From the NCBI GenBank assembly GCA_963758525.1, contig CAVWVQ010000002.1, forward strand, positions 392,350 to 456,349: a DNA stretch of 64,000 nucleotides, written 5' to 3'. This DNA is from an uncultured Phycisphaerales bacterium (lineage in GTDB: Bacteria > Planctomycetota > Phycisphaerae > Tepidisphaerales > Tepidisphaeraceae). Shown piece by piece: positions 1 to 64,000 of the stretch. The stretch's first letter is position 1; each line of letters starts with the position of its first letter. The notes beneath the pieces are model-generated. The model saw nothing but the letters and a program-made list of their open reading frames with translations. It was not told the DNA's origin and did not search any database. The translations under genes and the position numbers were made by a program.

Positions 1-1
1 A

Positions 2-1954
2 GCCGCTGCGCCAAACGACGGCAGCGAACTGCAACTTGGTGGGGAGACAGTTCACCCGGACGATGACCAAATCATTCAGCATCCCGGCTGCGGCGAGTTG
101 ATCGTCCAGGATCACAACGGCCAGAAGAACGTCCCGGTGCCGCTCGATCACACCGACGTTTCCGCGCAGATCCAGGGATACATCGCCAGCGTTCATGTCT
201 CGCAGCGGTATCGCAATCCGTTTAACGAGAAGATCGAGGCGGTCTACGTTTTCCCGCTGCCGCAGGACGCGGCGGTCAACGAATTCGTCATGACCATCGG
301 CGAGCGCCACATCCGCGGCATCATCCGCGAGCGGGCCGAGGCGGAGCGCATCTATCACGAGGCGCGAGCCCAGGGATACGTCGCGTCGCTCCTCACGCAG
401 GAACGGCCCAACATTTTTACGCAGTCAGTGGCCAACATCGAGCCGAATAAGCAGATCGACATCAACATCACCTATTTCAACACGATGAACTACGCCGACG
501 GGTGGTATGAATTCGTCTTCCCGATGGTCGTCGGCCCGCGCTTCAATCCGCCTGGCTCGACCGACGGCGTCGGCGCGGTTGCGCGCGGCCGGCATGGAAC
601 TTCCGGACAAGCAACGGAGCTGCAATATCTCCGGCCCGACGAGCGCAGCGGGCATGACATCGCGCTCTCGGTCGATCTCAACGCGGGCGTGCCGATCGAG
701 CAGCTCGACAGCCGCAATCACAAAATCAACGTGAAACAGGAGTCGCCGAACCATGCGATTGTTTCGCTCGACCCGGCGGACAGCATTCCCAACAAGGATT
801 TCGTCCTGCGATACAAAGTGGCCGGCAGCAGGATGAAGTCGGGGATGTTCGTGCAGCGCGACGACCATGGCGGATATTTCACGCTGATGCTTTTCCCGCC
901 CGCGACGCTCACCGAACTGCCACGCCAGCCGATGGAGATGGTCTTCACCATCGACGTTTCCGGCTCTCAAAGCGGTGCGCCGCTGGCACAGGAAAAGGCG
1001 GCAACCCGCTATTGTCTCAAGCACATGGATGCGGGCGACACTTTTCAGATCGTCCGCTTTGGGAACACCGCCAGGAGACTCTTCGCCGCTCCGATGCCCG
1101 CCAATGAGACGAACGTGCAGGAGGCGTTGTCGTACGTTGAAGGTCTCGACGCCAATGAAGGCACCATGCTCGTCGAAGGCGTGCATGCCTCGCTTCTGTT
1201 CCCCCACGATGAAAGCCGGCTCCGCTTCGTCGCGTTCATGACCGACGGATTTATCGGAAATGAAGGTGAAGCCCTCCGCGAGATTCACAACTGCCTTGGA
1301 CCGGCCCGCATCTTCAGCTTCGGCGTCGGCTCATCGACCAATCGGTATCTGCTGGATCACATGGCCAAGATGGGCAACGGCGCCGCCGCGTATCTCGGTT
1401 TAAATGACGACGCAAAACAGGTGATGGGAGACTACTTCGAGCGTATCAGCCATCCCGCGCTGACGGATATCAGCGTCGACTTTGGCTCGATGAACGCCAG
1501 TGAAGTGTTCCCCGAGCGGATCGGCGATCTGTTCGTCGGCCGGCCCGTCGTCATCAGCGGGCGCTTCAACGGCGACGTGCCAAAGCAGGTGATCGTTCAC
1601 GGCAAAGCCGGGGGACGAACGCTCGAATGCGTGGTCCCCATCAGCGCCGAAAACGTCGAGAGCGGCCCATCGCACGCGCTGGCAGCGGTCTGGGCACGCG
1701 CGAAGCTGAGCGACCTTGGCGACCGCGCGGTTTGGGACGCAGATGCAACAGAACAGCTCCCCTCCCAGATGAAGCAGACCGCGCTCGAATATGGCCTGGT
1801 TTGTGACTATACCGCGTTTGTTGCCGTCGATTCGTTGACAAAGACCAGCGGAGATCACGGCACGACCGTAGCCGTCCCTGTGCCGGTGCCCGAAGGCGTT
1901 CGCTACGAAACCACCGTGCAGGACGGCGCCGTCGGCGGGCCGCAGGACAGATAA
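2..1954 (+). CDS. VIT + vWA domain protein (5' end runs off window)
   Basis: VIT motifs (IEAVYVFPLP, NIFTQSVANI), MIDAS-like DVSGSQ and FMTDG; frame is open from position 2. Confidence 0.9.
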   Translation, partial: AAAPNDGSELQLGGETVHPDDDQIIQHPGCGELIVQDHNGQKNVPVPLDHTDVSAQIQGYIASVHVSQRYRNPFNEKIEAVYVFPLPQDAAVNEFVMTIGERHIRGIIRERAEAERIYHEARAQGYVASLLTQERPNIFTQSVANIEPNKQIDINITYFNTMNYADGWYEFVFPMVVGPRFNPPGSTDGVGAVARGRHGTSGQATELQYLRPDERSGHDIALSVDLNAGVPIEQLDSRNHKINVKQESPNHAIVSLDPADSIPNKDFVLRYKVAGSRMKSGMFVQRDDHGGYFTLMLFPPATLTELPRQPMEMVFTIDVSGSQSGAPLAQEKAATRYCLKHMDAGDTFQIVRFGNTARRLFAAPMPANETNVQEALSYVEGLDANEGTMLVEGVHASLLFPHDESRLRFVAFMTDGFIGNEGEALREIHNCLGPARIFSFGVGSSTNRYLLDHMAKMGNGAAAYLGLNDDAKQVMGDYFERISHPALTDISVDFGSMNASEVFPERIGDLFVGRPVVISGRFNGDVPKQVIVHGKAGGRTLECVVPISAENVESGPSHALAAVWARAKLSDLGDRAVWDADATEQLPSQMKQTALEYGLVCDYTAFVAVDSLTKTSGDHGTTVAVPVPVPEGVRYETTVQDGAVGGPQDR

Positions 1955-2080
1955 TCGCATCCGTAACGCGGTGTCTGCGTCGTCCGAGCGATGCAGAAGC
2001 CAGGTGCGGAGAGAGATGCCCCCGCGCATTGACGCGCGCCGACGGTGACGACGCGGCCCGTCGACCCTATCATTTGATCG

Positions 2081-3016
2081 ATGAAGCGATCTCGACTGGT
2101 GTCCTCGATTTATGCTTTGCTTTGTTTTCCGTTCGCAGCCACCGTGCTGGGCGATGTCCCTTCGACGCAGCCCGCCAGAGACCCACAGTGGAAGCTCACC
2201 TGGTCAGATGAGTTCGACGGGGCGACTATCGATCGCGCCAAATGGGGCTTTGACATGGGAAACGCACTGGTCACCGGCGATAAAGGGACGAAAGTGCCGG
2301 GCTGGGGCAATAATGAATTGGAAGACTACACCGATTCTCCACGCAACGTCTTCGTGAAAGATGGGATGCTTCATATCCGTGCCCTGAGGGAGACCGGAAA
2401 GACCATTTCCTTCTCTTCGGCCCGGATCACCACGAAGGGCCGCTTCAAGCAGGCCTTCGGCCGATTTGAATTTCGCGCCCGTCTGCCGGTGGGAAAAGGC
2501 CTCTGGCCGGCGCTGTGGCTCATGCCCGCCGACAATGCGTATGGGTCGTGGGCTGCGTCGGGCGAAATCGATGTGATGGAGAACCGCGGCCAGCACCCGA
2601 CCACCATCTTTGGCACCATCCACTTCGGCTCCCGCTGGCCGAGCAACATTTTTCTCTCCACCAAATACACCTTCCCCGTCGGCCAGAGCATCGCCGATTT
2701 TCACCTCTACAGTGTCGAATGGAGTCCGACGGAGATTCGCTGGTTTGTCGACGATCACCTTTACGCCAGGCAGACACACTGGTGGAGTTGCAGCAAGATT
2801 GACGCGCTCAACCGCGGGCTCGCCCCAAAAGGGAGCAAGGATTTGCACCCCTTCCCCGCCCCGTTCGATCAGCCGTTCTATCTCCTGATGAATCTGGCCG
2901 TCGGAGGCCGTTTCGTCGGCGCCCCGGACCAGACGACGCAATTCCCCGCTGAGATGCTGGTGGATTACGTGCGCGTGTATCAGCGCTTCGATGCGCCATC
3001 CGCCGGGAAATCGTAA
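2081..3016 (+). CDS. Glycoside hydrolase family 16 (laminarinase-like), secreted
   Basis: Signal peptide; WSDEFDG, GLWPALW, catalytic EIDVME, PFDQPFYLLMNLAVGG, VDYVRVY. Confidence 0.92.
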   Translation: MKRSRLVSSIYALLCFPFAATVLGDVPSTQPARDPQWKLTWSDEFDGATIDRAKWGFDMGNALVTGDKGTKVPGWGNNELEDYTDSPRNVFVKDGMLHIRALRETGKTISFSSARITTKGRFKQAFGRFEFRARLPVGKGLWPALWLMPADNAYGSWAASGEIDVMENRGQHPTTIFGTIHFGSRWPSNIFLSTKYTFPVGQSIADFHLYSVEWSPTEIRWFVDDHLYARQTHWWSCSKIDALNRGLAPKGSKDLHPFPAPFDQPFYLLMNLAVGGRFVGAPDQTTQFPAEMLVDYVRVYQRFDAPSAGKS

Positions 3017-3043
3017 GCCACGCCGATCGCTCCTGGGCGCAAA

Positions 3044-3077
3044 CGCGGAGACGCAGCAATTCGGCTGCGTCTCCGCG
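3044..3077. repeat. REP-like palindrome / possible bidirectional terminator
   Basis: Perfect 14-bp inverted repeat CGCGGAGACGCAGC-aattcg-GCTGCGTCTCCGCG between convergent genes. Confidence 0.75.
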
Positions 3078-3089
3078 CGGCTTCCGCGC

Positions 3090-4992
3090 TCAGCAGTGCG
3101 CGTCCAGATCAATCTGGGCTGCCGTGGCATCGGCGGTGTAACCCGTTCCCGTCGAGACCGTCGCCTGCACGAACGACGTCGAGTTCGGGCTCCCATTGGC
3201 CGGGACGACCGCGACGATCGCATCCTGCTGCCCGGCTTCAAATGTGATGTCGGTCGGCAGATCATCGACGTAATCCGCGGTGCCGACCGCGGTGCTTCCG
3301 GCATAACTGACGGCCACGGTGAGCGCGGCGCTGAGGTCGCCGTTGCGGTGGAAGGTGAAGTATCCGTTCTGGCCGTTGCCATCCGCACCGCTGAAGCTTG
3401 CGGCTGGCTGGACAGCAGCCACGCTCACCGTCGGCAGCGCGAGGGCGGTGACGGTTGCAACCGACGAGGGGCTGCTGTCGCCCGCATCCCCCACAGCAGT
3501 GATTCTGTAGTCATAGGCGGTTCCGGGGGTGACGGTCGTGTCGTTGAACTGCGTGACGTCCGCGTCAATCGTGCCGACGTTGCTCCAATCGGCTGCGCCG
3601 GCCGGCGAGCGTTGGACGACGAAGCTGGTTTCATTCGCCGAGCTGTTGTCCCAAAGGACATGTACGCCATCGGCTCGTGGCGTCGCGGAGACATTGGCGG
3701 GCGTGCCGGGCGCGCCGCCCGAGAGCGTGGCGGCCGCGGAGAATTTCGATTCCTCCAAATATCCTCCGTCCTCGTCTGGCGCTGTGGTCATCGCGGTGAC
3801 CACATAGGTCGCCCCGGCCTGGCCGTAGAGTTCGGCGCTGGTCGTGGAAGAATCGACAAACGTCTCCGCGCTGCGGGTTCCGTCGGCGTCCGCCTCATAG
3901 ACCATGAAGCCGACCATGTTCGGCGTGTCCAGATCGTAAGACCAGCTGACGTCTGCCGTATCGGTCCCGGAGCCTGGAACGACGGTGATACCTGTGGGCG
4001 CGGTGGGAAGCGTGCCGGGCGTTGTGACGGTGACGAGCGATGGTGCGGACAGGGCCAATGTAGACGGATCCATCGCCTGTGCCCAGATCGTGTACGTTGT
4101 GTTCGGGTTTACCGAGAGCACATCATTGCCGTAGCCCCACCACCAGTTGCTGTCCAGCCCAGGATATTCAGGACTGCTGAGGGTGAGAATAAGCAGGTCA
4201 CCGTTGGAGTCCGAGACGGAAAATGAACTGGGCTGCAGGTCGCTGATCGTCAGCCCGGTGGGCGCGGCCGGCCCACCGGGGTCGCCGGTGAGGAACTCCC
4301 CACTACAGGTATTTGCCGTGGCGACGGCGGAGTCAATTGCGGTGCCGCCATTATCCGCGCGGATCCGAAACGAATAATTCATATCGCTGGCAAGGCCCGT
4401 CACGGCGTAGGACTGATCGCTCGACGTCGTGGAATTCCCCAGATCGGCAACTTCATGAAAATTCGAGTCGGCGGGACCCATCTCCTCCAGCTCCAGATGC
4501 GAGCCGTCGGAGGTGGAATAGGTCAGATCGATCTCCGACGTGGAAGCGGCAACGGCGGCCAGCTCCGGTTCGACCGGCGCCGCCAACGGCGCCGCGGGAG
4601 TCGTGGCGCTGGCTGTTCCCGCCGATGAAGTGCCACCGCCTGCGACGGCAAAGACCTCATAGCTGTATGACGTCGAAGCCGTCAAGGCGGAGTCGGAGAA
4701 GCTGGTCGTTCCCGGCGCGGTGGTTCCCAGATCCGTCCAACTGCCGCCGGTGGACCGCTTGACGTCAAAGCTGGTTTCGTCGGAGGCGTTGTTCTGCCAT
4801 ACGAGCTGGACCTGGGTGCTGGTGAGCGCCACTGCCGCGACATTGGTCGGGGCGGCGGTGTAGAGCAGGCGGCTCTCTAGCGACTCCATCACTGCATCCA
4901 CGGCCGGGCGAAGAGCCGCGGAACATGGATCCAACCGGCGTGCCGCTTTGAAAGAACGATGCGCGGAATCCGCGCAGCGAGAGATTCAGCAT
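3090..4992 (-). CDS. Extracellular fibronectin type III repeat / Calx-beta-like protein with planctomycete ESLESRLL motif (probable indel near 5' end)
   Basis: ORF 3090-4934 has several FN3 repeats (APTNVAA..LVW.NN..ETSF.V.RS); strong RBS GAGGAG precedes ATG at 4992 in a different frame. Confidence 0.8.
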
Positions 4993-5330
4993 AAAGCTCC
5001 TCAAGTTGTAGAACCCCATCGAACTGATCAAGTCAAACATCCCGGCCCACACCGGAATGCAAGCGAACGGCGGGGACCGCCGCCGCCCCAGCGGGGTCGG
5101 GCGGCCTGTCCCCATTGTTTTTGTCCGCTCTGCGCCGGCAACATAAAGCGGCCCTGACCGATTACAAGCGGGAAATCCAGTTGCGGCGGACTTTTAGCCA
5201 GTATCTGCTACATTCGCTATAAATACTGGTATGCCCTACGCCGGCGTGCGGGAACAGCGTTCGAGGCGTGGAGAGGAAACCTTACAGTCCGGGGAGTGAT
5301 TCTCGGATTTTGGAACTGGGATTGAAGACG

Positions 5331-6542
5331 TTATGCAGCGACGCTGGAACTGGCGGCGGCGGTGTCCTTCTCCAGGAATTGTGCGCCGAAGAGCCAGAAA
5401 AGACCGCCGACGACCATCATCAAGCTGACGAAGAGGAACGCGGTGTTCATCGAATAGTGATCCGAGAGCCAGCCGATGACCGGTGGGGAAACCGCATCGC
5501 CCAGGGCATGAATGATGAAGATGTTGAGGGCAAAGGCAGTGGCGCGAACGGAAGGATGCGTGACGTTGGCAAGGATGGTGTTGCTCGGGCCGGTATTGAA
5601 AAAGAGACAGAACACCGCCAGAAACATCAGGATCCAGGCCGCGGGAAACGGGACGTAGAGAAGCAGCACGAAGAAGGGAAATCCGCAGAGCAGACCAGCC
5701 GCGGAGACCAGAAAGTACGAACCCGTGAAACGAGAGCGAAGCGCATCGCCGGCGATTCCACCCAGCAGCGTGGCAAGCAGCCCGGCGACAACCGTGATCG
5801 CCCCGAAGATGGTGTTGACGCGCGCCAGGTTCGAGTAGTGGCGATACTCGACAATATACTTGGGCATCCAGAAGCCGATGCCCCCGATCGCGAAGGTCAT
5901 GGCGGTCATGCCGATCGTGTCAAAGAGATAGGAGCGGTTGGCGAGAATCGCCGCGTAATCCTGCCAGACGTTTCGTCGCGGACCAACGGCCAGTGGACGC
6001 AACCTTTTGCCACGCGGATCTTTCATGAAAAGCGACCAGATTCCCAACGCCATGCCAGGAATGACCACCGCATAAAACGCGGCGCGCCAGCCGTAGGTCC
6101 CGCCGATTTTTCCGCCGAGCACATAGCCCAAAGCGCTTCCCACGGGGATCGCCAGATAAAAACCGGCCAGCACCTTGCCGCGGACCGCGACCGGGTAGAG
6201 ATCGGACAGAATTGTCGGCGCGACCGGCCCGTATGCGGCTTCGCCGACGCCGACGAAGCAGCGTGTGATGAGCAATGCGACAAACGTCCGCGCCAGGCCC
6301 GAGCCGCCGCTGGCGAGACTCCAGAGGATCACTCCAATCGCCACCAACAGCCAGCGCGACATGCGGTCGGCCAGGCGTCCGAAGATCGGGGAGATCAGCA
6401 TGTACGAGAGAAGGAACGCGGTCGCCAGCGAACCCATCGCGGCTTCGGAGCGATGAAATGTCTGCTCGATCTGCGGCTCCACCGCCGAGAGGACCTGGCG
6501 ATCGACGTAATTGAAGAGATTGATGCACAGGAGCAATGCCAA
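5331..6542 (-). CDS. MFS transporter, spinster-like
   Basis: NLFNYVDRQ, GRLADRMSR motif A, RCFVGVGEA, about 12 TM segments; start uncertain. Confidence 0.9.
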   Translation of the reverse strand: MALLLCINLFNYVDRQVLSAVEPQIEQTFHRSEAAMGSLATAFLLSYMLISPIFGRLADRMSRWLLVAIGVILWSLASGGSGLARTFVALLITRCFVGVGEAAYGPVAPTILSDLYPVAVRGKVLAGFYLAIPVGSALGYVLGGKIGGTYGWRAAFYAVVIPGMALGIWSLFMKDPRGKRLRPLAVGPRRNVWQDYAAILANRSYLFDTIGMTAMTFAIGGIGFWMPKYIVEYRHYSNLARVNTIFGAITVVAGLLATLLGGIAGDALRSRFTGSYFLVSAAGLLCGFPFFVLLLYVPFPAAWILMFLAVFCLFFNTGPSNTILANVTHPSVRATAFALNIFIIHALGDAVSPPVIGWLSDHYSMNTAFLFVSLMMVVGGLFWLFGAQFLEKDTAAASSSVAA

Positions 6543-6711
6543 CGCGGCGCCGGCGCGCGCGCGGGGCGATGCAACTGGTTCTGCGACGCGACATCACCGC
6601 CGTCGGGGCTCAACATTCGACCGCATCTTGCCGGGAGCGCAACGGGAGTGCAAACTTGCGGCGACAAGGCAGCCAGGACCAGAAGCCAAAAGCCAGGAAC
6701 GCGAGGCCATC

Positions 6712-7725
6712 ATGGAAAATCAACCGGTCACGCCGCAACGCATTATGGAGATGGCCTGGGGATATGCGCCGCCGTTGATTCTCGAATCGGCAGTTCGCAA
6801 CGGGCTGTTCGACGCGATGGAGAAAGGGCCGCGCACGCTGGCTGAGCTTTGCGAGGCGACGGGCGTCAGTGAGCGGGGAGCCAGGGCGGTGCTCAACGCG
6901 CTGGTTGGATTTGGCTTTGCCTCCAAAGCCCGCGGGAAATATGCGCTCACACCAGAGAGTGCCGCTTTCCTCGTGCGCGGCAAGCCGGGCTATCTCGGCG
7001 GGTTTCTCACCCACATCAGCGAGCAGTTGATTCCGAATTGGCTGAAGCTTGCGGAGACGACCCGCAGCGGCAAGCCGCCGCAGCGAGTGGATGCTGAGAG
7101 GACCGGTGCGGAGTTTTTCAAGAGCTTCGTGAAGGACCTGTTCCCGATGAACCATCCCGCCGCCGTGGCACTGGCCGACGCACTGGCCCCGGAACTGGGC
7201 GAGGAACCCGCGGAGATCCTTGACCTGGCCGCCGGGTCGGGCGTGGGGGGTCTGACGATTGCGCAGCGCTCTCCTGGAGTGCGCGTAACAGCGGTGGATT
7301 GGCCCATGGTGACGCCCGTCACCGAGGAAGTGGCCGCGGAGATGGGATTGGCAGATCGTCTTCGCGTCATCAAGGGCGATATCCTTGAAGCGGATTTCGG
7401 CAGCGGCTATCGAGTCGCGACGCTGGGACACATCCTGCACAGCGAAGGAATCGACCGGTCGCACCGGCTGCTGAAGCGCGTGTTCGACGCGCTGGCCCCA
7501 GGAGGGACGATCGCGATTGCCGAATTTATTGTGAAGGACGATCGCACAGGCCCGCCGCAGGCGTTGATCTTCGCCGTCAACATGCTCGTGCACACCGAAG
7601 CGGGAGATACATTTTCCTTCGAGCAAATGAGCAACTGGCTGAACGAAACCGGATTTCACCAGGTTCGCGCGCTGGATACCGGCGGCCATTCGCCGCTGGT
7701 GCTGGCGACCAAGCCAAAGAGCTGA
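6712..7725 (+). CDS. SAM-dependent O-methyltransferase (dimerisation domain + methyltransferase_2)
   Basis: LDLAAGSG motif I, GHILH, ALAPGGTIAIAE; N-terminal winged helix. Confidence 0.9.
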   Translation: MENQPVTPQRIMEMAWGYAPPLILESAVRNGLFDAMEKGPRTLAELCEATGVSERGARAVLNALVGFGFASKARGKYALTPESAAFLVRGKPGYLGGFLTHISEQLIPNWLKLAETTRSGKPPQRVDAERTGAEFFKSFVKDLFPMNHPAAVALADALAPELGEEPAEILDLAAGSGVGGLTIAQRSPGVRVTAVDWPMVTPVTEEVAAEMGLADRLRVIKGDILEADFGSGYRVATLGHILHSEGIDRSHRLLKRVFDALAPGGTIAIAEFIVKDDRTGPPQALIFAVNMLVHTEAGDTFSFEQMSNWLNETGFHQVRALDTGGHSPLVLATKPKS

Positions 7726-7803
7726 AAGTCGAGGCCCTGTTTAGAGCCAGTGCTCGCGCGCGAAGAACATGATCAATTTCGAAGCCGCAAGCAACGCAAT
7801 CAT

Positions 7804-7857
7804 GTAGCACGGCCGTCCCGGCTGTGGCCGAAATCAGAGCCGGGACGGCCATGCTAC
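7804..7857. repeat. REP doublet, family A (GTAGCACGGCCGT...)
   Basis: GTAGCACGGCCGTCCCGGC ... GCCGGGACGGCCATGCTAC inverted pair; related copy at 30754-30808. Confidence 0.8.
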
Positions 7858-8004
7858 GAGGGAGTCGCCCTGTCCTGTCCGCGAAAATGCTTCAGCGCGA
7901 TGGGTGGTGTAGTGGCTAATCGAAAGTGGAATCCAGAAGTGACAAGGACTTTACCAGAGCCGATACCAAACATGGCCTAAGCCCTCCACCGCCGCCTCGG
8001 CTGG

Positions 8005-9183
8005 TCATCCATTCGGCGGCGCAGGCGCGACGGGTGGCGGAGCAATGCCGGCCAGGTGCTGGAGTTCGGATGTGGCCAGCGCGATTTCCTTGGGGCCGTG
8101 CAGGCGGGTCAGGGAACGTGTGAGGTATTCCCGGGCGCGGCCATAGCGATCCAGGTAGCGCGCATAGATGAGCCCGAGCATCAGCTCGATCTGTTCAATC
8201 TGCTCGTACTTGGGATACGTGGCAAGGAACAGTTCGTAAGCATCGGCGGCTTCGCGATACAACCGAGCGTTGGCCAGATGATTGGCAATGTCGAGTTGAG
8301 CCTGGCGGGCGAGGACCTGTCCGGGGGCGATCTGTTGAAGATCGAGATACAGCCGCGCGGCGGTGTCGAGATCGTGACGTGCCAGCGCCTCGGAGATATG
8401 CGACCGCAATTGGCTGATCTGGATGGTCTTCGGATCGGGTGGCTCCGGACGCTGCACGGCGGGTGCGGGAGTGTAGTTGAACGGGTTGTAGCCGGAGGTG
8501 ACCAGATCGCGGTACTGGCGGCGTTTGTTCCATCGCTGGGTGATGGCAAGGAAATCAAACTGATCGCGTGGCAGCAGGCGAATCCACAGCAAAAGGAAGC
8601 AGGTGCCAAAGCCGAAGAGCGTTCCACCGATGTGGGCGACGTGGGCGACGTTGTCCGACTTGGTAAAGTTGGACCAGACGTCAAACGCGAAGAACATCAG
8701 GATGAACCAGAGTCCGGAGATCTCATACTGCCCGATGATGTACAGGAACAAGAGCACCGTGATGTGGGAGCGCGGAAAGAGAACCAGGAAGGCGCCGGTG
8801 ACCGAGGCGATCGCGCCGCTGGCGCCGATGACGGGCAGCACCTGGTCGGGAACCAGCACGTAGAGTATCCCCGCGAAGACTCCGCCCGCCAGGTAATACG
8901 CGAGGTAGCCGGCGTTTCCCATCTTGTCGTTGACGTTGTTTCCAAAAATGTAGAGGAAGAGCATGTTGCCGCCGATGTGCATCCAGTCGGCGTGGAGAAA
9001 AGCGTAGCTGATGAACTGATAGACCTGCGGATTGCGCGGTGAAAGCACCAGGTCGTATCGGCCGACGACCGATGGGTTGATGTAGTGGGTGTAAATGAAG
9101 ACCAGCACATTGGCCGCAATCAACGCCCAATTGGTGTACGGCGAATGCCGCAGCGGCCTGTCAGTGCGAAGCGGAATGATCAT
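8005..9183 (-). CDS. Rhomboid intramembrane serine protease with C-terminal TPR-like region
   Basis: FLHADWMHIGGNM, catalytic GASG, AHVAHIGG; helical-repeat C-terminus. Confidence 0.92.
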   Translation of the reverse strand: MIIPLRTDRPLRHSPYTNWALIAANVLVFIYTHYINPSVVGRYDLVLSPRNPQVYQFISYAFLHADWMHIGGNMLFLYIFGNNVNDKMGNAGYLAYYLAGGVFAGILYVLVPDQVLPVIGASGAIASVTGAFLVLFPRSHITVLLFLYIIGQYEISGLWFILMFFAFDVWSNFTKSDNVAHVAHIGGTLFGFGTCFLLLWIRLLPRDQFDFLAITQRWNKRRQYRDLVTSGYNPFNYTPAPAVQRPEPPDPKTIQISQLRSHISEALARHDLDTAARLYLDLQQIAPGQVLARQAQLDIANHLANARLYREAADAYELFLATYPKYEQIEQIELMLGLIYARYLDRYGRAREYLTRSLTRLHGPKEIALATSELQHLAGIAPPPVAPAPPNG

Positions 9184-9337
9184 GACGACGACGGATGTTC
9201 AGCGGAATGAAGCGGCGCGACGCGGTTGTCAATAAATCCAGAGCGCTGAGCGAGTGTTCCATGGGCAGCGTTCCCTTTCGCGCCAGCACGCGCGTTTTGC
9301 GCTCCTGTCGCGCGAGCAGCTGCCGATGCGCGCTCAC

Positions 9338-9808
9338 TCAATGATGTTCCTTGATCATACGCAGCCGGCGGCCCCCGCGATCCCACCAGACCCGGCTCAT
9401 ATACGACTCGATCAACAGGATGCCGCGGCCGCTGCACTTTTCGAGGTTTTCGTCGGCGGTCGGATCGGGAACGCCGCCGCGGTCGAAGCCGGGGCCTTCG
9501 TCCTCGATCAAAAATTCGACTTTTTTCGCGGTGATACGCGCCTCAATGCGCACCCGCTTGGCGGGGTCGAGCCGATTGCCGTGACGAATTGCGTTGACCA
9601 GCGCCTCCTCCAGCGCGAGCTTGATCCCAAAGAACTCGCGACCTGTGAAGCCGGCTTTTTCCACCCGCTCCAGAATCTGCTCCTGTGCGGCAAGCTGGGC
9701 ATCATGGCTGGAGTGAATGGTGAAAACTAATTTTGCGGGAGCGTGTTTTCCGTTGGTGTTCCTGCCGGCGCGACGGCCCTCTTCACGATTCGAACCAGTC
9801 ACCGCCAT
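9338..9808 (-). CDS. Anti-sigma factor / serine kinase (RsbW-like HATPase_c)
   Basis: EEALVNAIRHGN, DEGPGFD, GRGILLI. Confidence 0.9.
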   Translation of the reverse strand: MAVTGSNREEGRRAGRNTNGKHAPAKLVFTIHSSHDAQLAAQEQILERVEKAGFTGREFFGIKLALEEALVNAIRHGNRLDPAKRVRIEARITAKKVEFLIEDEGPGFDRGGVPDPTADENLEKCSGRGILLIESYMSRVWWDRGGRRLRMIKEHH

Positions 9809-9836
9809 CTGGGAGACCTTTCCGGTGGTCAAGTTC

Positions 9837-10199
9837 TCACTGGGCAAAGCTGGCCAGGGCTTCCGCACGCCCCGGCATGATGCGGAACAGGCGATTCAGC
9901 TTCGTGATCTCGAAGACCTCCATGATCTGCGGCTTGATGTTCGCCAGCCGAAGCTGACCATTTTTCTGCCGGATGCGATTGTTGGCATTGATCAACATTC
10001 CCAAAGCGGCGCTGCTGAGATGATCGACCGTGCGAAAATCCAACAGCAGCTTGGGATTGCTGCGCTCGTCAATCAAGACGTTCAGCGCACGACCGATGTC
10101 GGTAATGTTGCCCTCGTCTAGAATGCGGCTGTTGGTAAATTCGACCACCCGGATGTCCTTCTCCTGGGTGATTTCAACAGGCGGTGTGCTGTCGGCCAT
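9837..10199 (-). CDS. STAS anti-sigma factor antagonist (RsbV-like)
   Basis: LLLDFRTVDHLSSAALG, VFEITKL; RBS GAGG before ATG 10199. Confidence 0.92.
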   Translation of the reverse strand: MADSTPPVEITQEKDIRVVEFTNSRILDEGNITDIGRALNVLIDERSNPKLLLDFRTVDHLSSAALGMLINANNRIRQKNGQLRLANIKPQIMEVFEITKLNRLFRIMPGRAEALASFAQ

Positions 10200-10301
10200 G
10201 CCAATGTCCTCGATTTCCCCTTCCGGAGATAAAAAGCTGTTCATGGTAAACGGTAAGATCGGCTAAAAAGAGTGTCAAGTTTTGGGAAAGGGCATTGGGG
10301 A

Positions 10302-10337
10302 AGGCACGGAGGCACGAAGGCACCAAGGCACGAAGGG
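10302..10337 (+). repeat. Octamer tandem repeat (AGGCACGA)n
   Basis: AGGCACGG AGGCACGA AGGCACCA AGGCACGA; same unit at 25761-25925. Confidence 0.8.
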
Positions 10338-10389
10338 AAAACCAAGGGCGTATGCGACGCGTTTTGAGCTGCTTATCGCTTCAGATTAA

Positions 10390-10446
10390 ACCCCGAACCC
10401 TGACACACTGAACCCTGAACCCTGAACCCTGACACCCCGAACCCTC
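10390..10446 (+). repeat. Heptamer tandem repeat (CCTGAAC)n
   Basis: About 8 imperfect units directly after the stop of the BatA-like gene; same unit at 18720-18957. Confidence 0.85.
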
Positions 10447-12041
10447 AACTCCGCCAAACGCTTATGGCAGCGAGCAGACAGAACAACGCCGCGAGCGCGA
10501 CGGGGCCGGCCATGCTCTGCCCAGCGTGGTCGCGAGCGGCGGCGATCAGGCGCTGGCGCCAGTCTGCCGTTGAGGGCTGCGACGGCGGACCTTGCTCGGC
10601 CAGGGCGTTGAAGGCGCGCTCCACGCCGTCGCTGCGACGATAGATTCCGGGTTGACCCGCCTTGCCCGTGAGCGGCGACCATTCTACAGATCGCTCCTCC
10701 AATGGCGACGAAGAAAACTCCCGGCCGGCCTGTCCGATCCAGTCGAACACGTGGGTCCAGAAGATGACAAATTGTGATTCCCCTGACCACTGATCCGTCG
10801 CGAAGCCGACCCAGACTTTGCGAACGGGATCCGACTGCGCGGCCAGGATCGTTTTCCCGCCGCTCCGCACCAGCGGTTCCCACCCATCCGGCGGCTCAAT
10901 GGTCGCCGGCGTCAGCGGCAGCGCCCCCAATTGATCCCCCGTGTGATCGGCTGATCGCTCACATCCAGCGCCAGGCCGTTGGTCGGAGCCTGGGCGAGGC
11001 TCGAGGCAATGACGATGCCGCGTTGATTGTCGGCAAGATCGGAGCTTTTGGCGACAAGCTCTATCGTCGGCGAGCCGGGCACCGGCGGACGTCGCCGGGC
11101 GTAGACGCCGACCATCCTTTCGACCGACGGATCCAGCGGGATTCGCGGTTCGATCGCAGGCCAGCGCGCGGACCGCGCGAGCCAGGCGCGGTCAGCGGCC
11201 GTGGGATCGTCACTGGACATAATCGCGGCTTCGATTGTTTCCCCCAATTCGCGCGGCGAAAAAAAATAATCGCGAGCCGCGCCGCGCGGCGCGAGCTGGA
11301 CCGTCTGGCGGAGACGCTGATCTCCGCTGATCACCTCCAGAGCAGTTGTCGTGTGACTCGATTCGTTGAGAAGGCGCACCATCACGCCCGGAACCGGCGT
11401 TTCACGGGCGGCAAGTTCGGAGATTCCGATGGCGTCGCTGCCAGCGTCGGGGGCGATCCGAACGACGCGCGAGTCGTTCGTCGCGATCGGCTGATCGCTG
11501 ACGACAAAGACTGAGCCGTCGCTGGATCGCAGCGCCTGAGCCACCATCTGATTGAGCGACGCGCTCGTGTTAAGCGCTGACGTTGGCAGCGAGCTGATCG
11601 CCTGCGTCATCCCAGCCGCGTCCGTCAGTTTCTCGTTTCCGCCAGGCAGAACGTGCAGCCGAATCGACACACGAGGGGCGCGCTTGGCCACTTCCTCGGC
11701 AAGCAGAGCCGCTGCAACACGGACGCGCGGCAAGCCGTGTGATGGCGCGGACATCGTTCCGCCGCAGTCAAGCACGACCTCAAGAGGCGCACCTTCGCCC
11801 CCCCTGCCCCAAACGGCGGGTCGTGCCGATGCGAGAATTGACAGGAGCATCGCGACGATGACCAGCAGCACCGGCAACGGCGGCTTCCGGACGCCGGGCC
11901 GCTTCGGCCGCGCCTCGATCGCCGTCCGCCAAAGTTCAAGATATGGAACCTGCGCCGCGCGAAGCGTCCCCAGAGAACCCAGAGGGCAACCCCACCCCAC
12001 GGGATCAATCCAACCAGCCACAACGGTGATGCGAACCACAT
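10445..12041 (-). CDS. BatA-like membrane protein with vWA-like domain (two apparent frameshifts, ~11955 and ~10920)
   Basis: MWFASPLWLVGLIP N-terminus, VPYLELW...LLSILASARP BatA signature, VVLDCGGTMS, C-terminal TM; pieces lie in three ORF segments. Confidence 0.7.
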
Positions 12042-12207
12042 ACGTGCGCGAGGAATCGTATGGTATATCGCGGCGAGCGGATAGCCGAGGTGACCGGTGG
12101 AATGGGCGCAGCCCCTCGCATTCCCTCGATCTCTCCCGCCATTGGGTTTGCCGAGCGTTGCCTGGCCGATATGATCCTTTTCGATCCGCGTCTCCAGGAG
12201 CTGTTGC

Positions 12208-13702
12208 ATGATTCGTACCAAGATTGTCGCGACGATGGGGCCGGCCTGTTCGGACGTGGCGTCGCTCACGAAGCTTTTTGAAGCGGGCGTGGACGTCTGC
12301 CGGGTGAATTTTTCCCACGGCTCGCTCGACACGGCGCTGGCAACGCTCCGCAATATTCGCGAAGCGGCGACGGCGACGGGTTTGCCGGTCGCGGTGCTGG
12401 GAGACCTCTGCGGTCCGAAGATCCGGCTTGGCAAAGTCATTGATGCGAACGGCGCCGGCGGAATGCCCATCAAGGTCGGCGACACGCTCACGATCGTCCG
12501 TCTCCCGATCGTCGGCGTCGAAGGACGTGTCAGCAGCACCTATCCCGGCTTGATCGACGACGTGAAGATCGGCGATCGAGTGCTGATCGAAGACGGACTG
12601 ATTCGTTTCGTCTGCACGGAAAAGACCGACGATCAAATCATCTGCAGCTGCACCTCCGGCGGAATTCTCAAAAGCTCCAAGGGAATCAACCTTCCCAATA
12701 GCGCGGTGAATCTCCCGTCGATCACCGAGCGCGATTGGGAATGCGTCGACTGGGCCGTGGAAAACCACCTCGACTACCTGGCACTCTCCTTCGTCCGCAA
12801 GGCCCAGGACCTGATCGACCTGCGGCAATATCTGCACGACAAGGTCAGTGACATTCACCTCATCGCCAAGATCGAAAAGGCGGAGGCGATCGTAGAGATC
12901 GACGCGATTATCGAAGCCAGCGACGGGCTGATGGTGGCGCGCGGAGATTTGGGCGTCGAGATGGACGTGGCGCGGGTACCGATCATCCAGAAGGACCTGA
13001 TCCGCCGTTGCCAGGCGGCGGGAAAGCCGGTCATCGTGGCGACGCAGATGCTGCAGAGCATGATTGAAAATTCCTCGCCGACCCGCGCGGAGGTCAGCGA
13101 CGTTGCCAACGCGATTATCGACGGCACCGACGCCGTCATGCTCAGCGGCGAGACATCAGTCGGGAAGTTCCCGATCGGCTCCGTGCTCACCATGGCGCAT
13201 GTCGCTTCCGTGACGGAAGATTATCTCGCCGCGCGTTTCGACGAGGATTCACCCTCGCCGCCTCACGTGCGGACGACGCTGCCTTCGGGGGCGATCGCGC
13301 GGGGCGCTGCAGATCGTCCGCGAACTGAGTCCGAAGCTGGTGGTGGTCTGGACGATGACCGGCGCGACCGCCCGCGTCTTCTCGAAACATCGCTTCCCGG
13401 TTCCGCTCATCGGATTGTCCAGCGACCCGCGCGTGCTGCGCCGAATGGCACTGCTGTATGGCGTGATCGCCCAGGAAATGCCGGCCTGCCTGGAGATGAA
13501 CGATCTGATCCGCGGCATCGATGCGCTGGTGATCGAACGCAAATTCGCCGCGCCATCGGATCGGGTCGTCATTGTCGCCGGATGGTCGCCGGCGATGCCA
13601 GGAACCATGAACGGCATGATGATTCACACCGTCGGTCAGCCTTGGATTGCGATGCCCAATGCGCAGGTGCTGCGACAGTTGACCAAGGCCGAGCGGGAGT
13701 AG
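12208..13702 (+). CDS. pyk: Pyruvate kinase (frameshift near 13300)
   Basis: RTKIVATMGP, RVNFSHG, IAKIE, MVARGDLGVE, ATQML, DAVMLSGET; C-terminal alpha/beta domain in ORF 13340-13702. Confidence 0.95.
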
Positions 13703-13722
13703 TCATCTTGTTGGAAGAAGAG

Positions 13723-13942
13723 AAATCACCCTCACCCCAATCCTCTCCCGGAATACCGGGAGAGGGGGTAACGAAAAGAGTTCCTGGCCGCGCCGCGCAG
13801 CGAACCGCTTTCAACAGCCTGCTTCACGCTTTGATCGAGTTTCGTCTGCACAAGCTGCGCGGCCCGGCGCGGCTTAGACGTGGTTTCAGAACCCTTCCCC
13901 CTCTCCCGGTACTCCGGGAGAGGGCAGGGGTGAGGGTGATTT
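13723..13942. repeat. REP doublet, family C (CCCTCACCCC..CCTCTCCCG..TACCGGGAGAGGG)
   Basis: Copy at 13723-13769 and inverted copy at 13896-13942; relatives at 19883, 21048, 21141, 45941. Confidence 0.85.
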
Positions 13943-13992
13943 GGAGCTTCGAAAGCCGCTGGTTTCGGACGCCGATAGTATGCGACCGGGAT

Positions 13993-14646
13993 ATGAGGCA
14001 TCTCGTGCTTCGAGTTGGTCATGCCTGCGCCTTGGTTGTTCTCTTCTTGCTGGCCGGCACGGGTTGCGAATCGACGAATGCCCCGCCGACGACCCGGCCG
14101 GCGACTGATGTGGACTATCATGAAGGCCAGTCCAATTTTTGGTATGCCAAGCCGGGCAGGGCAAACGCGACGTGCGGGAACTACGACGCGCTCTGGCAGA
14201 ACAGCATGCGCGTAGCTCACGCGGATGGATTTTTCATCGATCGGGAGGAATATCGCGACGGCCTGCTGACGACCAAGCCGCTGATCTCCGCCCAGATTTT
14301 TGAGCCCTGGAGAAACGACGTCGGCGATCTCCGCGGCGCGGTTCAAAGCACGATCGCCACCGTCCGCCGAACGATTCATTTCGACATCCGCAAACTGCCC
14401 GACGGCCGATACTCGGTGGTCCCCAAGGTGCTCATCGAGCGGCATTCCCTGGCCGAGCGGCGCATCACTTCCGTCACTGAGTACCTGGATGTCTTCGCCG
14501 TCGACCGCCCGTTGGATCAGCCGTACACCGAAGAGGGAGTGGCGCTGGTGCCGGATTACTGGTACGCCGTGGGCCGGGATTACGCGCTCGAAAAGAAACT
14601 GGTCCGGCAGTTGGAGAATTCGCTGGCGGGGCTTGCGTGCGATTGA
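13993..14646 (+). CDS. Hypothetical lipoprotein
   Basis: Hydrophobic signal ending LAGTG-C, followed by PTTRPA. Confidence 0.75.
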   Translation: MRHLVLRVGHACALVVLFLLAGTGCESTNAPPTTRPATDVDYHEGQSNFWYAKPGRANATCGNYDALWQNSMRVAHADGFFIDREEYRDGLLTTKPLISAQIFEPWRNDVGDLRGAVQSTIATVRRTIHFDIRKLPDGRYSVVPKVLIERHSLAERRITSVTEYLDVFAVDRPLDQPYTEEGVALVPDYWYAVGRDYALEKKLVRQLENSLAGLACD

Positions 14647-14718
14647 ATGGCGAACGCTGAACCTGAAACCGATGATTGAGTTCGGTTTTGATCAACATCA
14701 ATCAGTCTTGCAGTATTT

Positions 14719-15210
14719 ATGCCAACAACTGCTTCGCTACAAGATGTGACCGGGTTTCGCGGAGAGAAGATCGTCGAGCTTTGCTTGACAGACTACAGCG
14801 CGTTTGCAGGACCGCTATTTCGTCCGGGATTTCTGGGCGACAAGTGGCCGGCCGTTGACTTTTACGTGGAACTTAACGGGGTACCTGGGAAACGCCCATA
14901 TTTTCTGGTCCAAAGCAAAGCAACAACCTCGAATCTGACCGCCCGCGCGGCGGGTCTGCGGATATCTTCAACGAGGACTGACATCGCAAGATTGCTCGAG
15001 ATACCTGGTCCGACTTATATTCTCGGTGTGCATGAGCCGTCCCGCAGAGTATTCGCGAAGTCCGTGCATAGTGGTATCGCCATGAGGGCTATCACCCGGA
15101 TAGAATTGAATCATGAGCTGACCAGCGCGAATCTTCAACGGCTGTATGACGAGGTACGGGGTTACTGGCAATCGACTGAACACAAACCCACGACATCGGT
15201 GTTTGCATGA
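14719..15210 (+). CDS. DUF4365-like PD-(D/E)XK nuclease-fold protein A
   Basis: RGE helix, PAVDFYVE...FLVQSKAT motif; visibly lower GC. Confidence 0.7.
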   Translation: MPTTASLQDVTGFRGEKIVELCLTDYSAFAGPLFRPGFLGDKWPAVDFYVELNGVPGKRPYFLVQSKATTSNLTARAAGLRISSTRTDIARLLEIPGPTYILGVHEPSRRVFAKSVHSGIAMRAITRIELNHELTSANLQRLYDEVRGYWQSTEHKPTTSVFA

Positions 15211-15668
15211 ACGCCCAAAATTCGCGATCACAACTTGCAACTCGCCGCGCCAATCTTCTCGCGGAATTATTCTTGCAGGACCTCAATCCGGTGTTCGTTT
15301 CCAAGCCGACATCGGAAGACCTTGGGTATGATTTTCTTGTTGGATTTTCCAACGACAAGGCGGGTATCAATACCTTTGCGGTCGAGGTGAAGCCTACTGA
15401 ACGGCCGCCAGGATCGCGGTTTCCCATTTCACGAAATTCCTTCGACCGAATCACCCACTCCAATGTTCCTGGCCTGCTTCTGGTCGCTGATGTCAAGCAG
15501 AACCGACTCTATTACGCATGGCTGCGGCCGGACGATTCGAACACCGCACGCAACACTGTCTCGATCCCAATTGCGGAGATAAACGAGACGACGACAAAAC
15601 AGCTCAAGAGTCGTCTTGAGAAGGCGGAAGACGGTGTGGCGGTCGCAGGGCGGCTAGCCGGCGCATGA
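15207..15668 (+). CDS. DUF4365-like PD-(D/E)XK nuclease-fold protein B
   Basis: DLGYDFLV...FAVEVK, PGLLLVAD..YYAWL; ATGA overlap with upstream gene. Confidence 0.7.
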   Translation: MNAQNSRSQLATRRANLLAELFLQDLNPVFVSKPTSEDLGYDFLVGFSNDKAGINTFAVEVKPTERPPGSRFPISRNSFDRITHSNVPGLLLVADVKQNRLYYAWLRPDDSNTARNTVSIPIAEINETTTKQLKSRLEKAEDGVAVAGRLAGA

Positions 15669-15732
15669 CAGTCCGAAATCCCAACCCCCCGGATCGGCGT
15701 AACTCCCGCGCCGCGTTGAACGTAAACTTTAT

Positions 15733-15762
15733 TTGCTCAGTAACGGGGTGTGCCGGTATGAT
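15733..15762 (+). promoter_or_regulatory. Candidate sigma70 promoter
   Basis: TTGCTC-N18-TATGAT upstream of the large surface protein gene. Confidence 0.4.
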
Positions 15763-15925
15763 TCTCCTGGCAGCCCTTCGGCGTGAGCGCCGGGCGCGGG
15801 CAGCCTGGCGTGATGTCACTCTCGTTATTTCAGTCGGCCAATGAGGTTGCGGACAGGTGCACGCCGCCGGTGGCGCGTCCAGACGGACAATCTGTCAACA
15901 CCGCTTCTCGCCGCTGGAGGGTCTC

Positions 15926-18715
15926 ATGGGTATGAGGTCGTTATTCCCCGCGTCCTGGTTTGTCTCGTCCGATCCGGCCCGCTCCGACCGGCGCCGGCGC
16001 CAGGCATCCCTTGCCGTCGAACGGGCGGCTGGCGTCACCGTCGAATCCCTCGAAACTCGCGTTCTGTTTGCGGCGATTACCGCGACGCTTACGCCCGCCC
16101 CGCCGCCCCCGGTGGTCAGCGCCGCCGCAACGACTGAAAAGGTGATCATTACTTACGTTGATCCCGATATGGTCGCGCTTCCGATTACGGGATTTTCCGC
16201 CAGCAACATCACCGTTGCCGGCCCCGCGATGGCAACGGTTGCTTCGGTCAGCGTGACGCAAGCCGCCGGCTCCGGCACTGCCGTCGCGACATACGTGGTC
16301 GACGCCCCCGGCGCAACGACCTGGAACGCTTCTGAGAACGGAAGCTACACCATCAGCCTGCACGCGGGCGTCACCGACGCCGATGCCAACACCGCCGCGC
16401 CCAATCCAACCTTCGGCGTTTTTACGGTCGCGATTCCCCCGACGGCGACCGTTGCGCCGGTTGCAGACATCACGACGGCCACGCCGGACACTTTCAACGT
16501 TGTCGTTACCTACGTAAGCCCCGGCGGTCAGATCCTTGGATCAACCATCGGGACCGACAACATCACCGTGAAAGGCCCCACCGGCCCTGGGAGCAGTTCG
16601 TTGGCGGTTGCCTCGATCACTCCCGCGACAAATACCAACAGCGCGACGGAAGTAGTGACCTACACCGTCGACTCCCCAACGCCCGGCTCGTTCAGTGCGC
16701 TGGACGACGGAACGTACACCATTGGAATCGTCGGCAACGTGACTGACACGACTGCCGTGCATGTTGCCGCCAACCCGTCGGTGCAGACGTTCACCGTCAA
16801 CATCGCCGACGTTCCCACCGCCGTGCTCACGCAGCCGGCGAATATCACCACCAGCGGCGTCAGCAGCGAGCCCATTGTTGTGACGTACACCGAGCCCGGC
16901 GCCGCCGATATGCCTCCGGTGCTAGTCGCTGGAAGTTCGATCGATACCACCAACATCAGCGTCACCAGTCCCAACGCGACGCCGATCACGATCACCGCGG
17001 TCACTCCGCCGTCCCCTGCCGACGGCTCGCCGCTGGTTGTCACTTACACCGCATCGCTTCCCGCCGGCATGACATTCACCGATGCGCTCAACGGGGTCTA
17101 TACCATCGCCCTGGCAAACACGGTGACCGGAACCAACGCCGCTCCGGTTACGCCGGACGATATGTTCGGAACCTTCACCGTCGCCCTGTCCGACACGACC
17201 GGACCCACGGCAACGGTCACGGCGCAGCCGGTCCTGCAGTCGACCGGCACCACGACTCAGATCATCGTCACTTATGTCGACGATGGGGCCGTTCTGACCT
17301 CCAGTGTCGCCGACGCCGGCAATGGCGCCATTACGGTGAAGGATACCACCACCGGCGAGACGTTGAACGTCGTCGATGCCACCATCGCTGCCGGGACCCC
17401 AGTCAACCCGCAGACGCTCGTCGTCACGTATACGGTCGAGCAGCCCAGCGACAATGCATTCTCTTCCTCCGACAACGGCACATACACGATCGCACTGACG
17501 GGTGCTCCCGCGGTGACCGACACCACCGGAAATCCGGTGCTGGCCAATCCCAATCTCGGCACGCTTCTGATTGACATCGGCAATACCACGCGACCCACCG
17601 GCACGGTCACCGCGCCGGCTATCACCACCAACGCGATCACCGGCGAAACCATCACGTTTGTTTTGACCGACGTTGCGGCAATCAAGCTCTCCACGATCAC
17701 GCTGAACAGCCTGAAAGTGCTCGCCCCAAATGGCGCGCAGCTCAAGCCAACTTCCCTTTCGCTCAGCTCGGGCGTTGATGCCCCCGTTGTCACCGCCGTC
17801 TACGTCGTCGCAGCGCCCAATGGCGCAAGTTTCACCGGCGCTGACAACGGCACCTACACGGTCGCCCTGAACGGCGTAACCGATATTCAAGGCCTGCCCG
17901 TGGTTCCCAGCGGCGTGAATACCGCGTTTGCCGTGTCTATCGAGACGATCCAAAACCCGCAGCCGGAAGGAGAATTCGGCGTCTTCAACGGAAAGATGCG
18001 CAAGCTCCGCTTCTACGACGTCCCGCTGGGAACCACCATCACTCTCACCGCACGCGGCGGGCAGGGAAGCGTGACGCAGGAAGGGGATGGCAGCCTGAGC
18101 ATTGTCATGAACGATTTCGGCGGCGGGCTGAATGTCAATGTGCTCAGCAGCGGAAATCATCCGGTCAATTACGAGAGCGTGATCGTGCATGGATCGGTCA
18201 ATAACTTCCAATCGCTCACCGGCAATCTACTCGGCACATTCCAGGCCTCAGGCACGCTGACCAAGGCAACCTTCCGCCAACTCCTTGGCACGTTGGTGAC
18301 GTCAGGCTCCATCCTCAATCTCAAAGTGCTTCGCGCGGTGACGGACTCGCAAATTCTCAGCGGCGTGCTTTTTGGCGCCGACGGACTTTTCGGCACCAAC
18401 CCCACCACTCTCGTTGACGATGACACTTACGCCCCCGGTTTCATCCGGAATATCAACATCGGCGGCTCTTTCTCGGACTCGGTTGTCGCCGCCGGCGCGG
18501 ATCCCGGCGCGGATCTGATCTTCGGCTTCAACGCTTCCACCCAGACCGACGACGATGTGCGCGCCGGGACGGCGACCAGCATCATCCAGACCATCACAGC
18601 CATCGGCTCGGACGGACTCACCCGCTTCGAAGCCGGTCACTTCGGGCAGTTCAAGTTCGCGAAGCACAAGTTCTTCCCCGACGCGACGACCGACAATCGG
18701 TTCAAAGGGCTGTAG
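15926..18715 (+). CDS. Large extracellular Thr-rich repeat protein with ESLETRVL motif
   Basis: GGAGG RBS; five ~120-aa Ig-like repeats ending in NG(S/T/V)YT(I/V)/DGTYTI; C-terminal domain shared with 49292-53647. Confidence 0.85.
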   Translation: MGMRSLFPASWFVSSDPARSDRRRRQASLAVERAAGVTVESLETRVLFAAITATLTPAPPPPVVSAAATTEKVIITYVDPDMVALPITGFSASNITVAGPAMATVASVSVTQAAGSGTAVATYVVDAPGATTWNASENGSYTISLHAGVTDADANTAAPNPTFGVFTVAIPPTATVAPVADITTATPDTFNVVVTYVSPGGQILGSTIGTDNITVKGPTGPGSSSLAVASITPATNTNSATEVVTYTVDSPTPGSFSALDDGTYTIGIVGNVTDTTAVHVAANPSVQTFTVNIADVPTAVLTQPANITTSGVSSEPIVVTYTEPGAADMPPVLVAGSSIDTTNISVTSPNATPITITAVTPPSPADGSPLVVTYTASLPAGMTFTDALNGVYTIALANTVTGTNAAPVTPDDMFGTFTVALSDTTGPTATVTAQPVLQSTGTTTQIIVTYVDDGAVLTSSVADAGNGAITVKDTTTGETLNVVDATIAAGTPVNPQTLVVTYTVEQPSDNAFSSSDNGTYTIALTGAPAVTDTTGNPVLANPNLGTLLIDIGNTTRPTGTVTAPAITTNAITGETITFVLTDVAAIKLSTITLNSLKVLAPNGAQLKPTSLSLSSGVDAPVVTAVYVVAAPNGASFTGADNGTYTVALNGVTDIQGLPVVPSGVNTAFAVSIETIQNPQPEGEFGVFNGKMRKLRFYDVPLGTTITLTARGGQGSVTQEGDGSLSIVMNDFGGGLNVNVLSSGNHPVNYESVIVHGSVNNFQSLTGNLLGTFQASGTLTKATFRQLLGTLVTSGSILNLKVLRAVTDSQILSGVLFGADGLFGTNPTTLVDDDTYAPGFIRNINIGGSFSDSVVAAGADPGADLIFGFNASTQTDDDVRAGTATSIIQTITAIGSDGLTRFEAGHFGQFKFAKHKFFPDATTDNRFKGL

Positions 18716-18719
18716 GAAA

Positions 18720-18957
18720 GTTCAGGGTGTCGGGGTTCAGGGTGTCAGGGTTCAGGGTTCAGGGTTCAGGGTTCAGGGTTCAGGCGCGAGGAACCGAGGA
18801 ACCGCAAACGATGGATGGGGCGCAAATGAGACAGTATGCTTCTGCCCGATACCTCAAATTAGTGACGCCCTTCTGCGTTCTTCCCCTGAACCCTGAACCC
18901 TGAACCCTGAACCCTGAACCCTGAACTCTGAACCCTGAACCCTGAACCCTGAACCCT
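18720..18957. repeat. Inverted pair of heptamer arrays (GTTCAGG)n ... (CCTGAAC)10
   Basis: Array 18720-18784 and reverse-complement array 18885-18954 enclose ~100 bp. Confidence 0.9.
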
Positions 18958-18962
18958 CACCT

Positions 18963-19811
18963 ATGCTTCGTTTATCCGCTTTTGCTGATGAAATTGCGCC
19001 GGAGTTGGACGAGCAGATCCGCGTCTGTCGGGCCTGCGGGATCACCCACGTCGAGTTGCGCACTGTGGATGGAATCAACGTGCTCGACTTCGACAAGTCT
19101 CGCCGCGACGACATCCGGTCGCGCCTGCGCGACAGCGGGCTGGGGGTGCAGACCATCGCCAGCCCCATCGGCAAGGTGAAGCTCAGCGACTCCTGGCCGG
19201 CGCACCTCGACCGGTTCAAAGTCGCAGTCGAATGTGCCGAGTTTTTTGACGCGCCGTTCATCCGCGTTTTCAGCTATTACGCTTCGTCGGCCGACGAAGA
19301 CATTCGCAAGCAGCGTGACGAGGTGCTCCGCCGGATGCGCGCAAAGGTCGATTATCTCGACGGTCATCACGTGATCCTTCTTCATGAGAATGAGAAAGAT
19401 ATTTACGGCCAGCTCGGTCGCGAGTGCCTGGATCTGATGACCGCGATCGACTCGCCACGTCTCCGCTGCGCGTTCGATTCGGCGAACTTCGTGCAGGCCG
19501 GGGAGCGCCCGCTGGACAACTGGTCATTGCTCAAGCCGTACACCGCGCAGATTCACGTCAAGGATGCGAAGAAGTCGGACGGCTCCTGTGTGCTGGTGGG
19601 CACGGGAGACGGCGATTATCCGGCGATCATCGCCGATGCATATCGAAGCGGCTATCGCGGCTTCCTCAGCCTTGAGCCGCACCTGGCGGTCGCCGGGCAG
19701 TTCAGCGGGTTCAGCGGGCCGAAGCTGTTTACCGAAGATGCCGTCGCGCTGCGCGAACTGTGCGCCAGGGCAAACGTTCCGCTTGCCGACCCGCGTCATC
19801 GCGGTGGATAA
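18963..19811 (+). CDS. Sugar phosphate isomerase/epimerase (xylose isomerase-like TIM barrel)
   Basis: LSAFADEI, ASPIGK, HENEK, FDSANF, HVKDA, SLEPHL. Confidence 0.9.
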   Translation: MLRLSAFADEIAPELDEQIRVCRACGITHVELRTVDGINVLDFDKSRRDDIRSRLRDSGLGVQTIASPIGKVKLSDSWPAHLDRFKVAVECAEFFDAPFIRVFSYYASSADEDIRKQRDEVLRRMRAKVDYLDGHHVILLHENEKDIYGQLGRECLDLMTAIDSPRLRCAFDSANFVQAGERPLDNWSLLKPYTAQIHVKDAKKSDGSCVLVGTGDGDYPAIIADAYRSGYRGFLSLEPHLAVAGQFSGFSGPKLFTEDAVALRELCARANVPLADPRHRGG

Positions 19812-19882
19812 GAGCCATCCTCAGGCCAACCCTCTCCACCGGGAGTGGGTGATTGCGAGGACCAACGGCCCCCACCGTTCAA

Positions 19883-19929
19883 AAATCACCCTCACCCCAG
19901 CCCTCTCCCGCGGTACCGGGAGAGGGGGT
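19883..19929 (+). repeat. REP family C copy
   Basis: AAATCACCCTCACCCCAGCCCTCTCCCGCGGTACCGGGAGAGGGGG between convergent genes. Confidence 0.85.
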
Positions 19930-19973
19930 AGGAGGTCGCTCGAAGTTCTGAAACGTTCGCGGAGTTGCTCAGC

Positions 19974-21233
19974 CTACCGCGTGCGATCATTCGCTTCATT
20001 TTCGTAATAGTCGAAGCTGGAGCCGAGTTTCTCCAGGAGCGGACGGGTAACCCGGTTCAGTTCTTCAATCACCTCGTCCGGCAGAGCTTCCGAAGCGGTC
20101 TGGATGTTTCGTCTCAGATTGGCGGCATCGGATGATCCGCAAAGCGAACTGGTGATTCCCTTTCCGGCGATCGCCCATTTCAGGGAGATCGACGCCATGC
20201 TCAGCCCGTGCCGCTGTGCGATACGGCGGATCGCGTTCAAGGCCGCGACCATCTCGGCTTCGGCGCCCGGCAGCCCATGCCGGCACTGCGCATTGCGACG
20301 GCAATTAAAGTGCCGCGTGCGCCGTTGCGGCGCCGGGATTTCATCCAGCGTGGCATAGCGCCCAGCGAGCACTCCCTGCATCAGGGCCATGTATCCGACA
20401 ACGCCAATCCCGCGGTCGCGGCACCAGGGCAGGATCTCAAGCTCGATGGCACGCGTCAGCAGGCTGTACGGCAACTGGTTGACGACGATGTCGGCGCCGG
20501 TTCCGAGCGCCTCGTTCAATTTCTGCACGCCAAAGTTGGCGACGCCGATGTGGCGGATCTTCCCCTTCGCCTGCAGGTCGCGGAGCGCGCCAAACGCCTC
20601 GGTCACGGAAGGAATAGGCAACGGTTCGGATGTGAAATGACGAATCGAGTGCGCCGAGATCGGCCAGTGAACCATGTACAAATCGATGTAGTTCACTTGC
20701 AGCCGCCGCAGGCTCGCCTCGCAGTGTTCGATGAGCTTTTCGGGAGCGGCGTGATGCGGACTGACTTTGGTCGCGATGAGAATGCGATCGCGGGCGATCC
20801 CCGCAACGGCTTGTCCAAGCGCGGTTTCGCTTGCGCCGTCGTTATACGCTTCGGCAGTGTCGAAGAAATTGCAGCCATGATCGATCGCGCAGCGGACGAC
20901 CTCGTTCACGTCGGCTTGAGCGACCTGTCCCCAATAGCTCCCGCCGCCGAACGACCAGCAGCCCAAGCCGAGCACGGGAAGCCGCAAGTCGTGGTTGCCG
21001 CAAGGGCGTCGTTGGGTGAGCGACCCGGGATGAGATATCGCGGCGCTTTCCCCCTCCCCTGGTACTCCGGGGGAGGGCTGGGGTGGGGGCGGCGTCGCCC
21101 GAGAATAACCGATCGCATCAGACCACTTCCGACCGACGCTGCCCCCACCCTGACCCCCCTGACCCTCCGCCGGACAACCGGGGGCGGGGAAAGAGGAATC
21201 CTCCAAATTGTCACGCTTCTCGTGTCGTTGCAT
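19974..21233 (-). CDS. Aldo/keto reductase (N-terminus contains in-frame REP doublet)
   Basis: LGLGCW, FFDTAEAY, IATKV, IDLYMVHWP, GKIRHIGVANF, NQLPYSLL. Confidence 0.9.
   Translation of the reverse strand: MQRHEKRDNLEDSSFPAPGCPAEGQGGQGGGSVGRKWSDAIGYSRATPPPPQPSPGVPGEGESAAISHPGSLTQRRPCGNHDLRLPVLGLGCWSFGGGSYWGQVAQADVNEVVRCAIDHGCNFFDTAEAYNDGASETALGQAVAGIARDRILIATKVSPHHAAPEKLIEHCEASLRRLQVNYIDLYMVHWPISAHSIRHFTSEPLPIPSVTEAFGALRDLQAKGKIRHIGVANFGVQKLNEALGTGADIVVNQLPYSLLTRAIELEILPWCRDRGIGVVGYMALMQGVLAGRYATLDEIPAPQRRTRHFNCRRNAQCRHGLPGAEAEMVAALNAIRRIAQRHGLSMASISLKWAIAGKGITSSLCGSSDAANLRRNIQTASEALPDEVIEELNRVTRPLLEKLGSSFDYYENEANDRTR
21048..21192. repeat. REP family C doublet inside the AKR reading frame
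   Basis: 21048-21090 and degenerate inverted copy 21141-21192. Confidence 0.7.
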
Positions 21234-21237
21234 GACT

Positions 21238-22029
21238 TTACTTTTTGGCCGGCAGCGCCCGCGTCGCCCCGCCGGAAATACCCCCGTCGATGAGCAGGGT
21301 CTGGGCGGTCATATATTCACTTGCGTCGGAAGCAAGGAACACCACCGCGCCATCCAGGTCGGCTGGCTTTCCCGGGCGCTTCAGCGGGATGCGATCGCAC
21401 AAGTAATCTACCCATTCGCGATTCTCGTACATCACCGCGTTTTGCGCCGTCTTGAACCAGCCAGGAGCAAGGCAGTTGACGGTGATACCATGGACTCCCC
21501 AATCGTCGGCAAGGCTCATCGTGAGCTGTTTCACGCCGCCCCGACTCGCGCCGTAGGGCGCGAGCCCGGCATACCCCGCGACGCAAGTCACCGAACCGAT
21601 GTTGATGATCCGTCCGTATTTTCGGGCGATCATGTGGCGGGCCACGGCTTGCGAAACGAAGAACGTCCCGCGCAGGTTGGTGTCCAGAATCAGATTCCAG
21701 TCATCCCAGGAGACGTCCATCGCCGGCTTGCGCACGTTGCAGCCGGCGTTATTTACGAGGATGTCGATCTTTCCGTAATGCGCGGCGGCGGCGTCGGCCA
21801 TGGTCTGGATGCTATCGAGATGGCGCACGTCCAGCGCCAGCGGCAGAACGCGCCTGCCGAGCGCCTCGATCTCGCGCTGGAACGTTTTGAGACTGGCCGG
21901 CTCACGGCTGGTGATGACCAGATCCGCGCCGGCGCGGGCCAGCGCTGTGGCAAAGTACTGCCCGAGGCCGCGGCTGGTGCCGGTAACGATTGCAACCTTG
22001 CCGGCGAGGTTGAAAAGATTGTCGGTCAT
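21238..22029 (-). CDS. SDR oxidoreductase (gluconate 5-dehydrogenase-like)
   Basis: TGTSRGLG, NNAG, YGASRGG (YxxxK varied to R). Confidence 0.9.
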   Translation of the reverse strand: MTDNLFNLAGKVAIVTGTSRGLGQYFATALARAGADLVITSREPASLKTFQREIEALGRRVLPLALDVRHLDSIQTMADAAAAHYGKIDILVNNAGCNVRKPAMDVSWDDWNLILDTNLRGTFFVSQAVARHMIARKYGRIINIGSVTCVAGYAGLAPYGASRGGVKQLTMSLADDWGVHGITVNCLAPGWFKTAQNAVMYENREWVDYLCDRIPLKRPGKPADLDGAVVFLASDASEYMTAQTLLIDGGISGGATRALPAKK

Positions 22030-23030
22030 GGAGCGAGAATGACCTTTAGAAGACCGGCCTCTTTGTTGTGGAGCCGATCAAACCAGGCCGCTCCATCCGC
22101 GAGCGGCGCGACACTGCTGATCAACGGCTTCACGTCGACCGCGCCGCTCGCCATCAAATCGAGGCATTGCGGATATTCGCCTGCTGAAGCGCAAGACCCG
22201 TAGATCGTCAGCTCGCGCGTGACGGCAAGCTGCAGCGGCCATTCGATCTTCGGCGAGACATTGCCGATCAGCGTGATCGATCCGCCCTTGCGAACGGACC
22301 GCATCGCCAAATCCACGGTTGCGGTCAGTCCGACCGCTTCGAACGCGTGATCCGCGGCAAACTCGCCGCGGCACTCGCGGGTGTTGGCCGTCTCCGTTGC
22401 TCCAAGCCGCGCCGCCATCTGAAGCTTCTCCTCGGCCAGATCAACGGCGACAATCCGGCTGCAACCGATAGCATGAAGTACTTGTATTTGCAGCAAGCCG
22501 ATCATTCCGGCGCCGACGACCACCGCGGTGTCCCCGCGCTCGACCCCGGAGCGGCGCGCCGCGTGCACCGCAATGGAAAGCGGCTCAACGAACGCCGCCT
22601 GCTCGAACGGCAGCCGATCCGGCAACCGATGGAGAATCCTCTGCGGAATGGCAACATACTCCGCGAAGGCCCCGTGTTGACGATATTCTTCGCAGGAGAC
22701 GCCGAGCACGCGCCGGTTGTCACACAAATTGATGCGACCTTCCCGGCAGTAGTCGCACCGGCCGCAATAGATCGTTGAATCAAACGTAACGCGGTCGCCG
22801 GGCTTCCATGCCGTCACCGCGGCTCCGACTTGAGCGATCGTTCCCGCCGCCTCGTGGCCCATGATGATGGGCGGCCGGCGCCGGCCGGTGCTCCCGTCCA
22901 TCCCATGCACGTCGCTTCCGCAAATACCGCAAGCCCTCACCGCCACCAGCACGTCTTGCGTCCCAGGCTCCGGCGAGGGGGCGTCGTCGAAAACGAACGT
23001 GCTGCGGTCGGTGAGGATCAGCGCCTTCAT
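22026..23030 (-). CDS. Zn-dependent polyol dehydrogenase (MDR family)
   Basis: GICGSD, GHE, CGRCDYC..C, GAGMIG; ATGA overlap with SDR. Confidence 0.92.
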   Translation of the reverse strand: MKALILTDRSTFVFDDAPSPEPGTQDVLVAVRACGICGSDVHGMDGSTGRRRPPIIMGHEAAGTIAQVGAAVTAWKPGDRVTFDSTIYCGRCDYCREGRINLCDNRRVLGVSCEEYRQHGAFAEYVAIPQRILHRLPDRLPFEQAAFVEPLSIAVHAARRSGVERGDTAVVVGAGMIGLLQIQVLHAIGCSRIVAVDLAEEKLQMAARLGATETANTRECRGEFAADHAFEAVGLTATVDLAMRSVRKGGSITLIGNVSPKIEWPLQLAVTRELTIYGSCASAGEYPQCLDLMASGAVDVKPLISSVAPLADGAAWFDRLHNKEAGLLKVILAP

Positions 23031-23056
23031 GGCTGGTGCAGCTCACGATAACAGCT

Positions 23057-23416
23057 TCAGACAGCCAACGCCGCGTCGGCGGCAGCCGCGGCATCATCGG
23101 CGTAGAGCTCGCCTTCATGACCGCTTGCAATGCCGAAGATCCCAAAGCGATATCCAGGCTTGCCGTCGTCACGAAGCACCACGTGAATTTCCGCAACCGC
23201 GGTCTTTTCTCGCTGCACCGTTACCACCACGTACGCGGGGTCAGGCGCTTCCAGTTCCACGGCATATCGCGGGTTCAGGCGCAGGATTCTCTTTGCCGCG
23301 TCCTTCAACATTGCGATCTCAATCCCCGGATCGAAGTCGGGATGGGCAGGCCCCGCCGGGGCTTCCCAAGTATCTGGATTTCGCGCGTCCATCAGCTTTT
23401 CCAAGTGTGCTCCCAT
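23057..23416 (-). CDS. Hypothetical protein
   Basis: ORF fills the gap in a co-directional operon; start may be 23464. Confidence 0.55.
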   Translation of the reverse strand: MGAHLEKLMDARNPDTWEAPAGPAHPDFDPGIEIAMLKDAAKRILRLNPRYAVELEAPDPAYVVVTVQREKTAVAEIHVVLRDDGKPGYRFGIFGIASGHEGELYADDAAAAADAALAV

Positions 23417-23456
23417 ACTGTTCAAAACGAACAAGCCGCATAGCTTACTCGATAAT

Positions 23457-24023
23457 TCAGCCAACCGCAGTCAGAATTCCGTTCCGACGCGCGGCATAGC
23501 GCGTGTCGTCGAGCACTGCTTCTGATCCATCACAGGGAATCACCCGCTCCAACGGCACCCAGCTTTTGCACCCGGCGTAAGCGGGCGTGTTAGGCGTCAC
23601 AAAAGACTGGCTGAGCCGATAGGCGCGTACGAGCAACAGGTACAGCGGATTCCACGGGCGATAATTGAATCGCATGTCGATCAGCGGATCGGCCCAGACG
23701 TGCTCGGCATCGATCGCCCGCATCTGAGCGCGGGAGTGTAGTCGCACGATATCGGTGACTTCGCCGGCCTGGGCGATCGTGATCGTTGACGGCTCCTGCG
23801 TTTGCGGCTCGACGCCGGCCGCTGCGCCCGGCTTGAGCATCTGCGCATTTTGATGGAGGTAGGTTGGGAAGAGAAGAAACTGCGGGTGCTCGAGTTCGAA
23901 CCCCCCTGCCGCTTCCTGGATGCCGCCCTTGCGCAGGAGAATGATCTGCCGGCCCGAATCGAGGGCGTCACAGACAACGGCCCATTCCTTCAGAGCGACT
24001 TGCAATGATACGGGTAACGCCAT
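23457..24023 (-). CDS. DUF1802 family protein
   Basis: ALKEWAVVC.AL..GRQ..LLRKGGI.E, FLLFPT..HQ, YAGCKSWV. Confidence 0.88.
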   Translation of the reverse strand: MALPVSLQVALKEWAVVCDALDSGRQIILLRKGGIQEAAGGFELEHPQFLLFPTYLHQNAQMLKPGAAAGVEPQTQEPSTITIAQAGEVTDIVRLHSRAQMRAIDAEHVWADPLIDMRFNYRPWNPLYLLLVRAYRLSQSFVTPNTPAYAGCKSWVPLERVIPCDGSEAVLDDTRYAARRNGILTAVG

Positions 24024-24110
24024 TTCCCAAGCTCCAGATCCAACGCTCCGCGCCTTCGATTCTCACAACTTCTTCGCCGCGCCGAGGTTGCGTTGTTATA
24101 CTTTTAATCG

Positions 24111-24740
24111 ATGTTTGGCGATGGATCACTGAGTTTGAGGGAATTCGCGATGCGAGAGCCGCTGCCGCTGGCCACGATTCATGATGCGTTGCTGGAGTTT
24201 CTTCGAGGTCGGGATGATGCCGTCTTGTTCGGCGCCCATGCGGTCAATGCGTACGTTGAAGAGCCTCGAATGACGCAAGACGTCGATCTTCTTTCGACGC
24301 GGGCGGCAGATCTCGCCGAGGAAGTGCGGTCGTTTCTGGCGCAGCGATTCACGATCGCCGTGAGGGTGCGAGTCGTAGCGCATGGGAACGGTTTTCGCAT
24401 TTTTCAATTGCGACAGCCCAAGAATCGGCATCTGGCGGACGTTCGGCAGGTCGCGGCGCTCCCGCCCCGCCAGCGGGTAATGGACGTATCCGTACCGCTT
24501 GTTGAAGAATTGATCGCCCAAAAAATCATCAGTTACACGAACCGGCAAGAGAAGCCCAAGGGCGATACGGATCGGCGCGATCTCAAGGTGCTGCTGCTCG
24601 CCTACCCGATGCTCAAGACCGAAGCCGGCCCGGTCGCGGACCGGCTTCGCGAAGACAACGCGGATCGCCGCGCGTTCGAAGAATGGCGCCGGTTGGTCGT
24701 GTCCAGGATTGTTCCCGAGGATGATCAGGACGGATATTGA
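24111..24740 (+). CDS. Nucleotidyltransferase, AbiEii-like toxin family (no adjacent partner)
   Basis: FGAHAVNAY..PRMTQDVD, LIAQK, K..TD..DL; TATACT 8 nt before ATG. Confidence 0.75.
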   Translation: MFGDGSLSLREFAMREPLPLATIHDALLEFLRGRDDAVLFGAHAVNAYVEEPRMTQDVDLLSTRAADLAEEVRSFLAQRFTIAVRVRVVAHGNGFRIFQLRQPKNRHLADVRQVAALPPRQRVMDVSVPLVEELIAQKIISYTNRQEKPKGDTDRRDLKVLLLAYPMLKTEAGPVADRLREDNADRRAFEEWRRLVVSRIVPEDDQDGY

Positions 24741-24743
24741 GTG

Positions 24744-25751
24744 CTACTGCGGATTCGCAGGCGGGTGCAGCGTCGTCCAAAGCCGCTCGAGCAGCGGATC
24801 GAGCCCGGCATGGCTCGCGCCGGAGATGGGGAATATCTCCCGGCCGGGAAGCGCCTTGCGCAGCTTGGCCAATGCCGCGCCGTCGTCGGTGGCCAGGTCC
24901 ATTTTGTTGGCGGCGATGAGTTCGGTTTTTTCCGTGAGCACCGTGCTGAATGACTCGATCTCCTTGCGAACGGTGCGATAGTTCGCGGCGGGATCGGAGC
25001 CATCGGCGGGAAACATGTCGAGCATGTGAACGATTACTTTGGTGCGCTCGATGTGCTTGAGGAACGCGTGACCGAGGCCGGTGCCATGCCGCGCGCCTTC
25101 GATGAGGCCGGGAATATCCGCGACGACCAATCGGCGATCGCCGATCAGCTCGGCGATGCCAAGCTGCGGATCGAGCGTGGTAAACGGATAATCGGCGACC
25201 TTTGGCCGGGCCTTGGAAATGGCGCGAAGCAGCGTGCTCTTCCCGGCGTTTGGCATGCCGACAAGACCGACATCGGCAATGAGTTTCAATTCGAGTCGCA
25301 GCCGGCGTTCCTGCCCGTCGGTGCCTGGCTCGGCGAAGCGAGGGGCCTGATTCACCGAAGTCTTGAAGTGCCAGTTGCCCCGCCCGCCCTTCCCGCCCCG
25401 GGCCACGACGATTTTTTTCCCCAGCGTCGTGAGGTCCGCGATGAGAATGTCCTGATCCGCGTCATATACCAGCGTGCCGGCAGGAACCGGAATCACCAGA
25501 TCCTCGCCCCCAACGCCGGCCATTTTCTTGCCCATGCCCGCCTCGCCGCGCGGGGCGTTCCAGTGATGCCTGCCGGAAAAGTCGAGGAGCGTGTCTTTGC
25601 TGGAATCGGCGACCATGATCACGCTGCCGCCGTCGCCCCCGTCGCCACCCTCGGGACCGCCTTTGGGGACGAACTTTTCGCGCCGGAAGGAGACGCACCC
25701 GGCCCCGCCGTCGCCCGCTTTAACCTGAATGACGGCTTCGTCGACGAACAT
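24744..25751 (-). CDS. obgE: GTPase ObgE/CgtA
   Basis: MFVDEA, Gly-rich Obg domain, [22 protein letters not shown]. Confidence 0.97.
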
Positions 25752-25760
25752 TGTGGAGGA

Positions 25761-25925
25761 AGGCACGAAGGGACAGAGGCACTAAGGCACGAAGGGAAGG
25801 AAGGGGCGGAGGCTAAAGGGAGGAGCGACGGGACGAACGAATCAACAGCTTCCTGTCGCCTGCGTCCTCCCCTTCGTGCCGCAGCTTAGTCGCCGTGGCG
25901 ACTGCCTCTGTGCCTTCGTGCCTTC
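25761..25925. repeat. Inverted pair of octamer arrays (AGGCACGA)n between rpmA and obgE
   Basis: 25761-25796 forward; 25870-25925 reverse-complement units (TCGTGCCT). Confidence 0.75.
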
Positions 25926-25928
25926 TTC

Positions 25929-26168
25929 TTACGCTGTCCGCACATGAATCTTTCGGCCCTGGAACTCGACCTTTCCGTCCTTGAGCGCGAAAAGCGTGTA
26001 ATCGCCGCCCTCCCCGACATTGAATCCGGCGTGAAACTTGTTGCCGCATTGGCGGACGATGATGGAGCCGGCGGTGACCGCCTGCCCACCGTAGGCTTTC
26101 ACGCCACGATATTGCGGGTTGCTGTCCCGACCGTTCTTCGTGCTTCCTTGACCCTTCTTATGTGCCAT
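25929..26168 (-). CDS. rpmA: 50S ribosomal protein L27
   Basis: [30 protein letters not shown]. Confidence 0.98.
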
Positions 26169-26281
26169 ACGTCACCGCCTCAATCATCAATGCAGATCCG
26201 CCGTGCCAGAAAATCAACCCGCCACAGTCGGCGGGGCGTGGAAAGTTACCGCGCTTGCCCTCAAATGACAAGGACGCTCGC

Positions 26282-26503
26282 GGAAAACCCGAATGACGAA
26301 ACCAGAAACCAGAATCAAGTCCGAATGACTGAATGACTAAATGACGTGCCGTTCGTACCTTTGTGTCACGTGCTGATTCGACGCATATTAGAGCGAGCTA
26401 GGTCTTGGCGAATGTCGGGGGTTGGTGTTCGAACTTCGCTTGTTTATTCGTCGTTCTGGTTTCGGGCTTGATTCGTCATTCTGGTTTCGGAATTCGGGTT
26501 TCC
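26282..26503. repeat. Inverted pair of GAATGAC/GAAACCA heptamer arrays
   Basis: 26282-26345 (CCCGAATGACGAAACCAGAAACCAGAATCAAGTCCGAATGAC...) mirrored by ~26440-26503. Confidence 0.75.
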
Positions 26504-26514
26504 GCCCCCGCGGC

Positions 26515-27159
26515 CTATCGCATCACCCATCGCTCGTCCTTGGCATGCACCTCATCCTTGTCCGGGTAGAGTTCGTCGCCATAGATGGAAAAATCCATCT
26601 CCAAGGTTTTGTGAAGAAACATCGGGTTGCCGTCGGCATCAAGCTGCGGCTTTCCGTCGGCGTCCTTCAACTCGACGGCCTCGCCACTGAGACCTTCGAC
26701 GAAGATCTGGAAATTTCCCATCCGCGATGCCGGCTCCTGCCAGATCGCTACGCCATCTTTCGACTGGTCCTCTCCGATTCGAATCGGTCCGGAGATTCCC
26801 GGCATCCGCTCCAGCAGATTGTTCCCTTCGGCAGACTTTATTTTCTCGAAGACTTTGTCGGGAATGGCAAAGTCGCTGCCGATCACCTTCCCGTCGCTGG
26901 TCACCATTTCAAAAGTCGGCAGAAACTGTTGCTCGGTGTCGGTGAGATTGGCGACGTTATAGGTGATGTACCAGTACGCGACGGCCCCTTTATCGGGGAG
27001 ATTGACGACAACGCGCTTGGGGATTGAGTGGTGAAACTTCAGTTCCCAGGAGATCGGATACTTGCTGGGCTCGGGGAACGTTCCGCCCTGAACCGCCGCC
27101 CCGCCAAAGGCCAGGACGCACGCGATCAGGAGCCGATAGCCAGGGAAAATTGCTCGCAT
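26515..27159 (-). CDS. Hypothetical secreted protein
   Basis: Signal peptide, plausible globular sequence and codon usage. Confidence 0.75.
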   Translation of the reverse strand: MRAIFPGYRLLIACVLAFGGAAVQGGTFPEPSKYPISWELKFHHSIPKRVVVNLPDKGAVAYWYITYNVANLTDTEQQFLPTFEMVTSDGKVIGSDFAIPDKVFEKIKSAEGNNLLERMPGISGPIRIGEDQSKDGVAIWQEPASRMGNFQIFVEGLSGEAVELKDADGKPQLDADGNPMFLHKTLEMDFSIYGDELYPDKDEVHAKDERWVMR

Positions 27160-27256
27160 AGAAACCTGCCAGTGGTGTGAAACCCGTTGGAGCGATACAG
27201 CGATGGCGGCAACAGCGACTTTCCCCCTCGTGTCGGATGGGCTAATGTTATAGATC

Positions 27257-28233
27257 GTGGGCGAAGTGTCAAATTTTCTCGCGAAATCACACCAATCCCC
27301 GGCGGCGCGCCAATTCGACTGCCATCTCGCGTCCGACGCTCAGCGACACGAAGGGTTGCGGCTGCTGCTATCGGCCGGCGGACGGCTGGCGGACGACGGG
27401 CAGATCGAGCAGTTCGTGCGCTTCGCGCGGCAGCGAAAAATCAACCTCGCGAATCTCTGGATCGCCTGCGAAGGCCAGCGCCTCGTCTGGGCATTGCTGC
27501 CGATCATCAACCCCGGGAAAACGGCGCTGCTCTTCACGCCCGCCGACCGGTTTGACGCCGCCGCGGCCGACCCGCTTTTGGAAGCAGCCGCCCAATGGGG
27601 AGCGAACCACGGCGTGCATCTGTACCAGCTCCTGCTGGACCCCGCCCTGGCAAGCGCCGGGAGGTGTTCGAGCGCCGGCAATTTCAAGTGGTCGCCGAGT
27701 TGCATTACCTGCAATCGCCCGTGCGGGCGCGGGAGATCATGCCGCAACTGGGCCTCGGTATGGCATGGGAACTGTATTCGAACGAGTCGCATGCCCGGTT
27801 TGCAGCCACAATATCCGCCAGCTACCGCCAGAGCCTGGATTGTCCGACGCTGGCCGGCATGCGCAGCATCGACGACGTCATTGCCGGCCACAAAGCCAGC
27901 GGCGAGTTCGATCCGCGCTACTGGTTCTTGCTGCGGCTCCACGCACAACCCGCCGCGGTGCTGCTGCTCAATCGCGTCGCGGGGGCCGACGCCGCGGAAC
28001 TGACATATCTCGGCGTCGCGCCCGAGGCGCGCCGCTGCGGGCTTGGGAATCTGCTGGTGCGCCAAGCACTCGCGGCGGCGTCGACCATGCAAGTCAAGAG
28101 CATCACCCTCGCTGTCGACGCGGCCAACGCGCCTGCATTGCGGCTCTACTTCCGCCACGGATTCAAGCATGTGACCGGCAAATTGGCGCTCATTCGCGAC
28201 CTGCGGGGCGCGAGTTGCAGTCAAAAAGTTTGA
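27257..28233 (+). CDS. Tandem-GNAT acetyltransferase (frameshift near 27655)
   Basis: ELTYLGVAPEARRCGLG, LAVDAANAPALRLY..GF in ORF 27595-28233; N-half in ORF from 27257. Confidence 0.8.
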
Positions 28234-28241
28234 GAGGAGGG

Positions 28242-28510
28242 TTCTCCACAGGCAACGATGAGGGCATCGCAATGCTTGGGGCGGGACCCGCCATGAAACA
28301 TAGTTCGCGCATTATTGGACAGACCGCGCAGCCGCGAAAAAAAACTTTGTGCGACGGGCCGATTGTGGACGGTCCTGTAATGCAGTGGACGGCGCGTGGA
28401 TAAAAGAATTTTCGCGGGCAGATGGAGCGTTGAAGCACGGTCTTTAGGCGGCTGGGGAAAAGAAATCCGATAAAGACGCCCTTGCCAGCATTGACGGCGG
28501 TCACTATGTT
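28242..28510. promoter_or_regulatory. dnaA upstream region with DnaA-box-like sites and candidate promoter
   Basis: TTCTCCACA (28242-28250), CGTGGATAA (28395-28403), two GTGGAC-type degenerate sites; TTGCCA-N17-TATGTT (28482-28510). Confidence 0.55.
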
Positions 28511-28813
28511 CTGCACCTGTTCACGGATGATTCGGATCGGATAAAGGAAATGGGTTGGCCCGGGCAAAGGCCAAGACTATCCGATCGTCAGCACATATCG
28601 CACGGAAGCGTTTCACGGAAGACAACTCAGGCACGAGGCCTTGGGAGCATAAGGTTCTCGCCGCACCGGCAATTTTTGCCTGCGGTGGGTTTCTCCGCGC
28701 CGTTGCACGGCCGCGGGGAGGCAGGGAGTATGCACGCGTCTGCGATCGTCGCCCGTTGGGGACGGGGCGTGGCGCGGGGACAGAAGAGTCTTCGCCTTGG
28801 GAAGGAGCGCGAA

Positions 28814-30337
28814 GTGAGCTGTGTCAGCGCAAACGATCTGCAACTTGCTCGACTGGCAGATGCCATCGCACAACGTGTCGGACAACAACGATTTCATGTC
28901 TGGTTCAACAACTCCACTCGGCTGGACCTGCGTCAGGACGGCCTGGAGATAGCCGTTCCCAACGATTTCATCAGTGAGTGGATCGGCCGCAACTTCACCC
29001 GGCCCATTCAGGAAGCGACAACCGAAGTGCTCGGCTGCGCCCTGCCGCTGCGCTTCAGCGTAGTGCCGGAGCTTTTCGAAATCGGCGCTGACGCGGATAA
29101 AGCGCCGTCGCAATCGCCACGAAGCGCCAAGTCTTCCGATCCAATCGTGCCCGCGGCAATGATTCCGTCGCACGTGGCTGACGGATCGGGAGCGGCAACC
29201 AGCCGCGCGATTCCCATTCTCGGCGAGCCGGGACGCGGGCCCGCGCCGCTGGCGAGCAGCGCCGGATTCTCGTCCAAGTCCCGTCTGCGCCACAACGTTG
29301 ACAGTTTCATCGTCGGCTCCGGAAATCAGCTCGCTTACAACACCGCGCTCTACGTCGCCGAATTTCCCGGCGCCCAGTACAACCCGCTGTTCATTCACGG
29401 AAACTGCGGCCTCGGCAAAACGCACCTTCTGCAGGGACTCTGCCACAAGTTCATCGTCAATCATCCCACCAAGCGATGGATGTATCTCACCGGCGAAGAG
29501 TTCACCAACGAGTTTCTAACCGCGCTGCGAACCAATAAGCTGGATGTGTTTCGTCGCCGCGTTCGCGATCTGGATCTGCTGGTCATCGACGACGTCCATT
29601 TCCTCGGCGGGAAAAAAGCCACGCAGGAAGAGTTCCTCCATACCTTCAACGCGATTGAGGCCCTGGGCCGCCAGGTGGTGATGGCCAGTGACGACCACCC
29701 GAAACTGATCGAAGAATTCGGCGAATCGCTGGTGAATCGCTTCGTCAGCGGCATGGTCGTTCGCATCGATCCGCCCAATTACGCCACACGCTGCCAGATT
29801 CTGTCGGCTCTCGCCGGCCGCATGGGCGTCAATCTGTCGGAAGAAGTGATTGCGTGGGTTGCTCGACGGGTGACTCAAAACGTTCGCGAGCTCGAGGGAG
29901 CGATCACCCGGATCGCGGCGCAGGTCCGCCTGACGCACCGCGACGCGGACGTCGCCACCGCGCAATCGGCGCTGGGCGATCTGGATCGACAACTTGTGGC
30001 TCCCGTGCCTCCCGAAAACGTTCTTCAGTCCGTCTGCGACTACTTCGGGCTGGAGCACAAGGATCTGATGTCGGGCCGTCGTCAGCGCACGATCAGCCTG
30101 GCAAGAAGCGTCGCCATGTTCCTGGTGCGAAAGACCGCCAAGCTCAGCTTCCCCGAAATCGGAGTGCGCATGGGCAAGCGAAATCACAGCACCGTGATCA
30201 GCGCGTGTCGGCGAATCGAGCGTGCGGTGGTCCGAAACGAATCGCTGTTGTGGACCAGTTCGGTAGGCGAGCGCCAGGAAGAAGCGGCGGAATTGCTGCA
30301 GAGGTTGGAAGAGCAGAGCAGAGCCGCCAGAGCATAG
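28814..30337 (+). CDS. dnaA: Chromosomal replication initiator DnaA
   Basis: YNPLFIHGNCGLGKTHLL, LLVIDDVHFL, QEEFLHTFN, NVRELEGA, RNHSTV; AAGGAG RBS before GTG. Confidence 0.96.
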   Translation: MSCVSANDLQLARLADAIAQRVGQQRFHVWFNNSTRLDLRQDGLEIAVPNDFISEWIGRNFTRPIQEATTEVLGCALPLRFSVVPELFEIGADADKAPSQSPRSAKSSDPIVPAAMIPSHVADGSGAATSRAIPILGEPGRGPAPLASSAGFSSKSRLRHNVDSFIVGSGNQLAYNTALYVAEFPGAQYNPLFIHGNCGLGKTHLLQGLCHKFIVNHPTKRWMYLTGEEFTNEFLTALRTNKLDVFRRRVRDLDLLVIDDVHFLGGKKATQEEFLHTFNAIEALGRQVVMASDDHPKLIEEFGESLVNRFVSGMVVRIDPPNYATRCQILSALAGRMGVNLSEEVIAWVARRVTQNVRELEGAITRIAAQVRLTHRDADVATAQSALGDLDRQLVAPVPPENVLQSVCDYFGLEHKDLMSGRRQRTISLARSVAMFLVRKTAKLSFPEIGVRMGKRNHSTVISACRRIERAVVRNESLLWTSSVGERQEEAAELLQRLEEQSRAARA

Positions 30338-30413
30338 CCCCTCCTGCGTTATCGCGCACTGCGCCGGACGCGGCCGGATTGCTTCGCCCTCAGAGCCGAG
30401 TAAAATTTTGGGG

Positions 30414-30644
30414 ATGGACGAAGAAATCGCCGAGCAATTTGGGCAGCGCGATCGGATGCGAAAGAAGCTGACGGCCCGCGAGACGTATTCGGATCGCATG
30501 CAAAAGATGGCAGTTCTTCAGGAAGCCACCTTGAAGGCGCTGCAAGCGTCACCGACGGGGTGGGCTCATTTCCTGCGTCGTAACTTCAGAGCGCGCGCGA
30601 TCGACGTCGCAAATCCCGATGCCGCCCGACATCCAAATTCTTGA
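30414..30644 (+). CDS. Small hypothetical protein (antitoxin-like size and charge)
   Basis: 76-aa helical ORF with TAAAAT 7 nt before ATG. Confidence 0.5.
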   Translation: MDEEIAEQFGQRDRMRKKLTARETYSDRMQKMAVLQEATLKALQASPTGWAHFLRRNFRARAIDVANPDAARHPNS

Positions 30645-30753
30645 TAATCTTCCGCAATGAATTCGGGACAACCGCAGCGACGGTTTGCCTTTTGGGTCCC
30701 GCGCACAAATGACTTGCCCAAATAATTTCGAAGTCAGCAGAGGGCGATTCCCC

Positions 30754-30808
30754 GTAGCACGGCCGTTTCGGCTGTGATTTCGAGCCACAGCCGAGACGGC
30801 CGTACTAC
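30754..30808. repeat. REP doublet, family A
   Basis: GTAGCACGGCCGTTTCGGCTGTG ... CACAGCCGAGACGGCCGTACTAC. Confidence 0.8.
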
Positions 30809-30866
30809 GCGATTGCGTGCGGGAGCACTTAGAGCTTCTGCCGCATCCCTGATCCCGGGCTCCCTC

Positions 30867-31277
30867 CTACACCACGACCGTGACAATTACAGACCGTCGT
30901 CTCGGCCGCGTATCAAAATCGATAAGCACAACCTGTTGGAAATTTCCCGTCAGAAGTTTTCCATCGGCAAAGGGGACGTTGACGCTTGCGCCGATCAGCA
31001 TCGCCCGCAAGTGGCTGTGGCCGTTGTCGTCGTTCCATGTGGATTCGTGCTGATAGCGGGCGTCGTCGGGAATCAGGCGCTGCAGCAGCGCAGGGATGTC
31101 ATGCTTCACGAGGCCCGGTTCGTACTCAATTGTCGTTAGCCCGGCAGTGCTGCCAACCACGAAGAGCATGAGCACGCCCGATCCCCGAATGCCCTTGAGC
31201 CGCTCCAGCAGATGCGGTTCGAGATTAATGGCCTGATTGCTGCCATCGGTGTCGATGTCAAGTGTAAACCGCTGCAT
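30867..31277 (-). CDS. yjbQ: YjbQ/UPF0047 family protein
   Basis: GSTAGLTTIEYEPGL, DNGHSHLRA, G.FQQVVLIDFD. Confidence 0.9.
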   Translation of the reverse strand: MQRFTLDIDTDGSNQAINLEPHLLERLKGIRGSGVLMLFVVGSTAGLTTIEYEPGLVKHDIPALLQRLIPDDARYQHESTWNDDNGHSHLRAMLIGASVNVPFADGKLLTGNFQQVVLIDFDTRPRRRSVIVTVVV

Positions 31278-31636
31278 GGGCGGGGATTCTAGGGAACAAC
31301 CGTCGCGGGGCAACAGACCGGGCGGCGATTGCGATCGGCCGCGACGGATGTCGAACGGAACTGACAGCGACCGCCCCAACATAGCCTCAAGCGCCGTGCA
31401 GTCTGTTTTCGATGTCCCTTCCTCAACCTTCGTCCAGAAGTTCACCCGTCGTGGCCGGTGCCTTCGCGCCTCTCCCAAACAATCCCCGCCCGGTTTATTT
31501 GACCCGCCCCCAAACCGGTGATATATTTCACCGCTTGGCCTGCCAAAAATGCGTATTAGTCGCGCAATATCAGCAGGTTATGATTCTTCCGCGGGAATCG
31601 CCGCGGGGTGGGACCACACAGGCGCAAGGACGGGCC

Positions 31637-33469
31637 GTGAGTACCTCCGGTTCAGGCAACGATTTTTTGTCGCAGGTCCTCTCCGCCGTCGACATCGTCG
31701 AGGTGATTGGACGCTCGGTCGCGCTGAAACGCCGCGGCAAGGAATTTGTCGGCCTCTGCCCGTTCCATCAGGAAAAGACGCCGTCGTTTTACGTCAGCCC
31801 CGCCAAGCAGATTTTTCACTGCTACGGTTGTAAGGCGGGACATAGCGTCATCGACTTTGTCATGAAGCGCGATCGCATCGAGTTTATCGATGCGCTCAAG
31901 CTGCTCGGCGAACAGGCCGGGTTGGAAATGCCCAAGTACGGCGTCTCGAAACAAAAATCGGGCGAACGGCAAGTGCTGCTGGACATGCACTCCGCCGCCT
32001 GTGCGTTCTTTGAAAAGTTGCTCTCTGATCCGCAGCAGGGTGAAGCCGCGCGGCAATATCTTGCAAAGCGGGGAATCAACCAGGATTCGATCCGGCGATT
32101 CCAGATTGGCTTTGCCGCCGATGCATGGGACGCTCTGTTGCGAGGGCCGGTGGGGAAAAAGTTCCCTCCGGCGCAATTGTCGCTCGGCGGACTTCTCAAG
32201 TCGCGCGACAATGGAAGGGGGTATTACGATACGTTTCGCAATCGCCTGATCTTTCCGATCCGCGACGAAAACAGCCGTGTGATCGCATTCGGCGGCAGGG
32301 AGATGCCTGGGAAGGAAAACCCGCCCAAGTATCTCAACAGCCCTGAAACGCCGCTGTTTTCCAAGAGCCGGGCGATTTTTGGCCTGGATCTGGCGCGACA
32401 GCGGATTGTCGAAACTCGGACGGTCGTTGTCGTCGAGGGATACACCGATGTGGTGATGGCTCACCAGTTCGGCGTGACCAATGTCGTGTCGCCATTAGGC
32501 ACGGCGCTGACTGAACAACATGTGGGGCTCCTCCGGCGATTTGCCGACCGCATCGTGCTGCTGTTCGATGCCGATGCCGCGGGCGAAACCGCTGTCGATA
32601 AAGCCGTCGCGCTGTTTCTCACGCAGCCGGTTGAAATCGCGATTGCGTCGATGCCCCAGGGCGTCGACCCTGACGAATTTTTGCTCAGCCAGGGCGCCGA
32701 AGCGTTTGAAACGATGCTCCGCGGCGCGGCTGACGCCCTGACGTTTAAGTGGAAGCAATTGGAACGGACGTTTCGCGAGTCGGGCGACAGCCTGACAGCC
32801 CAGCAGCAGACGGTCGAGCGATATCTGGAAGTGTTGGCCGGGGCGCGTGGGAGCGGCCCGGTCGATTCCCTGCGATGGGGCGCGGCTCTGGCCCGGGTGA
32901 GCCGGCTGGCGGGGATTCCCGTCGAGGACCTGAATCGTCGATTCCGGAACGCTCCGGTGCGAAATAAGCCCCGTCCCGCGGCCAATCAGCCCGTTGCGGT
33001 GCAACCCGCCGCGCCGCGCCGCCCGCCAGCCCCCAGCGAGCGGGCCGCCAGATGGGTTTTGGGCGTCCTGCTGCTTGAGCCGGGACGATGGCCCAACGTG
33101 CAGCGCGAACTGCAGCCGGAGGCTTTTGACGATCCGTCGCTCAGACGTTTGGCAGAGATGTATTGGAGTCATCAACGTGAGGAAGGTGAGCCGGTATTGA
33201 GTGAGTTCCTCGGTCTGCTGAAAGACCCGGACCTGGTGGAACTCGCCATTTCCTGCGTGGATGAAGTCGAAGAGCTTGCAGATCTGGATCTGACGCTCAG
33301 CGAGGCGCTGGTGCATTTGGGCCCGGTCCGCCAGGGACACGAAGAAAGACGAAAACTTATTGCTCAGTCGAAGCGTACAAGTGAAGAGGCGATGAGCGAA
33401 CAGGACGAAGTTCTCCTGTTCGAGCGCCTCCAGGCCAGGACGCGTCAAGCGGACCCCTGGCGGGTATAA
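31637..33469 (+). CDS. dnaG: DNA primase
   Basis: CPFH..KTPSF..C..C zinc finger, FRNRLIFPI, KYLNSPET, VEGYTD, FDADAAG, DPDE. Confidence 0.97.
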   Translation: MSTSGSGNDFLSQVLSAVDIVEVIGRSVALKRRGKEFVGLCPFHQEKTPSFYVSPAKQIFHCYGCKAGHSVIDFVMKRDRIEFIDALKLLGEQAGLEMPKYGVSKQKSGERQVLLDMHSAACAFFEKLLSDPQQGEAARQYLAKRGINQDSIRRFQIGFAADAWDALLRGPVGKKFPPAQLSLGGLLKSRDNGRGYYDTFRNRLIFPIRDENSRVIAFGGREMPGKENPPKYLNSPETPLFSKSRAIFGLDLARQRIVETRTVVVVEGYTDVVMAHQFGVTNVVSPLGTALTEQHVGLLRRFADRIVLLFDADAAGETAVDKAVALFLTQPVEIAIASMPQGVDPDEFLLSQGAEAFETMLRGAADALTFKWKQLERTFRESGDSLTAQQQTVERYLEVLAGARGSGPVDSLRWGAALARVSRLAGIPVEDLNRRFRNAPVRNKPRPAANQPVAVQPAAPRRPPAPSERAARWVLGVLLLEPGRWPNVQRELQPEAFDDPSLRRLAEMYWSHQREEGEPVLSEFLGLLKDPDLVELAISCVDEVEELADLDLTLSEALVHLGPVRQGHEERRKLIAQSKRTSEEAMSEQDEVLLFERLQARTRQADPWRV

Positions 33470-33742
33470 TAGAAGCAGAAGAATGGGAAGTTAGGCTTTT
33501 TTGCAAGATTTGCGGGCCGGTGACTGGATTGGCCGTACGAAGGCGTACGCGTCGAAGCATTCGACAATCCGCAGTTTCGGTCCAAGAATTGACAATTCGA
33601 TATTCCGGTGCGCGGCGCTCGCGTTACAGGGATCGGGAATGCCCCCGAGTTCCTTGGCCCGATTCGCACATCGGCTGATAGCCCGCGGGGTTGCCGCGGT
33701 GAGTCCCGTGATTGAGTCGCGGGAGATTGTTCGGACGCCAGT

Positions 33743-35484
<1,742 letters not shown>

Positions 35485-35598
35485 TTCGATTCGACAATTT
35501 GAGAATTCACGAGCGCGACCGATTGCCGGCCGCGCTCGTGTTGTTTCTTCGCCTGGTCAAGGAGGATTTTTTCGCAGCCGGAAGCTAAAATTCGATGC

Positions 35599-35814
35599 AT
35601 GATCGATCCTTCGGACATTCAGGAATTGTTGGAAAAGGACCCTTTCTCGTCCTTCCGTATCCGTATGTCGGACGGAAAATTCTACGACATCGCCGACGCA
35701 AGTCTTGTTGTCGCGATGGAGAACAGCCTGTTCATGGCTTTTCCAAAACGCGATCGCTGGAAGATTCTCTCATATCAGAATATGACGAGCATTGAGGTAC
35801 CAGCACCCGCGTAA
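35599..35814 (+). CDS. Small planctomycete-type hypothetical protein (PF.F.I..SDG motif)
   Basis: DPFSSFRIRMSDGKFYDI; TAAAAT 7 nt before ATG. Confidence 0.7.
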   Translation: MIDPSDIQELLEKDPFSSFRIRMSDGKFYDIADASLVVAMENSLFMAFPKRDRWKILSYQNMTSIEVPAPA

Positions 35815-35847
35815 CAGTTTTACGCGAAGGGAATCGGAAGCGTTTAA

Positions 35848-36058
35848 ATGAGCTCCAAGGACATCGAAGAGCTTCTCGATCGGAATCCATTTCTTCCGTT
35901 CCGCATCTCGCTGACGAGCATCGAGCACGTGGATGTCACCACGCGCCATTCCGTTGCGGTCGGTCGCGGACAGTTACTCATTGTGCTCCGCGGATGACCG
36001 CTGGAAGATGATCCCGCTCCAGCAGATCGCCAGCGTCGAGACATTGCAGGCGGCGTAA
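35848..36058 (+). CDS. Tandem paralog of 35599-35814 (frameshift near 35990)
   Basis: MSSKDIEELLDRNPFLPFRISL... then in another frame DDRWKMIPLQQIASVE, matching DRWKILSYQNMTSIE. Confidence 0.65.
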
Positions 36059-36166
36059 GCCATCGCGACAGTCCGCAGGCAATTTGAGCGTTAACAAACG
36101 CAACCGATCAACGGCCTCGCTCGTTTTTTTATGGGCGTAACAATCCGATGTGACGATACGCAACAT

Positions 36167-36188
36167 GTAGGGCGGGATTCATCCCGCC
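36167..36188 (+). repeat. REP family B single copy
   Basis: GTAGGGCGGGATTCATCCCGCC, identical to 45767-45788. Confidence 0.85.
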
Positions 36189-36334
36189 GTTTGACTTGCG
36201 AAATGATCTGAATGGCACCTTCCCGATCTTCGAAAGCTTTTCCGAAACCCTCTCGAGGATGCGGATCATAAGTATCGCTTTCAGGAAGCTTTTAGTGGCG
36301 GAAATTCCTGAATTCCCCGGTACAATCCATGCGA

Positions 36335-36715
36335 ATGATCACGAGCCGTCAAATCTCCGCCCTCACTCGGCAGATCACCGAGCAATTCAGCCCCGAGCAG
36401 GTGATTCTGTTCGGGTCCTACGCCTACGGCACCCCAACGCCTGACTCCGACGTGGATTTGCTGGTTGTCATGCCATTCGAAGGAAAGCCGGTCGATAAAG
36501 CGATTCAGATATTGAGCAAAGTATCGCCCGCGTTTTCGGTCGATCTACTGGTTCGCACTCCGACGAATCTGAGCTGGCGGCTTGAGCAAGGCGATTTTTT
36601 CCTGAGAGAGATCACAGAGAAGGGGAAAGTCTTGTATGAAGCCACTAACCTCCGAGTGGGTCGCCAAGGCCGAGGGCGACTTTCACAGCGCCGTCCGCGA
36701 ACTTCGCGCGCGTAA
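36335..36715 (+). CDS. Minimal nucleotidyltransferase (MNT) antitoxin
   Basis: ILFGSYAYG....DSDVDLLVV; C-terminal GKVLYE overlapping HEPN start. Confidence 0.9.
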   Translation: MITSRQISALTRQITEQFSPEQVILFGSYAYGTPTPDSDVDLLVVMPFEGKPVDKAIQILSKVSPAFSVDLLVRTPTNLSWRLEQGDFFLREITEKGKVLYEATNLRVGRQGRGRLSQRRPRTSRA

Positions 36716-37025
36716 AGACCCCAATTATGACTCTAGCTGCTTCCACGCGCAGCAGTGCGTCGAAAAATACCTCAAAGCCTTTTTGCAGGAGGAGGCGATC
36801 AAGTTCTCCAAGACGCACAACTTGACGAACTTGCTCACACTGGCCCATCCGGCGCGTCCAAGCTTAAGTTTGTTGCAGCCTCAAATGACAGCGCTCAACA
36901 TCTATTCAGTCGACATCCGCTACCCGGGTGAAACCGCCGATAAAGCTGCAGCAAAAAGCGCTGTAGCTTCCTGTCGTGAAGCCAGGCGAGTGATCAGAAC
37001 GGCTCTTGGCCTCCCCGCCAAGTGA
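36636..37025 (+). CDS. HEPN domain protein (MNT-HEPN module)
   Basis: W..KAE.D, CFHAQQCVEKYLKA, KTHNL, RYPG. Confidence 0.9.
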   Translation: MKPLTSEWVAKAEGDFHSAVRELRARKDPNYDSSCFHAQQCVEKYLKAFLQEEAIKFSKTHNLTNLLTLAHPARPSLSLLQPQMTALNIYSVDIRYPGETADKAAAKSAVASCREARRVIRTALGLPAK

Positions 37026-37066
37026 CCCGAAGTTCGTTCTCACCAGAAATCCGCTATGATGTCCGC

Positions 37067-37693
37067 ATGTCCGAGCAAGACCCAAACGGCAATCCCTCCC
37101 CCCCGCCGCAGCCACCGGCCGATGGCCCGAACATTCAGCCGTTTCACCACGATCCGGTGAGCGCCCGCGTTCCCGACAAAGTCGCCCGCGGCAGCTTTGC
37201 CACCGGCGTGCTCGTGCAGGAAGGGAGCGGCGAGTTTGTCCTCGACTTCGTGCAGGCGCTGACACGGCCGGCGCTGATTTCCGCGCGCGTCGTGATCGCC
37301 CCGCCGGTCATGGCAGCGCTCGTGAACACGTTCCAGGACAACATCGCACGATATACCGAGGCATTTGGCCCCCCGCCGACACTTCCCAAGCCGGTTCCAC
37401 CCGCGCGACCACCGACCACTCAGGAGATTTACGAGAATCTCAAATTGCCGGAGGACATCCTCAGCGGGGCCTACGCCAACTCCGTCATGATCGGGCATCA
37501 CCCCGGCGAGTTCTTCCTCGACTTCATCACCCGCTTTTTTCCGACCGCGTCCGTTTCGTGCCGAATCTACCTCGCCGCCGCACAGGCGCCGAAAGTGCTG
37601 GAAACCCTTAACGGCTCTCTCCAGCAGTTCTACCGCCGCCAGCAGGCGCAGCAACAAAAAACGCCGCCGCAGGCGCCGCCAAATGGCGGGTGA
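37067..37693 (+). CDS. Tandem DUF3467-like domain protein
   Basis: Two repeats: VARGSFATGV..EFVLDF and LSGAYANSV..EFFLDF. Confidence 0.75.
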   Translation: MSEQDPNGNPSPPPQPPADGPNIQPFHHDPVSARVPDKVARGSFATGVLVQEGSGEFVLDFVQALTRPALISARVVIAPPVMAALVNTFQDNIARYTEAFGPPPTLPKPVPPARPPTTQEIYENLKLPEDILSGAYANSVMIGHHPGEFFLDFITRFFPTASVSCRIYLAAAQAPKVLETLNGSLQQFYRRQQAQQQKTPPQAPPNGG

Positions 37694-37712
37694 CACTGAG
37701 GGGGAACAGGGC

Positions 37713-39188
37713 ATGAGCATTCGTTTCGCTTGCGCAAGCTGCGGAAAACAGTTCGTCGCCAAGCCCGAATTGGCGGGGAAGCGGGGCAAGTGCAATCAGT
37801 GCGGTGGCCCGATCCAGATTCCGGCGATAACAGCGGGTGATCCTTCCAATCCCGAAGTTACGCCGGCGGCGAAGGTCCACCGAACGACCAGCCCCAGCGC
37901 ATCAATGGCGCGGAAACGTTCCTCTTCCACGGCGCCGGTTCCGCGCCAGGCGGAGCGGACAACTCCTCCGCAGTCTGCTCAACGCATCCTCTGCCCGTCC
38001 TGCGGAACACTGCAGTTGCCGACTGAGGCAGCCTGCACTGCCTGCGGATCGGTTCTCGCATCCCCGGCCGAGGCAAGCTCCGGTCCCCAGCCCTGGTTCA
38101 AACGTCCGCCGATCATCATTCCCGCGGCGACGGTCGCGGCCGTTCTTTTTTTCGTCATCGTCTATTTTGTCATGCAGGCGATTGTCAACCCCAGCCGCAA
38201 TGCGCATCAAATCGCTTCGGAAAAGACGGGTTCGGCCACGCCCGATACGACCACGCCGGATGCAACTGGTGAGCGCCCAGCCCCTTCGGTGGCCGCCAGT
38301 ACTCCGGGTATTCAGTATTCGCCTCGCCCGGCGCCAAGGCGGATCGCATTTTTCGACATGTACAAGATGAGAATCAGTGGCAGCGGTCCCGGCTACCCCG
38401 TCCAACTCTTCGTCTATATTCCCGCCGAGCAGCATGCCGCGCACGCTCTGCCCTGCGTGCTGATCGCGCCGGCAGGGTCACGACTGTTTCACGGGATGAG
38501 CCTCGCCGAGGGAGATATCCGCGAACACCTGCCGTATGTTCAGGCAGGATTTGCAGTCTGCGCCTACGAACTTGCCGGACCGGTCGCCACGATGAGCGAT
38601 CGAGTCGCCTACCGCGACCTGGAGTTGCCTGCTCGAGAATTCGCTCTGGCCGAGGGCGGAGTTGCCAACGCACAAGCCGCCATCAACTACATCGTTTCGC
38701 AGTTTCCGGAAATAGACGCGACGCACCTGTACGCCGCCGGCCACAGTTCGGCCGCCAACGTCGCGCTCGACGTCGCACTCACAGACCATCGGATCAAGGG
38801 CGTCGCCGCATATGCCCCAGCAACAGATGTCGAATCGCGGCTGGCCAGTACGTTATCGATACTCAATAAGCTCGTGCCAGGCGAAGCTGAATTCATCGCG
38901 CGGATCTCGCCGATCCGGCGTGTCAATGATTTTGCCTGCCCGGTTCTCCTTTTTCACGCCGACGATGACACCAATGTTCCCACCGCCGACAATCAGAATT
39001 TTGCCGATGCCATGACGCGAGCGGGAAAAACGATCCGTTTCATCCGGGTCCCCGCCGGCGGGCACTACCAATCCATGATTGATCAGGGAATCAATGCGGG
39101 GATCGAGTTTTTCAAATCGCTTGGTGCTCAGCCGTTTCCCTCGACGATTCAGCCGCCAGCTCCGCCGTCGCTGGGCGCACCGCATTGA
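37713..39188 (+). CDS. Zinc-ribbon + TM + alpha/beta hydrolase (S9-like)
   Basis: Four CxxC pairs, TM helix, AGHSSAA nucleophile elbow, HADDDTNVP, GGH. Confidence 0.82.
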   Translation: MSIRFACASCGKQFVAKPELAGKRGKCNQCGGPIQIPAITAGDPSNPEVTPAAKVHRTTSPSASMARKRSSSTAPVPRQAERTTPPQSAQRILCPSCGTLQLPTEAACTACGSVLASPAEASSGPQPWFKRPPIIIPAATVAAVLFFVIVYFVMQAIVNPSRNAHQIASEKTGSATPDTTTPDATGERPAPSVAASTPGIQYSPRPAPRRIAFFDMYKMRISGSGPGYPVQLFVYIPAEQHAAHALPCVLIAPAGSRLFHGMSLAEGDIREHLPYVQAGFAVCAYELAGPVATMSDRVAYRDLELPAREFALAEGGVANAQAAINYIVSQFPEIDATHLYAAGHSSAANVALDVALTDHRIKGVAAYAPATDVESRLASTLSILNKLVPGEAEFIARISPIRRVNDFACPVLLFHADDDTNVPTADNQNFADAMTRAGKTIRFIRVPAGGHYQSMIDQGINAGIEFFKSLGAQPFPSTIQPPAPPSLGAPH

Positions 39189-39253
39189 ATCTTGTCCCGG
39201 CAGAGCCCCTCACTCCGAGTCGCCGGCGCGCCTACGGCCATCGGAGCGGACCG

Positions 39254-40435
39254 TTATGCCGCCGCGACGCTCTTCGCCGTGGTGATCCATCGCCGGATGG
39301 CATTCGCCTGCCCCTCCCACGCCGACGATGCGCGAATTTTGAGAAATGTCTCAAACAGCCCGTCAATCGTCTTGCCCAACTCCCGCAGCAGAGCGATGCG
39401 CTCCTCGAACAGCACGCGCGGCGTATCCGCCTCAACCTCCGGCAGCTTCGCAGAGCCAACGGCCATCGACTCCGCTTTCAACGACAGCGTGTACTGCTGC
39501 CGCGCCACGTCCAGGATCAATCCCGCCCGCCGAGGAACTTTTCCGCTGCGCAGCGCAGCCCGTGCCTCCGGCATGCGCGATGGCCCCTGAGCGCGCAGCG
39601 AATCGCTCCCGCTCTGTCCATACGCGCAATCCAGATCGAGAAACTTGTCGATGAAGATCGTGACGTCGCCGGCAGCTTCGGTGTCGACAATGCTCGTTCG
39701 CGCGTCCGCTTCATGCCAGAGCCAGACGAGAAACTCATTGCCGAGAAAATCCTTGGGCTCTGGTCCTTTGGCGACCCACGGATATTCCGGATATTGGCCC
39801 TCTCCCTCGGGCCCGGAAGCGAATCGCGTTGGACGCAAATCTTCGTAATCGCGACGCTTGCCCTTCGGCTCGAGCAATCGCAAGGCAACCGAGCCCGAAG
39901 TCAACGGCGTCAATGTCAGCCCGAACGTCCGCTCGAACAGTTCAGCCAGCTTCTCGAACACTCCGCCCGACGCGGGGCTGAACAGCACCTGCTGCGACAC
40001 ATCCCACAGTATCGGCGTCACCTTGCTTCGCCGAAACTTGCCTGACCGCATCTCCTCCTCGATCTTCCGCCGGACCGTTTCGCGGGCGTCGCGCTTCTGA
40101 TTCTTGCTGATAAAGCCGGACGGATTGCTCGAAGCGGCCGCCTCTTCCTCCATTAACTGATAAGCCTTCTTCAGATCGCCAGGAACCTTGTTCGTGTCCA
40201 CGCGCATCCCAAAGTGAAGCGCGTCGGCATAGACGTTATTCTCAAAACTGAAATCGCCGTCCAGAACGTGCCGTCCTCCGTTCCATCCATATTCAACCTC
40301 TTCCGGCCGTCCCAGTTCACTGGGGCGAAGCGCACTTTCCGAGAGTTTCTCCAGCAATCCTTCGTCAATTTGCTTCGGACTCTTTCCTTCTACCGCAAAA
40401 CGACGAAACGATATCGCTCCAGACGCAAATCCCAT
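39254..40435 (-). CDS. RdgC-like recombination-associated protein
   Basis: G.ISFRRF.V, YGW, MRVD..KVP, LFERTFG, FLGNEFLVWLW, EAR.AL..GK.P. Confidence 0.65.
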   Translation of the reverse strand: MGFASGAISFRRFAVEGKSPKQIDEGLLEKLSESALRPSELGRPEEVEYGWNGGRHVLDGDFSFENNVYADALHFGMRVDTNKVPGDLKKAYQLMEEEAAASSNPSGFISKNQKRDARETVRRKIEEEMRSGKFRRSKVTPILWDVSQQVLFSPASGGVFEKLAELFERTFGLTLTPLTSGSVALRLLEPKGKRRDYEDLRPTRFASGPEGEGQYPEYPWVAKGPEPKDFLGNEFLVWLWHEADARTSIVDTEAAGDVTIFIDKFLDLDCAYGQSGSDSLRAQGPSRMPEARAALRSGKVPRRAGLILDVARQQYTLSLKAESMAVGSAKLPEVEADTPRVLFEERIALLRELGKTIDGLFETFLKIRASSAWEGQANAIRRWITTAKSVAAA

Positions 40436-40591
40436 GTTCCCTTCCGTCAACAAACTTAAAACTTCGGATGATCCGACGTAACAGCGCGCTGCTCGAATCA
40501 CCGTAGCGATCAATCTCGATCAGCGCACACTCCGTAGTGTCATGTATCGCATTTGCGGCGATTCCCCCGCGGGCCCCTTTCTCCGCCCACC

Positions 40592-40611
40592 TTATCCACA
40601 CACTGTCCCCA
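40592..40611 (+). promoter_or_regulatory. Perfect DnaA box plus adjacent degenerate box
   Basis: TTATCCACA (40592-40600) followed by CTGTCCCCA (40603-40611), upstream of the RdgC-like gene. Confidence 0.5.
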
Positions 40612-40701
40612 CGCGCGACCGCGGTGACGTTCTATCGCCCCAAAGGGGGCCATCGCTCTACTCGCTGTGCGGGGCGTGGGGAACGTTTCTCGACATGCTC
40701 G

Positions 40702-41652
40702 TCACAGGCGTTCGATCTGCGCGCGCGTCAGCCGCATGTGTTCGGCTGCTCGATCGACCGTCCCCCGCCGCACGCTGATGAGCTCGGCCGCGATGCTGAT
40801 CGCGATTTCTGCCGGGGTGACGGCACCGATGCTTAATCCGACCGGAGCATGCACCCGGGCCAACTGCTCGGTCGACACTCCCTGCTCGCGAAGTTCAGAG
40901 AAAATCGTCAGGATCTTGCGTTTCGAGCCGATCAGTCCGATGTACGCGGCCCGCGATCTCACCACCGCCGCCAGCGCCAGCGCATCGCGGCGGTGCCCGC
41001 GCGTCACGATCACCACATAGTGTCGTTCATCGAGCTGCAGCTTGGCCAGCTCCGTCTCAACAGGCCCGACTCGCAGCATTGCGCCCGGGAAACGCGTCGG
41101 CGATGCCATGTCGGGTCGGTCATCGATCACCAGGACGTCGAAATCGATCTGCACCGCCGCGGCCGCCAGCGCCGCGCCAACGTGCCCGGCGCCGGCAACC
41201 ACCAGCATCGGCGCGGGCTGCAGGGGAATGGTGAAATGAACGAGTTGATCCCCTTCGTCCATCACCGCAAATGCCAATTCCGCTGCCAACCCGCTGGCGA
41301 GCGCGTCGCGGGCATTTTGGAATGGCGCCGCCTGATCGCGCGTGCTGATCGTCTGAACGGCAACTTCCATCGTCCCGCCGCACACCAGTCCGTCGTCCCA
41401 TCCGTGATCGTGATCGAGTTTGAAAGTGAGCAGGCGGCCCGACGGATCTGCGCTCAGACGCAGCGCCCGCGTTCGCACCTCGGCCTCCACGCATCCCCCG
41501 CCGATGGTGCCCAGCGTCTGCCCGTCCGCCAGCACGACCATCATCGCCCCGGCCTTCTGCGGCGTGCTTCCGCGGGTGCGCACCAATGTGCATACCGCCA
41601 GTGATTCACCGCAGTCAGTTCGGGCGACGATCTGGGTCAACAAAGAAAGCAT
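40702..41652 (-). CDS. xdhC: XdhC/CoxF molybdoenzyme maturation factor
   Basis: GSTPQKAGA, GTIGGGCVE, CGGTM, GAGHVG, TRGH..D, YIGLIGSKRK, TPAEIAISI. Confidence 0.92.
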   Translation of the reverse strand: MLSLLTQIVARTDCGESLAVCTLVRTRGSTPQKAGAMMVVLADGQTLGTIGGGCVEAEVRTRALRLSADPSGRLLTFKLDHDHGWDDGLVCGGTMEVAVQTISTRDQAAPFQNARDALASGLAAELAFAVMDEGDQLVHFTIPLQPAPMLVVAGAGHVGAALAAAAVQIDFDVLVIDDRPDMASPTRFPGAMLRVGPVETELAKLQLDERHYVVIVTRGHRRDALALAAVVRSRAAYIGLIGSKRKILTIFSELREQGVSTEQLARVHAPVGLSIGAVTPAEIAISIAAELISVRRGTVDRAAEHMRLTRAQIERL

Positions 41653-41763
41653 GCCGGCGCCAATCGTAGTTTCTTTCAGATCAGCAGATACATTTTACGC
41701 GAGAATTTGCTAATATCGTCCTGCCGTCGCGCGGTTGCAATTTTCAATGTCTGATCTTTCTTC

Positions 41764-41888
41764 CTTCCTTCATTTCGCTCGCGTTCGGATCTCCCAAGAC
41801 CGCATGGTCGCGGGAGGCCTGATGATCAACGCACCCAACGGCGAAATCGAGGAGGCAGGCACTGCCGTCTTTCAGAGGGGCGGCAACC
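41764..41888 (+). promoter_or_regulatory. Structured 5' leader of xdhAB (candidate cis-regulatory RNA)
   Basis: Four nested stems plus hairpin 41863-41885 covering the GAGGGG RBS. Confidence 0.4.
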
Positions 41889-43316
41889 ATGCGTGATCGA
41901 GTCCGCTTCTACCTGAACGGCAAGCCGGCCGAGGTCGCCGGCGATGACGTATTCCTCACGCTCTCCGATTTTCTCCGCAGGAGGCGCGGACTGACGGGGA
42001 CTAAGGTTGTCTGCGCTGAAGGCGATTGCGGATCGTGCGCTGTGTTGATCGGACGACCCGATGGCAATGCGATTCGCTACTCTGCCACGACGTCCTGCAT
42101 ACAAATCCTTTTTCAGCTGGATGCCGCGCATGTCGTCACCGTCGAGGGCTTGCGAGATGGGCAAGCCCTGAATCCGATTCAACAGGCGATGGTCTCCTGC
42201 CAGGGAACACAGTGCGGCTTCTGCACCCCCGGATTCATCGTCTCGCTCCAGGCGATGATGAATGACGGAGAGCCGATCGATGCCCACGCGGTGCGCCGGG
42301 GGCTGACTGGGAATCTGTGCCGGTGCACGGGCTACGACTCGATTGTGCAGGCGGCACTCGCGACGGACCGCGAGGCTCTGAAATCGGTCGATCAACTCTA
42401 CCCGCCCCTCGACATCCTTGAAGACCTCGAGGCGCTTGCCGGGGAAGAGGTGCGGATCACCACCAATTCGCGCCGCTTTTATAAGCCGGTCATTATTCCG
42501 CAGGCAACGCGTTTCCGGGCAGATCATCCGAATTGTTTCGTAGTCTCCGGGGCCACCGATCTTGGTGTCGTCTACAACAAGAAACTGATCGAGATCAACG
42601 TGGCCATGAGCCTTACGGGCATTGCTTCGCTCAAGCAGGTGCGCCTCGATCACGACGCGATGCATCTTGGCGGCGGAGTGACGCTGGCGACGCTCGAATC
42701 GCTCTCTCGAATCCATCTGCCCGAATTGGGACGCTTCATGCAATGGTTCGGGTCTTTGCTGATCCGCAATTCGGGGACCATCGCCGGCAATCTCGTGACC
42801 GGATCTCCCATCGGCGACACGCTCCCGGCAATGATTGTGCTTGGCGCCGAAGTCGAGCTGACGGGTCTTGACGGTGCGCGACGCGTTCCCATTCGCGACT
42901 TCTATACCGGCTATCGCAAGACGGTTCTCGCCGCCGACGAGCTGGTGACGGCTGTCACGATTCCGCTGCTGGGCGACATGCAAACTCTCAAACTATATAA
43001 GGTTTCCCGCCGCAAGGATCTGGACATCTCCAGTTTTGGAGCGGCCATCTGGATGCAGCGGTCAAACGGGATCGTGGATGATATTCGCATCGCGTTCGGC
43101 GGTGTCGGTCCGATGGTGCTGCGCCTGCCAAAAACCGAAGCGCTGCTGCGCGGCCAGCCCCCGACGCTGGAGCGGTTCGAGCAGGCCGGCGAAACCGCGC
43201 GGCAGGAGGTCACGCCAATCAATGACGTCCGCGGCTCGGCGGAATACCGTAGAATGCTTGCCGAGAATATTCTCCCAAAGTTCTGGCATGAAGTAATCGG
43301 TACGCAGACACTTTAA
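41889..43316 (+). CDS. xdhA: Xanthine dehydrogenase Fe-S/FAD subunit
   Basis: CAEGDCGSC, QCGFCTPG, GNLCRCTGY, GATDL, SPIGD. Confidence 0.93.
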   Translation: MRDRVRFYLNGKPAEVAGDDVFLTLSDFLRRRRGLTGTKVVCAEGDCGSCAVLIGRPDGNAIRYSATTSCIQILFQLDAAHVVTVEGLRDGQALNPIQQAMVSCQGTQCGFCTPGFIVSLQAMMNDGEPIDAHAVRRGLTGNLCRCTGYDSIVQAALATDREALKSVDQLYPPLDILEDLEALAGEEVRITTNSRRFYKPVIIPQATRFRADHPNCFVVSGATDLGVVYNKKLIEINVAMSLTGIASLKQVRLDHDAMHLGGGVTLATLESLSRIHLPELGRFMQWFGSLLIRNSGTIAGNLVTGSPIGDTLPAMIVLGAEVELTGLDGARRVPIRDFYTGYRKTVLAADELVTAVTIPLLGDMQTLKLYKVSRRKDLDISSFGAAIWMQRSNGIVDDIRIAFGGVGPMVLRLPKTEALLRGQPPTLERFEQAGETARQEVTPINDVRGSAEYRRMLAENILPKFWHEVIGTQTL

Positions 43317-43318
43317 CC

Positions 43319-45661
43319 ATGGCATCCATCGGGAAAGATATTGCTCACGATTCGGCCGTAACGCACGTTACCGGCGAGTCAATCTTCCTCGACGACCTGC
43401 CGCCGCTGGCGGGCGAATTGCTGGCCGGCATTGTCCCGTGCCCCGTGGCCCACGGAACGATCAAACTGCTCGATCTGTCGGCGACCCGCGCGACCCCCGG
43501 CGTCATCGCGGTGCTCACCGCGGCAGATGTCCCCGGTCACAATTTCTTCGGCGCATCGGTCAAGGACGAACTCCTGCTGGTGGAGGACGAGGCGGTATTC
43601 CTTGGTCAACCCCTGGCGATCATTGCCGCCGAGAATGCTGAGGCGCTCGATTCGGCGCGCAGGTCGGCAATCGTCGAAATGAACCAGTTGCCGGCAATCT
43701 TCGGCATCGACGAAGCGATTGCCGCCGGTCATTTCTTTGGGTTGCCGCGAAAGATTGCGCGGGGCGACATCGAGGCTGGCTTTGCCGCCGCCGACCGCAT
43801 CATTGAAGGCACCCTTGCCATCGGCGGGCAGGAGCACTTCTATCTCGAGTCGCACGTCGCGATTGCCATCCCTGGCGAGCAGGGACAGATGCTGATTCAT
43901 TCATCGACGCAGCATCCCAGCGAGGTGCAGATGATGGTCGCCGAGGTGCTGGGGATTCCTTTCAATCATGTCGTCTGCGTTTGCAAACGAATGGGAGGCG
44001 GCTTCGGCGGAAAGGAAACCCAGGCCGCGCAGCCCGCAATGATGGCCGCCCTGCTCGCCGCCCGCACGCGCCGTGCGGTGCGGTTCGTCTATACCAAAGA
44101 CGACGACATGCGCTTCACCGGCAAGCGTCATCCGTTTAAAGCCTCATACAAGGCCGGTTTCACCTCCGATGGGCTGATCACCGGCCTCGATGTCACCCTC
44201 CATTCCAACGGCGGCTGTTCGACCGATCTGTCATTTGCCATCTTCGAGCGGGCGATGCTGCACATCGACAATGCGTACTTTCTGCCGAACGTGCGCATTG
44301 AGGGGCGCGTGTGCCGAACCAATCTTCCGAGCAACACGGCGTTTCGCGGATTCGGCGGGCCGCAGGGGATTGCGGTGATCGAGAATCTGATCGAAGAGAT
44401 CGCAGCCAGCCTGGACCTCGACGCGTTGTCGGTGCGCCGGGCCAATTGCTACGGAATTGCCGAAAGAAACACCACGCCCTACGGACAGCTCGTCCGCAAT
44501 AACGTATTGCCGCGGCTCTTCGACACCCTTCGCGAGGAATGCGATTACGAGGCGCGACGCGCCGCCATCACGTTGTTTAATTCCGCTTCCGTGACCCGTT
44601 TGAAAGGGATGTCCCTGTCGCCGGTGAAGTTCGGAATTTCGTTCACCCGCCGGACGATGAATCAGGCAAACGCGCTGGTCAACGTGTATCAGGACGGATC
44701 GGTGATCGTCACCACCGGCGCGACGGAGATGGGCCAGGGCGTGTACACCCGCATCAAGCAGATTGTCGCCGACGAACTGGGGATATCGCTCGAGAAGGTG
44801 ATCATCGCCGCGACGAGCACCGACAAAAACAACAATACCTCGCCGACGGCCGCCTCCTCCGGAACCGACCTGAACGGCGCGGCCGCCGCTGACGCATGCC
44901 GGCGCATTCGTGAACGCTTGTCGCTGGTTGCCGCCGGGTTGCTGGCGCGACCCGCCGACGGGCTCGCTGCCGAGCCCCAGCGGGTGCGATTTGTCGACGG
45001 GTCGGTCTTCGACGAGCGGGCGCCGCATCGGACGCTGTCGTTTCGTGACTTGGTCTGCGAAGCGTTCGAACAGCGTGTCAGTCTTGGCGAGCGCGGATTC
45101 TACATCACCCCCGGCGTGGACTTTAATCGCGAGACCGGACGCGGCTCGCCGTTTCTGTATTACACCAACGGCGTGGCTTGCAGCGAGGTGCTGATCGACC
45201 GGTTTACGGGGGACCTGAGCGTGACGCGTGTGGACCTCATCATGGACGCAGGTAAGCCGCTCAACCCCGGCATCGATCGCGGCCAGATCATCGGCGGATT
45301 CGTGCAGGGAATGGGCTGGGTGACCGGCGAAGAACTCGTGTACGGCCCCGGCGGCCAGTTGCTCTCCAACTCGCCGACCACGTACAAGATCCCCAACATT
45401 TCCGATCTGCCTGCCGTGTTCAACGTTCGTTTCCTGGACAATCCCGATTGCGACGTCAGTCTGTACCGCAGCAAAGCCGTCGGCGAACCGCCGCTGATTT
45501 TAGGATTGAGCGTATGGCTCGCCGTGAAAGACGCGCTGTGCGCATTGAGCGCCGACGCCGCCGCGCCGCTTCGAATCCCAGCCACGGGCGAGCAGATTCT
45601 GCAGGCCATCGAAGCATTGAAAGCCCGCAACAGCGCGCCGGTCGCGGTGGAAGGCAAATAA
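43319..45661 (+). CDS. xdhB: Xanthine dehydrogenase molybdopterin-binding subunit
   Basis: GGQEHFYLE, RMGGGFGGKE, AFRGFGGPQG, SPTAAS, SKAVGEPP. Confidence 0.95.
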   Translation: MASIGKDIAHDSAVTHVTGESIFLDDLPPLAGELLAGIVPCPVAHGTIKLLDLSATRATPGVIAVLTAADVPGHNFFGASVKDELLLVEDEAVFLGQPLAIIAAENAEALDSARRSAIVEMNQLPAIFGIDEAIAAGHFFGLPRKIARGDIEAGFAAADRIIEGTLAIGGQEHFYLESHVAIAIPGEQGQMLIHSSTQHPSEVQMMVAEVLGIPFNHVVCVCKRMGGGFGGKETQAAQPAMMAALLAARTRRAVRFVYTKDDDMRFTGKRHPFKASYKAGFTSDGLITGLDVTLHSNGGCSTDLSFAIFERAMLHIDNAYFLPNVRIEGRVCRTNLPSNTAFRGFGGPQGIAVIENLIEEIAASLDLDALSVRRANCYGIAERNTTPYGQLVRNNVLPRLFDTLREECDYEARRAAITLFNSASVTRLKGMSLSPVKFGISFTRRTMNQANALVNVYQDGSVIVTTGATEMGQGVYTRIKQIVADELGISLEKVIIAATSTDKNNNTSPTAASSGTDLNGAAAADACRRIRERLSLVAAGLLARPADGLAAEPQRVRFVDGSVFDERAPHRTLSFRDLVCEAFEQRVSLGERGFYITPGVDFNRETGRGSPFLYYTNGVACSEVLIDRFTGDLSVTRVDLIMDAGKPLNPGIDRGQIIGGFVQGMGWVTGEELVYGPGGQLLSNSPTTYKIPNISDLPAVFNVRFLDNPDCDVSLYRSKAVGEPPLILGLSVWLAVKDALCALSADAAAPLRIPATGEQILQAIEALKARNSAPVAVEGK

Positions 45662-45766
45662 GGCGTAAAGCGCCGCGTCGCCGATTCTCGAACAGAGCAA
45701 CCCTCCGAACGCTCCGCCGCACGGGCGGCTCGTAATCCATTCCCGTCGAAAATGCCGGTGGACAAC

Positions 45767-45836
45767 GTAGGGCGGGATTCATCCCGCCGCGGGTTCTGTA
45801 AAACCACAGACCACGGCGGGATGAATCCCGCCCTAC
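45767..45836. repeat. REP family B doublet (REPIN-like)
   Basis: GTAGGGCGGGATTCATCCCGCC ... GGCGGGATGAATCCCGCCCTAC perfect inverted pair. Confidence 0.9.
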
Positions 45837-45940
45837 ACGAAACCCGCGAGTTCGGATGGGACGAACCACCGCCCTGCTGTTGGAGGAATCACCTGATGAC
45901 ATTGACCGATTTGATCTGCACCGGTCCGTTGTGCAACTCA

Positions 45941-45983
45941 TTCCCCCCTCCCTTGGTACTCCGGGGGAGGGTTGGGGTGGGGG
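45941..45983 (-). repeat. REP family C copy
   Basis: CCCCCTCCCTTGGTACTCCGGGGGAGGGTTGGGGTGGGGG, near-identical to 21048-21090. Confidence 0.8.
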
Positions 45984-46233
45984 CTTCGCTCAGGCTCGCG
46001 CGGCTGATCATCGAAACGCTTCGCACGTCCTCAAAAACCCAGCCCTCTTCACCTTCCACGGACGGCGCAGGGAATAATCTTTCATTCTTCATTGACGACA
46101 CCCTGCATCACGCACGGCCTCCGAACGGTATATTCATTTCCGGATCAAACAGGCGGCACATTTGCTGATCCCGAACACGCGGTCGTTTCCGCGACCGCCG
46201 CGCAGCGCCTGCGCACGAGGCAGGAGCGACCAC

Positions 46234-48222
46234 ATGAGCACTGAATCGAACCCCGCCAAGCTCGGAAGCGATCTCAACGCGATGCCAGATCCCATGGCGA
46301 CCTTGGCTCCAGGCTCCGCCGACGGCTTCGGCACAGAGCAGCCGAACACGGCCGGTCCGTCCGGACGGCCCCCGCTTTCTGACCCTTCGACATTGAAGAT
46401 TGCCGGATACCGTGTCATTCGGGAAATCAGCCGCGGCGGACAGGCGATTGTCTTCGAGGCGATTCAGCTTGCGACGAGCCGGCGTGTGGCGATCAAGGTG
46501 CTTCGGGAAGGTCCCTTCGCGTCGCCGCAGGGCAGGGCGCGGCTGGAGCGGGAAGTGCTCGTGCTCGCGGCACTCGATCATCCGGATATCGTCCAGGTGC
46601 TCGATAAGGGGGTCGCGGCGGACGGCTCTTTTTTCCTGGTCATGCCGTTTCTCACGGGCCGGCCGCTCGACCAGTATTGGGACAGCTATCACCAGCGCGG
46701 ATCAGAGACTGCGAAAGACCCCGCCGAATTGATGCGGTTGTTCCTGCGGATTTGCGATGCGGTGAATGCAGCCCATCTGCGCGGGGTCGTTCACCGCGAT
46801 TTGAAACCGAACAATATTCAGGTGGACGAGAACGGCAATCCGCACATCCTGGACTTCGGCCTCGCTCGCACCGCCGTCCCGACTACCGACGAAGACGGCA
46901 ACCGTGACATGACCATCAGCGGCGAATTCCTCGGCTCGCTCCCATGGGCGAGCCCGGAACAGGCGGACGGTCTGTCATCGAAGATCGACACACGCACCGA
47001 CGTCTATTCTCTGGGCGTCATCCTCTACCAGTCGCTCACCGGCCAATTCCCTTATGAGGTGGTGGGCACCATGAGAGACGTGCTCAACAACATCCTCACC
47101 GCCCGTCCGATGCCCCCCAGCCAGGTGCTGGCAGCACGCGAGGCAAAGGAGGTGGCCCGTCTTCGCAAGCTCCGCACGAAACATCTGCCGATGGTCAATC
47201 CGGTAATCGAAGCGATCGTCCTCAAAGCCTTGAACAAACGGCGGGAAGACCGCTACCAAACCGCGGGCGAGTTCGCGCGCGATATCGCCAATTACCTCGC
47301 CGGACGCCCGACACTGGCGGCCGGAGCTCGCTCTTCCAATCCGGGTCAACGCCGTGCGTTGATCGCCGTTGCCGCAATCGCAGTCGTTGCGCTGGCGGTC
47401 GTTCTGGCGCTGCCGCTGCGACCGCGTCACGTCGCGCCCGCCGGCGCAACGAGCGAACACGCGGCACCAACTGCCGCGCCAATTCAATCGGCGCTGCCCG
47501 TAGCAGTTCGGCCGATTGCGCCGGTTGCCGAGGATTATCCCGCGCTGGTCAAGCGTCTTCCCGGACTGCTCGGATATTGGCGCTTCTCCAGTTCGCTCAA
47601 CAGCGATGTCAATGGCTACCTCGCCACTGCGCAGGGAGGCGCGTCGATCGTCCCGGAAGGCTCCGGGCCGATTCTGGGCGACAACGCACGCAACGCCGCG
47701 CTGTGGTTCCCCGTCGGAGGCGCTGGCGCGGCAGCGCCGTCGGTTCGCACGGACCTTGTGGGCGAGATCGCCGATGAAGGGACCATTCTCTGCTGGTGCT
47801 ATCTTGATGCGCTCCCCTCGGATGAGCACCACACGTTTTATATCGCCGGCGAAAGCGAGTTTCGCAACGATTTTGATCTCTACATCGATGGCGACAATCA
47901 CCTGAAGTTTTTTACCGATAACGGCACGTCCACCGTCAGCCCAATCCGGCTTCAAAGAAGCGACGTGCATGTCTGGCATTTCCTCGCAGCCACGTTCCTT
48001 GCTCATCACGATCGCGCGCTTTACATGGATGGAAAAGAGGTCGCCGTCAAACCTTGCGGAGCGCACGAAACCAGCAAAACCGCGCCATTTTGCATCGCGT
48101 CGGCCATCTCTTCACCGGCCAGTTTCTTTGTTGGACGTATTGCCGAAGTCGCCCTCTATCAGCGCGCTCTGAGCGGCGACGAGATCGCGTCGCTTTACAA
48201 CGCCGCGAAACCCGCTCACTGA
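46234..48222 (+). CDS. Ser/Thr protein kinase with TM and extracytoplasmic LamG/concanavalin-like domain
   Basis: VAIK, HRDLKPNN, DFGLAR, SPEQ, DVYSLG; WHFLAAT, LYMDG, G.IAEVALY.RALS. Confidence 0.92.
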   Translation: MSTESNPAKLGSDLNAMPDPMATLAPGSADGFGTEQPNTAGPSGRPPLSDPSTLKIAGYRVIREISRGGQAIVFEAIQLATSRRVAIKVLREGPFASPQGRARLEREVLVLAALDHPDIVQVLDKGVAADGSFFLVMPFLTGRPLDQYWDSYHQRGSETAKDPAELMRLFLRICDAVNAAHLRGVVHRDLKPNNIQVDENGNPHILDFGLARTAVPTTDEDGNRDMTISGEFLGSLPWASPEQADGLSSKIDTRTDVYSLGVILYQSLTGQFPYEVVGTMRDVLNNILTARPMPPSQVLAAREAKEVARLRKLRTKHLPMVNPVIEAIVLKALNKRREDRYQTAGEFARDIANYLAGRPTLAAGARSSNPGQRRALIAVAAIAVVALAVVLALPLRPRHVAPAGATSEHAAPTAAPIQSALPVAVRPIAPVAEDYPALVKRLPGLLGYWRFSSSLNSDVNGYLATAQGGASIVPEGSGPILGDNARNAALWFPVGGAGAAAPSVRTDLVGEIADEGTILCWCYLDALPSDEHHTFYIAGESEFRNDFDLYIDGDNHLKFFTDNGTSTVSPIRLQRSDVHVWHFLAATFLAHHDRALYMDGKEVAVKPCGAHETSKTAPFCIASAISSPASFFVGRIAEVALYQRALSGDEIASLYNAAKPAH

Positions 48223-48279
48223 ACGACCGTGCGTGATCCCTCGATCGCGCAGCGCGCTCTTTACCATCATGGCCAAACT

Positions 48280-48776
48280 CTATTTAAGCAGTGTCTCTGA
48301 CTTAGCGCTGCCTGCCCAGATTGACAACCTTTTTCCCCAAAAGTCCGAGACCCGGTACTCCATCGTCAACTTTCCAGAGTCGAAATCGGAGAGGTCAATA
48401 GCATCGGTATTGATCGACGCGGCTTCACCTGGTTGAAGCGTAACTGGGGCGAGCTTCGAGAGGCTTGGCACAATCAGATGTCCATCCTTTTTCGCTGTTC
48501 CGTTCAGGCCAACTGTTATAGCCAACGTGCCGTTATCGTCGCTGCTGTCTTGATCCAGCCTGTCGGTCACAACAGTTATGGGCTGATTTCCCACGTTGAT
48601 CAGTAACACGATCAGCTTGCGAATTACTTTAGCCTGCCCGTTCTCATCTTTAACTGGAGGATGTGGAGTTCAGATTGGATCTTGATAGGCGCAGCGGCGG
48701 AATCATCCGCACGCAGGCAGGCCGCGAGAATGAACACGATGCAAGCGCCGGCCGCCCCAACTTTCGTCGAACGCAT
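48280..48776 (-). CDS. Hypothetical secreted protein (frameshift near 48655)
   Basis: AGGAG RBS and signal peptide in one frame; VKDENGQAKVIRKLIVLL.. continues in another. Confidence 0.55.
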
Positions 48777-49291
48777 ATGACTCCTCTGCAAGATCATCTT
48801 CGCATGGCATATGCAAAGAGTCCCGGCCACAGATTCGTAGTTGAGCATTGGTCTATCGATAGGCCTGGATTTTCTAACCATTTGAGTAGGGTAATGACTT
48901 GTCGCCGCTCTTCAAACGCTGACGCAACAACAATGGTCGTTGCGAATGTCCATTCCTCTGATTTTCGCCGCCGTCAATGCGATAACGCTCCGCGGTTCCG
49001 GCAGAAAGCTTTTTCATTCGTTGGTCTGGGTGGTCAAACGCTGTCGGTTGAAAGAGTAAAATTTGACGCGGGATTGGCCAGGTTCGATAGTCTTGTGACT
49101 GGTCCGTCACCGGCGGCTAGCTACTGGGTTACACGGGGAAGCACATTGAAGAGGGGTGCCCGCTTCGATTGTGTTGCCGCCTGCCGGGGTTGCAGCTTAA
49201 TAACGAGGGATCGAACAACATCGACTTTCTCCGCGGCGCATCGGACCGCACGACCGCTGAGGTAAGTCAATTCATTGAAACCAGGGGCCGA

Positions 49292-52200
49292 ATGTCCAAT
49301 CTGAAGAAAATGCAAGTGCGTCGGAATATCGGTCAAGGTCAATTCGGGCGGTTGGTCCGGTGCCTGTTCGCTGAAGTTGAGAAACTGGAATCGCGAAGGA
49401 TGTTGTCGCACAGCGGCGACTCCCCATACGATCCACCAACCGATGCGGGGCATGTCGTGGTGGATACCGGAAGTGGGCTGGACACCGGTTGCACCTTCGC
49501 ATCAGGCGGGCCGCTTACGATCGATCTGCCGATCAGCCGATGCATCGACCCAACCAAGTTGGCAGCGCACATGTCGCTCCCGACGACCCTCACTCTGACC
49601 CTTCCTGCATATGACGTTGACTACGACGGAGATCCTGACGATCCGAGCACGCCCCCGGAACGTGACGAGGTCTATTTCGTCGGCAAGGATGGCGTGCGGG
49701 ACGATCTGGGGACCCTCGAAGGCGCCAACGATATCTGGCAGAACAACACGTTCCAGGTTCCGATCGGCGACGTCGATTTCGGAACCGAGGACGCGTCCGG
49801 CAACGTCACGCCGGGCAACAACCAGATCGTCGTGAATATCGACACCGCCTCCCCGCCCGGGGCGGACAATTGGTGTACCGCCGTCGACTGGGTCGCGCTG
49901 CAGGTGCCAGTGGTTGATCCGGTATTGCTGGTGCACGGAATATTGAGCAGTCCCGCGACCTGGGGTTCCAACGGCTCGGGATTTGATTGGGAAGACGGTT
50001 TATCCAGTTGGGGCATCCCGTGGGAAGCCATCGACTTGAGCGGCTACAACAAGGCGCTGAGCAGCATCGACAGCGATGCCGCCCAAATCGCCTCGACCGT
50101 CGAGACGATGAAGCAGACATTTGGCGTAGACAAGGTCAACATCGTTGCCCATAGCAAAGGCGGTCTCGATTCCCGGCAATTCGCCGAGACATCCGATTCG
50201 CTCGATACGCTGATCCAGCTCGATACCCCCAATGCCGGCAGTCCGTTGGCCACTGCCGCACTCGCGGGCCTGGCGCGACTTTCACTCCCCGCCGCCGTGA
50301 TCGGCACCCTGCTTGCTCCAGCCGGTCTGCAATTGACCCCCGAGTTCATGGCCGTTTACAACGAGTTTCACCCGCTCAACCCGGACGTGAATTACTATTC
50401 GATCGCCGGCAACTATACGTTCACGGGATTCGGCTCCGCCCTGCTCAACACCGCTTTCCAGAGCTTCTATGGCGGACCCAACAGCCTGATCGTCGCCAAC
50501 TCCTCTGTCTATTCACTCTCCCCCGGCATCACCTCGCTGCCCGCGTGGGACAGCAGCGGGAGCGATCATTCCGCCTGGCACACCGGTATCACCCATTCGC
50601 AGGGAATCTTCGACGAAGTAGCGCCATACTTGCTGTCAACTTCGACCGCCTCCCCAAATGTGCAGACCGTGACACCGTCGACGTCGTCACCCGCAGCCAA
50701 CCCGATTGCGCTCGCTCCCGAGGGCGGTGCCGTCGCCGCCGGACAGACCCAAACCCAGCAGTTCACGATCGACGCGTCGGCAACCGGGGCCACGGCCTTT
50801 ACCATTGACTACGACTCCGGCCTGCTCGGATACACGCTCACATCCCCGTCGGGTGTCACCATTGACCCGACCTATGTCGCGGCGAACCCCGCCGTCGCCG
50901 GATATGCCGAAGGCGATGACGCCACCCAAACCGGAAATAAACAGGACACCTACGTCATCGCGAACGCTCAGGCGGGAGTCTGGACCGCCAACGTGACCGG
51001 AACGGCGGTAACAGAGCCCTCGGGGTCCGAGCCGTACGTCGTCTCCGCTATCGAGCAGGCCAGCGGGATCATCATGCCCGTCTCCTCGGATGCCACCGCA
51101 TACACCCTCGGCCAAAGCGTCACACTAACGGCAAGTCCGACCCTCAACGGCACGCCAATCACCGGCGCCACTGTCGACGCGACCATCCTGCTGCCCGACC
51201 AGACCACCCAAAACGTCCCCCTCGTCGACAACGGAGCCGGCGTCTACAGCGGAACGTTTACCGCGACCCAGACTGGCGCTTACGCGATGACTGTCACCGG
51301 CCAAGCGGGCGGGTCGACGGCATTCTCGCGCCTCGGCGTCGCGGTCGCCGCCGTGTCGTCCGGCACCGCCACGCTCAGTGGGTCCTACAGCACCACGGCA
51401 ACCGACGCCAACGGTGACGGACTTTACGACACATTAACCGCATCCATCGGAGTGTCGGTCGGATCAGCGGGAAATTATCGCCTCACCGGGTGCATCACGG
51501 ATGCGGGAGGAGCGGTCATCGATACGCAAACCAGGGACATCGCTCTGCCCGCGGGAACGTCCTCCGTTGATTTGGATTTCGACGGATCGAAGATCTACCA
51601 GCATGGAGTTGACGGGCCCTACGACCTTACTCAGGTGTCGCTCAAGGAGGACAACGACGGGTTGCTCACTCCCGCGGCGGAGGCGCCACAAGCTGCCGCT
51701 ACTTCCGCCTATCAATACACCGATTTCCAACATGCTCCAGTCGTCGCCGAAGCCGGCGGAAGCAGCCACACCGCCGACACCGATGGCAACGGAGAATTCG
51801 ACACGTTGACTGTCTCGCTTCCGGTGACAGTATCTACCCCCGGCGATTATCAGTGGAGCGGCGAGCTGCTCGACGCCACCGGGCGTGTCGCCGCCCGAAT
51901 CAGTAACTCAGGAACGCTCGCCAGCGGCGCAAATAGTCTCGATTTCCCGTTCGACGGACGCGAGATCTGGAGCAATGGATACGATGGGCCGTATCATGTC
52001 GGTAACATCGCGATCGTCGGCCCCTCCTCCGAGGCAATCGATACCACCTCCTACACGACCCCCGCCTACACTGCGCCTCAATTCGAACATGGCGCGAATC
52101 TGGTCGTCACCAATGTTCAGTTCGGCGGACCCCTTGTTCCCGGGCAGAGCCAATCTGTGACCTATACGGTTGAAAACGTTGGGCCGACGACCACTGAATC

Positions 52201-53647
52201 CGCGACGTGGCACGACGGAATTTACCTTTCCCCCTCCGGCATGTTCAGTTCCACTGACGTCTTGCTGACCGACCAAACGCACTCGGGCACGCTGCAGCCC
52301 GGCGCTTCGTATACCGCGACGGCGACTTTCACCACCCCCAGCGGCGCGACATCAACGGACGCGGTGGTCGTGTTCACCGATTCGGCCAACCAGATCCGGG
52401 AAGGCGCCGCCGGCGAGGCCGACAACTTCGGTTCGTCCCTCGCTCTTTCTTTTACACTCGCTGCCGGCTCGCCCGCGACACCGATCGTCAATGGCCAGGC
52501 CGCGGCGGTTCCGGTTGCGGCAAGCGACCTTGGCGCCGAGGGCACCGCGACCACCTTCACCATCACCGATACCGCAAATCAACCCCTGACGGTTGGATCG
52601 TTGCAACTCCCGGCCGGGTTCGATCTGACGGCAGCGCCGCCGGCTTCAATTGCCCCGGGGCAAGCAGCCACGTTCGCGGTAGCCGTCTCTGCATCGGCGC
52701 CAGTCGAGGCTCTCTCCGGACAGTTGACGATCCCCGTCAGCGGTCAAACCATCTCCTTCCCGCTGAGCGGCCGCGTCTGGCAGGCGATTCCTGTTCCGGC
52801 GAAGAAGAAAGTCGTGTTTACGGACGCTTCCGGGCGGCAGGTCACCGCCCTGCTCGCCGGCCCCGGACGCGCCGAACTCCGCTTCGCCACCGCCTTCACG
52901 CTGCCTGCGGGAAAAACGACAGTTTACGCCGCCCATCAGAACCCCTCAGAGTTGCTTCTGAACGGCAGTACCGGCGCTTCGTCCATTTCTCTCGCCGTTC
53001 CGGGCCGGGCACAGACTGCCGTCGGCCTGATCACGATCAACGGGTCTGCGCGGTCCGTCGATGCGCCGTCCGCGACTATTGGCGGTCTCATCGTCACCGG
53101 CTCAGTCGCTGCGCTCACGGTCGGCAACGCCGGGGGCGGCGGGACGTGGTATGTTGGCGGCGCGATCGGCAAAATTCGTGCGGCGTCATTTGCCTCGGGA
53201 GCGATAGTGGACGTCACCGGCTCCATAGGTTCCATTATCACAACGGGTGACTTCGACGGTTCCCTGGCGGCGGCGGCCATCGGAACACTGTCCGTCGGAG
53301 GCGGCGCGAGCGGCACCAGGATCTATGCCGGAACGAACTTCGGAACCGACGCCGCGCTCGGCGGAACCGGGTCGGCCGCTGACACCTTCTATGCCGGCAC
53401 GATCTCGTCCGTCAAAATACACGGTGCAGTGAATGGATCGATCTTCGCCGCAGGCTTGAATCCAGTAAACGGACGCTACTTCGACGGCGACGATCTGCTG
53501 ATCGCCGGCGGCAGGATCAGATCGTTCACCGCCGCCTCGCTCAGCGCTGACAGCCGTGTACTAGCTGACATTTTGCCTGCGAAGGTGAAGCTCGGCCGAC
53601 TCACCGTCCTGCCAGCGGCGGACCCGAGGTTCAGTCTCAATTCTTGA
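49292..53647 (+). CDS. Large extracellular lipase-like multidomain protein with EKLESRRML motif
   Basis: VLLVHG, AHSKGG, TPNAGS hydrolase; D.NGDG.YD repeats; CARDB-like and Ig-like domains; shared C-terminal domain. Confidence 0.88.
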   Translation: MSNLKKMQVRRNIGQGQFGRLVRCLFAEVEKLESRRMLSHSGDSPYDPPTDAGHVVVDTGSGLDTGCTFASGGPLTIDLPISRCIDPTKLAAHMSLPTTLTLTLPAYDVDYDGDPDDPSTPPERDEVYFVGKDGVRDDLGTLEGANDIWQNNTFQVPIGDVDFGTEDASGNVTPGNNQIVVNIDTASPPGADNWCTAVDWVALQVPVVDPVLLVHGILSSPATWGSNGSGFDWEDGLSSWGIPWEAIDLSGYNKALSSIDSDAAQIASTVETMKQTFGVDKVNIVAHSKGGLDSRQFAETSDSLDTLIQLDTPNAGSPLATAALAGLARLSLPAAVIGTLLAPAGLQLTPEFMAVYNEFHPLNPDVNYYSIAGNYTFTGFGSALLNTAFQSFYGGPNSLIVANSSVYSLSPGITSLPAWDSSGSDHSAWHTGITHSQGIFDEVAPYLLSTSTASPNVQTVTPSTSSPAANPIALAPEGGAVAAGQTQTQQFTIDASATGATAFTIDYDSGLLGYTLTSPSGVTIDPTYVAANPAVAGYAEGDDATQTGNKQDTYVIANAQAGVWTANVTGTAVTEPSGSEPYVVSAIEQASGIIMPVSSDATAYTLGQSVTLTASPTLNGTPITGATVDATILLPDQTTQNVPLVDNGAGVYSGTFTATQTGAYAMTVTGQAGGSTAFSRLGVAVAAVSSGTATLSGSYSTTATDANGDGLYDTLTASIGVSVGSAGNYRLTGCITDAGGAVIDTQTRDIALPAGTSSVDLDFDGSKIYQHGVDGPYDLTQVSLKEDNDGLLTPAAEAPQAAATSAYQYTDFQHAPVVAEAGGSSHTADTDGNGEFDTLTVSLPVTVSTPGDYQWSGELLDATGRVAARISNSGTLASGANSLDFPFDGREIWSNGYDGPYHVGNIAIVGPSSEAIDTTSYTTPAYTAPQFEHGANLVVTNVQFGGPLVPGQSQSVTYTVENVGPTTTESATWHDGIYLSPSGMFSSTDVLLTDQTHSGTLQPGASYTATATFTTPSGATSTDAVVVFTDSANQIREGAAGEADNFGSSLALSFTLAAGSPATPIVNGQAAAVPVAASDLGAEGTATTFTITDTANQPLTVGSLQLPAGFDLTAAPPASIAPGQAATFAVAVSASAPVEALSGQLTIPVSGQTISFPLSGRVWQAIPVPAKKKVVFTDASGRQVTALLAGPGRAELRFATAFTLPAGKTTVYAAHQNPSELLLNGSTGASSISLAVPGRAQTAVGLITINGSARSVDAPSATIGGLIVTGSVAALTVGNAGGGGTWYVGGAIGKIRAASFASGAIVDVTGSIGSIITTGDFDGSLAAAAIGTLSVGGGASGTRIYAGTNFGTDAALGGTGSAADTFYAGTISSVKIHGAVNGSIFAAGLNPVNGRYFDGDDLLIAGGRIRSFTAASLSADSRVLADILPAKVKLGRLTVLPAADPRFSLNS

Positions 53648-53766
53648 AAATCCCAGTCGTAACGCCCCGTGCCAACGATCCACTCCGCAACCGTCGCGCA
53701 ACTCTTTAACACGGTGCAGAAAACAACGACAATCGATAATTTGCCGGAAAGATTGTCAGCGGATCA

Positions 53767-54213
53767 GTGCGATCCCTCATCCATCGCGGAGGCATTATGC
53801 TTTACCGAGACTTGACCGGTGGCGTACACACCACCAGGGAGGGCGCCGCTGCCGCGAACGGGGCAGAGCTTGCGAAAAGGGCGGCTGTTTCGCCGCCGCC
53901 CGAGAACCCGCCATTCCAGCTTGAAAAAGGTTGGCCATTCTCGTCCGCCACGAGTGAGGCGGAATCCTCCCGCTCCGCCAAGCCCAACCAAAGCGCGGCG
54001 GCGGGGTTCATCGTGCTGATCGTGATCGGATTGGTGATCGCCTCGAGCGGGAAGAAGGACGCGAAGGACGAACGCAACGGCGCGGCCGAATCCACCCCCG
54101 CCGCTGCCGACAAAGTCGACTCGCAGCCCGACGCGACGCCGACAGATGAACCTGCGGCTGTTCACCATGCGACCCGCGAATCTCACGGTCGCTATCCCGG
54201 CATTAACGACTGA
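53767..54213 (+). CDS. Hypothetical membrane-anchored protein
   Basis: Single TM segment (AAGFIVLIVIGLVIA); start uncertain. Confidence 0.45.
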   Translation: MRSLIHRGGIMLYRDLTGGVHTTREGAAAANGAELAKRAAVSPPPENPPFQLEKGWPFSSATSEAESSRSAKPNQSAAAGFIVLIVIGLVIASSGKKDAKDERNGAAESTPAAADKVDSQPDATPTDEPAAVHHATRESHGRYPGIND

Positions 54214-54282
54214 GGTGCGCGTTGCAGTCCCCAAGGGAGATTGCGGCAGCACGGATCTCACGCGTAGATAGCCCCCGCTCAA

Positions 54283-55392
54283 ATGATACCACGTTACGTC
54301 ATTTCGTTTCTCTGCACGCTGCTGGTTTTTTCCGCCATCGGCAGCACGCTCCGTTTCGCCACGCGCTCGCAGGTGCGGGCCGGGACGTCGATGCGGGAGA
54401 CTTGGCAGGCCGACTTCACGCTGGATACCTACGCCGGAAGCGATCGGTTCTACCGTGTCGATGACGATATCAAGACTGCTCTGGAGAACGGCATTACCTT
54501 CGCAGGTTCCGGGCCGATATGCATCGTCTCGACCAAAGTCCAAATTACGCCAAGAGATGTCACGTGGGAGGAAAACAAGACGCACTGCACCGCAACCGGC
54601 GCGGGCATGATCGCGCACGTGACCTGGGAGACGCGCGCCGATGCACCCGACGGCGCCGGCGGCTCGATTCATATCGAGTTTCCCAGAATTCGCGGTCTGA
54701 AAGGCTACATCCCCGACTTCCGAAACGGCAGCTTCCAGAAGACCCCTTCCGGCCAATGGGTCTTCCGCGAAATCACCGCATATCGCACCTCAGCATCGCT
54801 GGCACTGGGGCGACTTGGGCTGGCGGTCGCCGCGGCGCTGCCGCTGACCATCGTCTTCGAAGCCGCCCGCTCGCTCATCGTGTTGAACTGGCGCAAGCGT
54901 GGGCGCCTTAAATCACTGGCTTCCCATGCGTCGTCGGAACTGCCCCGCATCTTCCTGCCCAGTCCCGTCGCCGAATGGAACAGTTGGAACCTGACGCTCC
55001 TGATCTTCGGCTTTGTAGGCTGTATCCTCGCGGGCATGAGCGTTTCCGAAGGCTTCATGAGCACGAGATTCTGGTGGGCGATTGTCATCATGCAATTCTG
55101 CGGGGTGCTGATTGCGCTGCTCGTGACGTACTGCGCCCGGATTGCTGGGGTGAGTGTGCGCGTGGACGACGACACCATCTCTCATGCCAAAGGCCGCGGC
55201 GAGCCGCGTTGGGTGACGGCCCGATGGGCCGACCTGCGCGGCATCGTAAAAAAGTCGCAAACCTACCGCGGCTCCCGCAGAGAGTGGCTGGAAGTGGAAT
55301 TCCCCGATGGCAAAAAACGAGTCATCCGCGACGCCAAGGCTCGCGAAGCCGTGCTCAGCTTGTATGCACAGTTCCACCGGCCGGCAAATTGA
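54283..55392 (+). CDS. Hypothetical membrane protein with PH-like C-terminus
   Basis: About four hydrophobic segments; SVRVDDDTISH...W.DL C-terminal pattern. Confidence 0.7.
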   Translation: MIPRYVISFLCTLLVFSAIGSTLRFATRSQVRAGTSMRETWQADFTLDTYAGSDRFYRVDDDIKTALENGITFAGSGPICIVSTKVQITPRDVTWEENKTHCTATGAGMIAHVTWETRADAPDGAGGSIHIEFPRIRGLKGYIPDFRNGSFQKTPSGQWVFREITAYRTSASLALGRLGLAVAAALPLTIVFEAARSLIVLNWRKRGRLKSLASHASSELPRIFLPSPVAEWNSWNLTLLIFGFVGCILAGMSVSEGFMSTRFWWAIVIMQFCGVLIALLVTYCARIAGVSVRVDDDTISHAKGRGEPRWVTARWADLRGIVKKSQTYRGSRREWLEVEFPDGKKRVIRDAKAREAVLSLYAQFHRPAN

Positions 55393-55424
55393 TCCCAAGC
55401 CGACGGGTAGTGGCTAAATCTCCC

Positions 55425-55637
55425 TCAATGCATAAAGAGTCGATGCATGCCCCACAGAATCAACAACACCAGCACGATCAACGCGAAAATACTCCAGGGG
55501 AGTGTCACCAACCCCAGACATCCCAGTGACGTCGCCCCAGCGACGGCGCCCGCCTTGGCGGCATCCTCCGTCGTGGATTCGGACTTCTGCTCCGGCTTGT
55601 CTGATTCTTCCGCCATCGGCTCTCCCGTAGGTGCCAT
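55425..55637 (-). CDS. Small membrane protein
   Basis: Acidic N-terminus and hydrophobic C-terminal helix. Confidence 0.55.
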   Translation of the reverse strand: MAPTGEPMAEESDKPEQKSESTTEDAAKAGAVAGATSLGCLGLVTLPWSIFALIVLVLLILWGMHRLFMH

Positions 55638-55706
55638 ACTCTCATCGCCGGCACAACGGATCATGCTATCCGCCACCCGCGGCCGCGCCAGCGCCAGATC
55701 TCTGCA

Positions 55707-55810
55707 GAAGTTGAAGGTCGCCGGCTTGCCCTCGTCACGGCGTTTGCGCCGTTCGCGGTGAACCGACCGAACTCCATCACCAGTGTTTTCTGGGTCTGCG
55801 ATTCCAGGTG
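55707..55810 (-). pseudogene. Group II intron reverse transcriptase remnant
   Basis: HLESQTQKTLVMEFGRFTA / RRKRRDEGKPATFNF across one frameshift resembles the RT motif LELHPEKTRLIEFGRFA..RRGEGKPETFNF. Confidence 0.7.
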
Positions 55811-55929
55811 AACGCAACGGGGGACACCCGTACCTATTTTGATCGGCCCGCACCCGTTGCCTTCCTCCCCGGTGCGGCTGCGCAAGGCACTTCGGTCGGT
55901 AGAGAGAATTTGGATCTGATGACCTGCTG

Positions 55930-56086
55930 CCCCTTTTAGCCGGTTCGCTTGCGAGCCGTTCCCTTTGGAATTCGAAGAAACCGGCACGCAAGCAAGCCGG
56001 CTAAAAGGGGAAAAGGAACGCCACCCGCTGCGAAGGAATCTTCGTCACCTGCGAACCTCCAGCGAAGCCGACCGCGCGCTCCGCCG
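55930..56086 (+). repeat. Hairpin + Mrr-fragment unit, copy 1
   Basis: CCCCTTTTAGCCGG...CCGGCTAAAAGGGG hairpin then CGCCACCCGCTGCGAAGGAATCTTCGTCACC; duplicated at 57825. Confidence 0.85.
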
Positions 56087-56445
56087 CGATTGAACCGAGT
56101 TTGCGTACCTCCGCCGCTCGGCCGAGACAGGCCAGCACCCGCGCTGGAGCCTTCACTCTCAGACCACGCCAAATTAGCCTACTTGGTCCTTGGGAGTTGT
56201 ACTGTCGTGCCAGACAATCGGTTTGTTTTGTACTGTCGCGGTATCAGACAACTTGCCAGTGCCGAGAATCAAACTGAACCTTTCCAACTCGTCTTGGCTG
56301 CCGAATGGGCTCAATCGGAACGGCACTTGCAGGCAAGCGGCGCGGCCGGTGCAACGTTGGAACGAGATAGGAATCACACCATAGTTCGACACCCGACAGG
56401 CGGCACTCGGCCACAAACAATTTTTCATTTAGGAGAAGTAACCAT

Positions 56446-57660
56446 ATGTTCACCCCCCATCATCACAAATTAGTGGTTGCGTTAGCGGCCCTCGGATTGA
56501 TCTCGCTGCCGATTGCGGTGTTTGCAGACAACAATCCGCAAAACGGACAGCACCAGAATTCATCTCAACAAGACAATCGGGAGAACCGGCAGTCACAAGA
56601 TGACCAGCAAAATACCTCCCAAGACTCTCAAGACCGTACCGCTGGGTCAAAGAGCGGCTCGGTGCTGGTGTACCGGGAAGTAAACGTCGATGGTACGCAG
56701 CATTTCCGTGTCCGCCTGAAGACATCAGGCGGTTCGGTGGAGACCGTTGATCTGGGCCCTTCAAACCAGAACCAGGATCTCATCAACAATATCGAACAGG
56801 GAGACCATATCACCGTTCAGGGGCAGAGCCAGAAAATCAACGGAAAGCAGGTCTTCGTTGCCAATCAGGCCCGCGTGGAAGGCAAAACCTACGAGATCGC
56901 CCAGGCGAACGGAGAAAATGGGCCCGAGCACAAACAGGGCGAGTCTGACAGCGAACAGGCTAACAATCCGCAGAACTCCAACAACCCGGGCACCGTGGTG
57001 CTGCTCGATGAACGGTTTGTCTTCCTCGACGAGGGCAACCTCAACCGGCACCTCATCCTGGCCAAGGAGAATCTGAGGATGGGTGACACGCAGGCCGCTG
57101 CCGGCGAGTTGCGGGTGGCCGCACAGCAACTTGACCTCTACGCCAATGCGACGCAGGGCCGAGCGCAGACAAGCCAATCCGTGAAATCCAGCCAGCAGGA
57201 GCTGGACCGGCTGGCCGACCAGATCAGCAAGGATCAGGGAAAGGTGCAACCTGAAGAAATAGCCCAGGCGGCAGCCCGCGCTCAACTCGCGATCGCAAAG
57301 TTCTACGATGATCGGATTGAGAGCGCCAAAGGCGGCAATAAGTCCCTCGAGGCCGGCTATGCACTGCAGGCAGCCGCGACGCACACCCGTGAGGCTTTGA
57401 TGTGGTCCGGCGAGAATGTTCCCGCCGATGCAGCACATTGCGTCCATCAAGCGATGAAGACTGCCGACGAGCTGATTTCCGGCAACCCGCAGCCCAAGCA
57501 TGATGCGACACAAGTCGCGCAGGCTCTCAGTCGACAGATTGACCAGATCGATCAGCAGTTGGGCCAATCCGAGGCGCAGCCCGCCGGTGCCCGGCTTCCG
57601 GCCGAGAGAAACGAGCATCAATCTCAACAGCAGCAACAACAGTCGCGAGCTGATCAGTAA
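56446..57660 (+). CDS. Secreted Gln/Asn-rich protein with OB-fold-like and helical domains
   Basis: AGGAG RBS, signal peptide, VDLGP...GDHITVQG...VFVA OB-like pattern. Confidence 0.75.
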   Translation: MFTPHHHKLVVALAALGLISLPIAVFADNNPQNGQHQNSSQQDNRENRQSQDDQQNTSQDSQDRTAGSKSGSVLVYREVNVDGTQHFRVRLKTSGGSVETVDLGPSNQNQDLINNIEQGDHITVQGQSQKINGKQVFVANQARVEGKTYEIAQANGENGPEHKQGESDSEQANNPQNSNNPGTVVLLDERFVFLDEGNLNRHLILAKENLRMGDTQAAAGELRVAAQQLDLYANATQGRAQTSQSVKSSQQELDRLADQISKDQGKVQPEEIAQAAARAQLAIAKFYDDRIESAKGGNKSLEAGYALQAAATHTREALMWSGENVPADAAHCVHQAMKTADELISGNPQPKHDATQVAQALSRQIDQIDQQLGQSEAQPAGARLPAERNEHQSQQQQQQSRADQ

Positions 57661-57824
57661 GGTCGCGGGTTGCACGATTCATCCGCCCCGATGGGCGAAT
57701 GAAGCCAGCGTATCGGGCGTAATTCGAACTGTGGTTCGCGGGACGAGGAATTATTCCTCGTCCCGCTGCGTCACTATGGAAACACTGAGTAAGAAAGGGG
57801 GTCATCATCAGGTGACATGCTGCA

Positions 57825-58142
57825 CCCTTTAGCCGGTCGCTTGCGAGCCGTGCCCTTTGGAATTCGAGCAAAACCGGCTCGCGGGCAAGCCGGCTAAAAG
57901 GGGAAAAGGAACGCCACCCGCTGCGAAGGAATCTTCGTCACCTTCGGAACCCTCAGCGAAGCCGCCCGCGCCTTCGCCGCCGGCAAGCCGATCCGGCTCA
58001 TCGATGGGCCCGACGCTCCTCTCGACGTTCGCCACGAACACCGGTCACGCCGATTTGCCGCGCTTGCAGCGTTCCGATGGAACTCCGTACCGCTCGACGC
58101 GGACCGAACACGGGGCGGCCCTTCTGGGGTTGCCGGAACTAG
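57825..58142 (+). repeat. Hairpin + Mrr/zinc-finger fragment unit, copy 2 (pseudogene)
   Basis: Same hairpin; encodes ATRCEGIFVT..KPIRLIDG and PICRACSVPMELRTARRGPNTGRPFWGCRN* with an indel. Confidence 0.85.
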
Positions 58143-58180
58143 TTGCCTGGTGTGCAGTGAGGCGGTTATTCTCGAAAGCC

Positions 58181-58873
58181 ATGGGGATGCACCCGAGCCG
58201 GATAGGTTGGTGGTTTGTATTTATCGCCTCGCTGGTGGTCAATATTGGATTAGGCTATCTGTGGTCACGCAGTCGAAAACCGGTCGAAACTCCTATACGC
58301 ACAGATGTCCCCGCACTCGATGAAACGCTCTACCAGTTTGCCGTTGACCGATTCGACCGCCTCCCGCTGAGCCAATTCCAGGTTGAACGCCCTATGTTTG
58401 GCGACGATATGGCGCACGCCGTGGCAACCTATTTCGGTCATTCGGTCATGGATGACCGCGCAATCCCTGGCGAAACAACGATCGGCTTGGACCGGCGGTT
58501 GGACGGACTCATCGCGTTGCACCCGCGGAGCGTAATCGTCTGGAGCGGGATGAGCGATTTGATCGCCGGACGCGCACGGCGCAGGTCGCCGCCACGCTCT
58601 GCAATGTGGTCAATCGCCTCCAGGCTGCAGGCGTGCGGGTAACACTGGTAGGCCCCCTCCATGTCCTGCCCTCCGCATCCAGCAGCGCGATCAATTCAGA
58701 AATCGACAAGCTGGATGACGCGCTCCGAGTTGCGGCACACGCAAGAGCCGCCCGTTGGATTGATTTGCGCAGTTGCTGATGATCCAAAAATGCGAACGGC
58801 GGATGGCAGAAATCTGAGTAGAATAGGATTATCGCAGGTTGCGGCGCACCTCGTGCTGCAATTTAACAATTGA
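58181..58873 (+). pseudogene. SGNH/GDSL hydrolase-like, degenerate catalytic residues, frameshifted
   Basis: TM anchor; FGDD, DRAIPGETT, GMSD, ADGRNLS correspond to SGNH blocks I, II, III, V. Confidence 0.6.
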
Positions 58874-58881
58874 TCCGGTGG

Positions 58882-58998
58882 CTAGCCTCCCTTTCTTTTC
58901 GATTCGATTTTCTTCCGGCGCTTCGATTCCGTCTGGTACCCGATCGGCGGCTTTGACTTGGTCTTCGGCTCGGCCATCAGCGACCGGATGGCGTTGAT
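58882..58998 (-). pseudogene. ORF6N-family protein C-terminal remnant
   Basis: INAIRSLMAEPKTKSKPPIGY matches the AIRxLM..P....IG(F/Y) tail typical of ORF6N proteins. Confidence 0.55.
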
Positions 58999-59116
58999 TC
59001 AAAGGCGATCGGTAGTGAAGTTGCATTCGTCACCGACACAAAAGAACCTGCCGGGAGTCGGCGATTGATGCCGATTTTGAGATGTGTGCCGGCCGACGGT
59101 ATGATTCGGGAGGCAT

Positions 59117-59497
59117 ATGAGTACACAAACAGTTTCTCCCCCGCTGGCATGGTATGCCCCGACGCTGGTGGCGGCATCGACGCTGCTCCAGTTGCCCGAC
59201 AACTGGGACCAGCACGGCGCAATGCGCGTGAAACCCGCAATTGTGCAGGCGGCGATGACGCTGCTGAACGCCATCATGCTGGATGACACGCCAGCGCCAT
59301 CGGTGGTGCCAACGGTGCGGGGGGGAGTTCAATTGGAATGGCACACGCGGGGAATCGATCTGGAGATTGAGTTTCTCTCTCCCAGCCATGTCCAGGGATT
59401 ATTTGACGATCAGCGGGAAGGCATTTCCTGGGAGAAAGATCTGGCTTCTGACATCGCATCTCTCCATGACGCTATTGCAAGTCTTTCGAGGCAATAG
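59117..59497 (+). CDS. Hypothetical protein with NWD..GA / P...GGVQLEW motif (antitoxin-like)
   Basis: GGAGG RBS; LPDNWDQHGA, PSVVPTVRGGVQLEWH. Confidence 0.75.
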   Translation: MSTQTVSPPLAWYAPTLVAASTLLQLPDNWDQHGAMRVKPAIVQAAMTLLNAIMLDDTPAPSVVPTVRGGVQLEWHTRGIDLEIEFLSPSHVQGLFDDQREGISWEKDLASDIASLHDAIASLSRQ

Positions 59498-59524
59498 CGC
59501 GCGCCGGGAGCGGAGTTCACACAC

Positions 59525-59920
59525 ATGCCCGGTCCTTCTATGGTGGATGATCTCACGATAGCCGACACCGCCGCACTATGGCGGCGCGTGCATCCAGCGT
59601 GGATCGTGAGAGACGACAACTCGGCAGGGATGCGATTGTCATCGGCAGCGTTTGATGACAGCGCCGACGGAAGCCCGCTTTCGGTTTTGCTGGCAGACGT
59701 GATCGCCCTGACACAACGAACCGCGCAGGATGTGCTAGCCGGTTATGAGGGCTGCAAACTCGCGCCCATTACCGCAGGCGCTGCCCGATCTTTCGCACAG
59801 GGAATTGCGCGGACACCCGAGCCGGATGAACCAGCCCACGCTTCGGTGTTTGGGCCGAAGACAAAATCCAATAAGCGGGGGATGGCGAAAACGGCAACAT
59901 GGGTGATCCCGCCGGGCTGA
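59525..59920 (+). CDS. Hypothetical protein, possible ADP-ribosyltransferase/RES-like fold
   Basis: LWRRVH, SSAAF, PLSV, PAHASV pattern; GGAG RBS. Confidence 0.65.
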   Translation: MPGPSMVDDLTIADTAALWRRVHPAWIVRDDNSAGMRLSSAAFDDSADGSPLSVLLADVIALTQRTAQDVLAGYEGCKLAPITAGAARSFAQGIARTPEPDEPAHASVFGPKTKSNKRGMAKTATWVIPPG

Positions 59921-59944
59921 CCAGGCCAACCGGAGAGCCTTAGG

Positions 59945-60360
59945 ATGGGGTACGAGACGGCCATTGACATGTACGGCGTGCGTGTCCGACCCGACAAGTT
60001 CGCCGACGTATCTGCGGCGATCGCGGCCGCCGAACGCGGTGGCGGAGGACATCATTGGATGGTGGGATTGCTGAAAATGGGTAGCCAAGGCGCTCTCTCG
60101 TGGAACGACGTACGCGTAGGCAAATGGAAGTCGCACGAAGAATTTATCCGCGAAATCGCATCTTGGTGTTCACGAGGCTGGGTGTCGTTTCGGAGTCGCG
60201 AGGGAGACGGGGCGGCGTGGGCTTATGAGTTCGACGGAACGGCGGATATCGGGAGTGTTCAGCGCGGCGTGTAGCCGCTATCAAGGCTGCGGCGACGCGC
60301 CGGAGGCGAGCGGCAAGGGTCAGCGCTGCACCGCCCACGAAGCGACGGAGTGGGCAGTGA
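59945..60360 (+). CDS. Hypothetical protein (called ORF ends 60274; probable indel near 60238 extends it to 60360)
   Basis: Globular Trp-rich ORF; alternative frame continues NGGYRECSARRVAAIK... Confidence 0.5.
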
Positions 60361-60480
60361 TGCGAACGCGACCCCGGCATACCGGTTAACTGAACACTTG
60401 AACAAATTGCATTGGCTGATGATCGCCTTTTCTCACACTTCGTGTATCCGGCGAGCATGCTCGCTGTTTTCCCAGTCTGA

Positions 60481-60789
60481 TTGGTCGACGCCCGCGCCAC
60501 CCGCTGCGAGGGAATCTTCGTCACCTGCGGAACCTTCAGCGAAGCCGCCCGGACCTTCGCCGCCCGCAAGCCGATCCGGCTCATCGACGGGCCGACGCTC
60601 CTCTACATGTTCGCCACGATGAATCCGCTGGTTACCGCCGTCAGCAGTTCATGCCAGGTTTCTCTGAGGCAGCGCCCCGTCTACTGCTCACCTGTTCTAC
60701 TGCTCCACTGTCTCGCGCAGCGTACCGGTCGGCCGTTCTGGGGTTGCCGGAACTATCCGCGGTGTCGGGAAATTGTGAACGGCGTTTGA
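60481..60789 (+). pseudogene. 5'-truncated Mrr-type restriction endonuclease + topoisomerase-type C4 zinc finger, copy 3
   Basis: GIFVTCGTFSEAARTFA..KPIRLIDG..L (Mrr C-terminus) and FWGCRNYPRC; catalytic part absent. Confidence 0.8.
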
Positions 60790-60867
60790 TGCATGCGATG
60801 TGCCGTCCGAGGGAAGCTCGATCTGTCCCGCGCCGATCAGTTCGCCTCAATGCGCTGCGGCCCGGCG

Positions 60868-61275
60868 GACCAGCGGCCATCTCTATCAGGGCCGCTACAA
60901 AAGCTTTGTAGTGCAGGAAGATGGGCATTTGCTGACACTGCTGCGTTATGTGGAAGCCAATCCATTGCGGGCGAAGATGGTGGAGCGGGCGCAGGACTGG
61001 CACTGGTCGAGCCTGGGCTGCCAGAAAGAGCTGGCGAGACAACTGCTCGACGACTGGCCGATCGACCGCCCGCGGAACTGGACGGCGCTGGTGAACGAGC
61101 CGATGGATCCGGCCGCCGTGAAACGGGTGGCACTTAGCTTCGAGCGTGGCCGGCCGCTGGGAAGCGATCCCTGGACCCTGAAAATGGCGGGCCGGATGCG
61201 GCTGCAGTACACTCTGAATCCGAGAGGCAGGCCGAAATTGCCGGAAAAAGGCAAATAAAAACGGTGGATGTCACC
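60868..61275 (+). mobile_element. 5'-truncated RAYT/Y1 transposase with right-end motif
   Basis: GHLYQGRYKSF, RYVEANPLRA, DWHWSS, GRPLGS..W, RGRPK; HuH half missing; ends AAAACGGTGGATGTCACC. Confidence 0.85.
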
Positions 61276-61986
61276 TTAACAGCTTCTTACCAAAAAGCAT
61301 TCGACCAAGCGCCGTCCAAGCTACTGTGGGCAGGACTAGCGAAGCTGGCTGGTGGCGTTGTCTACAAGGGTCTGCAGACTGTCTCTGGGCTTCGCCTGAA
61401 TGATGAGGCATGGCTCGCTGCCACATTGCGCGGTCATAATTCACTGGCGCGAGTGATAATCCAGTCCACCTCCGGATACCAATCTCGGGAGGCAGCTTTT
61501 CAAAATGAGTGGTTTCTGGAACGGGAGTTCCTCACAATGCACAAGGCGATTTTTGAGGATTTGGCATGGCAGCATGAAGCTTACCTTCAAGAAGGTTTGC
61601 CCGCTCTAACCTTGCTCAATCTTGCTGAACCAGGTGCGCTGCCTTCTAAGCTCGTACTCGCTTGGAAGCAGATCGATTCTGGGCTCGCACCCTATGTCAA
61701 TCTCGGAAATGAAACCCTATTACGACGCGAACAGTCTGATATACTGCAGAGGTATTACGATGAGATCGGCGAAGTCCCCTTGGGACTCGCCCTGAGCCTT
61801 CAGGCAAAACCTCCATTGCCTGGAGGCAGATCCTTTGAAGATGTAGAGGGCCCAGGTGGAAACATTGCCAACTTCGGCGATAGATGGAACTGGATTAAAT
61901 CGGATATGCTGCCCGCTTGGGAGGCCATGAGTGCTTCGGCTCGGCAGGTGTTAGTTGACAGTCCCCTCGGTTCGTTCGTGCAATAA
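61264..61986 (+). CDS. DUF2515-like domain, probable orphan toxin C-terminal fragment
   Basis: WAGLA, IFEDLAWQHEAY, GN..LLRREQ..ILQ..Y, GNIANF.DRW; lower GC; ORF start lies inside the RAYT end motif. Confidence 0.55.
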   Translation: MDVTLTASYQKAFDQAPSKLLWAGLAKLAGGVVYKGLQTVSGLRLNDEAWLAATLRGHNSLARVIIQSTSGYQSREAAFQNEWFLEREFLTMHKAIFEDLAWQHEAYLQEGLPALTLLNLAEPGALPSKLVLAWKQIDSGLAPYVNLGNETLLRREQSDILQRYYDEIGEVPLGLALSLQAKPPLPGGRSFEDVEGPGGNIANFGDRWNWIKSDMLPAWEAMSASARQVLVDSPLGSFVQ

Positions 61987-61994
61987 AGTGGATT

Positions 61995-62552
61995 ATGATG
62001 GCGATTTTAACAAAGTGGTCCTTGGGCTCTATCCTTGTGGCGATAGTTGTTTCCTCCCTCGGATTCTGGAGGGCCAAAGTGGGTCATCCTCAACTCGACT
62101 ATGATTTCTCGGTTTCCCGCGATATTTCGAAAGTAAGCTGGCCCGAGACGAAAACGGGAGATTGGTTTGCACTGACCGGAACCTACGATCTCAGAGTTCG
62201 CTTCCCTGGCGGCGCAAGCTTCGCCGAAACGGTTCGGGATGTCTACATTTCCCGGACCGCCTCCAATGTCACCGAATTTGAGGCATGCAGTGAACCGATG
62301 TCGATCGGTGGGGCTTACAGCAGGGCCAAGGAGATCGCTTCAGAATGGCGGCTCGACACCCCACGTTTCGAACATTTTCAATATGAGGCTCGTCGAGGCA
62401 GCCTGAGCACCTATGCGGCCGAGGGAGGCAAAGACCCGGTGTTGACATTAGAGCTAATCCCAAGTCTCGCAGGCGATGATCGGCCTTGGTGCCTCAAAGT
62501 CAGCGCTTGGTGGCAAGGTGACGCGATCTATCCGCCGGAGGCGAAACAATGA
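61995..62552 (+). CDS. Hypothetical exported protein (candidate immunity protein)
   Basis: Starts within a few nt of the upstream stop; N-terminal TM/signal. Confidence 0.6.
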   Translation: MMAILTKWSLGSILVAIVVSSLGFWRAKVGHPQLDYDFSVSRDISKVSWPETKTGDWFALTGTYDLRVRFPGGASFAETVRDVYISRTASNVTEFEACSEPMSIGGAYSRAKEIASEWRLDTPRFEHFQYEARRGSLSTYAAEGGKDPVLTLELIPSLAGDDRPWCLKVSAWWQGDAIYPPEAKQ

Positions 62553-62941
62553 AAACCCGGGCTCCCGTCAGTGTGGACGGCTTGCCGGCATATCATGGGA
62601 AAGATGCCCCAGAATGTCAGCACCTTGAATATGAGAAAGTACGTTGCCGGCCTCGCCGGATCAGTCGGTTTGCGGTTGTCTGCTTTTTGCTCGGAATCGC
62701 TTGCGGTCCTTTCGTCCATTCTCGAATCATTCCCCGGGTGCTGATATCACATGGCGCCAGCGCACGTCAGGTCGTTACACTATGCGTTGGAATGTATGTG
62801 TTTGTGTCGATGCTGTCGGCTGTTGCGGCGCGGCGCGTCGCTGATTCAAATGGAGTACTTGTGGGCCAGTGGTTCGCGATCGCGACTATTGCTCTTTGCG
62901 CTGTATGGATTGGCCTTGAGTGGTGGGTTTCGACGATGTGA
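62549..62941 (+). CDS. Hypothetical membrane protein (DUF4190-like)
   Basis: LEYE..SRFAVVCFLLGI, three hydrophobic segments; ATGA overlap. Confidence 0.55.
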   Translation: MKTRAPVSVDGLPAYHGKDAPECQHLEYEKVRCRPRRISRFAVVCFLLGIACGPFVHSRIIPRVLISHGASARQVVTLCVGMYVFVSMLSAVAARRVADSNGVLVGQWFAIATIALCAVWIGLEWWVSTM

Positions 62942-63060
62942 CGGGAACGCCGTGGGCGCGGTATAAAGAAATGCGGAGGGAGGTAGCCCCGCGCTATAAA
63001 AAAAGTCAGCCGACGATTTTGGGGCCCGACCGGTTGCGGAACATCCGGGTGAGGAAAGGG

Positions 63061-63830
63061 GGTCATCAGCCTTTCCCGTCGATTGAGTAGATGGTATGCT
63101 GGTGGAATGGCCCGTATACCCCGTTTTTCCCCCGGCGGGCTGGCGTATCACGTGATGAACCGCACGCCGGGGAAGCTCAAGCTGTTCGAGGATGATGGAG
63201 ACTATCAGGCGTTTGAGAAGGTGCTGATCGAGGCGATCGATCTGCATCGGGGAATATGCCTCTGCGCCTATTGTCTGATGCCCAACCACTTTCATCTGCT
63301 CCTCTATCCCAAGACCGATGGCCAATTGTCCCGCTTCATGCAGTGGCTCACCATGACACCACGCCGCCCGCTGGCATGCCCATCGCCACAGCGTGGGGCG
63401 CGGGCATCTGTACCAGGGCCGCTTCCGGAGCTTCCCGATTCAGCAGGACGGGCATTTCCTGAGTGTCTGCCGGTATGTGGAGCGTAATGCGCTGCGGGCC
63501 AATCTGGTGGCCAAGGCGCAGGACTGGCGATGGGGTTCGCTCTGGGCGAGGGATGACCGCAGCAGCGGGATCGCCCGGTTTCTGGCTCCCTGGCCGGTGG
63601 AGATGCCAGGGAGATGGGTGACTCTGGTCAATCGGGCGGAAAGCGCGGAGGAGCTAGCCGCGTTGCGCCGCGCCGTTGCTCGCGGCCGTCCCTACGGCGA
63701 TGATCGCTGGTCGCAACGGACGGCCAAGGCGCTGGGCACTGAAAGCTCGTTGCGCCCGATCGGCCGGCCGAAGAAATCGAAGCCGCGGAGGAAAGATTGA
63801 CGGATAATAGGCGAAGATAGGCTGATGACC
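63061..63830 (+). mobile_element. RAYT/Y1 HuH transposase element bounded by 12-bp inverted repeats
   Basis: GGTCATCAGCCT (63061-63072) / AGGCTGATGACC (63819-63830). Confidence 0.8.
63107..63800 (+). CDS. REP-associated tyrosine transposase-like (frameshift near 63360)
   Basis: YHVMNR, AYCLMPNHFHL (HuH), GHLYQGRFRSF, RYVERN, DWRWGS, GRP. Confidence 0.9.
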
Positions 63831-64000
63831 GTCAGGCCGGTCAGGTCAGCTTCTTGGATGCGAAGGGAGTCCGGCCCACCTTACCCCCGGCCCACCTGCC
63901 CCCCCTTCCTCACCCCCCTTCCCACCCCGCTGTGCTTTGCGAAGCGAACAGGACAGACCCTAACTGTCTTCCTTGCTTCTGTCGTTCTCCTTTAAAACGC

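Follow-up and report, generated by a model that had tools for sequence, protein, structure and literature searches.

The window, a 64,000-nt stretch from an uncultured Phycisphaerales bacterium, carries at its right-hand end a mosaic of gene scraps, cargo genes, and pieces of Y1 (HUH) elements, which consists of the following features.

55707..55791, minus strand: remnant of the RT gene of a group II intron
55916..55924, plus strand: 9-mer matching the inner part of the family A right TIR, inside the duplicated palindrome-Mrr unit
55930..56010, strand not applicable: palindrome copy 1 (81 nt)
56019..56087, plus strand: Mrr scrap 1 (89% to scrap 3)
56446..57660, plus strand: 404-aa ORF, apparently whole, of no family (weak homolog in one of five relatives)
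57790..57809, plus strand: solo outer part of the family A left TIR (matrix score, 16.5), joined to the palindrome-Mrr unit
57820..57903, strand not applicable: palindrome copy 2
57912..58141, plus strand: Mrr scrap 2 (91% to scrap 3 over 126 nt)
58181..58779, plus strand: GDSL/SGNH-like gene split over two frames (short-read contigs have additional bases at 58576 and 58766)
58923..58998, minus strand: scrap encoding the C-terminal tail of an ORF6N-domain protein (88% to a remnant elsewhere)
59117..59920, plus strand: two-gene pair matching candidate defense system PDC-M32A/B
60414..60437, minus strand: degenerate family A TIR (20/24; matrix score, 9.0), 58 nt before Mrr scrap 3
60495..60789, plus strand: Mrr scrap 3 (covers the end of Mrr_cat and a Zn ribbon)
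60863..61288, plus strand: family B Y1 element, 3' half only, including the right TIR at 61263-61288 (97% to other copies)
61289..61986, plus strand: DUF2515 domain, fused to the family B TIR tip
61995..62552, plus strand: partner gene of DUF2515 (27% over 142 aa to its counterpart in G076; E, 1e-6)
63048..63830, plus strand: family A Y1 element (left TIR, 63048-63071; gene, 63107-63800; right TIR, 63820-63830)
63916..63994, plus strand: beginning of an unrelated repeat of the genome, where the contig ends

The transposase was a Y1 HUH enzyme related to TnpA-REP (PF01797; NF047646 below the cutoff), with H59/H61 invariant, Y121 near-invariant, HUH and Y-x-x-x-NP motifs conserved, and TnpA-REP 4ER8 as the best fold match. 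Its gene was flanked by TIRs rather than REPs (the window's own family A copy having a shortened right TIR), and the genuine motifs of the window are the TIRs of two RAYT-like Y1 elements of the kind described as TIRtron/TIRYT (Di Nocera 2013, PMC3733652). In the accessible part of that description, a Y1 HUH gene with Y-x-x-x-NP is likewise bounded by long TIRs, each at a fixed distance, and solo TIRs occur elsewhere. The majority of described TIRs have a GGGGWSAS core; here, the G-rich core was GGGGTCAT in family A (7/8) and GGTGACAT in family B, and the matrix from relatives was centered on GGGAC/GGGTC. The same part does not describe flanks that fail to rejoin, duplicated tips, or Rhs arrays, all of which go with the present elements. 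TIRtron/TIRYT probably equals TnpA-Y1 subclass 2.1 (Quentin 2018, PMC6006769) and RAYT group 1 (Bertels 2017, PMC5581495). Subclass 2.1 has a C-terminal extension, with an HTH in subgroup 2.1.2, and its TIRYTs are described, in what is accessible of these sources, with an HTH tail; here, the C-terminal tail (~90 aa, helical) had no Pfam HTH. Assignment to REPtron (RAYT groups 2/3) was rejected, as TIRs stood in place of GTAG-tagged REP hairpins and the gene was present in many near-identical copies rather than as a single copy; IS200/IS605, a group with subterminal hairpins and insertions whose flanks rejoin, was rejected on the motif (Y-x-x-x-NP, not Y-x-x-x-Q) and on flanks that failed to do so.

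A sequence-only reading of the locus had called the gene at 63107 an intact RAYT; as assembled, its frame changes near 63358. The change may stem from faulty assembly, as the window is contradicted at two further indels, 58576 and 58766, by short-read contigs that are nearly identical to it. The terminal repeat of this RAYT was present on the left and shortened to 11 nt on the right. The reported identity of GAAAGGGGGTCATCA at 57793-57807 to 63054-63068 was confirmed (genome count, 6 versus 0.011 expected), and the solo TIR at this place lies 130 nt downstream of a stop codon. Two other proposed sites were at chance level, namely, CTGATGACC at 55916 (genome count, 126 versus 115 expected) and 55819-55840, which scored 7.0 (about five such sites per 8.3 kb) with a matrix trained on relatives only. 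The motif at 63951-63962 falls within a different repeat, and at the motif placed at about 63864-63881, the stretch 63857-63879 (plus strand) resembles a further TIR subtype (16/20 by eye), of which it is a possible degenerate end, and was unmatched at 3 mismatches. The half RAYT is real and belongs to the second family, B, whose right TIR overlaps the motif noted at the start of a toxin-like ORF (61258-61275). The window mixes TIRs of two or more families; its strong sites were 57790, 63048, and 61263, followed by the weaker 60414 and 63820-63830; Rfam gave no match. As marks of junctions, these motifs serve in some cases only, there being none at 56087, at 58141, at the ORF6N tail, or at 60862, and the matrix scan found no TIR at about half of the window junctions.

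Duplication of the hairpin-Mrr unit (55914-56087 versus 57807-57980, 89%) was verified, as were the three Mrr scraps, which share a start point (56019, 57912, and 60495) and of which only the third matched Pfam Mrr_cat. The palindrome has six related copies in the genome, both window copies included. The group II RT scrap, undetected by HMM searches of the genome, aligned to an ltrA gene (75% over 85 nt; E, 6e-4). The scrap noted earlier as ORF6N is only a C-terminal tail, since PF10543 had no match in the whole genome and the frame of the remnant elsewhere matches an ORF6N-domain protein. Elsewhere, DUF2515 forms the C-terminal end of long proteins of modular build (N termini: Rhs core, WXG100, and Ig-like); the window copy, without ~40 conserved N-terminal residues, is likely a toxin tip, and the partner gene, conserved behind DUF2515 in genome G076 too, likely encodes its immunity protein. 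This arrangement of a headless putative toxin C terminus followed by an immunity-like gene was seen in one window module and at Rhs loci; the parent gene was absent from the window, which has no Rhs core. A role for the TIR in supplying start codons was rejected: a GTG/ATG frame is open into window cargo, but other cargo is in a different frame, and no rule emerged.

Across this genome, we counted 20 copies or pieces of type B and 9 of type A, which lie in clusters and reach 99% identity, with 31 family B ends against none with shuffled motifs. Homology of the outward flank ended within 6 nt of a TIR tip at 10/22 informative ends, compared with 3/168 shifted controls, which bears out the earlier claim that ends of HUH elements mark breakpoints; tip-located breakpoints are expected of any insertion. 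No target duplication was consistent among 11 copies, and the opposite flank lacked a continuation of the cut sequence in 8/8 tests on seven elements, including flanks that were 95 to 100% identical and therefore young. As a control in the same genome, an IS5-like element had a TA-centered duplication in 9/9 copies, and the flanks of one inside a B copy rejoined. Tandem tip copies, which begin at the tip and extend inward by a variable distance, lay outward of 8/28 TIR ends and 0/26 DDE ends. The public short-read contigs (X1 to X4) yielded no empty-site allele, circle, or junction-spanning read; they cover pieces only, with no junction bridged.

In relatives, TIRs accompanied 32/38 full-length Y1 genes (versus 3/300 controls), and tip copies were found at 16/64 ends (versus 3/164 controls). 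Nine of 72 Y1 genes, in five relatives, lay within 3 kb of an Rhs core (0.5 expected), all nine co-oriented with it. TIRs punctuate toxin-immunity arrays there, and truncated Rhs modules often start with a TIR.

Multicopy TIR elements with tips at cut genes and at truncated-module starts point to joining that likely proceeded one end at a time. We consider, at a probability of roughly 55%, that the region is a pileup around multicopy TIR-ended Y1 (HUH) transposons, generated by one-ended tip joining and homologous recombination. The transposase would nick the TIR tip, and the nicked tip would be joined, one end per event, to a nearby DNA end, with a 5'-phosphotyrosine at the tip presumably resolved by a free 3'-OH, chemistry that in vitro work has shown for enzymes of the REP type from other subclasses. 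Homologous recombination would then complete the other side and stack the pieces, and retained immunity genes would be under selection; tip joining would help to stack toxin-immunity modules. More tentatively, and with the odds against it, the TIR-ended Y1 elements may be a true, previously unrecognized IS family whose activated tips ligate to any free DNA end. They would then be the source of the enzyme so far lacking for the illegitimate joint that builds polymorphic toxin-immunity arrays, with solo TIRs keeping such arrays open to capture in trans.

That the region is an ordinary IS graveyard is unlikely. Whole insertions would have landed in tolerant, horizontally acquired DNA, where host deletions and replication slippage cut neighbors and copied tips, and later deletions could indeed be an alternative route to separated flanks; the failure to rejoin in every test, young flanks included, and the lack of tip copies at DDE ends argue against this, even though G-rich microhomology at some tip duplications would suit slippage. 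Such a graveyard would also agree with the many junctions without a TIR, with copies that cut other sequences in this genome (IS, an intron, and a galactosidase gene), and with DDE elements, enriched inside Y1 clusters and near Rhs cores (4/148 among the matches listed, 0.9 expected); Y1 and DDE proximity to Rhs cores differed at 3 kb (Fisher P, 0.011) and less so at 10 kb (P, 0.10), with controls among the matches listed. Co-orientation would come from replication-strand bias or selection on transcription; it was seen in 25/27 neighbor pairs of this genome, which include pieces of one broken element, and in relatives the tendency was weak, with 8 pairs in the same and 4 in opposite orientation. 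A replication-strand test of orientation found no GC skew in the genome that could be used.

Quite improbable is a dedicated capture system, in which the TIR would serve as a programmed site of joining, retained so that toxin-tip and immunity modules can be added to arrays, with solo TIRs served in trans. It would explain the recurrent order of an immunity gene's stop codon, a TIR, an optional Y1 gene, a second TIR, and a headless Rhs in four relatives (G002, G063, G016, and G001) and this genome, along with an array in G063 (L062) that has solo TIRs and no Y1 gene. Rhs frames also began at a TIR-like site in 10/24 cases, versus 37/2078 long frames of this genome; of the 11 Rhs loci, 8 were chosen for a Y1 gene, and some loci had served to train the matrix. 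A programmed site sits poorly with frame starts that vary from 2 to 707 codons upstream of the core, with the 63/72 Y1 genes in relatives that lie away from any Rhs core, and with other Rhs arrays that have no TIRs and a fixed start (L061, 308 to 328 codons).

Integrons are arrays of accessory genes, and IS91/ISCR elements move by one-ended transposition with a fixed element end and a variable far end, IS91 having a Y2 enzyme and two unlike ends. The present region shares the accessory-gene array with the former and the fixed end with variable far end with the latter; unlike an integron, the window has neither integrase (none among the ORFs scanned) nor attC-like repeat (those of the genome's integron had no match in 53 to 64 kb), and unlike IS91, it has a Y1 enzyme. 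The integron-like array built by one resident RAYT, as first proposed, is not supported: the elements are themselves multicopy and mobile, two or more TIR families are present, and two of the proposed motifs are at chance level. The cargo has no recombination site of its own and is cut inside genes at variable points, so this is not an integron, and nothing shows capture of whole cassettes in integron style.

Misassembly of repeats is very improbable: the window does stop at a contig end within a repeat, with residual indels and 6% contamination of the assembly, but many loci inside contigs have the same layout, as do other species whose TIR sequences differ, and short-read contigs match unique cargo pieces at 99 to 100%.

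The preferred reading, a pileup by one-ended tip joining, has partial parallels. In layout, the array is like translocatable-unit arrays of IS26, which, in the accessible part of their description (Harmer 2014, PMC4196232), have direct copies alternating with unique segments and clustering beside existing copies; direct orientation between unique segments held for 25/27 pairs here and just 8/12 in relatives, and IS26 has a DDE enzyme, whereas an HUH enzyme and several mixed TIR families are found here. Orphan Rhs and type VI secretion effector-immunity arrays (Kirchberger 2017, PMC5361080) similarly stack headless toxin tips and immunity genes behind a full gene and arise by homology-facilitated illegitimate recombination; the joint there has no known enzyme, whereas here it is often at a TIR tip. 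TnpA-REP genes with prochlorosin clusters (bioRxiv 10.1101/2020.03.09.984088) resemble the locus in having subclass 2.1 genes and fragments among a diversifying gene family and differ in cargo, and their authors add that causation has no strong evidence either way. Our literature search returned no paper on mobility of TIR-ended Y1 elements or their link to Rhs arrays; supplements of PMC3733652 and PMC6006769 may hold multicopy cases.

Subclass 2.1 is the largest RAYT-like group; the accessible parts of its literature describe its mobility as undemonstrated and report no tested substrate. This genome, with its near-identical copies, defined ends, and scars at junctions, allows direct tests of both mobility and chemistry. 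If tips do join free ends without a target sequence, they would provide an enzyme for the growth of orphan toxin-immunity arrays, a step now attributed to rare illegitimate recombination.

Among the remaining cargo, the first gene of the PDC-M32 pair matched just profile positions 267 to 340 of 375, and the gene at 59525 fell in unnamed clusters only in ESM Atlas. The gene at 54283 was not found in the five relatives searched; among genes compared, an ortholog was found only for that at 49169 (in G003, with unrelated neighbors). From its N terminus, the product of the 404-aa ORF is probably secreted.

The feature at 55700..64000 of the window is real: it holds elements with terminal inverted repeats (TIRs) and a RAYT-like HUH tyrosine transposase gene (Y1), a known element type with a behavior not described in the literature found. 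The integron-like array proposed in the sequence-only reading is not an integron, differing in having neither an attC-like repeat nor whole cassettes. The group II RT scrap, three Mrr scraps, and half RAYT that it listed are present; of the ORF6N scrap, there is only the tail of an ORF6N-protein. The 15-mer at 57793 recurs identically at 63054-63068 (genome count, 6; expected, 0.011), the 9-mer at 55916 is at chance level (126 copies versus 115 expected), and the supposedly intact RAYT (63107) shifts reading frame near 63358 as assembled, through mutation or assembly error. The assembly (6 contigs; completeness, 91%; contamination, 6%) has some residual indels, and the window (G000:C2:392350-456349) runs up to a contig end. 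Judged by its genes, the source may be a planctomycete.

Other copies in the genome reveal two elements of ~0.78 kb each with TIRs of ~24 nt, families A (TIR, GGTGAGGAAAGGGGGTCATCAGCC) and B, besides an additional family C. A BLAST census gave 49 element instances (B, 20; A, 9; identity up to 99%). A motif count gave 31 B-type ends (0 for four shuffled motifs) and 19 A-like ends (0 to 2 for shuffled motifs). A TIR matrix built from relatives only was used to score the window region, where TIR-like sites included the following.

55812, TIR-like site, matrix score 7.0
57790, TIR-like site, matrix score 16.5
60415, TIR-like site, matrix score 9.0
61264, TIR-like site, matrix score 10.5
63051, TIR-like site, matrix score 17.4
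63941, TIR-like site, matrix score 12.5

Five sites scored at least 12, against an expectation of 0.56 per 8.3 kb; those at 55974 and 62147 had no assignable element.

The Y1 protein carries the HUH pair and the Y-x-x-x-NP motif, and its predicted structure (confident; pLDDT, 87) is nearest in fold to Escherichia coli TnpA-REP. Homologs occurred in 28 of 41 genomes searched, the source genome included, and TIRs surrounded 32/38 full-length Y1 genes in fetched loci of relatives (controls, 3/300). One unpublished genome, G004, contributes to tallies only. Entire Y1 elements stand head-to-tail in tandem in three relatives (loci L055, L056, and L057; spacing, 0.8 to 0.9 kb). Miniature elements, two facing family A TIRs ~13 nt apart, lie at G000:C3:2067288-2067348 and 4210272, and a Y1-like domain lies within a long frame read from sequence as a DinG-type helicase (G000:C3:1312105-1312314).

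Among 50 outermost ends, 22 had a flank homologous to another genomic place, and this homology broke off no more than 6 nt from the tip in 10/22 (shifted controls, 3/168). Neighbors cut at tips included intron RT, integron integrase, IS pieces, galactosidase, another RAYT, and Rhs cores. The opposite flank did not resume the cut sequence in any of eight tests (seven elements), and 11 two-ended copies showed no consistent target duplication; an IS5-like element of the source genome did have one, in 9/9 copies. A tip copy lay directly outward of 8/28 ends of two-ended elements (0/26 DDE ends) and of 16/64 ends in relatives (controls, 3/164); most such units started at the tip and extended inward 12 to 234 nt. 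In two cases, the right flank repeated DNA upstream of the element. Neighbor pairs within 6 kb numbered 27 (2.4 under random placement), with the same orientation in 25/27, the pairs not being independent; in relatives, the count was only 8 same versus 4 opposite.

Y1 matches lay within 3 kb of the core of Rhs polymorphic toxins in 9/72 cases in 11 relatives (0.5 expected; split matches of one gene merged, 79 rows to 72), all nine on the Rhs strand and spread over five genomes. For ordinary DDE insertion sequences, the control, the figure was 4/148 (0.9 expected; P = 0.011; 33 control rows not listed). In these arrays, an immunity gene is followed by two TIRs, with or without a Y1 gene between them, and then by an Rhs module missing its start. 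Rhs frames began at a TIR-like site in 10/24 cases, versus 26/170 long frames across those loci and 37/2,078 in the source genome (8/11 surveyed loci were picked for having a Y1 gene). Their starts varied from 2 to 707 codons ahead of the core; in one array nearly devoid of TIRs, they were fixed at 308 to 328 codons.

In the window, a DUF2515 domain without its conserved N-terminal part is joined to a family B tip, and a conserved partner gene follows the domain. Elsewhere, DUF2515 sits at the end of long modular proteins (27 longer relatives identified), aligning at or near the C terminus; of six carriers scanned, one had an Rhs core and one WXG100. A PDC-M32-like gene pair occupies 59117-59920.

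The four kinds of junction pattern and the association with Rhs were observed directly. In established chemistry (PMC8266576), group 2 and group 3 TnpA-REP enzymes make nicks in single-stranded DNA, keep the 5' end on the tyrosine, and resolve it with an outside 3'-OH. By analogy, the TIR tip may be the held 5' end, and each end could therefore be joined singly to a nearby or incoming end. Joining to a near end would duplicate the tip; joining to a far end would yield deletion, duplication, or capture, and the other side would be closed by homologous recombination through another element copy or an Rhs core. Such joining would account for the absent target duplication, the unrelated flanks, and the direct orientation. 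Whole insertion with later host deletion is a possible alternative. No empty site, circle, or junction-bridging read was found, and the source genome showed no GC skew usable for judging replication-strand bias in element orientation. No paper on these junction patterns was found in the literature searched. IS26 arrays (PMC4196232) and orphan effector-immunity arrays (PMC5361080) have a similar layout, and the locus resembles the TnpA-REP/prochlorosin link (bioRxiv 2020.03.09.984088). Group 1 has the highest duplication rate of RAYTs, 6.2% (PMC5581495).

The genome carries a true integron at G000:C1:198000-212000, with an intI gene (scoring above the TIGR02249 cut-off), two copies of a group II intron, and about ten attC-like repeats; there, a junction that repeats the intI 5' region bears a family A element. 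Members of an 81-nt palindrome family occupy 55930-56010 and 57820-57903; one half copy adjoins a truncated Y1 gene from a different subfamily, and C3:1697124 has an Mrr scrap behind a gene belonging to that subfamily. A ~1-kb repeated region with no clear gene (window 63916-63994; fetched loci L003:3400-5700 and L005:4500-7140) has dozens of partial copies, often immediately ahead of Y1 fragments. At 49169-53647, a secreted-type alpha/beta hydrolase (1,492 aa; CARDB and DUF4785 domains) shares 75% DNA identity with a gene of a related genome (G003) in a different context.
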